Shown: one piece after another, positions 1 through 64,000 of the stretch
Layout of the letters: every line of letters starts with the position of its first letter
How positions within the stretch are numbered: the stretch's first letter is position 1
Source: Somniosus microcephalus
Taxonomy: Eukaryota
Assembly (NCBI GenBank): GCA_052327205.1
Contig: CM126218.1
Coordinates: 44,578,001-44,642,000, forward strand
Direction of reading: 5' to 3'
Length of the DNA: 64,000 nucleotides
Program-made: the position numbers and the translations under genes
Notes under the pieces: generated by a model
Seen by the model: the letters and a program-made list of their open reading frames with translations, nothing else
Told to the model about the DNA's origin: nothing
The model's database searches: none

Positions 1-1857
1 TATGAGAGTAAACTAGCGAGAGACATAAAAACAGACTGTAAAAGCTTCTATAGATCTGTAAAAAGGAAAAGATTAGTGAAATTAAACGTAGGTCCCTTAC
101 AGGCTGAAACAGGAGAAATTATAATAGGGTATAAGGAAATGGCAGAGAAATTAAAGAAATATTTTGTGTCCGTCTTCACTGAAGAAGACACAAAAAACTT
201 CCCGGAAATAGTGGAGAACCAAGGGTCTAGCGAGAATGAGGAACTGAAAGAAATTAGTATTAGTCAAAAAAATAGTACTGGCAAAATTAATGGGACTGAA
301 AGCCGATAAATCCACTGGACCTGATGGCCTACATCCTAGGGTTTTAAAAGAGGTGGCTATAAAGATAGTGGATGCATTGGTTGTCATCTTTCCAAATTGC
401 ATAGATTCTAGAACAGTTCCCACTGATTGGAAGGTACCTATTTAAGAAAGGAGGGAGAGAGAAAATGGGGATCTACAGACCAGTTAGCCTGACATCAGTA
501 GTAGAGAAAATGTTGGAATCTATTATTAAGGACGTGGTAACAGGTCACTTAGAAAATAATAATAGGATTGGGCAGAGTTAACATGGATTTATGAAAGTGA
601 AATCATGTTTGACAAAGAGGTTGTAACCCGCAGAATAGATAAGGGGGAACCAGTGGATGTGATGTATTTGGATTTTCAGAAGGCATTCGATAAGCTGCCA
701 CACAAGAGGTTATTAAATAAAATTAGGGCTCATGGGATTGGGGGTAATATACTAGCATGGATTGAGGATTGGTTAACGGATAGAAAACTGAGAGTAGGAA
801 TAAACGGGTTATTTTCGGGTTGGCAGGCTGTAACTAGTGGGGTACCACAAGGATCAGTGCTTGGGCCTCAGCTATTCACAATCTATATCAATGATTTGGA
901 TCAGGGGGCCAAATGTATTATATCCAAGTTTGCTGATGATACAAAGCTGGGTGGGAATGTAAGTTGTGAGGGGAATACAAAGCGGCTTCAAGGGGATATG
1001 GACAGGCTAAGTGAGTGGGCAAGAACATGGCAAATAGAATATAATGTGGAAAAATGTGAAGTTATCCACTTTGGTAGGAAAAATAGAAAAGCAGAGTATT
1101 TTTTAAATGGTGAGAGATTGGGAAATGTTGGTGTTCAGAGGGACCTGGGTGTCCTTGTACACGAATCACTGAAAGTTAACATGCAGGTGCAGCAAGCAAT
1201 TAGGAAAGCAAATAGTATGTTGGCCTTTATTACAAGAGGATTTGAGTATAAGAGTAAAGACATCTTACTGCAATTATATAGGGCCCTGGTGAGACCATAC
1301 CTGGAGTATTGTGTACTGTTTTGGTCTCCTTACCTAAGGAAGGATATGCTTGCCATAGATGGAGTGGAACGAAGGTTCACCAGACTGGTTCCTGGGATGG
1401 GGGGATTGTCCTATGAGGAGAGATTGAGTAGACTAGGCCTATATTCTCTAGCGTTCAGAAGAATGAGAGGTGATCTCATTGAAACATACAAAATTATTAC
1501 AGGGCTTGACAGAGTAGATGCAGGGAGGATGTTTCCCCTGGCTGGGGAGTCCAGAACTAAGGGTCACAGTCTCAGAATAAGGGGTCGGTCATTTAGGACT
1601 GAGATGAGGAGAAGTTTCTTCACTCAGAGGGTGGTGAACCTTTGGAATTCTCTACCCCAGAGGACTGTGGAGGCTCAGTGGTTGAGTATATTTAAGACAG
1701 AGAGCAATAGATTTTTGAATATTAAGGGAATCAAGGGATATGGGGATAGTGCAGGAAAGTGGAGTTGAGGTAGATCAGCCATGATCATATTGAATGGCGA
1801 AGCAGGCTCGAGGGGCCGAATGGCCTATGCCTGCTCCTATTTCTTATGTTCTTATGT
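1..1857 (+). mobile_element. CR1-clade LINE, 3' part of ORF2 plus 3' tail (5' end outside window)
   Basis: Frameshifted ORF2 pieces (76-309, 605-1768) with RT motifs YLDFQKAFD, GVPQGSVLGP and KFADD; typical tail gggccgaatggcct...cctatttcttatgttcttatgt. Confidence 0.95.
605..1768 (+). pseudogene. CR1 ORF2 reverse-transcriptase remnant (387-aa open segment)
   Basis: RT motifs intact within the segment; upstream ORF2 is disrupted by frameshifts and deletions. Confidence 0.9.
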
Positions 1858-2109
1858 AAATGGCACCCATGTTGATGAAATAGATGGCAGGTGAAGTACA
1901 GATGACAGAAGCATTCTGTCAATGGTGAGAGAGTTCTTCCAATGAGGTGACACTAGATGGAGACTTTGCTGGAAACACTTGCAGCCTGCAGAATCTGTGC
2001 TGGAAATGGATTGAGCAACAGCTTCTGCCTGAGGAAAGATCATCTGTCAGGTGGGAGCTTTTACTGTACATTTGATGCTGTCAAGTAATCAGCTGGAGCA
2101 ATGATGATG

Positions 2110-2425
2110 GAACTCCCGCCTCAGGTTGACAGACGTGGTTCCCGAGCTCTGTGAATCCCGTGGCCATGCAGGGAAATTAAAAAAGTATGTGGATAAAAGG
2201 CTCTTAAGTGCCTGTAACCTACCTGATAATTATTTCAATTGGTTCCCCCGCCGCTGCCGGTCAGGTCGGCTCCACGATGACAGATGCGCCTGGGGGAAAG
2301 GCGCGTGGGAGCGAGATGACAGCGAGTTCCTGACCCGCTGTCAAAAAATAACAACTTTCCCACCCGACCCGCCACCGATCGCACCCGCTACCACCCCGGA
2401 AAAGCCCGGTGCAAGTTTCTGGCTG
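2110..2425. mobile_element. Degraded GC-rich DNA-transposon (Harbinger-like MITE) end
   Basis: GC-rich subterminal-type sequence ending in gcaagtttctggc, resembling the TIRs of other MITEs here; no partner end found. Confidence 0.35.
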
Positions 2426-2429
2426 CAGA

Positions 2430-2800
2430 CTGATTTCTGGTGGCAGCCTACTTTTGTGTTACAGTCTGCAAGTTGTGGGTGGGTGACATGGTGGTTGTCT
2501 CCTGGCTGGGTACTGCTTGGGCATAACGACCTGGCTCTCTCTCTCTTAGTTGTGGATACCTGACTTCTGGTGGCTGAATGGAGGGTGGTCCTTGGTGGCT
2601 GCAGGTTGGTTTCTTGCGGCTATCAGCTCGCCATGGCTGGTGTCTACTGGCGATGGCTAGTTATGATTTGGCTGGCAGCTGGTAGTGTCTGGTTGGCTTT
2701 TGGTTGTGGATGTCGGCCTTTGTTGGCTGGCTGCTGTTGATTGCTGGTTTCCAGTAGTTGCTTTCTGCTGGTAGTGACTGGATAGCTTGGTTCGTGTGGA
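2430..2800. repeat. Low-complexity TGG/CTGG-rich tract
   Basis: Many degenerate tggc/ggtgg/ctgg units with strong G+T strand bias. Confidence 0.55.
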
Positions 2801-3301
2801 TTAGTTACTCACTGGATAAAATCACTCAGTCATCAGGAGCATCTTTTACATGTTTAGATAGCATGCTGTGTTTTTTGGACATAAAGTAGGAAACACATCA
2901 TAAAGCACTTCTGTATGTATGTATGTATAGATAATATTAGTCTGCTCCAAAATGCTGGAGGTGCTTGAAGTAAAGTGTCAAAAATTAAACATTTCTGGCA
3001 TGTTCGTAAACCTCCCTAGAGAAGAAATCTTCTGTATGATCTACAATACAGTAATACACACTTGAAAATTACTATGATACTACTGGTTATGCATTCAACA
3101 AGGACATGTATTTTGTAAGAATTGTAATTACTGAATTAAGCTTTAACACGCGATGGTTGATGTGTGAGGTTTAATAATGACAATTTAAAGTATTGCATTG
3201 AAGAATTATGATAACTGGTCCAAGCCTTTCATTACTTTTCTAAGTGGTTTATGAAGCAACGACATCTGTAATCATCATTCTATTTTTCTTCTGAAGACAT
3301 T

Positions 3302-3985
3302 GGCCTAGAAATTGGGTTTTGGCGCAGCGACGGCTTTAGCGCCGGAAGTTAGTGCCGGAGCTAAGTCGCGCTGGGCGGGCCTAAAATTCACTACTTCTGC
3401 GCCCAAACGGCTGCCGGCGCTGCTGAAAGCTGTTAGCGCCTGAAAACTGGCGCTATGCGCTGAATTTCGGCGCTATTCCGGCGCTGCGGCGCCCGCTGCG
3501 GTGCGGCAGGTTCGGGAAGTGCAGGCCTCCTCCTTCCCTTAAGGAGGAGCTGCCTGCACCCGGCCGCGGCCCGCGATAATCTTTTTAAAAATGAGCCCGG
3601 CACCTCGGACAAGTGCCGGGCTTGCTTCTGTTCCGGGGGGGGGGGGGGAAGTCCGGGGAGGGAGCTGCGGTCAGGCGGGCGGCGGGAAAGCGGCCGGCCG
3701 CCGCGGGGCCTTTAATGCGCCGGCGCAACGTTCTGTAAGGCACCTCTGCCAGAACGTTGCTTGCGGCTGCCACGGGCGAGGCGGCCGCAACTCAATTTCC
3801 GAGTTCGGGTGGGTTACCATGGCAACCGGGACGCTGCGCACACCGATGACGTCATCGGTGCCGGCGCAGCGCTACCGGCCTAACGCCGATTTAGGGCCCC
3901 TGTCAATTTCAAAACTGGCCATAACTTCGCCGCTAGGCCCTCTAGCGCCTCAAAAGCGGCGCTAAGGCCAGTGAATTTCTAGGCC
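3302..3985. mobile_element. Young PIF/Harbinger-type MITE, family A copy 1
   Basis: 12-bp TIR GGCCTAGAAATT...AATTTCTAGGCC; 3-bp TSD ATT (3299-3301 / 3986-3988); near-identical to 53877-54568. Confidence 0.92.
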
Positions 3986-4769
3986 ATTGTTTCCTTATGC
4001 TTTTTATAAATTTAGCAGAACCATTTACATTTTTTTAAAGCTTTGACCTCGAGTTTGCTTCGCAATAACTGTTGTGTTCCATTTAGCGCTGTGTGTTTCT
4101 GTCTGCTTTTAAAGATACAGCATCACGTCTATAAAATTGTCAATGCAAGCTTTTTTCTATTGGGTGATATAATTGGTATTATGGAGTGGATGACCGGCAA
4201 CAAGGTAAGTCGTGGAGGGAAGGTTCTGCGAAAGCAGAAGTGGGGAGGGAAGCCTGATGCAGTAGTAACCCAAACTGTTTTTATGGGATCTGGAGGCGCA
4301 CTCCTGATCCTTCTGGCCCCACAAAAATAAATTCTGAACTTACCTGTTGGTGCCTCTGTTGGGTGCCTGGCAGCTTCTACAGAATGGACCATTCGAAAAC
4401 TGCTTTAGGCTCCTATCTAAATAATAGGACCCCAATTTGCATAAATTCATGAGGCTTCTGCCTGAGGTAGGCGGACGCCTCAGCCGCCTGCTTCAATATA
4501 AGTACAGAGCAGAAACAGTGCTTCTGTCTGCTTTCTGCCTGGCGAAGGGAGTTAAAACCCCCCCTCTTAAAATCTTTAATAGATGAATAGATAAAAAGAG
4601 TTTCTTTTATTCAAATTTTAACCACTGAAATTCCTTCAGTAGCAAAACATTTTCACACTACTCGAGCTCTTTATTTCAGTCTCGCAATGCGTCTGCTTTC
4701 AATCTTCTTCCCTCAATTGTTTCCACTTTTCTCCTTCATCTTCTAGAATTGGTTCCATTGCCAAGGTGC

Positions 4770-5190
4770 GGTTCAAGAGGCATTTGGAGCCCTTTTTACC
4801 ACATCCAAATAATCATTTTCCTGTGATTGGAGCATGATTCCATAGGAAGCAACTCCACTCTGGTACACTGCCCAAGTAGTTATTGTTCATGTGTGAGCAT
4901 AGCCAGTGTCAGCGGGCTATTAACCATGATGGACAACACAGCCAATCTCAATCCTGTCCCCACTTGACAGTGATATGCATGCACTTCGTATCAGGTGTCA
5001 CTGGATAATGATCAGTGGCAGAAACCCTGGCTGAATTTATCACTTATTAACCCAGGAATACTGAGACCAATTATAGCATCACTACTGGTACTGCAGCTAA
5101 TTCTGTACAGACCAGGGATAACACTTCAACCTTTCAAGATGGGTACAGCTCCGTCATGCACCAGATGTCCATTTAGCCAAGGAGCCTGTG
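4770..5190 (-). mobile_element. Degraded tRNA-derived SINE
   Basis: Reverse complement resembles the SINE at 53325-53680 (tRNA-like head, ctcacacatgaa segment); boundaries approximate. Confidence 0.5.
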
Positions 5191-6612
5191 GGGATGCTTC
5201 TGCTTTCAATGTTAACATGTTCAGGAGCAATTTAGACATCTTCCATTGAGCACCTTCTCCACCTGACAGCACACTGTAGATTTAATTTGATACAAATAGC
5301 ATACAGGAGGTGATGGATATGGACAACTAACATAATGATAAATGCGATGTTAGACCACCTCTGTTTAAATGTAGCGGAAAATGGAACTTTATTTCTAACA
5401 GGACCTACTGAGCAGGTTGTATTTTATACTCTTTTGGATGCGTTTGCATTCAGACCAGGTTCCAATTAATCTAAATAAGATCAATCTGAATGGACTGCCG
5501 TCCTCTAAATGAACCGCTGTTGTGCCGCTGAAGTGTTCATTCACTAGCTTAGAGGTCCTCTGCAGTAGTAGTTATGGTGACACTGATTATCCCTATCGTA
5601 TGCTTGAGGACAGTCGACTCATTTATCAGCCACTCTGCTACAGGTCAGAATATAGGTAACATTGGAAACAAAGCTTCAAACACTCAGTTGGGATGCACTG
5701 CCTACTGATTATAGCTGCAAGAATAGAAGCTGACAGTTTAGAGATTTGATGTTGTGACTAACTGTTGGCAGGAAATTAATTTCTTGGACATAATTTGACC
5801 TTTTGACTACCGGGATACATTGGATTTTTTTTTTTGCAATCATAAAAAGCACTGATAACTGGTGCATTATAATTTGATCTGTTGCTTAGTTAAAAAGGCC
5901 ATATTTGAGCTTAACACTGCTGGCCTTAGATGATATGAAAATCAAATAATGCAACCAATGAAAGGACAAAATGCAGAATTTCCATTTTAGAACAATGGTG
6001 TTATGCCTAGGTCGAGATGCAAGAACTTATCCCACTACTATTGAAACCTTGTATGTAAAAGAAAAATTGCACTATCAGGAGTGAGCTTTACTAAGCATCG
6101 CTAACTGATAGCTTCTTGAAATGGAGAAAGCAGAAAGTTCAGGTTCAGTTACAATAAACAGCCCAACCTGAATAGTTCCATTTCTCATACTGACTGACGT
6201 CTTTGTTACACATTAAGCAACACCACCTCAATTGTACCAGTCTGTTTACACTGGCTGCACACAGTGGCACTTGAGCGACCAGAGAAAACCTGAATGTCCA
6301 TCATGTGTGACCTCCTGCACTTTGTTGTGCACATATGAAATTACTAACTCGTTCTGGGCACTTGGTATGTGGCAAATTGGGTTTGAGGTGGGGAGAGAGG
6401 TTATGCTCACACCTATTAGTAGATACAGCAGTTTCAAAGAAACTGATACACATTGCCATGATACGCACTGGATTCTGAAGAGCTGAGGCAACTCCAGTAT
6501 GAACCTATTTAGATGGATATTTGGAGAAACAGCACAGTCAAAACACACTAGTATGATTTGGCTACTGTTGCCACAATATTTGCACCAAATTTGCCACTAT
6601 AGATAACACCAC

Positions 6613-6792
6613 GGGGTAGATTTTCATTTTAACAGCCTGGGGTGTCAATTGAGATTGCTCGCTCTTTATAGAACCCACCCGATTTTCATTCCATTGAAAT
6701 AAACAGAATAAACATCAGGCAGGTTCTATAAAGGGTGGGCGATCCGCCCCACCAGTTCACCATCCAGGTGCTGAAGATGAAAAGCTAACCTC
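6613..6792. mobile_element. Short (~180 bp) palindromic MITE, family D
   Basis: Ends GGGGTAGATTTTCA / TGAAAAGCTAACCTC; internal inverted tatagaacc...ggttctata; related to 52925-53111. Confidence 0.65.
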
Positions 6793-7665
6793 ATACATCA
6801 AAGGTTTTTCATCTTTAAAAAAATGCTATAATGCATACATGACAAAACTGAGTCTCAATCAAGCAGCTAAACTGGAATAAAAATTTTTTTTTTATGAAGT
6901 CAATAAATTAATTTAATCAGTATGCAGATAGATATTAAGCATTTTATCATAACAGACACTGGTTTCCTATGATCTATGAATCATATTACACTGGTCTTCA
7001 TGGGCTAACCCATAGAAAATTTGCATTCAAATTATCACCGTCAGTGGGAGTAATTCCACCAGAAGATCATTCCATTCACTTCTAGGGAAATGACTTGGGA
7101 GATTTAAATTTTTCATTTGAGTTTCACCAACTCTGGGTTCACTATGAAGAGATTCTACTACATTTATTTTGTAACAATCTATCATGTACCAATTTAGTTT
7201 CTTTTGTTATGTTCATATATTTTTGAAAGGATGATTATCATTTCCCTCTGATAACAGTTCAACACAAAAAGTGATGCAGGAGAAAATGCTACCAGACTAC
7301 AATTTGAATAGTTCTCTGAATGTCACTCAGATATCGCAGCAAAACATCTAAGCTGGAGCCAAATTGTTTTTGACATAAATGCCTCGGTTTTCAGACCACA
7401 ACACTGACAATAACCCATTCCTTTTATCGTTTACTATTGGTAATACGATTGGAAAACCTCGGACAATAATTTCAATGTTATGAACAAAACTGGCTGAGAC
7501 TGACTTCTGTGCCATTATGTTTGAAGTTGTCAGTAAGTCAGAAGAAATCATTAAACTAATGAATTTACATGTAGTGGGTGTTTTGCTAAGTTTTAATCAA
7601 TAAGATTTGTTGACACATTCCTCAGATCTTGAACTTCCTGACATTTAATGAATACGCACAGTTAC

Positions 7666-7878
7666 TGTGGTAAACCACTGTTTGTATTCCACTGTGTACA
7701 TGCCTGTACATGCCTCGGCTGACTCCTCCCACGAATCCAGGTATAAAGGTGACTGCTCCACAGCCCCTTTGTATTCTGGACCGGTCGATCACTCGAGGCA
7801 CACCTTCATTCTCTTGTTAATAAAAGCCTGTTAATTACTCGCTTAATCTCAGTCTTTTGAGTTATTGATAGCGCATCA
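7666..7878 (+). repeat. 5' LTR of Gypsy element 1
   Basis: TGTGG...CATCA with TATAAA and AATAAA; differs from the 3' LTR by 2 substitutions and a 2-bp indel. Confidence 0.95.
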
Positions 7879-7931
7879 ATTTTGAGAAGTGCATATTCTG
7901 CACAACCTGCCTCGCCATCCTTGGCTGTGTT

Positions 7932-9670
7932 GTGGAACACGGAGTCATCGGCCCCGACCCCGACCGGATGCGTCCCCTTATGGAACTCCCACTGCCCCAC
8001 TGCCTCAAGGCCCTGAAGAGGTGCCTAGGGTTTTTCTCTTATTACGCCCAGTGGGTCCCCTACTATGCGGACAAGGCCCGTCCGCTGATCAAGTCCACCT
8101 CTTTTCCCGTGACGGCAGAGGCCCGCTTAGCCTTCCACCGTATCAAGGAAGACATTGCCAAAGCCACCATGCACGCAGTGGACGAATCCATCCCCTTCCA
8201 GGTGGAAAGCGACGTGTCCGACTTTGCCCTGGCCGCTACCCTCAATCAGGCGGGGAGACCCGTGGCCTTCTTTTCACGAACCCTCCAGGGCCCGGAGACC
8301 AGACACTCCGCTGTTGAGAAGGAGGCCCAGGCTATTGTGGAGGCTGTGCGTCATTGGAGGCACTACCTGGCCGGAAAACGATTTACCCTGCTCACTGACC
8401 AGCGTTCAGTTGCTTTCATGTTTAACAACAAGCAGAGGGGCAAAATCAAAAACGACAAGATCTTGAGGTGGAGAATCGAACTTTCCACCTACAATTACGA
8501 GATCTTGTACCGGCCCGGGAAGCTCAATGAACCCCCGGATGCTCTATCGCGTGGCACCTGCACCAGCGCGCAGATCGATACACTGCGGGCCCTCCACAAT
8601 GACCTCTGCCACCCGGGGGTCACCAGGTTCTTCCACTTCATCAAGGCCCGCAACCTGCCTTACTCCATTGAGGAGGTCAGGACCATGACCAGGAACTGCC
8701 AAGTCTGCGCTGAGTGCAAACCGCACTTTTACAGACCAGACAGGGCTCACCTGATAAAAGCCACTCGCCCCTTCGAGCGCCTGAGCGTTGATTTTAAAGG
8801 CCTCTCCCCTCCTCCGACCGCAATGTGTACTTCCTCAATATTATTGATGAGTACTCCCGTTTCCCGTTCGCCATCCCCTGCCCGGACATGACCAGTGCCA
8901 CGGTCATTAAATGTCTGAACGACCTCTTCACCCTGTTCGGTTTCCCCAGCTATATCCATAGCGACCGGGGCTCATCGTTTATGAGCGACGAACTCCGTCA
9001 GTACCTGCTAGCTAGGGGTATTGCCACAAGCAGGACCACCAGTTACAACCCCCGGGGGAACGGACAGGTGGAAAGAGAGAATGCGACAGTTTGGAAGGCC
9101 GCCCTGCTAGCCTTAAAGTCTAGGGGCCTTCCGACCTCCCGCTGGCAGGATGTGCTCCCCGATGCGCTCCACTCTATTCAGTCACTGCTCTGCACTGCCA
9201 CTAACGCCACCCCTCATGAGAAAATGTTTGTCTTCCCAAGGAAGTCCACATCGGGGACATCGCTACTGCCATGGCTGACGTCCCCAGGGCCGGTCCTACT
9301 GAGAAGACATGTGAGGACCCATAAAACGGACCCCCTGGTCGAGAGGGTCGACCTCCTCCACGCCAACCCCCAGTATGCTTACATTGCGTACCCGGACGGG
9401 TGGCAGGACACAGTCTCCATAAGAGACCTCGCACCCTCAGGGGCCGCAGTAACCCACCACCCACTACCACCCCCCCCGCCACGATCCGATATCCAGCCCC
9501 AGCAGACGGCAGGCCTGGGCCCCGCGACCCACTCGACATCTACGAGGACTACACACCAGTGCCCCAGCCTACGCGGGACTCGACGCCGGAAGCTTCACTA
9601 CCCCTGCCGTCGCCACGTTGATCACAGCGGCAGACAAGACCTCCGGAGAGACTCCAATACACTAACTTTT
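7932..9670 (+). pseudogene. pol remnant: RT connection, RNase H and integrase, frameshifted near 8800
   Basis: ORF 7932-8891 (ESDVSD, EKEAQAIV, TDQRS, DALSR, HHCC zinc finger) and ORF 8825-9769 (IIDEYSRF, SDRGSSF, GNGQVER). Confidence 0.9.
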
Positions 9671-9714
9671 AATACACTTCACCCCGCCGGACTCAATTTT
9701 AAACAAGGGGTGAA

Positions 9715-9925
9715 TGTGGTAAACCACTGTTTGTATTCCAGTGTACATGCCTGTACATGCCTCGGCTGACTCCTCCCACGAATCCAGGTATAAAGGTGAC
9801 TGCTCCACAGCCCCTTTGTATTCTGGACCGGTCGACCACTCGAGGCACACCTTCATTTTCTTGTTAATAAAAGCCTGTTAATTACTCGCTTAATCTCAGT
9901 CTTTTGAGTTATTGATAGCGCATCA
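9715..9925 (+). repeat. 3' LTR of Gypsy element 1
   Basis: Direct repeat of 7666-7878, preceded by the PPT and followed by the TSD. Confidence 0.95.
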
Positions 9926-10667
9926 GTTACAAAGTCTATTGACCAATGATTGCCTGGACTGAATGTGCCAATTAGTTTGTTGACTAGTTTCCAGCATTTG
10001 TTCATGCTGTAAAACATATGTGTTATGCATAACTCTCTGGGTTAATTTTGGTGAAAAGGTATGTTAACAGGAATGCCAGACAGCTAGAAAGTGGGAATGA
10101 GCAATGTATCCATTTGAGCTGTAGATCAGAAGGAGAACACTTGCCAATGACATTGCATGTACATTTGGCAAAAGCAGCAGGAACAAGTCATGATCATTGG
10201 TAGCCATGGCTACACAGAGTTATAAATGGGACCTCATTATTGGTAGGTGTGTTATACTGAGGTTTCATTATATTAATAACTAAGAATGTATCACATAGTT
10301 CTTGCAATATTTAATATTATTAATTCTGTGGGGAGATGTTATTAATTTCTGTGTCCAACTCTCTTGGAATGTATTTTTCTCCATATAAATGGATTATTTA
10401 CTTTAAAAAATCATTGGTAATAACCGGCTGTTTCTTCAGCTACTTAGAACTAAGTGTTTCTCGTTAATATTCGCATCACTGTTAAAATATATGACTGGCA
10501 TTAATATCTATAAACTTCAAGGTATGACAAAGGACAGGCAGTAAAGTCTGGTCGCGGTAGATACAAGAAAAAAGATGGAGAAGAAAAGACTGATATCAGA
10601 GCTGAGAGATATACCGATCAGTAAAGATTGAACAGGCTGGGGCTCTTTTCTCAGGATTAGATATAGA

Positions 10668-11468
10668 GGGCTTGATTTTCATTGGGCCGTTGAGGCGGGA
10701 TTGGAGGCATGTGGGGTTTAAAATTGTAAAATCGGGGGGCACGAACCCATCCCACCCCCAACCTGCCTCCATGCCAGTTTCAAAGGAGGCGGGTACCCGA
10801 CCTGTGCGGGAAGGGGATTAGTGCCAATTAACTACCTGTTAACAGGCAGTTTTTAGCCTAATCCCTATTTTTATCCCTGAAGTGTGGGATTCCCGACGGC
10901 TCCAAACCACGCCAAGTTAGCGAGGTGGACTGTCGGGCTGAAGGACTTGGAGGGTTCGAGATGTCCGGTGTTCAGGTGAGTGATGTGTGCATGAGTGCAG
11001 AGGTGAATGTGTTTGGTGTGTGTAAAGTGTTTAAATAAGTTTTACTTACCTTTACAGCCTCCCTTCCTTCAGGTCTTGGGAGTCCCTCATCTCACCGGCA
11101 CAGAAAGCAGAATGGCCGTGAGCTGTCAAAAGTTGCAGCATTCAGCTTTCTGTTCTGGAGAGATCTCTAAATCAGCCTGAGAGGAAGGAATTAACTTAGT
11201 GTACAGATTGTCAGTGTTTGACAGCTTGAAAGAGCTGTCAAACGCTGATATTTCATCTGCCAAAAACTCTTGACAGATGAAATGTCAATCTGTGACCTCA
11301 CCTGTTGCCGGGTGGCCCTTAATTGGCCTGCTGAGCCCGCTGGGCGGGCTCAACAAGGTCAATCAAGTGAAAATCGCATGGGTTGGCCACAACTCGATGG
11401 AGGTGGGACTGCAACCCCAAAAGTTGTAGTCCCGCCTCCTACACGCCACCAGTATCAAAATCCAGCCC
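10668..11468. mobile_element. Harbinger-type MITE, family B copy 1 (~800 bp)
   Basis: TIR GGGCTTGATTTT / AAAATCCAGCCC; TSD AGA (10665-10667 / 11469-11471); homologous to 47902-48738 and, inverted, to 35851-36660 and 58720-59587. Confidence 0.9.
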
Positions 11469-11471
11469 AGA

Positions 11472-12473
11472 GTCTCCAGATTTACTTCTTGATGCTGCCA
11501 CATGATGCACCAGGTTGGCACCACCCCACACCAACACCATAAAGCATCCCTACAATGACCAAGCCATTCCTTTTACACTCATCACCATTGCGGGGGTACC
11601 GTTATGTCTCACCATTCACTGGAACTCACTAAGCCACTTCCAAAGGTGAACACAAATCTGTTCAAGACTGGAAAGTGCTGAAAATAAAGGTTTTAATGTT
11701 TGACAGCACATTGACAGAAACTTTACATGAACATTGGATAAAACACCCAAGTGGCTAGCCTTGTGTGTTGTTAGTTGGTATGGTTGCACTAGGATGAGGG
11801 TGAGTGTTAGGGGTGAATAGTGAGATGGGAATGTGATAATGTAGATAGATAGAGAGGGATGGGTGGAGGTGCAAGGTAAGTTGGTGTGAGTAAAGATGTG
11901 CAGGAGTAGGGTATGGAAGGCAGAGTGATGGGGATGTGATGAGAGGCACAGGAGGATGAAGGTGAGTGTGGATTTGTACTAATGTTTTGTGACACTGCAG
12001 CTAGGTCCTCCTGATGACATCCCTGCTTGTGACCTCCTTTGCAGTGTGCAGCCAGGCAGTGTTGGTCTCCTGGGGAGGTCTCTTCCGCCCATTGGAAGGG
12101 AAGAGACCCTCCCTGCGTGCTCTGACTCCCTCCCTAAGCATATGGAGGGAGTCCTGGGAGAACCTGGGCGTAGCCCTGCACCTTTGTGCAGTGCTTGTCA
12201 GTGTTTGCAGCACCTCAGTGCTGCAGAACACTGACAGCACAAACGTCAAAAGTAAGGTGGCCATGGTCCCTTTAAGGAAACCGGCTGATGACTCATCATG
12301 AATGACGTCATCAGACCCGCTTCCTCTAATTGGACCGGGAAATGCTGGGCGGGCTTTACAAGCCCTATCAATGTAAATTCATTTTAGGCAGCGGGATGAA
12401 GTCAGCAGTGGGGCCGCGACCCGCCACCGACATCGCCTGCCATGGACCCGCTGATGTGTGGATAATCCCTGCC
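11472..12473 (-). mobile_element. Deleted Harbinger element with Myb/SANT-like (NAIF1/MSANTD-type) ORF remnant
   Basis: ORF 12001-12264 RATPRFSQDSLHMLREGVRARREGLFP...TNTAWLHTAKEV resembles the Harbinger Myb-like protein; degenerate TIR ends near 12473, where CR1 resumes. Confidence 0.7.
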
Positions 12474-12748
12474 ATAGTCACTAATAATACCAAAAGGGAA
12501 TTCAGGAGAAACTTCTTTATCCAGAGAGTGGTTAGAATGTGGAAGTCGCTACCACAGGGAGTAGTTGAAGCGAATAGCGCAGATGCATTTAAAGGGAAAT
12601 TAGATAAGCACATGAGGGAGAAAGGAATAGAAGAATATGTTGATGGGATTAGATAAAGAGCAGCGACAGGCGACTCGTGTGGGGAATAAACACCGGCATG
12701 GACTTGTTGGGCCGAATGGCCTGTTTCTGTGCTGTAAATAGTGTCTAA
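12474..12748 (+). mobile_element. CR1 LINE 3' end (an upstream piece lies at about 10590-10652)
   Basis: REFRRNFFIQRVVRMW C-terminal motif; tail gggccgaatggcctgtttctgtgctgt. Confidence 0.85.
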
Positions 12749-12839
12749 TACTTTGTAAAGAAAGGCAGAAAATAAAAGAGAATAAACAAGTGGATGCAAA
12801 ATAAGAAAGAAACGGATAAGAGTCGGTGAAAGAAAACAC

Positions 12840-13548
12840 AGAAACATAGAAGATAGGAGCAGGAGTAGGCCATTCGGCCCCTCGAGCCTGCCCCGCCATT
12901 CAATGCGATCATGGCTGATCATCCAAATTCAGTACCCTGTTCTTACCTTCTCTCCATATCCCTTGATCCCTTTAGCCTTAAGAAATATATCCAACTCCTT
13001 CTTGAATATATTTAATGAATTGGCCTCTACTGTCTTCTGTGGTAGAGAATTCCACAGGTTCACCACTCTCTGGGTGAAGAAATTCCTCCTCATTTCTGTC
13101 CTAAATGGCCTATCCCTTATCCTTAGACTGTGACCCCTGGTTCTGGACTCCCCAACCATCGGGAACATCCTTCCTGCATCTAGTCTATCCAGTCCTGTCA
13201 GAATTTTATAAAGTTCAAAGAGATCCCCTCTCATTCTTCTAAACTCCAGCGAGTACAAGCCCAATCGACCCAATCTCTCCTCATACGTCATTCCTGCCAT
13301 CCCAGGTATCAGCCTGGTGAATCTTCGCTGAACTCCTTCCATGGCACAAACATCCTTCCTCAGATAAGGCGACCAAAACTGCACACAATACTCAAGATGT
13401 GGTTTCACCAAGGCCCTGTATAACTGCAGCAAGACATCCTTGTTCCTGTACTCAAACCTTCTCGCTACGAAGGCCAACATACCATTTGCCTTCTTAACCG
13501 CCTGCTGCACCTGCATGCTTACCTTCAGTGACTGGTGCACAAGGACAC
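12840..13548 (-). mobile_element. 5'-truncated CR1 LINE
   Basis: ORF 12929-13753 contains HLEYCVQFWSPYLRKD...RRNFFTQRVVNLWNSLP; tail on the minus strand near 12845. Confidence 0.92.
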
Positions 13549-13689
13549 CTAAAACAAACTGAAAACTGAAACAGAAAGAAAATTGAAGAAAAGCAAAAGG
13601 AAGTGAAGCAGACAAAAAGCAGCTGAGTGAATCTGACTGCTCTTCTGGGGAACCGAGCAGGAAGTGGGTCTTCAAAGAATGGAGGAGGA

Positions 13690-14092
13690 AAAATGCGGCG
13701 ATGGGGCCTGCAGCTGGAGGAAAGACTTTTGTGGGGCTGGGAGGAGCATTCATGCTTCTCCTAGCCCCACAACAATCATCGCCCGAGCGGACTTTAAACT
13801 TTACTTAGAGCAGCCGGCAACGGTTCCTTTTTAAGGACATCTTGCTCGGTTGCTCAGCGATCAGTTCCACTGGGCGGAGCGCGCAGAGCGCCCGCCCCAC
13901 TCTGTGGAAAACCCAAATTGCGTCAGGATCCCAAATACGGGGAATGAAATATTTATTGAGGCTCCTGCCTGTTTTGGACGGGAGCGCTGGCCCTCTATTT
14001 TGAGGCCTGCTTGAAAATCGCATGAAGTGGGCCTCAGACAAGAAGGCAGAATGCGCTGAAAAATGGGGCAGTAGTGAGATGAAAATCACCCC
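13690..14092. mobile_element. Degraded Harbinger-like MITE right arm
   Basis: Ends GAAAATCACCCC like family B TIRs; left end not identified. Confidence 0.4.
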
Positions 14093-15542
14093 TACAAATT
14101 GGAGAGATACCCTTAGATCACTCCCTACCACCCCCACCTTCAGACTCTCATGCCCTCTCTTAGGGACCTGTTGAAGAAAATACGACATCATGTGGACCCT
14201 TGCTGAAACAATGAAGGTTCATGCTTCTCTAGTAACAGTATGGTAGTAAAGCCTTTATGGTGTTAAAACCAAAAGTGCTGTAACAACTGATTACATTTCT
14301 GAGGAAAACCCAATGTTGTCTCGTAATAGACCCTTAAACCACAGTAAAGAGGCTTAACACTGTTAAAAGTATTTACCGCTGCCAGATGCACATATGCCAG
14401 TAATTTCCTTGGGGATTCTCCCGATTGGCAGAAACCCTGGACAGATGTGTAAATGGGATTTCTGCTGACGTCATGGTGGCTGATCAAAAGAACCCCAAGG
14501 AAATTTCCGGCATTATTTACATCTGAACCAACCACGGAGTAGCTCTAAAAACGACAGTAATTTCTGACAGAAGCACAGCTCGGTCTTGCTTCAATCTGTA
14601 CGAATCTCTGTGATAACTTCATGCGATCATTTATATTGGCCAATATATTGTGCATTTAAAGTAAAACTCTGTTAACTGCTTTCTGAAAGGGTTTATTTTG
14701 CTTTTATATGTGTATGTATGGAGAGGTGTGAATGGATTATATCATTACAGAAATACTGCCTGTCTATATGCTTTTGAGAGGACTATCTAGTCCAGCCAGC
14801 TTCCTGGGTGGAAAGTTGTATACGTGAATTATATCAAAATTCTCTGTTAGCTTTGAAATACTGGACACTAGTGAAGCTTGTAAATGCATGTTGGCCACAA
14901 AGGGTTGTTCTCAGGACCTCGCTCTGTGATACACAAGACGGGTCTCCTTATTTAAGGAAGGATATACTTGCATTGGAGGCAGTTCAGAGAAGGTTCACGA
15001 GGTTAATTCCTGAGATGAAGGGGTTGTCTTATGAAGAAAGGCTGTGCAGGTTGGGCCTATACTCATTGGAGTTTAGAAGAATGAGAGGGGATCTTATTGA
15101 AACGTATAAGATTCTAAGGGGGCTTGACAGAGTAGATGCAGGGAGGATGTTTCCCCTCATGGGGGAATCTAGAACTAGGGGACACAGTTTCAGGATAAGG
15201 GGTCGCCCATTTAAAACGGAGATGAGGAGGAATTTCTTCCTGTTGTGTCCGTCAGTAGTAAGACACAAGACTGCAAGAGAACGGTACAACAGGTGTTTAC
15301 TCAACGTGGCTCACTCTGGAACTGAACTGTACAGATTACTACTCAGTGCTATATACCGGTGTGGTCACTGCCGGTACTACAGTATACATGAGCTGTAAAA
15401 AGTAGTTCCCCCCTTAAAGGTATATAAATTACAATTCCTCCCCTTTTAGATTAACAGTACCATAACACTCATTTAACAATTAAATATCAAACTAATTACA
15501 ATTAACACTTTTAACATACAACGTTAGCTGAAAATAGTCCAT

Positions 15543-18500
15543 TTATATATTCAGTCTTTGGGGATGCTTCCTGACCCTTTCTGGATAGCGCCTTTCCCGA
15601 GTGTCTCGCTCTTGGTGCGGGGGCGATTCTGGCACCCTGTCGTCGGTTGGGTCATCAGCTTCCGATGCTACTGTTTCTGGGGTAGATGCGACCTGTACGT
15701 CGGGTTCCTCACCAGGTACGTATGGGCGAGGCATGGGGTTGACTTGTTCCTCTGACTCTAGGATCTGGTCAGCATGGCGTCTCACGATGTTCTCCCCAAC
15801 GTCCACTGTGTACATTAGTGGGCCCTGCCGTGTGCATATCGTTCCTGGCTGCCATTTTTCTGTTCGGTAGTCACGGGCCAAGACTGGTTGCCCTACATTG
15901 AAGCTCCTTGTTGGCTTCTCATGGATGTGCTGGAATTGCTTACTCTCAACATCTCTTCGTACGTTTGGTCTGCGCAAATCCAGGCGAGATCTTAACCTTC
16001 GGTTAAAGAACATCATGGCCGGGGCCTGGTTGGTGACTGCATGTGTCGCATTCCGGTAGGCGAACAGGAAATTGTCCACCTTATGCTGCAGCGGAATGTT
16101 GTCATTGTACATAGCCTTTATTGCCTTCTTAAAGGTTTGTACGAACCTCTCAGCCAATCCATTTGTGGCTGGATGATACGGGGCGGATGTGTAATGCCTT
16201 ACCCCATTCTTCTTCATAAACCTCCGGAACTCTTCTGACACAAACTGTGGTCCGTTATCGGAGCAAATCTGTTCTGGCAAGCTGTTCCTGGCAAAAATGG
16301 TCCGTAGGACTGCAATAGTTTTCTCCGTGGTGGTGGAGGACATTTTGATGACCTCAGGCCATTTTGAGTGCGCATCCACGGCTATTAAAAACATTGAGTC
16401 CATGAATGGACCAGCAAAATCAATATGCACCCGTTGCCATGGAGATGAGGGCCACTCCCATGGGTGTAGAGGGGCATGTGGTGGTGCATTTTGGAATTTC
16501 TGGCATCCTGAGCAGCTCTTGGTCAGGTCCTCGATTTGTTTATCGATTCCCAGCCACCACACATAAGCCCTGGCAAGGCTTTTCATTTTTACCCCTCCCA
16601 GATGACCCTCATGAAGCTCATTGAGCACTCTATCCCTTAACTTGGGTGGAATTACCACTCGGGATCCACACATCAAGGTCCCCCGGCACACTGACAGCTA
16701 TTCTCTTCTTGTCGAGAATGCTGGCAACAGTGAGTTGACATGTGCTGGCCATCCCTTCACTGTCAAATCATATACCCGAGACAGTGTCGGGTCATTTCGG
16801 GTCTCCTTTTCGATACAAGCGTTAGTTACCGGTAGGTATTCAACTATAGTCGAATGGAATATTTCGACAGGATCCACTGCTGGTGCTTCCTCCGCAGTAG
16901 GCAGTGGCAGGCGTGATAGCCCATCAGCATTTCCATGCTGCTTCGTGCCCTTATATTCAATCTCATAGTGGTGCGCCCCTAGAAAGAGTGACTATCTTTG
17001 TAGTCGTTGCGCAGTCATCACCGGAACGCCCTTCTTCGGATTAAAAATGGAGACAAGAGGCTGGTGTTCAGTCAGCAAGGTGAATTTCTGCCCGTGCAGA
17101 TAGTGATTGAACTTTTTCACTCCCCACACTAGGCTGAGGGCCTCCCTCTCAATCTGGGCGTAGTTACGTTCGGCTGAGGTTAGTGATCGTGACGCAAAGG
17201 CTATTGGCCTCTCTGAGCCGTCCGAGAATTTGTGCGACAGCACCGCTCCAATGCCGTAGGGTGACGCGTCACACGCCAACCGAATTGGTGGTGCTGGGTT
17301 GAAATGGGCCAATACCTCTTTCGATGTGATTAGTGTTTTGCTCTTTTGGAAAGCTCGTTTACATTCGTCACTCCACTTCCATGGCACTCCAGTTTGCAGT
17401 AGGGTGTTCAGTGGGTGTAGTATTGTAGACAAATTTGACAAGAACTTATGGTAGTAGTTTACCAGCCCGAGGAACGACCTCAGTTGTGACACGTTTTCAG
17501 GTGCTGGAGCCTTGACTACTGCCTCAATCTTTTCTGGGGACTTATGTAACCCCTCTTTATCGATAACGTGGCCACAATACTGTGGTAAACCACTGTTTGT
17601 ATTCCACTGTGTACATGCCTGGACATGCCTCGGCTGACTCCTCCCACAAGTCATAGTATAAAGGTGACTGCTCCCCAGCCCCTTTGTATTCTGGACCGGT
17701 CGACCACTCGAGGCAGACCTTCATTCTTTTGTTCATAAAAGCCTTTAGTTACTCTCTTAACTCTCAGTCTTTTATGAGTAATTGATAGCGCATCAAATAC
17801 GAGATCTGTTTTTTAAAAAACTCGCATTTGGGGCGGTTAGCTCGGAGCCCATATGCCTTCAATCTAGTGAGCACCTGCTCCAGGTTGGCGAGGTGATCAC
17901 TGTCATTTTCGCCCGTGACCAGGATGTCGTCCAAATAACACTGGGTCCCTGGGATCCCTTGCAGGACTTGTTCCATTGCCCTTTGCCAAATAGCCAGAGC
18001 TGATGCTACCCCGAATACCAGCCGGTTGTATTGGTAGAGACCTTTATGGGTGTTGATTGTGAGGTATTTTTTTGATGCTTCTTCTACCTCGATTTGCAGA
18101 TATGCCTGGGCCAAATCAATCTTAGTGAAGTGTTTCCCTCCAGATAGCGAGGCGAAAATATCTTCAATCCGCGGAAGTGGATATTGCACGGTGTGAAGGA
18201 CTGGGTTCACCGTTACCTTAAAGTCCCCACAGATGCGAACCTTCCTTGGTTCCCCAGGCGTGCTGCTCAACGACTTTTTCATCACAGGGACGATGGGTGT
18301 AGCCCACTCGCTCCAGTCTACCTTGGACAGTACTCCTGAATGTTCCAAACTCTCCAGCTCTGCTTCGACGGCTGGGCGGATCGCATAAGGTACTGGTCTG
18401 GCCTTAAAAAATTTTGGGCTTGCGTTTTCTTCGATTTTAATTGTTGCCGTCATGCCTTTTAGTGTTCCGAGTCCTTGCTGAAACACTTCTTGCGCGTCGG

Positions 18501-19690
18501 TTAGGATCTTTGACAGTCGCCCAGGTGTGACGTCGTCATCCTTTTTGGCAGCCACAGTCAGTGCTTGTATGGAATGCCAATCCAGCTGTAATTTCCGGAT
18601 CCATTCACATCCCAGTAATGGTGGTCCTCCATCTTGCAATACATACAGGTCTAGTTTTGGCGCTTTCTCACCGTTATATATAACGGTCACCCTCATTTTT
18701 CCTTTGGGGTAGACTTTTTGCCCCGTGTACGTCTTCAAAATAATTTTTGTGTCTCAAGGGTATGTGTGAGAATAGCCGCTCGTAGTCCCGTCGGTTTATG
18801 ACTGTTAGGGCTGATCCTGTGTCCAATTCCATTTTTACCTGGACTCCTGCTATCTTGAGAGTGACCCAAATGGTTCGGTGATCCTCCGTTTTGATCACAT
18901 TATGCAGTTTCAGACAACTCAGCTCCCTGCTTTCGGAGTTGGTATCACTCTTTTGTTCGTCTGAACTATTCTCCGTCACCTTATGTACCTTCTTGTACTT
19001 TTCTTTTGGAGATTTCTTATTGCTGGTTTTCTTTCCTGACCTGCAGACTCGTGCTATGTGTCCTACTTTTCCACACTGTCTGCACACTTTGTCTTTGAAC
19101 CAGCAATCATTGTGGTCGTGTGTTGTTCTGCCGCAGCGATAGCACTTCTCTGTTCTGTATGACATTTCGTTTGTGCCATATTCTTGCGGTCTCTGTTGTA
19201 TCTCTGCAGCGCCCTGTGCTGCTGCTTCATATGATACCGCAATGCTGAAAGCCTTGTCCAGCGTAAGGTCCTTTTCAGATAAATGCCGTTTCTGGGTTCC
19301 TTCACTTTGAAGCCCACACACAAACTTGTCCCTTAAGGTATCTGCCAGTCCCGTTCCAAACTGGCAGTGTTTCGATAGTTTGCGCAGTTCTGTAAAATAT
19401 TCAGCATTGCTTTCATCCTTATGCTGGTTCCGTTTGTGAAACTTGAATCTTTCTGCTATCAGCAGCGGTGTGGGGTTTAAATGTTCCTGTAGTATCGTCA
19501 CTATGTCTCCAAAACTCTTTTCCACTGGCTTCGCTGGGGTTACTAGATTTCATAATAAGCCATACGACTTTGCACCCATTAAATTTAACAATACCGGCGC
19601 TTTCTTGTCATCTGACACCTCATTCGACATATGTCGTCCAATCTTCGACTTCATTGTCAAATGCGGTGATAATGCCACTCTTCGGCATTT
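15543..19690 (-). pseudogene. gag-pol of Gypsy element 2, broken by stops, frameshifts and a solo LTR
   Basis: ORFs 18674-19525 (gag/PR), 17764-18738 (RT), 16992-17654 (RNase H), 15543-16691 (integrase: HIDFAGP, SDNGPQF, NGLAERF). Confidence 0.92.
17581..17795 (+). mobile_element. Solo LTR of the element-1 family inserted in the RT of element 2
   Basis: Homologous to 7666-7878; TG...CA ends; 5-bp TSD AATAC (17576-17580 / 17796-17800). Confidence 0.95.
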
Positions 19691-19736
19691 TGGGTGTGGT
19701 TTAAAATGGCTTCTCCCGCGCTTTCCTTCCTCCCCC

Positions 19737-19882
19737 GCTGCTGCTAACGCCGCTCTCGGCGGTCCTCGTGGCAATGGCGGCGCCCTGTGGGTTTCGCGCG
19801 CTTCTCCTGCGCTGCTGCCAACGCCGCTCTCGGTGGTCCTCGTGGCAATGGCGGTGCCTCACGGGTTTCTGCGCGTCTCTCT
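19737..19882. repeat. Two-copy ~74-bp GC-rich tandem repeat in the 5' leader of element 2
   Basis: gctgctgc(t/c)aacgccgctctcgg(c/t)ggtcctcgtggcaatggcgg at 19737 and 19811. Confidence 0.85.
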
Positions 19883-20904
19883 CCCTCTCCTCGACGCTGC
19901 TCGGCCCCTGAACACCGGCTGCGCCCTGTGCGCTCTGCCCTCTCTCCGGTTGACGCTGCTCTGCCCTTTGCTGTGCCGCTCGGTCGGGCTCTAGCCCACC
20001 ACTGTCCGGGAAGGGTCTGCGCACTACCTGTTGCCAGCCGTTTCGCTGGACCACCGCGACTGGAAAGCCAAGCCTGGCCCTCAACAGCCTCCCCCGCAAT
20101 TCTCGAGTCTCTGCTGGATGACTGGGCGGTTGCCCGTGGTCGACGCCTGTGTCTCTGGCCTTGACCTCCAGTCTACTGGTCTCCAGGAACGAATCCCTGG
20201 GAGGTGATGCAGAGTTGCAGGTAGGATCGAATTTGCCTCGTCGCCAATGTTGTGTCCGTCAGTAGTAAGACACAAGACTGCAGGAGAACGGTACAACAGG
20301 TGTTTACTCAACGTGGCTCACTCTGGAACTGAACTGTATAGATTACTACTCAGTGCTATATACCGGTGAGGTCACTGCCGGTACTACAGTGTACATGAGC
20401 TGTAAAAAGTAGTTCCCCCCTTAAAGGTATATACATTACACTTCCCTCAGAGGGTTGTGAATCTTTGGAATTCTCTACCCCAGAGAGCTGTGGAGGCGGA
20501 GATAGACAGATATTTGAGCTACAGTGGAGTCAAGGGTTATGAGGAGCAGGCGGGAAAGTGGTGTTGAGGCCAAGATCAGATCAGCCATGATCTTATTGAA
20601 TGGCAGGGCAGGCTCGAGGGGCCGAATGGCCTACTCCTGCTCCTATTTCTTCTGTTCTTAAACACAAAACCCATCAAACTCAGATGGCTAAAATCCATAT
20701 TCTTCAACCTAAAAAGGAAACTGAGAAGAGCTCCTTTGATCTTCAGTTTCAAATGTTCTTTTGAACAGTCTAAGTGGAGCTGGCTTGTCCTCTTCTGGAA
20801 TTCCCTTTCTTCAATCATTTGTTTCCATATTATGAGATGAGTTTCTGTGGGGAGAAGTGCACCCATATTAAGAATCAATTAAAAGAAACAATTTTCGACA
20901 CTTT

Positions 20905-21220
20905 GGGGGCAAAATTGGGTCGCACCCCCTTTGGGGCGCTAACTTCGCCGGGGTGCTACTTTTAGCGCCCTGAAAAAGTTACGCCTCCGCGCCTGAAATT
21001 CAATGGTAGCGCCCCCAAAAATTTTTGACAGATGAAACGACATATTTTGACGTGCTCTGCAACCGGCTTTCCTTTGATTGGCCTGCTTAAGCCTGCTGGG
21101 TTTAACAAGGTCAATCAAGGGAAAATAACGTGAGTTGGCCACAAATCGATGGAGGCGGGACATCGGCCAGCCAAGCAGCAGTCCCACCTCCAACTCGCCC
21201 CCAGCCACAAAATCACCCCC
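20905..21220. mobile_element. Chimeric Harbinger-type MITE (family A-like left arm, family B-like right arm)
   Basis: Ends GGGGGCAAAATT / AAAATCACCCCC; left part has gcgct/agcgcc motifs like family A; right part matches 11265-11468. Confidence 0.7.
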
Positions 21221-21354
21221 TATATCTCTATTATCACTTACTGCTATTTATTAAAGAGGCCACAACCTAGAAATGTGGCTCAATGTGCCTTTTTTAACTG
21301 AAGGAATTAATTGGAGTGCTTATTCATTGAATTTTACAGTAGGATCTTTTATAT

Positions 21355-21723
21355 TGTAGGAATGGCTAGATTCCGAACTAAAGGACTGAGGTCGAGTCAG
21401 TCTATCAAACAAACGATGTTTAATACTAATCAACAGAGTTTAAAACGAAAACACAGGAGAACTACATTAAAGGTCTGTACTCTTTGCTGGCTCCACGAGG
21501 ACTGGCTAGGGCGGCTCCCCAGCCTCACATCATCACGTTTTCCCGCCGCTGGAGGATCACGTGACCAACGTGATGACGTCATCGTGTTTGGTCTCATTCT
21601 TAAAGGGACCGCGCTATGTACATGCAATGATATGAACAAAGATACAGATTCATTCTGTAGCTAATAATTTGTTAAAGATAATTATGTACATTAGATCAGA
21701 GTCCCCCTGGTGGCTCCGCCACA
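21355..21723 (-). mobile_element. Solo LTR (369 bp) of another LTR family
   Basis: TGTAG...CCACA ends; 4-bp TSD ATAT (21351-21354 / 21724-21727); ATTAAA on the minus strand near 21420; CRE and E-box motifs inside. Confidence 0.75.
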
Positions 21724-22439
21724 ATATACATGTATTTTTGTAAATAAAAAGGATTACTGCAATCATGTAACAAATGCAGGTTGGAATAATCTAGCTGCTT
21801 ACAGTCTTGATTCCAACAGCATGGCTGGGTCTGGCAATGCCATGGACAAAGAGAGCCATTAAAAAATGTTCTCACTGCCATAACTAGAAAAGACATTACC
21901 CCTGAATAACCAGATAAGTTCTGGATATCAAACCAATGAGCTTCAATAATGGGCCAGTTACACCATAGAATTCTCCATTGATTGAGAAGCACTTTTGTGT
22001 TGCAGGGATGTAGAATCTGTAATATTACACCTGCTTGAGACAGCTGACATAAGCACAAAATTAATTTATCACAAGTGGTGCGATGCCATCTTGGAGGAGT
22101 ATTCCGACACCACTTCAGCTTCACACTGGTTGGAATAACTAGTTGGAAGTGAACATCTTAAACAAGTGCACAGAGCTCTGCTTTGCCTGAGTGCCCAGTG
22201 GGACAGTGATGTCCATCTGTACCATTTTAAAAGCAGATACTCGCATTGAACTAGTACCTGCAGTATAACCTGTTTTAATTGTGGTTTAGGGGTTAGAGTT
22301 ACAACCCCTGACTATGAATGGGCCCAAATTATTGTTCCTTTATGGTCTTTACATATTACTGTATGGCTCTGCATCTCATATAGGCAAAAAGGAGCATTTT
22401 ACAATGTCACAATGCTCAGCCAAGCTTATATTGGAATCG

Positions 22440-22975
22440 TTTTTTTTTATTCGTTTATAGGATGTGGGCGTCGCTGGCAAGGCCAGCATTTATTGCCCAT
22501 CCCTAATTGCCCTTGAGAAGGTGGTGGTGAGCCGACTTCTTGAACTGCTACAGTCCGTGTGGTGAAGGTACTCCCACAGTACTGTCCAGGAGGGAGTTCC
22601 AGGAGTTTGACCCAGTGACGATGAAGGAACGGCGATATACTTCTAAGTCAGGATGGTGTGTGACTTGGAGGGGAACTTGGAGGTGATGGTGTTCCCATGC
22701 GCCTGAAGCCCTTGTCCTTCTAGGTGGAAGAGGTTGCGGGTTTGGGAGGTGCTGCCGAAGAAGCCTTGGCGAGTTGCTGCATTGTCGGATAGATGCCAGT
22801 GTTGCAGCTGTACTGGAACAGCTTGGCTAGAGGCGCGGCTAGTTCTGGAGCGCAACTCTTAAGCACGATAGCCGGGATGTTGTTGGGGCCCATAGCCTTT
22901 GCTGTAACCAGTGCGCTGAGCCGTTTCTTGATATCACGTGGAGTGAATCGAATTGGCTGAAGACTGGCTTCTGTG
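22440..22975 (-). mobile_element. Internally deleted LINE fragment of a second CR1/L2-group family with poly(A)
   Basis: KAMGPNNIPAIVLKSCAPELAAPLAKLFQ (pre-RT region) joined near 22780 to C-terminal KFPSKSHTILT; T-run at 22440. Confidence 0.8.
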
Positions 22976-23569
22976 ATAGAACAAGAAGGTTTTACTGATA
23001 AATAACATGTGTAGATCATTGCTTTATATATATTCTAAACTGTTCCAATTCTCTTAACATTGAATATGGACTTGGCGACTACTAAAATATTAATGGAAAA
23101 TTGTGTGATTGGAAGCTGCTCAGTGAGCAATTGAAGTGAATTTCCACACCAGACATAATTTGGAATCAATAATGAAAAGATGCTTGCAGCTCTCCACCAT
23201 TCTGGTGATTAGTTTGTACCTTCACAGTTTTTGTGCTACACAGAAACCAGGCTCATCTAAAAAAGGCAGCATTCATATCATTAAACATTTCATAGGTGAA
23301 TATGTTAATACTCCCCCATCAAAAGAACATTTGTATGCTGGAAAAGATTTAAGAGCAATAAGGATGATTCCATGACTTGGGGTGAGACTCATAGAATTTA
23401 ATTTGTTTTCATTAGTATAACCGGTTTTGATTATGGGATAGGGGTTAGAGTTTCCACTCCTGACTAAGAATGGGTGATAATATTAGAGGGTACATTATTC
23501 AGATTTTTAAAATTCTGACAGAAATGATAATGTATTTTTAAGTGGATTATGTAACTGGGGATGCAGGAA

Positions 23570-25665
23570 AAAGAGGGTGGTCAGGAGCAATGTTGGCCCC
23601 ATAAAAACTGAAAGCGGTGATATTGTCAATGACAATGGGGAAATGGCAGACATGTTGAATAATTACATTGCGTCAGTATTTACAGTAGATGAAGAGGATA
23701 GCATGCCGGAAATGCAAAAGAAACTAACATTGAATCGAGGACAGGGACTCATTAAAATTAACATAAGTAAAATAACAGTAATGAAGAAAATAATGGCACT
23801 GAAGAGTGATAAATCCCCAAGGCCAGATGGTTTCCATCCAGGGTTTTAAAGGAAGTAGGTGAGCACATTGCAGATGCCCTAACTATAATCTTCCAAAGTT
23901 CTCTAGATTCAGGAACCGTCACTTTAGATTGGGAAAATTGTGCATGTCACTCCGCTTTTTAAGAATGGCGAGAGGGGAAACCAGGCCAGTTAGCCTAACA
24001 GCCTAACATCTGTTGTCGGTAAATTGCTAGAGTCTATAATTAAGGATAGGGTGACCGAACACCTCAAAAACTTTCATTGATCAGAGAGAGCCAGCATAGA
24101 TTTGTGAAAGGTAGGTCAATCCTGACAATTTTTTGAAGAGGTGACTAAAGTAGTGGACTGGGGAATGTCTATGGATGTTATATGGACTTCCAGAAGGCAT
24201 TTGATAAAGTCCCAGAAAAGGGACTGTTATCTAAGATAGATGCCTACGGAATTGAGGGCAAATTATTGACCTGGTTAGGAAATTGGTTAGGAGACAGAGA
24301 GTAGGGATAATGGGTAGGTACTCAAATTGGCAGGATGTGACCAGTGGTGTTCTGCAGGGATCTGTGTTGGGGCCCCAACTCTTCACAACATTTATTAATA
24401 ACTTAGATGATGGCATAGAAAGTCATATATCCAAATTTGCCGATGACTCAAAGATAGGCGGCATTGTAGGCAGTGTAGATGAAAGCATAACATTACAAAG
24501 AGATATTGATAGATTAAGTGAATGGGCAAAACTATGGCAAATGGATTTCAATGTAAGCAAATGTGAGGTCATCCACTTTGGTCCTAAAAAGGATAGAACA
24601 GGGTACTTCCTAAAGGCTAGAAACAGTGGATGTCCAAAGAGACTTGGGGGTCCAGGTACATAGATCATTAAATTGTCATGAACAGGTACAGAAAATAATC
24701 AAAAGGGCTAATGGAATGCTGGCCTTTATATCTAGAGGACTAGAATACAAGGGGGTAGAAGATATGCTGCAGCTGTACAAAACCCTGGTTAGACCACACC
24801 TGGAGTACTGTGAGCAGTTCTGGGCATCACACCTTAGAAAGGATATATTGGTCTTGGAGGGAGTACAGCATAGGTTTACCAGAATGATACACGGACTTCA
24901 AGGGTTAAGTTACAGGAAACTTCGCGATATCCGGCACCGATGGGACCGAGCTGCTGCCGATCTATCAAAACTTCCGGATAGGCCAGCGCTAATGTTGAAG
25001 GATACGGAGGTTTTCATCTCCCTATCTGACAACAAACACTGTTGCTTAGCAACAGCTTGTAAACACTCGGCCCATACCTTGGAAGCGTCTCTGAAGCTGT
25101 TGCTAAGCTACAGAGATGCTTTCCAGAGCCTGACTGTTAAAACAATGCTAGGAGAAGAAAAAGAACCTAACCAAAACGGCTGCTGATTTCTGCCGTTAGA
25201 TCGAGGTTTCCGGACATACAACCTCCGGATAAACCAAAGTTTCCTGTACATAACTTAGGGTTGTATTCCCTAGAATTTAGAAGGTTAAGGGGTGATCTAA
25301 TCAACGTTTTCATGATATTAAGGGAAACGGATAGGGTAGATAGAGAAAAACTATTTCCACTGGACTAGAGGGTATAGCCTAAAATTAGAGCCAGACCTTT
25401 CAGGAGTGAAATTAGGAAACACTTCTACACACAAAGGGTGTTAGAAGTTTGGAACTATCTTCTGCAAACAGCAATTGATGCTAGATCAATCGTTAATTTT
25501 AAATTGGCGATTGATAGCTTTTTGTTAACCAAAGGTATTAAGGGATATGAGCCAAAGGCGGGTATATGGAGTTAGATCGCAGATCAGCCATGATCTCATT
25601 GAATGGCGGAACAGACCCAAGGATCTGAATGCCCTACTCCTGTTCCCATGTTCCTATGTTCCTAT
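23570..25665 (+). mobile_element. Degraded CR1 LINE (ORF2 RT to tail) interrupted by a Tigger-like MITE
   Basis: KSPRPDGFHP, SGVLQGSVLGP, KFADDSK, HLEYCEQFW; tail cctatgttcctatg. Confidence 0.92.
24913..25246. mobile_element. Tc1/mariner (pogo/Tigger-like) MITE, copy 1
   Basis: TIR CAGGAAACTT...AAGTTTCCTG flanked by TA; homologous to 55916-56251. Confidence 0.85.
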
Positions 25666-25744
25666 GATGCAAGCAGAAAGTAGAGGTTATGAGCAAAAAA
25701 TTAATGAGCTTGAAGCAAGGCTTGAAATTAGAAATTGTCCAAAG

Positions 25745-26240
25745 CACAGCTGCCTTGTTCTGTCGCACAGTAAGACCTGCTCAGCCAACACTCCCGTCTT
25801 CGCTGACATACACTGACTCCCTGTCTCCAAACATATTCAACTTAAAATCTTCATCCTGAAGTCCTTCCATGACCTAGCTCCTCCGTACCTCTGCAAACTC
25901 ACCCAAACTCACATCTCCAGTACTCTTTGGTCTTCTGACTCCAGCCTTCAATGCACCCTCTCCCCCTTTATTGTACCAGTGGTGGCAGAGACTTCAGCTG
26001 CCTTAGCCCTACTCTCTGGAACTCCCTCCATAAACCCCTTTGTTTGCCTACACTTATGTCCTCCTTTAAAAAAACCTTCTCAAAATCTATCTTTGCAACC
26101 TAGCCTTCATTCACCTCTCTTCAGCCTCTCCCATTGCTCGTCAACCGTACCTCTTGTGATTTCTCTGCCAATCACCTTGGGACATTTGTACGTTAAAGAT
26201 GCTATAATAAATGCACGTTGTTTTTATTGCTGCTGCTGAT
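25745..26240 (+). mobile_element. Old L2 LINE 3' fragment
   Basis: Similar to 57600-58215; tail gatgctataataaatgcacgttg. Confidence 0.7.
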
Positions 26241-26305
26241 AATGCTGCTGTTGCAAGGCTCCCCCTCCCTGCAGATTTGGTGTATATGCGGAATAGACTG
26301 TGAAT

Positions 26306-26833
26306 GGCCTGGAATTTGCAGCGGGTAATTATGGCGAACTAACAGCTTTTGCTGGCCGCCACTTCAGGATGCAGCACATGCCCATCTAAATGCAGAAATC
26401 CTGAAGCTGCAGTCAGTCATTCACTGCTCCGACACTGGCTGCATTGTGGCCCCCTCCCTCCCAGCCAGCAATCAGTGAAACTGACAGAAACTTGGGCTTT
26501 TCCATGGTAATATCGCTGTTAAATACCCCATTAAATGTTAAATAAAAACAGAAAATGCTGGAAATACTCAGCAGGTCAGGCAGCATCTGCAGAGAGAGAA
26601 ACAGAGTTAACGTTTCAGGTCGATGACCCTCCGTCAGATCATTAAATGTTAATCCACAGCGTAATGACTGCTAAACAAACGTTATGGCTCTGAAAAACTA
26701 ATTTTTATATTTGTGGCGTGTCAAATTTCTCCATTATGATAAAAATGACAATTTTTAAAAGACTTTGTGGGCAACTTTCTTCGGAGCCAGCGGCAAGCAC
26801 CTTTGCTTCACCGCTGACCGCAAATTCCGGGCC
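26306..26833. mobile_element. Harbinger-type MITE hosting a Penelope micro-insertion
   Basis: TIR GGCCTGGAATTTGC / GCAAATTCCGGGCC; TSD AAT (26303-26305 / 26834-26836). Confidence 0.85.
26542..26639 (-). mobile_element. 98-bp Penelope-like 3' fragment with a degenerate hammerhead core
   Basis: 13-bp TSD cattaaatgttaa (26529-26541 / 26640-26652); homologous to 47833-47901 plus 48742-48768. Confidence 0.85.
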
Positions 26834-29144
26834 AATATCTTTAAAAAACAGATGGCCGAATATCTGGACAGGAACATGACTGCGAGCTACAAAGATAAAT
26901 GCAGATAACGTTGTGTGAAGCATGATGGTTGCTGAACTTCTGAGACCGTGAAAATATCAAGGAAGTGAAGTTGGCCAGGGTTTTCTGCTTTTGCGATTGC
27001 CAGCGTGCAGTTTTCTATCAATTAAAAGGAAGTGTTAGAAAATCACAGGCTCGTGAATGCGCAAGTACAAGGCACCTGCCATGGTCTCGGATATTTATTG
27101 TGGGATATAAGATTGGATACCTATTATGGAATTTTGCTTGATTTACCTCAAGGGTAGGGAAGAGGAAGAAGCTTTGCGGATTATTTTGTCAGGAGATGTA
27201 ATGAGCTGGGAAGTGTCCATGACTGAGCAGATCGTATTTCGGTCTTGTGGAAGAAATGAGATTAAAGGTCCAAACGGCCTTTCTACATTCTGCATTTCTT
27301 TATGTTTTAATAGTCTATATAAAGACTGTCAAGAAAACATATCCTTGGGAATTAACCAGGTTGAATACAGGTCTTATACTTGCCATGTATGGGTTAACAC
27401 GCACAAGCATAACACTTGACCCACTAATTGCAGTATATTGTTCATGAGAGAGCACATGGGATACTCATCGCATTCTCCTGTCTCTCCTGAAAGGCGGAAA
27501 GTGTTATAATATCAGATGAATATGTATAGGCTAAAAATATTAGAAGAACTGATGTGACAGCTCTTTTTTATGATTAGAAACTGTACGGCAGTGCAACAGG
27601 TTCCTGAATATTGTTTACATAGCTAGTGGTACATTGTAGACAATGCGTAGCACCAGCCAGGTAAGACCACCATTCTCGGGTAGACTTATGACTGATGATG
27701 CAGTTGACAGTAAGTGGTGTATACAAAAAAAATATATTGAGAAAGATCAGACCAACATCAAATATGTAGTTAACCATGGCAGTGGACACTAGGCTGAGGA
27801 CAAATGATGACTCCATCATTACAGGCATCACTTACCGTATGAGACACACATCCATGTGAGTAGTTAGTGCAACAATTTTTTTCCTTTTGCACTAATTGCC
27901 ATTTGTGACCAAATTACCTGGGTCCAGCAATCAACGTAAAAGTGGAATTTATTAACTTCATTGTCAGATAATAAAAAGCTGGGCAAGAAATATCATGAGT
28001 TAATCTTAGTACTCCAGAGTAAAAAAATATATTTCCAACATGGCAATCAACTGAAAAAATGTGAGCGTGGGAAAGAAAAGAGAAAATTGGCAAAATGGAA
28101 GTAAGTTTGGTTAGCCAAAAACAGAGAGGCTACGGTATGTGCCAAGAACTTCAGTTACGATCAAATTATCCTTTTGTCCAAAATGAAAAGTTACCACGTA
28201 GTGTACACTAACCCCTCACTGTCAAGTCAGAAATAAAAAAAAGTGTGTAACTGAATATTTGCCTAATTTGTGACATTAGGTTGCTTGTGTTCTTGTGGAA
28301 AAAGTGCATTGAAAAAGATCATTTTTGTTTGTGCTTATCAAGTGTCAAATGTCATTAATAGAGATTATAATTCTACCTAACTTGATGCATCCAGTGTCAG
28401 TATCGAGCACTCCCGAGTTAGGTTTTGGTAAAGGTTAGATGCACAAGGTAACCTTCGCAGCTGCACTCAAACAAGTGAACTTAAAACCAACCACAGATGA
28501 ACACCACCCAAATGACATTTCTTTTTCATACACCCTCACGAACTCACTGACTGAGACTGCTAATTAGCGGCCAATTGTGGGAAATTTTCTATTATAGAGT
28601 TGCAGCCAATCGGACCTGAACTAAGGCCTTTTACTTTGTCAGGCTGTGCTGCATTGGGATCAAGGCCCTAGAAGTGAAATGGCAGGAAATGAAATGACAT
28701 TTAAGTGGCTCGTTACCTTTTTCAGAAGTATTAAATGCTTGTTATGGAAGGTACAGCCTGATTGATCGACTTCTCATTGTTCGTGGGCACAAATTCTTTA
28801 TGTGAGAACTTTCCCACATAAAAGCAGCTTGCATCTGTATTAACAACAGTGGGTCTCTATTTACCCACAACAAAAGGACAAATGAATCATTTTTAATAGA
28901 TAGAGGAAATGGGGCACTGGTTTTGGATGACTGTATACCACTTCAGGATTTGCTCCCACAATTAAGACATCATCCAAATCACTGGGGTTTGTTACAGCTT
29001 TGCAAAACACTCCAATTCACTATTTATATTGTGTACTAGCAAACCTCCCGTGGCATTGCTCATGGTGAGTTGGCACCCATGCTGTTTAATGACAATCGGG
29101 CGATCAATAAAATGTGATGGGAAAAGTATTATAGGAAATAAGTA

Positions 29145-31170
29145 TTACACTTACATTACATATTACATAGGATATACGGCACAGAAACAGGCCATTCAGC
29201 CCAACCAGTCTATGTTGGCGTTTATGCTCCACTTGAGCCTCCTCCCGTCTTTCCTCATCTAACTCTATCAGCATAACCCTCTATTCTCTTCTCCCTCATA
29301 TGCTTATCTAGCCTCCCCTTAAATGCATCTATACATCTCGCGAGTTCCATATTCTCACCACTCTCCGGGTAAAGAAGTTTCTTCTGAATTCCCTATTTGA
29401 TTTCTTGGTGACTATCTTATATTGTTGGCCTCTAGTTTTGCTCTTCCCCACAAATGGAAACACTCTCTCTGTATCTACTCTATCAAAACCTTTCATAATT
29501 TTAAAGACCTCAATTAGGTCACCCCTCAGCCTTCTTTATTCAAGCGAAAAGAGACCCAGTCTATTCATCCTTTCCCGATAGTTATAGTCTTGCAATTCTA
29601 GTATCATCTTTGTAAATCTTCCCTGCACCCTCTCCAGTGCCTCTATATCCTTTTGAAAATATAGTGACCAGAATTGTAAGCAGTACTCCAAGTGTGGTCT
29701 AACCAAGGTTTGATACAAGTTTAGCATAATTTCACTACTTTTCAATTCTATCCCTCTAGAAATAAACCCTAGAGCCTGGTTTGCTTTTTTTTATGGCCTT
29801 GTTAACCTGTGTCACTACTTTTAGTGATTTGTGTATTTGTACTCTGAGATCTCTTTGCTCCTCTACCCCACCTAGACTCACACCCTCCAAGTAATAAGTG
29901 ACCTCCCTATTCTTCCTACCAAAATGTAATACCTCACATTTATCTGTGTTGAATTTCATTTGCCAATTATATGCCTGTAATTTGTTGCAGTCCTCCTCAG
30001 TATTAACTATCCTCCCCAATTTGGTGTCACCCGCAAATTTAGAAATTGTACTTTTGATTCCAAAGCCTAAATCATTAATATAAATTGTGAACAAGTGGTC
30101 CCAGCACTGATCCTTGTGGAACACCACTACCCACCTTCTGCCACTGTGAATAGCTACCCTTTACCCCTACTCTCTGCTTTCTGTCTTGAAGCCAGCTAGC
30201 TATCCATTCTACTACTTGTCCCCTGACTCTGCATTTTCTAGCCTTATTGATTAGTCTATTATGTGGTACCTTATCGAAGGCCTTCTGAAAATGTAGGTAA
30301 ATTACATCTACCGCATTACCCTTGTCTATTCTCTCTGCTAGCTCTTCAAAAAATTCAATGAGGTTGGTCAAGTAAGACTTTCACTTTTGAAATCCATGCT
30401 GACTATTCATTATTATATTTTTGGCTTCTAGATGTTCTTCTATTTTCTCCTTTAGTAGGGATTCCATTATTTTTCCTACCATCAATGTTAAGCTGACTGG
30501 TCTATAGTTCCCTGGACATGTTCTATCTCTCTTCTTAAATATCGGTGTTATGTTAGCTATCCACTAGTTCTCTGACACTGCACCTTTTTCTAATGAATTA
30601 TTAAATATGTGTAGTAATGCCTCTGCTATCTCTTCCCTAGATTCTTTGAAAATGCACGGAAGTAATCCATCCTGACCAAGGTTTTTTTTCCTCTTTGAGT
30701 TGGATTAGTTTATTTAATAGATCTCCTTTTTTTATTTTAAATGCAGTTATTTCATTACTAATCTCATGATCCAACGTCATGTCCACCTATTCTATCTCCC
30801 TGGTAAATACTGAGGCAAAGTAATTATTTAATATTTCTGCCATCTCTCTATCACTGCCTGTGGTATTATCCTGTCCATCCCTCAGCGGCCCTATTCCCAT
30901 CCTCACCTTCCTTTTTTTATTGATGTATCTGTAAAATATTTTACTATTTTGTTTGATGTTCCTTGATAATTTAATTTCATAGTTCATCTTTGCCTTCCTA
31001 TTGTTTTTTTGACTTCTCTCCTAATCTCTTTGTATTTTCTCTTATCATGCTCTCCCCTGCTGTCCATGTACTTAATGCATGCCTCTTTCCTTACCCTCAA
31101 TTTTTCCCTTATGGCTTTATTCATCCATGGAGTCTCATTAGTGTTTAGCTTGTTCTTGTTTTATGCTATA
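29145..31170 (-). mobile_element. Degraded CR1 LINE
   Basis: ORF pieces with YLHFQKAFDKVPH, GVPQGSVLGP and HLEYCLQFW; (ttaca)n tail at 29145-29170. Confidence 0.92.
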
Positions 31171-31541
31171 TACAAGATATTTAACATCTTACTAGTGGCC
31201 TTGCTCTTGATTATTATATGTTTGTTGAAACAGGCTGAGCGGGGTGGGGGGATGGGGTGGTTACAATGCCATCTTTGGAACAAGCAAAAATAACAGTACT
31301 TGTAATATTGTTTGTCAAAGATATCAGTGCTTTTCTTTTGAGGAAGAAAGAATGGTATACATTACCATACTGTTAGCATTACCCATTAATTTTCAATGGA
31401 CTGGAAATGTTAACCATTAATTTAAATTTACTAGGTGTTAGAGAGGGAAGGAAAGATTGGATTAAGAGAGAGAGGAAAAAAAGATAGAAATGGAAAGTAA
31501 GAAAAAATAATGTGCCAGAGTATGTTGCGTTCAGTGTAACA

Positions 31542-31740
31542 CAGCCGTCACAAAGCTCTACGATATCCTCGGAGCTGCGTCTGCAGCCACAGAGAACAAG
31601 CTCAAGAAGGCATATCTCAAGTTGGCTAAGGAATACCATCCAGATTAAAAATCCAAATGCTGGAGACAAATTTAAAGAAATAAGCTTTCCCTATGAAGTT
31701 TTAGCAAATTCAGAGAAGCGAGAACTTTATGACCGTTATG
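31542..31740 (+). pseudogene. DNAJA2: Processed DNAJA2 fragment (J-domain only, 1-nt insertion, no poly(A))
   Basis: Translates [63 protein letters not shown], matching my recollection of vertebrate DNAJA2 (TKLYDILG...[35 protein letters not shown]); flanked by a 29-bp direct repeat. Confidence 0.9.
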
Positions 31741-32527
31741 CCAGAGTATGTTGCGCTCAGTGTAACAACTCAAATCACCTATTAGTTATTATGATTTTTT
31801 TTCCCAAACTGATTTCTAAATGAGGTAGAGCATGAACTTTAGAACCTTTTTTCAGAGAAGGTTTAGCAAGAAAGCAACTTTCAAGTGCTTATTTTTTACT
31901 TTAAGGAGAAGGCTGAGAGAGACAGGGGGAGATGATTTCAGCATCTGCCTTGTTTTTGGTTAATTGGGGACACCAGTAACATTAACCCATCAGTTGTGCA
32001 CAGTGCAAAAAAAAGTCAGTGTAAAATGGACTGCTGATTTGCTATCACCTGTTTTACACAATTGCACAAATTCAAAATTAACCCACAGTCATAGACAAAC
32101 CAATTTTAATTAGTGGCAAGTGTTTTGAATTTAAAAACAATAATTTTTCACAGATTTATTTATGCAGCTGTGATATCTATTTTTAGATCTAGCCGCAGTA
32201 ACACTGTGCTTTAAACTGCATGAAATGAGTCCAGGAGTTGATGACTGGGAATTCCATAAGGCTAATGGGCTCTAAAGCAGTCTCTGATAGGTCGGGAGAG
32301 GCAAGCAAATGTGTGGCAGGGAGGGAGGAGGAGCTTGAAAGCAACTAGGTAAGCTCAAGTTACATTTCTTTAGCTTCCCTCCCTCCCTCTCAATGCTGCT
32401 AGACTCTTGCTCCCTCCACTACACTGATAAACCACGCCCCCCCCAATGCTAGGGACCCCGTGCCCTCATCAAGGCTTCCAACCTAGAGGTTCACCCTCTC
32501 ATGTTTTCCAAACCACAGAATCACAAT

Positions 32528-33250
32528 GGCCCAGATATTCCGTTCCCTACGGGTGTGTATGCGCTGTGTACCCACCCGTAGGGCCATCGGAAATGCCGGT
32601 TTCAGGCATGCATTGCGCATGCGCTGAAAGCCGGCATTTCTGATCTGTCAAGAAAGCTCTTGATAGATCCTCCGGCTGCCCTGGAGAAGGGCCTTTGCGG
32701 GCGGATAGTTCCGCTTTTTGGAGACCCTCCGCCCGCATAAGGCATAAGGCCTGCTTTTACCAGGATAAGAATTCAAAAAAGTAAAAAAAAAAATTTTCAC
32801 TGATTTATCATTTAAAAATACTTTTTTTTAAAAAGTAAGTTTATTTTTAGCCCCGTAAAAAACTTAAATTATTTTTTCAAAAATTTAATTTTTGTTTAAA
32901 ATACTTAATTTATTGTAATTTCAAGTCATTTTAAAAATGTGATTTTTTAAAAATTTACTTAAAGTTTTGCTATGTTTTCTCATTGATCTTCTTTCATGTA
33001 TTTGACAGGTCTTCCTGTCAAATGTATGAAGGGAGATTCCCTTCTGTGATTGGCTCCCCATGGCCCACATGATCCCAGGGATACTGTGAACTACATGCGC
33101 CCCTGGGATACGTGGGCCCTGCACACTTCAAGTTTGGAGAGGCCCAGGAGCGGAAGCTTGTGTGCCCTGGGAGCCCTCAGGTAAGGGTGTAGATTTTTCC
33201 AGATCGCAGGCCTCTGCCCATGGGAGGCCTGCGATCGGAAAATACGGGCC
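32528..33250. mobile_element. Harbinger-type MITE, family C (GC-rich arms, AT-rich core)
   Basis: Ends GGCCCAGATATT / AATACGGGCC; inverted homolog at 54899-55615; TSD not preserved. Confidence 0.8.
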
Positions 33251-35850
33251 GTTATCATTACTAGTACTTCTGCATCCCAGCATCGCCCAACCCATGCATC
33301 CAATGTGTGCTGGGTGCTTGCTAACTATACGGGTTCCTGTCACTACATCCAGCTGGTGTTGGGTGGAGCTGGACAGAACGTAGACATTTGAAAACTTGCC
33401 ACTAATTACAATTGGTTTGTCTATGACTCTCCGGGGGCAATCTTGACTTTGTGCGAACGTGTAAAACACGTGATAGCGAATCGGCAATCTGTTTTACATC
33501 TCTCCCAGTTTTTATTTCCAATTACTTGTTTTATGCATTGTGCACAGCTGATTGGTTAATGTTACTGATGTCTCCAGTGGTAGCCTGTAGCATTAGAGTT
33601 CAAGGCAGTTATTACCTTAACAACCACTGGCAGTGCAGCGCTTGTAGAGGTGATGGGCTGTACGTCAGGTTAAAGTATGCAGCCACCTGTTGTGAAGTGC
33701 AGGACTTTTCCCAGGTCAACTGGCGTTAGGTGTGACTTGGTCTGTATATTTTGCATAGGTGTCATCTGCCTCCTCTGCTGCCTGGCCAGCCTCATCTCAT
33801 TCCATTGCTGCTCTTCTTCTTTTCACAAAAAATCAAAGAAGCCTATGTCACTCCTTCCAGACATAATTTCCATACAGGTGCTTACTGACCTCCAAATTGG
33901 AAACCTTAGCAGGCCTGTCCCTTTAAGTTGCTTGAGGACTTTACATCCTGCAGCAGCATTCAGTTTCTCATCTAATAATGGGCAAACTCTAACCATCCTG
34001 GAGTTCAGCCACATCCTTAAAATTAATATGCATGGGGTCAGTGCCTAATGGGTCGGATGCCATCCAAAATTGTGGTTGAGATTAAGGCCGATCAGAAACT
34101 CAGTGATTTCAGGATTTTTGGGAACATCCTTAAAGTAACACACTTTCACCTCATGCACCACCTTATGCACCACAGGATTTACCAGGATGTAGCATTAGAA
34201 TGGAGAAACAAAGGGCACAAAGGATTGGGAGAGACGGATAGCACTAAAGTAAGAAATAGTAAGGTATTAGGTAGGGTCAGATGAAGAGAGAAGTCTAAGA
34301 GGGATGATCTAAGATAGATTTACAGCGTGTGTATGTGAACGCACGAAGCACAGTAAACAAGGTTGGTGAGCTGCAGGCGCAAATAGCCACATGGGAATAT
34401 GATGTCGTGGCAATGATGGAGACCTGGCTCAAAAAAGGGCAGGGCAGGATTGGGTATTAAATATTCCTGGATATAGGGTGTTCAGGAAAGATAGGGAAGG
34501 AAAGATAGGAGGTGGTGTGGCAGTGTTGGTTAAGGAGAATGTCACCGTGCTGGAGAGAGAGTATGTCCTGGAGGGGTCAAGGACAGAATCTATATGGCTA
34601 GAGTTAAGAAATAATAAAGGTGCCATTACACTACTAGGTGTATTCTATAGACCACCAAATAGTGGGAAAGATATGGAGGAGCAAATTTGCAGAGAAATTA
34701 GAGAGAGATGCAACTATAGAGTAGTGATAATGGGGAACTTCAATTATCCTAATATAGACTGGGATAGTAATAGTGTAAAGGGCAGAGGGTGGAAGAATTT
34801 CTGAAGTGTGTTCAGGAGAATTCCTTGATCAGTACTTTTCCAGCCCGATGAGGAAGGAGGCATTGCTGGATCTGGTTCTGGGGAATGAGGTAGGTCAAGT
34901 GGAGCAAGTGTCAGTAGGTGAACATTTAGGGAACAGTGATCATAGTATCATAAGGTTTAGATGGAAAAGGACAAGGGGCAATCTAGAGTAAAAATAATTA
35001 ATTGGAGGAAGGCCAATTTTTGTGGGATGAGAAGGGATCTGGCCAGGGTAAACTGGAATCAAAGATTGGCAGGCAAAACTGTAATTGAACAATGGGCTGC
35101 CTTGAAAGAAGAAATAGTTCGGGTATAGTCGAGGTACATTCCCACTAGGGGGAAAGGTAGGGCAACTAAAATCAGAGCTCCCTGGATGATGAAAGAGATT
35201 GAGAGTAAGATGAAGCAGAAAAAGATGTATGATAGATGTCAGGTCGAGAATACATCTGAGAATCAGGCTAAATATAGAAAATTCAGAGGTGAAGTGAAAA
35301 ATAAAATAAGAGGGGCAAAGAGAGAGTATGAGAATAGAATGACAGCTAACATAAAAGGTAATCCAAAAGCCTTCTATAGGCATATAAATAGTAAACAGGT
35401 AGTAAGTGGAGGGGTGGGGCCGATTAGGGACCAAAAAGGAGACCTATGCATGGAGGCAGAGGGTATGGCTGAGGTACTAAATGAGTACTTTGCATCTGTC
35501 TTCACCAACAAAGAAGATGCTGCCATAGGCATAGAGAAGGAGGAGGTAGAGGAGATACTGAATGGGATAAAAATTGATAAAGACGAGATACTAGAAAGGC
35601 TGGCTGTACTTAAAGTAGATAAGTCACCAGGACCAGATAGGATTCATCCTAGGACGCTGAGGGAAGTGAAGGAAGAAATCGCGGAGGTATTGGCCATAAT
35701 CTTCAAATCCTCCTTAGAAACGGGGGTGGTGCCAGAGGACTGGAGAATTGCAAATGTTACACCCTTGTTCAAAAAAGGGTGTAAGGATAAACCCAGCAAC
35801 TACAGGCCAGTCAGTTTAGCCTCGGTAGTGGGGAAGCTTTTAAAAACAAT

Positions 35851-36660
35851 GGGGGCAATTTTGTCAATGGGCGCGCGTTGGAGGCGGGAATGCTGTTGGG
35901 TTTTAGTCCCGCCTCCATCGACTCCTGGCCAACCCACGCTATTTCCCTTGATTACCTTGTTAATCCCGCCCAGCAGGCTTAACAGGCCAATTAAGGGAAA
36001 GCTGGTTACAGAGAACGTCAGCCTATGACGTTTCATCTGACAAAAATTTTTGACAGCTGAATTGTCATCGTTTGACAGCTCTGACGTTGTCAAGCACTGA
36101 CATTCTATGTTGTTTGATGAGTCCTTGTATTCAATACTCTTTTGTGAGCAGAAATTAGATGGTTGTTGTATTGGAGAATGCAGCAGCCATCTGTCATCTC
36201 TGCCAGTGAGATGCGAGACTCTCCGCACCCCCAACTGTTGAAGCCTGCAGGAAGAAACAAAGGTAAGTAAACATTTTCTATCACTTTCCACTCACCTCAC
36301 ATAATTACCTCTCCACACTTGAACCCATCACTTACCTTCACAGCACACTTTTTCACCCCCGACCCCCGCAGACCCACTGCTCGCCTTGATGACTTGCGGG
36401 GTTCGCAGCCTTTGGGAAGCCCGCACTTGTGTGGGTAAAGTGGGGATAATCCTCTTATCTTCCTGTTAATTACCTGTTAACAGGCAGTTAAGTGGCTGTA
36501 ATCCCCTTCTCACCTCCAGGAGACGGGACCTGGCGCGGGTTGGCTACCCGCCTCCCGGAAGCTGGCATGGAGGCGGGTTGGGGGTGGGATGGGCACCCGA
36601 CCCCAGATTCTGCCATTTTTCCAGCAGACCCGCCTCCCCAGGGCTGGCAAGATCACGCCC
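35851..36660. mobile_element. Harbinger-type MITE, family B-related (inverted), inside CR1
   Basis: Ends GGGGGCAATTTT / AAGATCACGCCC; TSD AAT/ATT; CR1 sequence continues across it. Confidence 0.85.
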
Positions 36661-37923
36661 ATTAATCAGGGACAAAAATTAAGTCTCTTGGACAAGTGTG
36701 GATTAATTAAGGAAAGCCAGCATGGATTTGTTAAAGGCAAATCATGTCTAACTAACTTGATTGAGTTTTTTGATGAGGTAACAGAGAGGGTTGATGAGGG
36801 TAATGTGGTTGATGTAGTGTGCATGGATTTCCAAAAGGTGTTCGACAAAGTGCCACATAATAGGCTTGCCAGCAAAGCTGAAGCCCATGGAATAAAAGGG
36901 GCAGTGACAGCCTGGATACAAAAATGTCTAAGTGACAGGAAACAGAGAGTAGTTTTGAACAGTTGTTTATCGGACTGGATGAAGGTGCACAGTGGTGTTC
37001 CCCAGGGGTCAGTTCTAGGGCCACTGCTTTTCATGATATATATTAATGACTGGATGTGGGTGTACAGAGCACAATTTCAAAATTTATAGATGACACAAAA
37101 CTTGGAAGTATAGTGAACAGTGAGGAGGATAGTGATAGACTTCAAGAGGACATAGACAGGCTGGTGGAATGGGCGGACACGTGGCAAATGAAATTTAACG
37201 TAGAAAAGTGTGAATTGATACATTTTGGTAGAAAGAATGAGGAGAGGAAATATAAACTAAAGGGTACAGTCTTAAAGGGGGTGCATGAACAGAGGGACCT
37301 AGGGGTATATGTGCACAAATCGTTGAAGGTTGCAGTGCAGATTGAGAAAGCAGTTAAAAAAGCTTACAGGATCCTGGGTTTCATGAATAGAGGTATAGGC
37401 CTCGATTTTCGGCTTGTGTGTGGAATGGTCGGGTTTCCCCGAATGTGGGGTTTCTGACACACATAAAAAAGTGTCAGCCAGCTCCATGCAATTTTCCCTC
37501 AAGTGGCCAATTAATTCCCAGCATGTGGGAAGCCTTGCTAATTGTCCAATTTGAGTCAGAAATCACCACAGTATGATGTCATCATTTGTGGTGCTTTCAA
37601 GGTCCATAGCAAGCACTGCATCCTCTGAAGGCTTCCAAACGAACCATCCGGGATGTTGTGTCCATGTGTTAATAGAGACACTGAAGACAGGAGTTGGTTT
37701 CACAGGTGTTTACTAAACAAAGTCTGGAGGGGAACTAACTGATACAACACAATATACAGGCTTATATAGCCCAAGTGGCCATTACCGGCATTACAGTACA
37801 CAGGGGGCTCTTAAAGGCACATACACTACAATTCCGCCCCTTTTAGCCAACCAGTACATAATATTTTAAGTAATCATTAATTACATGTTACAAGAAAAAT
37901 AATCTACACATTGCTGCAGTTAA

Positions 37924-40881
37924 TCAATTATAAGTCAGTCTCTCTGCAGGCTTCCTGACTCGGTCCGGATAACGCCTCGGTGGTGCAGTAGTTTCTGGTG
38001 GTGTAGCAGGTTCTTTTGGCAAGGCTGATTCGGCTTGAATGCCAGTGTCGGGTTCATCGGTTTCCAGTATCACCGGATCGGAGGTAGATACTATGGGTAT
38101 CTCTACTTCATCATTAGGCGTATAGAGTTGTGGTGTAGGTTGTCCCTTTTCGGATGACTCTATGATTTGGTCAGCATGGCGCCTTATTATGCTTTCTCCG
38201 ATGTTCACGGTATACATCAGCGGTCCTAGTCGTGTGCAGATAGTTCCAGGCTGCCATTCCTCGGTACGGTAGACCCGGGCCAAAACTTGTTGACCTATCT
38301 GGAAGGTTCTAGTTAGCCTTTCATTCATGCCTTGAAATTGCCGGTTCTCCACGTCCCTTCTGATGTTTGGCTTGATCAAATCCAGCCGGCATCTTAGGCT
38401 TCTATTGAAGAACATCATGGCGGGAGTTTGGTTTGTAACCATATGTGTTGCATACCTGTATGCAAACAAGAAGTTATCCACCTTATGCTGAAGTTTTATG
38501 TCTTCATTACCCATGGCCTTTATGGCCTTCTTGAAGGTCTGGACAAACCTTTCAGCCAATCCATTGGTGGCGGGATGGTATGGGGCGGACGTGTAGTGCT
38601 TAACCCCATTGTTTTTTAAGAACTTCCTGAATTCTTCGGACACAAATTGCGGTCCATTATCAGAACAGATCTGTTCAGGCAGCCCATTCCTGGCAAATAT
38701 GGTCCTTAATACTGTGATGGTTTTTTCCGTGGTGGTGGAGGACATCTTTATTACCTCCGGCCACTTGGAGTGTGCATCAACCGCGATTAAGAACATTGAG
38801 TCCATAAATGGACCAGCAAAGTCGATGTGTACCCTTTGCCAGGGAGATGAGGGCCACTCCCATGGATGTAGAGGGGCTTGTGGTGGAGCGTTTTGGACCT
38901 TCTGGCATCCTAGGCAGCTCTTGATCATTTCTTCGATGTCTCCATCGATACCTGGCCACCATACAAACGCCCTGGCTAGGTTCTTCATTTTCACTCCACC
39001 CAGATGCCCCTCGTGAAGCTCCTTTAGAACTTTATCCTGGAGTTTGGGTGGAATCACCACTCTGGATCCACACATCAAGGTTCCTCGGCACACTGACAGC
39101 TGTTCTCTTCTTTGCGAGAATGCTGGCAACAGTGGTTCGCCATGTGCTGGCCATCCCTTCACTGTTAAATCATAGACTCGTGAGAGAGTCGGGTCATTTC
39201 TCATTTCCCTTTCAATGGCAGAATTTGTTACTGGTAGACATTCGACTATGGTAGAGTGGAAAATCTCCACTGGGTCTACGGTAGGTGCTTCTTCTACCGT
39301 TGGCAACGGTAGGCGCGATAAACCGTCAGCATTCCCATGCTGTTTTGATCCTTTGTATTCTATGTTATATTGGTGTGCCCCTTGAAAAAGGGACCACCTC
39401 TGTAGCCTTTGCGCTGTCATAATGGGAACACCCTTTTTAGGGTTGAATATGGAGATGAGGGGTTGATGGTCAGTCAACAAGGTAAATTTTTGTCCGTGTA
39501 GGTAATGGTTGAATTTCTTCACTCCCCATACCAGGCTGAGTGCTTCCCTGTCGATTTGGGCATAGTTACGCTCAGCTGAGTTCAATGAGCGTGACGCAAA
39601 AGCTATCGGCCGTTCCGAGCCATCAGGGAATTTATGCAATAATACTGCTCCTACGCCGTAAGGGTATGCATCGCACGCCAGTCTGATTGGCAGTGATGGG
39701 TTGTAATGAGCCAAAACTTCTTTGGACGTGATCAAGCCTTTGCATTTATGGAAGGCACGTTTACAGTCTTCGCTCCATTTCCAAATTACTCCTGTTTGTA
39801 GCAGTTCATTAAGAGGGTGTAGAAGAGTTGATAAATTCGGTAAAAATTTATGACAGTAATTTATTAATCCCAGGAACGACCTTAATTGTGAAACATTTTC
39901 AGGTGCTGGGGCTTTTATGACCGCTTCAATTTTTTCAGGTGACTTATGCAACCCTTCCTTATTAATTATGTGGCCACAATATGATATTTGATTCTGGAAA
40001 AATTTGCACTTGGGGCGATTTGCTCGTAGGCCCCGTTCTCTCAGCCTAGTGAGCACCTGCTCCAAATTGGCAAGGTGCTCGTTGTCGTTTTCTCCTGTTA
40101 CAAGGATGTCGTCTAGGTAGCATTGAGTCCCCGGAATCCCTTGGAGGACTTGCTCCATAGCTCTTTGCCAGATAGCTGGAGCGGATGCTACTCCGAAAAC
40201 CAGTCGATTGTACTGGTAGAGGCCTTTGTGTGTATCCATCGTGAGGTACTTTTTAGAGGCCTCTTCAACCTCCATCTGTAGATATGCCTGTGCCAAGTCA
40301 ATTTTGGTGAAACGTTTCCCTCCGGATAGTGAGGCGAAAATATCTTCTATCCTCGGAAGAGGATACTGTACCGTGTGAAGGACCGGGTTTACAGTCACCT
40401 TGAAGTCTCCACAGATGCGAATTTTTCTCTGTTCTTCAGATTTATCATTATTCAATGTTTTCTTCATGACTGGGACGATGGGTGTTGCCCACTCGCTCCA
40501 ATCTATTTTGGATAATACGCCTGCCTTTTCCAAATTCTCCAGCTCTGCCTCGACTGCTGGATGAGTTGCGTATGGCACTGGTCTTGCCTTAAAAAACTTG
40601 GGAATTGCCGCATCTTCCACTTTTATTGAGGCTGTGATGCCTTTCAAGGTTCCTAGTTTCTCTTGAAACACTTCTTTGGCGTTGGCCAAGATGTCTTTTA
40701 ATCGTTCAGGTATGACGTCATCATCGTTTTTTTCCTTACTGGTCACCGTCAGTGCCTGAATGGAATGCCAGTCTAAACGTATTTTCCTGATCCATTCACG
40801 TCCCAACAGCGGTGGACCACCACCTTGTAGAACGTATAAATACAACTTTTGTATTTCCTTGCTGTTGTATACAACAGGCAC
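37924..40881 (-). CDS. Gypsy Pol segment RT-RNase H-integrase (985 aa open; upstream gag-PR disrupted)
   Basis: WATPIVPV, YPLPRIED, YLDD, LACDA, TDHQPL, ADGLSR, HHCC, HIDFAGP, SDNGPQF, NGLAERF. Confidence 0.9.
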   Translation of the reverse strand: MPVVYNSKEIQKLYLYVLQGGGPPLLGREWIRKIRLDWHSIQALTVTSKEKNDDDVIPERLKDILANAKEVFQEKLGTLKGITASIKVEDAAIPKFFKARPVPYATHPAVEAELENLEKAGVLSKIDWSEWATPIVPVMKKTLNNDKSEEQRKIRICGDFKVTVNPVLHTVQYPLPRIEDIFASLSGGKRFTKIDLAQAYLQMEVEEASKKYLTMDTHKGLYQYNRLVFGVASAPAIWQRAMEQVLQGIPGTQCYLDDILVTGENDNEHLANLEQVLTRLRERGLRANRPKCKFFQNQISYCGHIINKEGLHKSPEKIEAVIKAPAPENVSQLRSFLGLINYCHKFLPNLSTLLHPLNELLQTGVIWKWSEDCKRAFHKCKGLITSKEVLAHYNPSLPIRLACDAYPYGVGAVLLHKFPDGSERPIAFASRSLNSAERNYAQIDREALSLVWGVKKFNHYLHGQKFTLLTDHQPLISIFNPKKGVPIMTAQRLQRWSLFQGAHQYNIEYKGSKQHGNADGLSRLPLPTVEEAPTVDPVEIFHSTIVECLPVTNSAIEREMRNDPTLSRVYDLTVKGWPAHGEPLLPAFSQRREQLSVCRGTLMCGSRVVIPPKLQDKVLKELHEGHLGGVKMKNLARAFVWWPGIDGDIEEMIKSCLGCQKVQNAPPQAPLHPWEWPSSPWQRVHIDFAGPFMDSMFLIAVDAHSKWPEVIKMSSTTTEKTITVLRTIFARNGLPEQICSDNGPQFVSEEFRKFLKNNGVKHYTSAPYHPATNGLAERFVQTFKKAIKAMGNEDIKLQHKVDNFLFAYRYATHMVTNQTPAMMFFNRSLRCRLDLIKPNIRRDVENRQFQGMNERLTRTFQIGQQVLARVYRTEEWQPGTICTRLGPLMYTVNIGESIIRRHADQIIESSEKGQPTPQLYTPNDEVEIPIVSTSDPVILETDEPDTGIQAESALPKEPATPPETTAPPRRYPDRVRKPAERLTYN

Positions 40882-40890
40882 CCTTATTTT

Positions 40891-41918
40891 TCATTTGGGG
40901 TATACTTTCTGCCCCGTATATGTTTTCAAGATAATGGATGTGTCTTTTAAAGGTATATGTGGAAATAGCCGCTCGTAATCCCGTCGATTTATGACGGTTA
41001 GAGCTGATCCTGTATCTAGCTCCATTTTAACTGGGGACCCTGCTATCGTGAGGGTAACCCAAATGGTCTGGTAATCTTCTTTGGCAATTACATTATGTAA
41101 TTTGAGACAGCTTAGTCTCTTGTTTCCGGAGTCGCTATCGCTCTTCTGGTCTTCGGAGCTACTGTCCGTCATCATTTGTACCTTTCTGTACTTTTCTTTA
41201 TTGATTTTTTTTTTTTCCTGTCCGTGGATTTTTTTTGTCCAGATCGGCATACCCGTGCAATGTGTCCAATCTTTCCGCATTGCCTGCATCCTTTGTCCTT
41301 GAACCAGCAGTCCCTCTGGTCATGGGTGGATCTGCCGCAGCGATACCATCTCTCGAAACCCTGTGTCATTTCATGGGTGCCGAAGTCCTGTGTCTTTTGT
41401 TGTATCTCTGCAGTTCCTCTTGCGGCTGCTTCGTATGATACAGCCATACTGAAAGCCTTGTCCAGTGTTAAATCTTTATCAGAAATCAGCCTTTTCTGTG
41501 TTCCTTCACTTAGGAGACCGCAGACGAATTTGTCTCGAAGATAATCTGCTAGTCCTGCCCCGAATTGGCAGTGCTTTGATAGCTTTCTTAATTCGGTGAG
41601 GTAATCAGCGTTACTTTTATTCTTGTGTTGATTCCTCTTGAAGAATTTGAATCGTTCCGCTATCAGCAGCGGTGTTGGGTTTAAGTGCTCCTGTAGGGTA
41701 TCAACAATTTCTTTAAAATTCTTGTCCTTTGGTTTGGCTGGAGTGGTTAAGTTTCGTAACAGCCCGTATGTCTTTGCGCCCATTAGATATAGAAGTACTG
41801 ACGCTTTTTTTTCATTTTCTATTCCATTTGCGGTGCAATATACCTCCACTCTTTCCACATATGTGGTCCAATCCTCTATATCGTTATCAAAAGCATCAAT
41901 TTTGCCAGACTTAGGCAT
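40891..41918 (-). pseudogene. gag and protease of element 3 (frameshift in an A-run near 41210; nonsense codon at 40891)
   Basis: MPKSG...DWTTYVER, CRQCGKIGHIARVC knuckle, ELDTGSA protease site. Confidence 0.88.
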
Positions 41919-44900
41919 CCTGGAAAAAGATGGCGCTTCCCGCGCTTTTCTTTCTTTTCTGCAGAAAAGATATGGCACTTCCTGCGCTTCCCCGCCGCTG
42001 CTGCCGATGACAACGCTGTTTTCCGCGGGTTTCCCTTCTTTTGATTTATTTATTTACAGGTGGAGACTCGTTCCCGCCGGATTCTCTCTGCTAGGTCTGA
42101 ACGCCGACCTACTTGCAGCACCGGCCGTCTCCCGAGTGCTCCCTCCCCGTCTGTTACTGCTTGCCTCCGCCTTCGCAGCTTGGCCTAGCTGCAGAGCCAG
42201 CCGCTGGAGCCCCAGCCCGACGCCCAGGAAGGATTATTGCAGTACCTGCCACCAGCTCGGCTAGCTGGTGAAACCACAGCTTATTCTTTTTCTTGCTTTT
42301 CTTCGACTTTGGACGCCAGAGGAATCGATGTCCTTCAGGTGCTGCCGAATTGCAGGTAAGTCCGTTTCCAATTCGTCGCCACTGTTGTGTCCGTGTGTTA
42401 ATAGAGACACTGAAGACTGGAGTTGGTTTCACAGGTGTTTACTAAACAAAGTCTGGAGGGGAACTAACTGATACAACACAATATACAGGCTTATATAGCC
42501 CGAGTGGCCATTACAGTACACAGGGGGCTCTTAAAGGCACATACACTACACAGGAGGAGCCTGCAGCAGCTGTGGCCAGTGCCAGACCCCGAGCTGCCTC
42601 CAAATTCGACGAGGCTTCACTGTAGGCATTATTGGATGGGGTTAGGGCCCACAGGGAGGTCCTCTTCCCTAGGTCAGGGAGGAAGAAGCCTCCCACTGAG
42701 ACCAATGCTGCATGGATGCAGGTGTCAGCAGATGCCAACTCGCTGGGAGTCACCAGAAGAACATTGGCATTACATCTCTAACTCCTTCCTTTACTCCCCC
42801 ACAGTACCATCCAGGGCCCCCGTCCTCACTGTGGTGGAGGAAGAGGCTGTGTAGCCAGACTCCTCAGAGGAAGCTCCAACCTCTGAGGGCGCAGCGTCAG
42901 CAGAAGTAAGCGCACCCAGCACCAGCGCAGACACTCACACCTCGGGGGGACCTTCGGGACATAGCGTAGTGTTGTCACCTGGTGTTTCACAGCTCACAAG
43001 TGAGCCTCAGCAGATTCTGGAGACAGTGACAGCAGTGGAGAGTCCTCGTCGGAGGACGCAGGACTCTGCCAGCTCAGCTCAGCTGCGCTGCATGTCGACC
43101 CTCTGCCTCTGGGTCCATCCGCAAGAGAAGAGGTGATGGCTCTCCATGCACAGATGCAGAAGTCTCTGGCAGGTTTTGTCTCCAGGGTCGCTGCGAGTGT
43201 GGAGCGAATGGAGGAATCCATAGCGACCATGAGCAGAGCCTTTGTGGAGTCATTGGTGCATGAATGCATCCCCATGGAAAGGTTGGCAACCTCCATGCAG
43301 GAGATAACTCGCCAGGGTACGGAAAACATGGTGAGTGCTCATAAGAGAATGACACCTCTTGAGGAGCATTGGCCATCTGTTCAACAGAGAAACCAGATCT
43401 TCATGGAAGTCCTTCTGAGTAGGACTGCCAGTGCAGAAACGGGTCCCACTGGCCCCCTAAAGCGCAGCAAGGTGCTCTCAAGCCACTTCCAAACACTGGC
43501 CCCTTCTGGCCTGTGCAGCTTCAGGTGAGTGAGCAGCAGCCTGGTGCTCCTGGTGCTCATCGTGCTGTTCCTGGTTCTGTTGCTGCCACCTCTGCTGTTG
43601 GAGATCCTCTAATGCCAGGAAGGGAAGGTACCAAAGGCCTCCCATGCTTCTGGCAGATGCCTCCGTTGAGGGGGCGCTGAGTTAGGGTGGTGAGAGGGGC
43701 TTCCCAGGAGCTCACACTGGAGAAGTGTGTGAGGCTCCAACTTTCTGCAGCTGTTCCTAAGGCTTCAAACAGTTCCCCCAAGCCTTGATCAACAAGGTCC
43801 TGCAGCCTGCAAATGCTGCCTATTTAAATCTCTTCAGCCCTCAGCGACCTGCTGCTGCAAGCAAACAAGCCAGCTGTTTTCACGCCAGCTCTCATCGGCG
43901 GGGTTCCCCGCAGGCGTGTTTCATGTGGGGAAAGCCCCAAAGTCGCAACGGCCCCGGAAAATCTTCCTTAACAAGGTGATCATTGGTGATTAGTGCTCCA
44001 ACGAGCAGTCCCGCCAGCGGCGGCCGGGACTGAAGCGGGGCGCGTGGAAACGGCGGTCCGAAAGTCGGACGGGGTGGGGAATCAGGCGGGGGGGTGGTCC
44101 CGACCCGCTTTTTCACCGATGTTCGGCCCCCGGCCGCATGAAAAGCCGCCCGACGGCGGCCAGAAAATCGGGGCCATAGAGTACAAAAGCGTGGAAATTA
44201 TGAAGAACCTGTATAAAACACTGTTTGGTCTCAACTGGAGTATTGTGTCCAATTCTGAGCACTGCACTTTAGGAAGGATGTGAAGGCCTTAGAGAGGGGG
44301 CAGAAAAGATTTACGAGAATGATTCCAGGGATGGGGGACTTCAGTTGCGTGGATAGACTTGAGAAGCTGGGGTTGTTCTCCTTAGAGCAGAGATGGTTGA
44401 GAGCAGATTTGATAGAGGTGTTCAAAATCATGAGGGATCTGGACAGAGTAGATAGAGGGAAACTGTTCCCATTAGCAAAGTGGTCGAGAACCAGAGGACA
44501 CAGATTTAAGGTGGTTGGCAAAAGAACCAAAGGCGACAGAAGAAAAATCTTTTTTACGCAGCGAGTGGTTAGGATCTGGAATGCACAGCCTGAAACGGTG
44601 GTGGAGGCAGCCTCAATCATGGCTTTCAAAAGGGAGTTGGATGAGCACCTGAAAGAAAAAAATTTGCAGGGCTACGGGAAAAGGGCGGGGGAGAGGTGCT
44701 CTTGCAGAGAGCCGACATGGGCTCGATGGGCCGAATGGTGTCCTTCTGTGCTGTAACCATTGTATGATTCTATCCACTCTCCTTATAAAACATTTTATTA
44801 GCTGACTTACATTAAGAAACACAACAGGAACATTGCACATTTTTCATCCATCGTACTTCAGTGTGCCTGACACACTTCACTGTCCTTCACACCACTCGCG

Positions 44901-46468
44901 CAAACATCACCTGGGACAGTCTGGACAATCCTGATCAACATTTACCAGGAGCTGAATTGTCAATTCTCCAAACACGGTGTTTTTTTTCCTCTGGAAATCT
45001 TGTTTCCCTGACACTTTTTAAAGTCTTTACCGAGTGAGAGACCTGCCCATGTCCCTCTTCTTCTCCATCCTGATCCCCATGTAGCTGCTCCAATGTTGTC
45101 GAAAATAGTGTGGAAAAGAAAGAGGGAATAGAGATTCTGAAAAATCCTGTTAGAAATTATTAGAATGCTTTGTGATTATCAAAACCATCTTGGCAAACAA
45201 TTAAAGTGTAAACGATGATAACAGTTTTCCTTACCGGCATTTTAGATAGCTTCTTGATCATTGATCCATTAGCCTGATTAGTGGTTTTATATGCATAAAA
45301 TTAATAACATCTTATTAGAATAAGGACATTATGGAGATTATCAATAGCATTACACCCTATTCTGTTTTCTTTCCAACCCTTTAAAAGGTGAAATATTTGA
45401 GGGCAGAAGTTATGGTTGAAATGATAGTTAGCAAAAAAATACTTAGAAGTCTCCTAATTTGCTTTCTGCTGTTTAACGGAGATGTCAACTTATTGTCATA
45501 GTATAGCAGAGAGAAGTTCACTATCAGCATGTTAAGCATTTGTATAATAGCATCACTGACAGTAATTTCTACCCTTTAATCTCTTCATCTTTTATTTACT
45601 GTGAGTACTGCTTAGTGTCTTTGACCATAAAGGAGTTATTTAAGGCCATATCTCATTAGTGTTCCTGATGATCATTGTTGAGATAAATATCTTTTTAAGA
45701 AATAAAACTTAAAACAATGCTTCATCAGTCTGACAATTGGGCAATGAAACATGTTTGAGTACCTGGGGCTTATTTTGTAGCATATTGTAATGGTAATTCA
45801 TAATAGGCCCAGAAGATAAAATGATCAGATATACTGGAAAAAAAAATTGTGTGTTAGCATTTTAACAATACTTAATCATCTCAATTGTCAATAGATCTGT
45901 GAATATTATACAAATTTATACGGCAAATTTCTCTTTTCTTAGTTTCATAATGAAAGCACCTGACTACTGTAGTTAAGCTGAATAAATTTATATTTTATAT
46001 GCTGTGGAGGCAACAGATTTAGTAGGTTCTTATTGTGGCAAATTTTACGTGTAGCTGATAAGCATTTTTGGATCTGTAAATTTGTATTATTTATACTGTA
46101 TAATCAAACTGTAATATGTACCCATATAAATTGTTACAGCCTTAAAAATAGTTCCAAGCATTGGCCCGGAATTTCCTTGAAACTTGCACCAAAACAATGG
46201 CTAGTGTGGCCTAATGCTGGTTTTCAGCGCAAAAGTTAGAGGAAATTTGCGCCTAAGTGACTTATACAGTTTTTATGCTACGTACGAGTGTCCTCAATCT
46301 TTTACATGGATTCAACAAAATCTCCACTGAAACCTTCTGCCAATCATTAACATGGTGCTGCCCCCTCCCCCATGCAAAAGACCTGAAAACGAGAGTTTCC
46401 TGCATCGATACCAGTGCTGAATGGGGCATAAATTTTAGGTGCAGCAGGCATTGCAGTTTACAGGACTG

Positions 46469-47488
46469 ATGCATCTTCCTCCAAGAAGCACTTGGTGCAT
46501 GTTGCTTGGGAGTAGGTGACTTAAATCAGGTAATACTAGTCAGCACGCACTCTCCCAAATATGAGTCCTACACAGCAGACCCAGACTCCTACCAGAAAGG
46601 GGTAGGGGTGCCAGAAACCCTGCAGGCTGTCTGTATCTTTGAATGCACTTTTATGGCATCAGAATGAGTTAAATTAAAAATTGAAAAGCTTCCACGATTG
46701 AATTGTCTTCAACATGCTGTGCCTTATTAGCATAAATGATGATTTGATAGCTTCAAACGTTAATTATCATACTTAAAGAGAGACTTTCCGAAGGAATATG
46801 GCGTACATTCCACAGTCTCCTTGGGCCGCGATTGGTTATGCTGATTGTTTACGTCAGTTTTTACATTCCAATGAATGCTAATGTGATTGGCAAGAAATTT
46901 AGGTATAGCAACGGTTGGCAAGAATGGCATAGAATCCGGCGTCCGTTTTGGCACTAGTCCAGCGACATAATGGAATCAGCTGACAGGAAAATATGCTGTT
47001 CATGTGCTATTCAGAGGTTAACTGTGGGTTAATGACATTTATTGGAAGAATTTATTCCTGCTGGCTTACTGCCAATTTTGTTGTTTTCACTCTGAGTGTT
47101 GAAATGTGGCCTACATCTCTCACACAGCAGCTAGACAATGAAGAGAGAAGAGTATTAATCGTTTTAATCATCAGTGAACTGCATGGTGGTTAAGCACCTG
47201 AAATATCACAGGAAAGACAATGCCAGATAATTACTTTGCATAATTATAGCAGAATTGGGCATTGCAGAAAGAGGGAAGCCAATTTTACCGATTAGGAACT
47301 ACAAGCCTTAATACAAGAATTCAGGGAGAGGAGGCACCCAATTTATGCACCTTCCTCCAAGAAGCACTTGGTGCACCGTGCTTGAGAGTAGGTGACTTAA
47401 ATCAGGTAACACTAGTCAGCCGCACTCCCCCAAATATGACTCCAACACAGCATACCCTGACTCCTACCCAGAAACCCAGCAGACTGTC
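46469..47488. repeat. Pair of diverged ~145-160-bp direct repeats (46469-46631, 47345-47488)
   Basis: Shared cttcctccaagaagcacttggtgca...agtaggtgacttaaatcaggtaa...ccaaatatga. Confidence 0.85.
46820..46960. promoter_or_regulatory. Candidate promoter/enhancer motif cluster
   Basis: Three CCAAT/ATTGG boxes (46831, 46868, 46886), CRE-like TTACGTCA (46849), RFX-like half site GGTATAGCAAC (46902), local CpG retention. Confidence 0.35.
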
Positions 47489-47901
47489 AGTGAAGCCCTG
47501 CCGCTAGCCAACACACTTACTCCTTATTCAAGGCAATTGCTTAAAAGTGGATTCAGTGTTACACATCTGAAATGAAGCATAGACATCAAATAGAGAAGCA
47601 CTGTGCCAACTCAAACTGCCAACATTCACACACTGCATAATCTATAACATTAATATTGGTACTTGTGTGACGTGCTCTATTTTAGAGATAGGTAAGCATT
47701 TTCTATGAGATATTACAGTGTTAAAGTGGCAACAGTTAGCTGTCAACATTCCCTGTTATGCATGTATTTGGCATCCGGTAACACCTCAATTTTAAAATTC
47801 TCATCCTTGTTTTCAAATCCCTCCATGACCTTAAATAACAGAAAATGCTGGAAACACTCAGCAGGCAAGGCAGCATCCATGGAGAGAGAAACAGAGTTAA
47901 C

Positions 47902-48738
47902 GGGGTTGATTTTCAGTGTGCCGTGAGGTGGGCTTTTAGGCGTGCGGGGGGCTAAAATCCCGAATTCGGGGGTCCCGACACCATCCCGCCCAAAACCCGC
48001 CTCCATGTAAGTTTCAAAGGAGGCGGGTACCCGCCCCGCACTGGGACCCGCCGACTCGAGGCGGGAAGGGATTAGCGCCAATTAACTGCCTGTTAACAGG
48101 TAGTTAACAGGCAGTTTTTAGCCTAATCCCTATTTTGAAGGTTGTCGTGTGGGATTCCCGACGGCTCCAAACCACGCCAAGTTAGAGGAGTTGGGCCGTC
48201 GAGTTGAAGGACTTGGAGGGGTCGAGATGTCGGTGTTCAGGTGAGTGATGGGTGCATGAGTGCAAAGGTAAGTGTGTTTGGTGTGTCTAAAGTGTGTAAA
48301 GCAATTTAAATTACCTGTACTTACCTTTACAGCCTTCCTCTAGATTTCGGGAGTCCATCATTCAGCCGGCACAGAAAGCAGAATGGCCGCGAGCTGTCAA
48401 AAGTGACAGCCTGCAGCTTTCAGTGCCGGCGAGATTTCTAACTGAGTCTGCGTAGAAGGACTCAGGTTAGAAGTAAGACTGTCAGTGTTTGACAGCTTCA
48501 AACAGCTGTGAAACACTGGTATTTCATCTGTCAACACGTCTTGACAGATGAAATTTCAGTCTGTGACATCACCTGTTGCCGGGTGGCCCTTAATTGGCCT
48601 GCTGAGCCCGCTGGGCGGGCTCAACAAGGTCAATCAAGTGAAAATCGCATGGATTGGCCGCATCTCGATGGAGGCGGGACTACAACCCGAAAGTTGTAGT
48701 CCCGCCTCCTTCCTGACTTCGGAATGAAAATCCAGCCC
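47902..48738. mobile_element. Harbinger-type MITE, family B copy
   Basis: TIR GGGGTTGATTTTCA / TGAAAATCCAGCCC; TSD AAC (47899-47901 / 48739-48741). Confidence 0.92.
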
Positions 48739-48771
48739 AACGTTTCAGGTCTGTGACCCTTCGTCAGAACT
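48739..48771 (-). ncRNA. Minimal type I hammerhead ribozyme motif (interrupted)
   Basis: Minus strand AGTT-CTGACGA-AGGGTC aca GACCT-GAAAC-GTT; the stem I partner AACT lies beyond the MITE at 47895-47898. Confidence 0.75.
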
Positions 48772-49779
48772 GGAAAAAGTTAGAGATGTAACAGGCTTTA
48801 AGTAGGTGTAGAGGCACGGAAAGGGGGAGGGGAAGAAAGAACAAAGGGAGCGGTCTGTACTAGGGTGGAAGGCAGGAGTGTTTAAATGTTGCAATTGGGG
48901 ATGGCAGAATCATTAACAGCTGTCATGTGAAAAAATAGGGGCAGGGTTATATATAGTCTGAAATTGTTGAACTCAATGTTGAGTCCAGAAGGCTGTAAAA
49001 TGCCTAATTCAAAGATGAGGTGCTGTTCCTCGAGCTTACGTTGAGCTTCATTGGAACAGCCCTCCATGACCTTGTCGCTCCCTATCTCTGTAACCTCCTC
49101 CAGCTCTACAACCGTCTGAGATCCCTGTGCTCCTCCAATTCTGGCCTCTTGCACATTCCCTATTTTAATCGCTCCATTTTGGTGGCCATGCTTTCAACTG
49201 CCTAGGCCCTAATCTCTGGAATGCCCTCCCTAAATCTCTCTGCTTCTCTACCCCTCTCTCCTCCTTTAAGGCACTCCTTAAAACCTACTCTTTGATCAAG
49301 CTTTTCCTCACCTGTCCTAATATCTCCTTATGTGGCTCAGTGTCAAATTTTATTTGATAACACTCCTGTGAAGTGCCTTGGGACCTTTTACTACATAAAA
49401 AGTTGCTATATAAATGCAAGTTGTTGTTGCCTACTGCAGACCGGACAACTCCACGTTGGGTGGGGTATCAGAGGGGAGGATTGCTGATGAACTTCTTGAG
49501 GCTGTCTTAAATGTACAATTGGTGGAAGCCTAATTAGACACATACAGGGAGGAAAATGGAGGGATTTGATACTGTTGACCCCCTCTCGAAAGTTCAAACC
49601 ACCTCAAAGTTGTAGTTGATCAGACCTTAATTCACCACTTCCCTGAGGAATAATCATAGAAACAGGTACATTAGCAAATTCAAATAGGCATAATGCCATT
49701 GAGAAATGACATGACATAGCATATCATATCAAGGAATATCAGTGTAATGTAGGGCTTCCAATATTACTGGTTTATTAAA

Positions 49780-50237
49780 GGTTACAGAACCAAGGCGGGT
49801 AGATGGCATTAAGATATAGATCATGGAATGAAAAATGCCCATGCCACCTATTAAGCCTGATCCTTCCATAGACTAGCAGAACAGAATAATGTTTTCATTC
49901 TTGAAGGCATTAGGCACTGTTTCCACTGGCAGGAGGGCCGATAAGCAGAGAACACAGATTTAAGATAATTGGCAAAAGAACCAGAGGGGAGATGAGGAGA
50001 CATTTTTTAAACAGTGAAATGTTGGGATCTGGAATGCACTGCCTGAATGGGTGTTGGAAGCTGATTCAGTAGTAACTTTGAAAATAGAATTGGATATATA
50101 CTTGAAAAGGAAAAAAAAATTGCAGGGCTGTGGGGAAAGAGCAGGGGAATGGGACTAATTGGATAGCTCTTTCAATGAGCTGACACAGGCCTGGTGGGCT
50201 GAATGGCCCCCTTCTGTGCTGTATGGTTCTATGATTC
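49780..50237 (+). mobile_element. CR1 3' end fragments
   Basis: ttccactggcagga...ggaatgcactgcctg...gggctgaatggccccttctgtgctgtatggttctatg. Confidence 0.8.
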
Positions 50238-50578
50238 ATGCATATGCATTAGTGTACTCCTGGTTTGAGGCAAGATGGCATTTCTCTAATTTATAATTGG
50301 TGCTGAGTGGCATCAAATGTACCAGCCTCTCACCTGCTCACCCTGGGGTTAAATAAATTGGTTGTTCATTTTACCCCATCTCACTGGGTAGGAATGGTGC
50401 ATGAGAGAGGTTAAAATCGGACAAGTAGACTTACTATCCCGATGTTGTTCCGTTCCCATCCAACAGCATCTTAATCTTTGCCAAGGCTGAGGCTCCCACT
50501 ACAGACAGGCAGGGGCCTAATTGAAACGTAAATGTCCCTTCTCTTACTCTCCGGGTGCACTGCCCGCTTTGGCCCTCC

Positions 50579-52900
50579 CACACACAGGTGCCCTGAGTTA
50601 AAATCCGCCCCACTGTTTGGACTCCCACGTGATGAATGGGTTCTTGGACAAGATATTGTAGGGCAGTCACTGCCGGTGGAACTGCACCCCAACATGAGTA
50701 AACAAAGCAGTACTCTTTAAATGATTATTAGTACAGGTAACATTAAAACATTACATGTACCAGTACCATGAATGGACATGTGTACAGCAGATCAAGTGTG
50801 AAGATTCAGTAACAGCACACACCTTATTAGCAGAATTGAGAAAAAAATAGCCTGGAAATGGCTGCTAGTGATGTTACTGTTTAACCACCAAACACATTTG
50901 AATCAAATTCCTCTCTCTTATTTTAACTGAGGCATAAACCTATTTATCTTGATATAAGGTGTATATTTCGAGACATGTATGAATTCAGCAGAATTATTTT
51001 TGTCCAGTGGTTACTATCAGTAAAACTTTAAATATGTTATCTTCAAGGCTCCTTTGATAAGTTGCTGACATTCAGCAATTGCAGTTGGCCTTTTGGGTAA
51101 ATATAAAGCCTTACTGGCTTTGACTCAAATGTTGTTTTGATGCTGATTGTCCTTCTAACCACCAATGCTTCTTTTTCATTTGTCACTCTGATCTATTCCC
51201 TTCAACATGAGTTCAAATGCACAGCATTAATCTCTGTGAACAATTTTTAAAAATTAAAGTTTTCTAAAACACCGTGACAGATGGACTTGTAATTATCAAC
51301 AATCTAAAAACCTGCTGACAATCAAATTATGTCCTCTACAAATTTAACTTTAAGTTTTAATTCAAAGTTGTTTTTTTTTGGTAAGACACGGTGGTGAGCC
51401 TGATATCTGGCCATTCTAACTTGTGTCATAAAGCTTGCGCGAGACATTCGCTATTGTTCCAGAACGCATACCACAATGTGTGAAATTTCTGACATGCCAA
51501 AGTGCTTCGTACTCATCACACCACTCAGAGTTTGCATTAAATGAAGTTGAATAGAAATGACTCCAATGGTTTATAGCAGGAGGAGGAGGAAGAGCTAACA
51601 ACATTGTTTGAATCACCAGCAGCATACCTTTTACAGTAATAGATTCGAGTAAGCCACTCCTTTGTACAAAAAACAATTTGGGTTTTTCTCTACAGGTCCT
51701 TGTCTGTAATTTCATGCTTTCTGGTCTTTTCGTCATTTTTGCCAATATTGGATCATGTTGATATTGATTTCTGTCGAATGCAAAAGAAAAGAAAATGACA
51801 AACTCACAAATACCACCTGCTTTGGTTGGTAATCGATCTGGCTTTAAAACTGATAAGAACTGGTTTGCAACCACTGTGTGTGGCATGACGATCATTTCCT
51901 ATATGGGGAAAAATGTGTACATTTTGGTCTTGAATTTTGTGTTTTGCTGTCAGTGTTTCTTTCTGAATGGTATTTGATTTATAAAATATTTAAGATGTTT
52001 ATGAAACAAAATAGACAACTTATTTGCAAGTAGGAGTAGAACATGACATCCGATTTAAATAAACAGCCCAAGATTTTCATATGATGTTCTGTGATATCAA
52101 TTTTGATAGCCATTAAAAAGGCGATATCTGGCTCATGTGGGAGTTTTTACTTCAGTCTTATTTCCTCTGTGTAATGATATTGTTAAAAAGAGGTTATGGA
52201 GGATATGCTACATGCATTTAACTTTGCTCATTATTGGAGAGGTACTTTAAAACAAGTGGACTGTATTTTGCTATGTGCTGGCAGCAATGAATATCTGTTG
52301 GTGTTATTGACAGGAAGAGCTTCTTCCACTCCTGGCGGGATTTTCTAATCAGTGGGTGGACTGATCAAACAAGAGTTAAATTCTCTCCTGATTTTAATTA
52401 TTATTTTCTTCATGAGCAACTTCAATTGACATTGTGATTGCTGAGAGCAGATCTCCATCTATGCCTATCATAAGGAAGGAAAAAAAGAATACCTAGAGGG
52501 AGTGGGGGAGTGTGAGGCTGCAGCACTGCCTCAAGCTCGGGTCTACTGCTATCTTTGTCATGTTATTCTTTCTCTACTATTCACACCTTGTTACAGGGGT
52601 ACACTCCAGCACACGGATACCCCGAGTTAAAATCGACCCCACTGTCTAGACATGCAAATGATGAATGGGATCTTGGGCAAGGTATCATAGGGCAGTCGGT
52701 GAAACTGTATCCCAGCATGAGTAAAGAATTTCAGGAGCCAAAGGAGGAAAATCTGGGGGGGGGGTGGGAATTCAGAACTTTTTAAATGAGTATCGGTAAC
52801 ATTAAAACATTACATGTACCAGTGCCGTGAATGGACATGTGTACAGCAGATCAAGTGTGAAGATTCAGTGCCAGGACAGAACTTTATTAGCAGAATTGAG
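50579..52900. repeat. Local duplication, ~260-290-bp copies at 50579-50840 and 52609-52900
   Basis: Same order of MITE end, SINE piece and 75-bp core; the core matches at 73/75. Confidence 0.85.
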
Positions 52901-52924
52901 ATGGGGTGAGGAGGGAAGTGTGTG

Positions 52925-53111
52925 GGGGGGTTAATTTTCAATCTTGTCACCTGGTCAGTAACTTGGTGGAGCAGATCACCTGGCCTTTAGAACCTGTCTG
53001 ACTTTAGTTCCATTGAAGTCAGTGGGATAAAAACTGAAATCAATGGAATAAAAGTTGGCTGGGTTCTATAAAGAGTGGGCAATCCACTCTGCCAGGTTGA
53101 AAATGACTCCC
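52925..53111. mobile_element. Short palindromic MITE, family D
   Basis: GGGGTTAATTTTCAA / TTGAAAATGACTCCC; related to 6613-6792. Confidence 0.65.
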
Positions 53112-53324
53112 ATTGTGTATTGATATGTAAGCACTGTTTAAAGAGTGCCTTCACTTATCTCTCTATTTCAAGCCATATTAGCGATACAGCCATTTGCAAA
53201 TAAAGACCTGCTATAGATACAATGCTTAAAAAAACCATATATTCCAGTTCAAGTCTTTAACGTTTTACTATGTAGCAAGTTTTTGTTAGATATAGAAATG
53301 GAGTATACATATCAGGAAACAATG

Positions 53325-53680
53325 GGTTGAGCTCCCCAATGATTCAGCTGGTTAAGGCATTGTGTAAGTGAGCCAGTATAGACCAGGAAGGTTCTGGGTT
53401 TGATGCCCAATCTCTGCTAAGTTAGCAAATCTCAGGGATGTTAAGGGTGCTACAGTCAACACCCCCACCCCTCCACTCCAAATTATTGGATGGGGAAATT
53501 TGCAAGAGTCACCATTCCTGATTGCTATCCTGTAATACCTTCACCTGAACTGTGTGTGTCTGGATGTCATTGTAGACATGATCATTTGTATTGCGTTCCT
53601 CTCCATCCCACCAGATGGTTGAACAACCTGTAGATACTTGCTCACCAGGCTCACACATGAATAATGGGCATTTGGACACC
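53325..53680 (+). mobile_element. Degraded tRNA-derived SINE
   Basis: A-box-like tgattcagctggttaagg, B-box-like ggtttgatgccc, ggctcacacatgaataatgg body. Confidence 0.55.
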
Positions 53681-53876
53681 ATGTCAAAGTAAAGTGGTTA
53701 AGGAAGCATTGGATTATGGAAAGAAAACAATTAACACATATGAAATATGTTGTGATTCACTGTTGATTTCTTTTCTGTAACTCACTGTTGTCTTGATGCA
53801 TTGTTTACACAACATGTCCTGGTGAGGTGACTGGTGAATTTTTTCTTATATATTTGGTGTCCTCTGTAAAGATAGA

Positions 53877-54568
53877 GGCCTAGAAATTGGGTTTTGGCGC
53901 AGCGACGGCTTTAGCGCCGGAAGTTAGTGCCGGAGCTAAGTCGCGCTGGGCGGGCCAAAAATTCACTACTTCTGCGCCCAAACGGCTGCCGGCGCTGCTG
54001 AAAGCTGTTAGCGCCTGAAAACTGGCGCTATGCGCTGAATTTCGGCGCTATTCCGGCGCTGCGGCGCCCGCTGCGGTGCGGCAGGTTCGGGAAGTGCAGG
54101 CCTCCTCCTTCCCTTAAGGAGGAGCTGCCTGCACCCGGCCGCGGCCCGCGATAATCTTTTTAAAAATGAGCCCGGCACCTCGGACAAGTGCCGGGCTTGC
54201 TTCTGTTCCGGGGGGGGGGGGGGGGGGGGTGAAGTCCGGGGACGGAGCTGCGGCCAGGCGGGCGGCGGGAAAGCGGCCGGCCGCCGCGGGGCCTTTAATG
54301 CGCCAGCGCAACGTTCTGTAAGGCACCTCTGCCAGAACGTTGCTTGCGGCTGCCACGGGCGAGGCGGCCGCAACTCAATTTCCGAGTTCGGGCGGGTTAC
54401 CATGGCAACCGGGACGCTGCGCACACCGATGACGTCATCGGTGCCGGCGCAGCGCTACCGGCCTAACGCCGATTTAGGGCCCCTGTCAATTTCAAAACTG
54501 GCCATAACTTCACCGCTAGGCCCTCTAGCGCCTCAAAAGCGGCGCTAAGGCCAGTGAATTTCTAGGCC
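53877..54568. mobile_element. Young Harbinger-type MITE, family A copy 2
   Basis: TIR GGCCTAGAAATT; TSD AGA (53874-53876 / 54569-54571); near-identical to 3302-3985 apart from a longer poly-G tract. Confidence 0.92.
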
Positions 54569-54727
54569 AGAGTGCTTTTGAAGTTCAAACTGTTTGAACT
54601 GTCGTCCATCAGAAGTCACTGCCAGGAAATCGATCTGTGATTCATTGATTTCCAATAATCTGAATCTATATGGGATTCAGAGGGGAGCTTCAGAAAATAA
54701 AACTGAAATGGAGAGTAGTAGAGAAAA

Positions 54728-55680
54728 GAAAGACTTGCATTTATATAGCGCCTTTCACGACCACAGGATGTCCCATAGCGATTTACAGCCTTATGAAGTA
54801 ATTTTGAAGTGTAGTCACTGTTGTAATGTAGGAAATGCGGTAGCCAATTTGCGCACAGCAAGCTCCCACAAACAGCAATGTGGTAATGACCAGATAATGG
54901 CCTGGCGTGCGGATGCCTCCGATCAGAAAAAATCTACGCACTTACCTGCTGGCTCCGTAGGTCCCGAGACTTCTGATCCTGGGCCTCTGCTCAATGAAAT
55001 GCGCAGAGGCCCAGGTATCCCAGGAGTGCAGGCGGTTCGCAAGCGTCCCTGGGATCACGTGGGCCATGGGGAACCAATCAAAGAAGGGAATCCCCCTTAA
55101 CATTTGACAGGTCCGTACAGACAGATCTGTCAAAAGTATGAATGGGGATCATTTAAAAAAGTTAAATATTAAATACATTTTTTTTAAGAATCATGTATTT
55201 AAAATTAGTTAAAATTACTTAAAATTAAATATTTTAAACAAAAATTTAATTTATTGAAACAAGCAATTAAAGTTTTTTACAGGGCTAAAAATACCCTTTT
55301 TAAAAGTATTTTTAAATTATAAATGAGTGGAAAAATTATTATTTTTTTGAACTCTTATGCTGGAAAAAGCAGGCCTTATGCATGCGTAAGATTTTTAAAG
55401 GTTTTCAGCGGGCGGAGGCTATGCAGAAAGCGGAGCTCCCTGCCCACAGAGGCCCTTCTCCAGGGCAGGCGGATGATCTGCAAGAGAATTCTTGACAGAT
55501 CGGAAGTGTCAGGTTTTAGTGCATGCGCTTCGGATGCCTGAAACCGGCACTTGCGCGGCCTCTACGGGTAAGTACACACCTCGTACGCACCCGTGGGGGT
55601 CGAAATATCCGGTCCAATTTGTTTTAGTGATGTTGATTAAGGGATAAATATTGTCCAGGTCACCGGGGATAACTCCTCTG
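54728..55680 (-). mobile_element. SacSINE1/DeuSINE-like SINE 3' part with L2-type tail, split by a MITE
   Basis: gacttgcatttatatagcgcctttc is the L2-like tail reverse complement; body resumes at 55616; family name from recall. Confidence 0.7.
54899..55615. mobile_element. Harbinger-type MITE, family C
   Basis: TSD AAT (54896-54898 / 55616-55618); inverted homolog of 32528-33250. Confidence 0.82.
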
Positions 55681-55915
55681 CAGAGAGGAAAGGGGAGTTG
55701 AAAGTAATAGAACATCAAGAATGAGAGGGAGAGAGACTTGAAGAACGACAGATGCAGGCACAATAGGAAGAAGCTAAAAGAGAAAAGTGAGAAACTATGA
55801 AGCAGGCAGGAGTTGAGACAGTCACAGTAGTGTTGTTAAGTAGTTCCAACAGTGTGTTGTAGGACCTGAAAATGACTACGCCTAATCCACAGCTGAAGAT
55901 CCCCACACTTTATTA

Positions 55916-56251
55916 CAGGAAACTTTCTGGTATCCAGCACTGACGGGACCGAGCTGGTGCCGGTTGATCAACACTGTTGGAGAAACCAGCGCTAATGTTA
56001 AAACATACGGAGCTTCTGAGCTCCGTATCGAGCAACAAACCCTGTTGCTTAGCAACAGCTTCAAAACAGTCGGCGCAGCTTGCAAGCACCTCTGTAGCTA
56101 AGCAACAGCTTCAGCTAGACGCTTGCAGAGCCAGGAATGGAGAAAAAAAGCAACAAAAAGTAAAAAAAACGTTATCTGAACCGACTCCTGAATTTTGCCG
56201 GTGGATAGAGCATTCCGGAGATTTAACCTCCGTTTAAACGAAAGTTTCCTG
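55916..56251. mobile_element. pogo/Tigger-like MITE, copy 2
   Basis: TA-CAGGAAACTTTC...GAAAGTTTCCTG-TA. Confidence 0.87.
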
Positions 56252-56699
56252 TATATTAAAAAGGCACAGCTTCTAGACTGCGTTACGGATGACTGAAGAT
56301 ACCAGGCAAATATATCTTATAGTTAGATAATCATATACTTCAGCACCTTGCAAGTGAAAAATACAATATTTGTCAGAAGTATACTTGGTAATTTATGCTT
56401 ACATTAAGAAATAACATGCTTCATTGATAAGTCCCAGAAAATTGAGTTTGCGTCAGTGTATAAGGGACTTCCACCATAAAGCAGATCACAAAATAGGCTT
56501 GTACATCTGTAACAGTAATTATAAGTAACAGGAACTAATGTCACGGATGATGATCACCGCCCCCCCCTCCCCCTCTCCGATCTAACAGATCCAATTTGAG
56601 AGCCAAGGATGATTTAGTAACATATGACGTTCACTCCCACTCCAGCGATTGCGAAGTAATCTTGGAGCAGTGGGAATTCAAGGTAAAACCTGAATCGGG

Positions 56700-57520
56700 A
56701 TCTAAAAGAAAATTGCCCGAGGGAACGAAAACAGCAGATACTTGTTAGGAGAATGATGTGGGGATGGGGCGAGTACTGAATGGGGTTTCCCTCAGGATCT
56801 GGGTGAGGGGCCCAACTGTTTCTAATTTACATCAACAACTTAGATTCAGAATCAATGCAAATGAGTAAAATCACAAACAACACTAAACTGGAGAAAAAGA
56901 CAGCCTACAAAAAGAAGCTAGATAAAATCAGCAGAATATTTGGCAGATAAAATTGAACATGGATGATGTATCCTGTATGCATGTGCAGATTAAAGAGAGC
57001 TAGGTTTTTAACATTCCAGACACTATGAAGCGACAAGCAAATAGCTGAACTATATTTCTAAATCAGTATAAGTTGCAGGATGTCATGCTGGAACTACAGT
57101 GCTCCGATCAGACTGCACCTTGAGTACAGTAAGGGAAACACTTTGGCTGTAGAGATAGTACAGAGATCCCTAGTATCAGAGGATTTAATTGTGAGGAGAT
57201 ACTGAAGAAACTGGGACTCTTAAACCTTGAAAGGAGTGAGGGCACCTTTATAGAATTATATTAGTTTAGACACTAAACGATAAAGAGGTTAGTTAATATG
57301 CAGTGCTACTTGAAGCTACAAGAAAATACAACATGAGGGAAAAAGTTCAAAATTAGGACCACAGTTAGGAAATTCTTCTTTACATAAAGGATAATTAACA
57401 TTTAAGTTGGACCTCTGGGCAAGTTGGATTCAGGAGACAGTTGGATGCTGTGATGGAAGGATTGTAGAGGTTCCTCAGTGGATTAGGCTGATGGGACAAA
57501 TAATCTTCTTCATCCATCGT
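56700..57520 (+). mobile_element. Ancient, heavily degraded CR1 RT fragment
   Basis: Residual ggggtttccctcaggatc, tttacatcaacaacttaga and cagactgcaccttgagtac motifs in CR1 order. Confidence 0.6.
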
Positions 57521-57599
57521 ATTTTGGAAGAGGATCAATCATGTAGTGCCATTTGAAGCTATGTTCATATTCAATATTTACCCTTAAAACATTTTTTAA

Positions 57600-58215
57600 T
57601 GCCTCAGCTCACCTGCTGCTGAAACTCTCGTCCAGGCCTTTGTTACCTCTAGACTTGATTATTCTAATGCTCTCCTGGGCAGCCTCCCATCTTCCATCCT
57701 ACATAAACTTGAGCTCAACCAAAACTCTGCTGCCTGTAGTTTAACGCGCACCACATCCTAGTCATTCATTGTCCCTGTGCTCGCTGACCTACGTTGGCTC
57801 CCGGTCTGGCAACGCCTTGATTTTAAAATTCTCCTCCTTGTTTTCAAATCCCTTTATGGCCTCGCCCCTCCCTATCTCTGTAGCCTCCTCCAGTGCTACA
57901 AGCCTTTGAGATCTCTGCACTCCTCCAATTCTGGCCTCTTGCAAATCCCTGATTTTAATTGCTCCACCGTAGGCGGCCATGCCTTCAGCTACCTCGGCCC
58001 TGAGCTCTGGAATTTGCTCCCTATACCTCTTTTCCTCTCTCTCCTCCTTTAAGACATTCCTTAAAACCTACCTCTTTGACCAAGCTTTTGGTCACCTGTC
58101 CTAATATTTCCTTGTGTGGCTCGGTGACAGATTTTTGTTTGATAACGCTCCTGTGAAGCACCTTGGGACGTTTCACTACATTAAAGACGCTATATAAATA
58201 CAAGTTGTTGTTGTT
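57600..58215 (+). mobile_element. L2 LINE 3' fragment
   Basis: LADLRWLPVWQRLDFKILLLVFKSLYGLAPPYL (L2 ORF2 C-terminus); tail gctatataaatacaagttgttgttg. Confidence 0.9.
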
Positions 58216-58719
58216 ACAGAACTATAATTATTGAATATGTTATCAGTATTCATCCTTTGATCTGAGACTTTTTTTAATAGCTGATAACAGACTTTTCAAA
58301 ATGTAATCAACTTGTACAATTAATGTCCTCTGCAAAGTCATCAATTAAAGCCTATCAGGGTGCTTGTGCAAGGACGGTTTTTCCAAAATCCATTATTAAA
58401 GGCAAAGTTAGAAGCAACTAAGATCAGTAGATCCTAACCACTCTCTGGATGCACCAATGCCTAGTATAATTGGTTTATTGAATCTGTTGGCTGCAGAACA
58501 TCTAATTTGTTTTGATTGTCTGCTTAATGTGCTATTTAACACACTGTTTGGTAAACAATTAATAGATTCAACTACACTGGAACTTTACCATCCTGAAATA
58601 TCTCATTGCTCAAAATTTAGAAGTTTACCCTAATTCTAAGGCAATACAAATAAAATATATGAAATAAAATATATTAGTTTTATAACAATGCCCTCATGTA
58701 TAACAATAGTGGATTATAT

Positions 58720-59587
58720 GGGGTCGATTTTCCTGAAGCTGTCGGGAAGAAGGCGGGACTACAACTTTCGGGTTTTAGACCCACTTACTTCGACGTCCGG
58801 CCAATCCGCGCAATTTTCCCTTGATTGACCTTGTTGAGCCCGCCCAGCAGGCTCAGCAGGCCAATTAAGGGCCACCCGGCAACAGGTGATGTCACAGACT
58901 GCAATTTCATCTGTCAAGAGTTCGTGACAGATGAAATATTAGTGTTTCACAGCTGTTTGAAGCTGTGAAACACTGACAGTCTGAGTTCTAACATGAGTCC
59001 TTCTGCACAGACTCAGTTAGAACTCTCAGCAGCACTCAAAGCTGTAGGCTGTCACTTTTCACAGATCGCAGCCGTTCAGCTTTAAGTGCCGGCTGAGTGA
59101 TGGGCTCCCGACGGCTACAGGAAGAAAGGCTGTTAAGGTAAGTACAGGTAAGTAAAAGTTCTTTACACACTTTAGACACACCAAACACACTTACCTTTGC
59201 ACTCATGCACCCATCACTCACCTGAACACCGACATCGCGACCCCTCCAACTCCTTCAACCCGACGGCCCGACTGCTCTAACCTGGCGTGGTTTGGAGCCG
59301 TCGGGAATCCCACATGAAACCCCTCAAAATAGGGATTAGGCTAAAAACTGCCTGTTAACTACCTGTATTTGTAGGCTACCTCTCCTCTCCCAGCAAAGGC
59401 CAGTTAATTGGCACTAATCCCTTCCTGCCTGGTTTCAGCGGGTCCCAGTGCGGGGCGGGTACCCGCCGCCCCTGAAACTTGCGTGGGGCGGGGTTTTAGG
59501 CGGGATGGTGTCGGGACCCCCAAATTCGGGATTTCCCCCCCCCACACGCCTGAAACCCTGCCTGACGGCTCCAGGAAAATCGACCCC
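58720..59587. mobile_element. Harbinger-type MITE, family B (inverted)
   Basis: Perfect TIR GGGGTCGATTTTCCTG / CAGGAAAATCGACCCC; TSD TAT. Confidence 0.92.
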
Positions 59588-59982
59588 TATGTGTGCAGCT
59601 TTGCTGCCTACCTTGCTGCTTGTTTTTTCTCTGAACTGACTTTAAATTGGTAGAGCTACTCAGTGATACGCATTGTTGATAGTAAGCACTGTGCAATAAT
59701 ATTGCAATCAATCTTCAAGAATGATGATTGATATTTTAACTGTGATATGCTGATAATTTTGATTATTACTGCAATCCTATTACTGAGATTCTGTGCTCAT
59801 TTTGTGAAGTAATTCATCAAATAGTTATCAGACGTCAGCCATCTGACTCCCACAGAGCCACACCACTGAAAAACATAAGGTAGTTTGATGTCCGACCTCT
59901 TTACAATCGCACATTGTGCCACTGAAGCTGCTGTTTGTAATGGTTCTGGACTTTGCTTCTGGACATTATGACAGTTTACAAT

Positions 59983-60661
59983 GGGGGAGAAATTGGGTGG
60001 AGCCGCAAACGGGGCGCCAAGCTCGCCTGGGCGCCGGATTTAGCGCAGCGTTTGGAGCAGCAGCGATCGCCGGAAATTCAGCTTGAGCGCCCCACGAGGG
60101 ACACGGGGCGAGGCTCGAGGCGCTCCGTGTCCCTCTTAGGGCGCTGAAACTGAATATCGCAGCGCAACGCGCCGCGGTACTGCAGGCCTTCCTCCCATTC
60201 TTAAGGGGGAGGGGCCTGCACCAGCGCGATCGGAGATCGCGAGTGCTGGCAAAAGAGCCCAGCACCAAGGAGAAGTGCCGGGCTCTCGGAAAACAGCCGG
60301 CAATGCCGCGGGGGGCGATCAGGAGGCCGGGGACGGAGGTGCTGGCAGGCGGCCGCCGAAAAAAACGGCCGCCCCACACTCCACCTTAATTTGCGCCACT
60401 GCCGCCACAGGTAGGCCCCGTGAACTGGGCGCCATTTGCGAACGGCGCTACAGAGGCGGTCGCTGCCAAATATCGCGATCGGGGCGGTAGCCGGGCGCTG
60501 CGCACACCGATGACGTCATCGGTGACGGCGCAGCGCAACAGGCTAACGCCGCCATTAGCGCCCCAGCTAAATATCGCGGGAGGCACGGCCAGTGGCGCTA
60601 AAGCCACTGAGTGCCCTCTTTAGGCGCTAACTGGTGGCGCAGCCCACCGAATTTCTAGGCC
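59983..60661. mobile_element. Harbinger-type MITE, family A-related subfamily
   Basis: Ends GGGGGAGAAATT / AATTTCTAGGCC; TSD AAT; shares gctgcgcacaccgatgacgtcatcggtg with family A. Confidence 0.88.
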
Positions 60662-62236
60662 AATGAATTTTAAATGAGGCTGTTCTTTGATTACCCCTTC
60701 TCTCTCCACTCCCCCAGCCCCTCCATTTTGCATTTCCTGCCAACAGGAATGCAATGGCCTTTGCTGGGAGAGGAGAGGTAGCCTACAAATACAGAAGACG
60801 TAGGAGATCCAAGGTTCACAGCGGGTACTGTTGCAGGCAACAGGCATATCACCACAGAGGCATCTACCTGGGCATGATGGAGCTTGGGCATAGGCAGCAA
60901 ATTTCAAATCGAGCACTCCATCCAAATGATGTCCCCTCCCCACCCACCCACGATCCCCATGAAAATCTTTGATTTTTTGTCTCTTAAATAGTTTATACTG
61001 ATTAATTTTAAAGACCTTTCTGCTTTATGAGTGATAGATGTTTAATGTGAGGAAAAAGATTCATTCAATTTATATGAGGTTAGTCACTACAGTACCTTCT
61101 ATCAGACATTCGGGGTTATAAGGACGGGAGCATTTTATTAAAGGAATTTATCACATTTTGCTGCGAGAATTCAAGTGCGTTTATAATCATTTAATATGAA
61201 AGTTCATCACTTATAAATTCAATTTTAACATCATTTTAGAAACAGACCTATTATCTTTTTATACTGAGAAATCCTCAATGTTACTGTTCAACTTGAACAT
61301 GTCTCACTAGCTGCACCTCCCCTTACACATAAAACATATAAACTTAGTGAATTAAATATCTCTCTCTTCCAGAGGCTGTTCCTCACTAAAACACCCGAGA
61401 TGCACAGTTTACTTCATATGGGCAAGTACCATAGATGTCACGGTCCATGTCTGTGATTCTGTATCTTGATGCTCCCATGCAATAGATTTGCCTCAGTAAC
61501 AGGTCCAGTCCCGGAGACCCCATCGCACTGTAAAGCTTCAGCCGACACACAGGGACGTCAGGATGCACGTGCATGCTTCTATAAGCCAGCTGTATCTTTA
61601 GTTTCAAAATATGTGATCCACCAATCGTGGTGGCATCCCCTGTCCCTGTAAAATAAAGGGGGGGGCGCAATCTCAGGAGTCACTACTTTACCCTGTACTG
61701 TTCCAGTAAGGAGATAACTGGAGTCCTGTATCATCATGCACCCAGCTGCATACACTTCAGTTACAACCAGTAGCAGCAGCTGCAAAGATAGCAGTAGTTT
61801 TTTTTTAATTGCTGCCTTCCCTTTAGACATGGGAATCACTGCACAACTGCAGTCATTTGTTCAGCTACCGATAATGCTATGGCATACCTAAATAGGGATG
61901 GATATTATGCAATGAATGTGCAAATGCTATGCTCCAAAATAGCACACTTCAATGCACTGCTGTTTCCTTTATTTGTTTAGCCATTGCAGAAAACTGCATA
62001 TATTGTTAGATTTACTTTTGGATGACTGACCTTTATTTTCTGCAAAATGGTAGAATGACAGACTGTAGGAAGTATTAAAAGTCGATTAATTTTATTCCGT
62101 TGTGCACGGCTACCTGTGTGCATGTTTAATGTGTTTGCCCGTCACTTTTGCCACATGAATTTCTCTATGTTGTCTGTAGATATACCCTTTTACTAAGTGC
62201 TCTCTCACTTAAAGAGCCAGGTGGTGGTTGTATAGC

Positions 62237-64000
62237 TGTACTGGCCACGCTAGACGTGCTCCTATCTAGCTATCCAGCAAGTTAAACACTCATTCAAAAA
62301 TAATTCTTCTGAAGCGGTTGCTGTTTTGAAGTTTTACTTGAACAAATTTGTGAAACTGTAAACAAAGACAAAGTATGTTTTGTACATAAACTGAGTACTA
62401 TACATTCGATATTACATAAGATATAAACATATTTACAACAGTAGAATGGACTAATTGTATAACTAACTAACATTTGGACTAACTTCTATAACTATCAAAT
62501 ATTAACCTTATAAACATAGTATTATCAAAATATTACTCTGACAATGTTGCTATTATGCTAAGGAACAAAGATACTCACAGATATTGCGCTTGGCCTAACA
62601 TATGAAATCAGATTACATTGGATTGTAAATGGAACCTCTCATGGCAGATTCTCCATTACTCAAGTCAGGTTCTTCCTGGCAAAACTGCTTCCTGGGGTCA
62701 ACAGGAAGAAAGGTAGGAAGGTCAAATGACCTCTCACAGGAAGAAAGGAACAAAGGTCAAATGACCTCACACAGGAAGAAAGATCAGATGACCTTTCCAG
62801 CATACAAACTGTTAACACAATAACCGCCACCAGAAGGTGCTATCTGCACACATAAAATGTTCATTGGTCCAGAACACTCCCCGTCTGGGGTCGTTAACGA
62901 CTCCACATAGTCCGAACTCTACTTGTCACTGGAGTCCTCTGGCGACAAAAGAAGAACCACCTCAGAGGCGGGCCGAGAGAAGACCTTCGCTGTTCCTTCT
63001 TTGATGACTCTCGAGTCCACCTTTCTCACTCTCCCGTCCTGGCTGGGATGGGAGTTCACGATGATAGCCATAGGCCACTCATTCCTTTTTACCTGATTGT
63101 CCCTCATCAAGACAACATCTCCTTCTTTGAGATCCGGCCTCTTGTCCTGCCACTTGCGTCGGCTCTGTAGTGTGTTGAGGTACTCCCTTCGCCACCTGTT
63201 CCAAAACGTGTCTGCCAGACTCTGGACTCATTTCCATTCTTCCTTGAAGAGTTCTCCTTCCCCAAACTCTCCTGGAGGACAAGGGGGAACACCTGTCTTC
63301 TGGGTCAAAAGCATGGCCGGAGGGAGGATGAGGGACAATTCTGGGTCTGAAGATACAGGGATGAGGGGCCTTGCATTCATCACGGCGGTGACCTCAGCCA
63401 TCAGTGTGGTCAAGACCTCATGTGTGAGGCACGACGATCTACCTTGGAGAAACATGCAGTCGAGGATACGACGGGCAATGCCGATCATACGCTCCCATGC
63501 GCCGCCCATGTGGGATGAGTGAGGTGGGTTGAATACCCAGGTGCATTTCTGCTCTTGGAGATACTTCTCCACCCTCTGAGAGCTGGAACTAGATTCATCC
63601 ATCTTCAGCTCTCTGCAGGTGCCAACAAAGTTTGTACCGCTATCTGAGCGTATTTGCTTTGCCGGGCCTCTAATTGAGAAAAACCTTCTCAGAGCGTTTA
63701 TGATGCTGGAGGCGCTCATTGTTTCTATGACTTCGATGTGTACAGCTCTTGTGGACATACATGAGAACATCACCGCCCACCTCTTGCTGTTGGCGTGTCC
63801 TCCTCTGGTGCGGCGTGAGACCACGTCCCATGGTCCGAAGACATCTACGCCTACGTAGGTGAAAGGTGGTGCTACTTGTAGCCGCTCGGCTGGCAGTTCT
63901 GCCATCTGTTGGTGCTCCGTCTTCCCACGGAGTTTCTTGCAGGTGACACATTTGAAAAGCGTGCCGCTGATACTTCTCTTAGCTCCAACCAACCAGAGGC
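62237..64000 (-). mobile_element. BEL/Pao LTR retrotransposon 3' part (integrase, C-terminal domain, PPT, 3' LTR); continues beyond the window
   Basis: MAELPAERLQ..PFTYVGVDVFGP, CMSTRAVHIE, HMGGAWER, MNARPL, WPMA..DGRVRKV; nonsense codon at 63228; PPT agacggggag; putative LTR 62237-62876 (distal end inferred). Confidence 0.92.

Follow-up and report, generated by a model that had tools for sequence, protein, structure and literature searches.

What kind of event leaves a short, spliced piece of a host mRNA in a genome with a long direct repeat around it and no poly(A) tail behind it? The question is raised by a locus in the window, the 64,000-nucleotide stretch of the Somniosus microcephalus genome analyzed here (contig CM126218.1, positions 44,578,001 to 44,642,000). 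Positions 31543-31740 of its forward strand correspond to c.12-208 of DNAJA2, spliced across two introns, in the sense orientation, tailless and dead. The insert consists of part of exon 1 (c.12-78, 31543-31609; parent C6:228001987-228002064), exon 2 (c.79-138, 31610-31670, with an extra T at 31645; parent C6:228007556-228007615) and part of exon 3 (c.139-208, 31671-31740; parent C6:228009531 onward), where it ends without poly(A) at what we describe below as a 3' hot spot. The parent is an intact, 9-exon gene on C6 encoding 412 amino acids, named DNAJA2 on its matches to PDB 7zhs and to NCBI and UniRef entries; 359 of the 412 residues are identical in sturgeon DNAJA2. The insert matches three separate exons of this gene, and the introns between them, of ~5.5 kb and ~1.9 kb, are missing at 31609/31610 and 31670/31671. 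It represents 197 nt of a template of ~2.2 kb and scores as DnaJ in two frames, the extra T causing a frameshift and a stop; of its 14 substitutions per 197 nt, seven are non-synonymous and seven synonymous. A sequence-only reading of the window had proposed a J-domain fragment copied from spliced mRNA, without poly(A) and not as a poly(A)-primed L1 retrocopy, and had named an intronless parent as the finding that would speak against it. The two exon junctions crossed by the insert, its tailless end at c.208, the lack of a poly(A)-primed L1 signature and the introns of the parent bear that proposal out. The window locus is a real, functionless, tailless retro-fragment.

The insert is flanked by a 29-bp target-site duplication on the forward strand, with a left copy at 31513-31541 and a right copy at 31739-31767 whose first two bases, TG, overlap the 3' end of the insert. 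The copies are identical at 28 of 29 positions with a spacing of 226, as had been claimed earlier, and they are the sole pair matching at 28/29 or better at 100-400 bp spacing within the window. That the 29-mer might be part of a dispersed repeat, the other objection raised by the sequence-only reading, fails because the 29-mer is confined to these two places across the 6.4-Gb genome. The single mismatch, a T at 31530 in the left copy, is a lineage-specific change; organism A, a relative, has C there, like the right copy, which indicates that the duplication was perfect when made. Contigs of organism A from two studies, which differ by 3-4% here, extend across both junctions with the site filled, and the insertion is therefore older than the split from organism A. 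No junction skipping the insert was found among four runs, two of which (X6 and X7) match the window exactly, may come from the same sample and are not independent, and no empty site was found among paralogous repeats of the locus. At the 5' joint there is no microhomology, and a single C at 31542 (forward strand) does not match parent c.11, being either an extra base or a substitution. At the 3' joint the parent reads TTATG|GCG, and the TG at 31739-31740 is thus common to insert and repeat. The microhomology proposed earlier is therefore present, but by itself a 2-nt overlap is weak evidence of priming; TG lies at the lower bound of the 2-18 nt complementarity reported for tailless retropseudogenes and is near chance. 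The target itself reads ATG|TGCCAG, and neither an A-rich, L1-like target (TT/WAAAAWW) nor an A-rich priming site is seen.

Seven spliced DNAJA2 fragments were found in the genome, and these represent four events: the window copy (c.12-208, 29-bp duplication), a C7 pair with shared flanks (C7a and C7b, c.37-203), a C3 copy present as three segmental duplicates (c.105 to ~197-206, 22/27-bp duplication) and a single C7 copy (c.100-202). Their 5' ends are scattered (c.12, 37, 100 and 105), and all four 3' ends (c.208, 203, 202 and ~197-206) fall within 13 nt of a ~2.2-kb mRNA, for which the chance under uniform ends is ~1e-6 to 4e-6. Nothing beyond c.208 was recovered in DNA searches with exons 3-4 (7/7 candidates scored), exon 6 (1/1) and exon 8 to the 3'UTR (1/1), or in a whole-protein search, which alone covered exons 5 and 7; such family searches pick up short fragments less readily than searches with DNA do. 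Scanning of 577 kb for duplications of 16-60 bp, with an upper limit that missed the long RTE duplications described below, gave no further flush insert of a host RNA.

Several other features were noted. One C3 DNAJA2 fragment is interrupted at L105-L106 (C3:10.964-10.972 Mb) by 7.3 kb of inserted sequence with a CR1 tail at its end, and this clean CR1 insertion has a duplication of at most ~3 bp. Comparison of the C3 segmental duplicates revealed no indel series. L081-L100 (C3:11.23-11.43 Mb) contains a 92.4-kb tandem duplication at 99.6% identity with a 22-23 bp minisatellite; the duplication may have arisen recently or may reflect a haplotype artefact of the assembly. At L063:1201-2078, perfect 22-bp direct repeats lie 857 bp apart around mostly non-repetitive DNA.

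In the C7 pair, the DNAJA2 piece lies head-to-head with a 108-nt piece that has many relatives in the genome. The source of this piece is the PCMTD1 3'UTR, ~1.2 kb after the stop codon and before the first AATAAA; the PCMTD1 C-terminus has 99% identity to one UniRef entry, followed by Chiloscyllium, Hemitrygon and Amblyraja at 87-91%. A 1951-nt PCMTD1 query gave 28 non-parent matches, 26 of which end at 1582-1600 and represent 25 events, the other two being upstream pieces of two hot-spot loci. All 25 events end within 19 nt, ~270 nt before the first AATAAA. The copies are 44-212 nt long, tailless and 0-20% diverged, with flanks that are unrelated except in the C7 pair, and the oldest of them share ancestral bases, which indicates that production was long-lasting. 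Duplications of at least 7 nt were seen at 1 of 26 copies, and that one is weak; 3-bp duplications occur at 7 of 25 against 10% of controls (p=0.011), and no target base bias was detected at 24 sites. At L200, the sole PCMTD1 site that could be compared with an empty copy of the repeat, ~10 bp were lost. An inversion at L201/L202 lies 3' of the main PCMTD1 piece and was not counted as twin priming. The 5' ends of the copies also recur, with three at 1379-1382, three at 1529 and six at 1482-1494 (L173/L186, C7:124.185 Mb), and possibly represent reverse-transcriptase pause sites or discrete RNA ends. The PCMTD1 pieces cross no splice junction, and we infer their RNA origin from the pattern that they form and from the C7 chimera. 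This chimera (L002/L003; C7:77.04 and C7:280.29 Mb) joins PCMTD1 and DNAJA2 pieces through 22-23 nt of filler with their 3' ends facing outward, and lies inside a low-copy repeat family (at least 40 matches), its two loci being 82% alike over 828 bp. That pieces from both hot spots are joined at one site points to shared machinery. Long duplications, on the other hand, occur in 2/4 DNAJA2 events and in 0/24 PCMTD1-only events (p=0.016), making two machineries possible. When compared directly, the two hot spots have no likeness in sequence or fold.

Comparison with other host RNAs revealed that tailless copying is common in this genome, and that only certain mRNAs have sharp hot spots. Family searches for TCTP, GAPDH and EF1A, which have low sensitivity for short fragments, found only gene exons or weak matches and no hot spot, and a 904-nt EF1A DNA query recovered paralogous genes, a single fragment of 90 nt and short matches resembling repeats, again with no hot spot. 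This makes mRNA abundance alone an inadequate explanation. EF1A is represented by five intron-containing genes on different contigs (L215-L219). 7SK (gene at C9:24.81 Mb; L239-L257) has at least 10 pseudogenes, most of them 5'-complete and of the structure described by Noll et al., without long duplications. Eight of ten 7SK copies are tailless, 3'-truncated at scattered positions (nt 106-265) and without a flush duplication. Truncation at defined source positions was therefore observed in 4/4 DNAJA2 and 25/25 PCMTD1 events and not in 7SK.

Which of the resident elements could have supplied the reverse transcriptase? CR1 elements in this genome carry octamer tails; a long upstream match was found at 1/33 of their ends against 3/66 controls, and none of 44 scored >9. 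According to the available text of PMC4245944, CR1/L2 duplications peak at 3-5 bp. Such short duplications, or none, are seen at most PCMTD1 copies and not at the window site, and a 29-bp duplication is typical of none of the CR1, RTE and Tx1-like families here. The sequence-only reading had proposed CR1, L2 or Penelope machinery, or break repair; the non-L1 signature that it relied on stands, whereas CR1 copies rarely have long duplications, and a motif scan for Penelope found none. The frameshift, the unmatched base at the 5' joint, the recurrence of the 3' end in other copies and the existing description of such fragments as tailless retropseudogenes had escaped that reading. Some resemblance to CR1 tails was seen at the DNAJA2 hot spot, where c.192-208 (31724-31740, forward strand) weakly and only suggestively resembles the octamer tails, with no CR1-like hairpin; PCMTD1 has a weaker resemblance. 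In tail-mimic tests, which were a post hoc idea involving 28 comparisons per gene, c.208 was the joint-best CR1-tail match among ~2200 positions of the DNAJA2 mRNA, and the site was in the top 0.6-8% of windows at 16 nt against four CR1 tails; the PCMTD1 site was in the top 1% at 60 nt against a SINE tail and in the top 4-5% at 22 nt against two CR1 tails. The same scans gave no match of either hot spot to RTE or L2-GTT ends, and against six Tx1-like ends 2/54 values were <=0.025, at different sites. The window also contains LTR-retrotransposon coding regions at 7872-9769 (+), 15543-20258 (-) and 37924-42053 (-), the last with an open 988-aa pol frame having RT, RNase H and integrase domains.

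The hot-spot pattern is well supported as an observation, and from it we infer a mechanism. We propose, and give an even chance, that the reverse transcriptase of a LINE, probably one of the CR1/L2 type, primed inside the DNAJA2 mRNA at a preferred site and not at poly(A). A DNA 3' end in CA would have paired with UG at c.207-208, cDNA synthesis would have run for ~197 nt before stopping, and the cDNA end corresponding to the 5' end of the insert would have been attached, with no homology, to the opposite side of a break with a 27-29 nt stagger, whose fill-in would make the duplication. The enzyme may be drawn to certain host mRNA sites, perhaps because they mimic a LINE 3' tail, and the mRNAs concerned would act as weak, accidental SINE masters. 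The CR1/L2 type appears favored because of the class-wide 3-5 bp signature and because pieces from both hot spots went into a single break; the lack of target base bias and the 3-bp duplications of the PCMTD1 class fit it. The long duplication at the window site is an exception and not the rule of its class; the break there would have been unusually staggered. A broader version, which we advance tentatively and would sooner expect to fail than to hold, is that stringent CR1/L2 LINEs of sharks routinely retropose host mRNAs from internal, tail-like sites, that PCMTD1 and DNAJA2 have been accidental SINE masters for tens of Myr, and that priming of two different mRNAs can start from opposite ends of a single break. 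If true, the hot spots would amount to a natural map of LINE-protein recognition and would show how SINE tails arise from host RNA.

Similar hot spots could form if the RNAs ended there through cleavage or decay and reverse-transcribed patches were used to repair double-strand breaks, as in class 2 TSIPs or endonuclease-independent insertion, in which case the hot spot would be a property of the RNA and not of enzyme recognition. The bases lost at L200, the two templates and filler of the C7 insertion and the absent target consensus are as expected from patching, and in PCMTD1 the region concerned is well folded (z -2.6 over 121 nt), with a T5 run at its end. Patching of this general kind also seems to occur here, based on the 7SK copies. 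However, the DNAJA2 site lies mid-exon with no unusual or stable fold in sliding analyses, and no Rfam RNA was found at either hot spot, so that neither a snoRNA nor a Pol III transcript within the PCMTD1 UTR is supported. Moreover, class 2 TSIPs lack duplications in the available text of PMC5110952, whereas the window site has a perfect one of 29 bp and C3 has one of 22/27 bp. We consider RNA ends and patch repair possible, though unlikely. Less likely still, in our view, is that the staggered cut was the work of an RTE or Tx1-like endonuclease and that the reverse transcriptase of the same LINE copied DNAJA2, PCMTD1 being served by a different one. The clade names of both families are our assumption, that of RTE based on a motif in a family where an RVT_1 domain was found. 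Among 27 closed copies of the best 30 RTE copies, 14 have no duplication, 10 have 6-12 bp and three have 59, 85 and 185 bp; among 29 Tx1-like copies, which are old and have crude boundaries, 18 have none, 10 have 8-16 bp and one has 61 bp. Long duplications are likewise present in two of the four DNAJA2 events, but none of RTE falls at 13-58 bp and none of Tx1-like at 17-60 bp. Of the short RTE duplications 7/10 start T|A, whereas the window site is G|T and has no RTE-like 3' tail, neither hot spot consistently resembles RTE or Tx1-like 3' ends, and both hot spots are represented at the single site of the C7 chimera. We noted that the three RTE copies with long duplications, L018:7282-8535 (C6:228.053 Mb; 85 bp), L150 (59 bp) and L157 (185 bp), are far above the published peak of 10-12 bp, and that the Tx1-like LINE (L259-L287) is abundant, its copies ending AAGAG-T/G-AGA without poly(A).

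The DNAJA2 fragments could also be partial copies of one earlier dead retrocopy, either that at the window site or one since lost, from which they inherited their 3' ends. The other three events do nest within c.12-208, and all four arose before the parent itself changed at c.129 and c.189. The window copy and C7a also share R29L (c.86 G>T) at a residue invariant in 86/86 scorable of 111 homologues, which hints at a common dead intermediate. Nevertheless, C7b carries A at c.86, a CpG site, the flanks of the window locus are absent from every other copy, and the 25 PCMTD1 events, whose ancestral bases are shared by age group and not by flank, would go unexplained; we therefore regard inheritance of the ends as very improbable. 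It is harder still to credit an ordinary poly(A)-primed L1 retrocopy whose 3' part was lost later, even though two older, near-full-length RPS3A processed pseudogenes sharing a 5' flank exist in this genome (L123, C25:24.89 Mb; L124, C5:205.68 Mb). This is because the duplication directly abuts c.208; a deletion after the insertion would have destroyed that arrangement, which already contradicts such an origin. There is also no TT/AAAA target and no 3'-anchored DNAJA2 copy.

The window locus itself is dead DNA, and its interest comes from the hot-spot pattern to which it belongs: about thirty short, tailless copies of two host RNAs, those of each RNA ending at its own internal spot. What drives retroposition outside mammals is described as unresolved in the available text of PMC5131818, and 25 independent copies from one 19-nt UTR window in a CR1-rich shark genome provide a handle on template choice by non-L1 LINEs. 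UTR fragments of 45-210 nt would be missed by retrocopy pipelines that need exon-junction alignment, as such pipelines are described in the accessible part of PMC13320880. With dozens of dated, nearly homoplasy-free insertions per hot spot, the copies are also possible phylogenetic markers for sharks. Searches of the accessible literature found no prior report from sharks.

Among known systems, judged from the available texts of the reports cited, LTR-mediated partial retrocopies (Tan et al. 2016, PMC5131818) are likewise partial, tailless and sometimes chimeras of two genes; unlike in those, no flanking LTR element was seen at the window insert and the PCMTD1 flanks are mutually unrelated. 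Stringent CR1/L2 LINE/SINE pairs (PMC4176376, PMC4316615, PMC5470649) resemble our copies in their fixed 3' end, variable 5' truncation and short or absent duplications. They differ in that the template here is a single-copy host mRNA with no demonstrated LINE-derived tail; stringent LINEs are described as needing a cognate stem-loop (PMC4176376), and CR1 as limited or poor at copying host RNAs (PMC5470649). Classical L1 pseudogenes, or class 1 TSIPs, have poly(A) and a TTTT/A target, neither of which is seen at the window site. Class 2 TSIPs and endonuclease-independent L1 insertions (PMC5110952, PMC1920257) share with our copies the lack of poly(A) and of an L1 target and, with the sister copies at L200 and C7, small target deletions and filler; they lack duplications, however, and the portions of those reports available describe no recurrent RNA end; with its duplication, the window locus is not of class 2.

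The closest likeness is to the tailless retropseudogenes of Noll et al. 2015 (PMC5322556), which the available text of that report records from therians, anole and maize and ties to relaxed L1. These are also derived from RNA, 3'-truncated at defined positions and without oligo(A), mRNA sources are allowed among them, and 29 bp lies within their 8-35 nt duplication range. For their 3' complementarity of 2-18 nt, the near-chance TG is the only candidate here. They are unlike the shark copies in their A-rich TT/WAAAAWW target, the shark target not being A-rich, and most sister copies here have duplications of 0-3 bp; in addition, our host is a shark and the hot spots lie inside protein-coding mRNAs. 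The window insert is a variant of the tailless retropseudogenes, a class already described.
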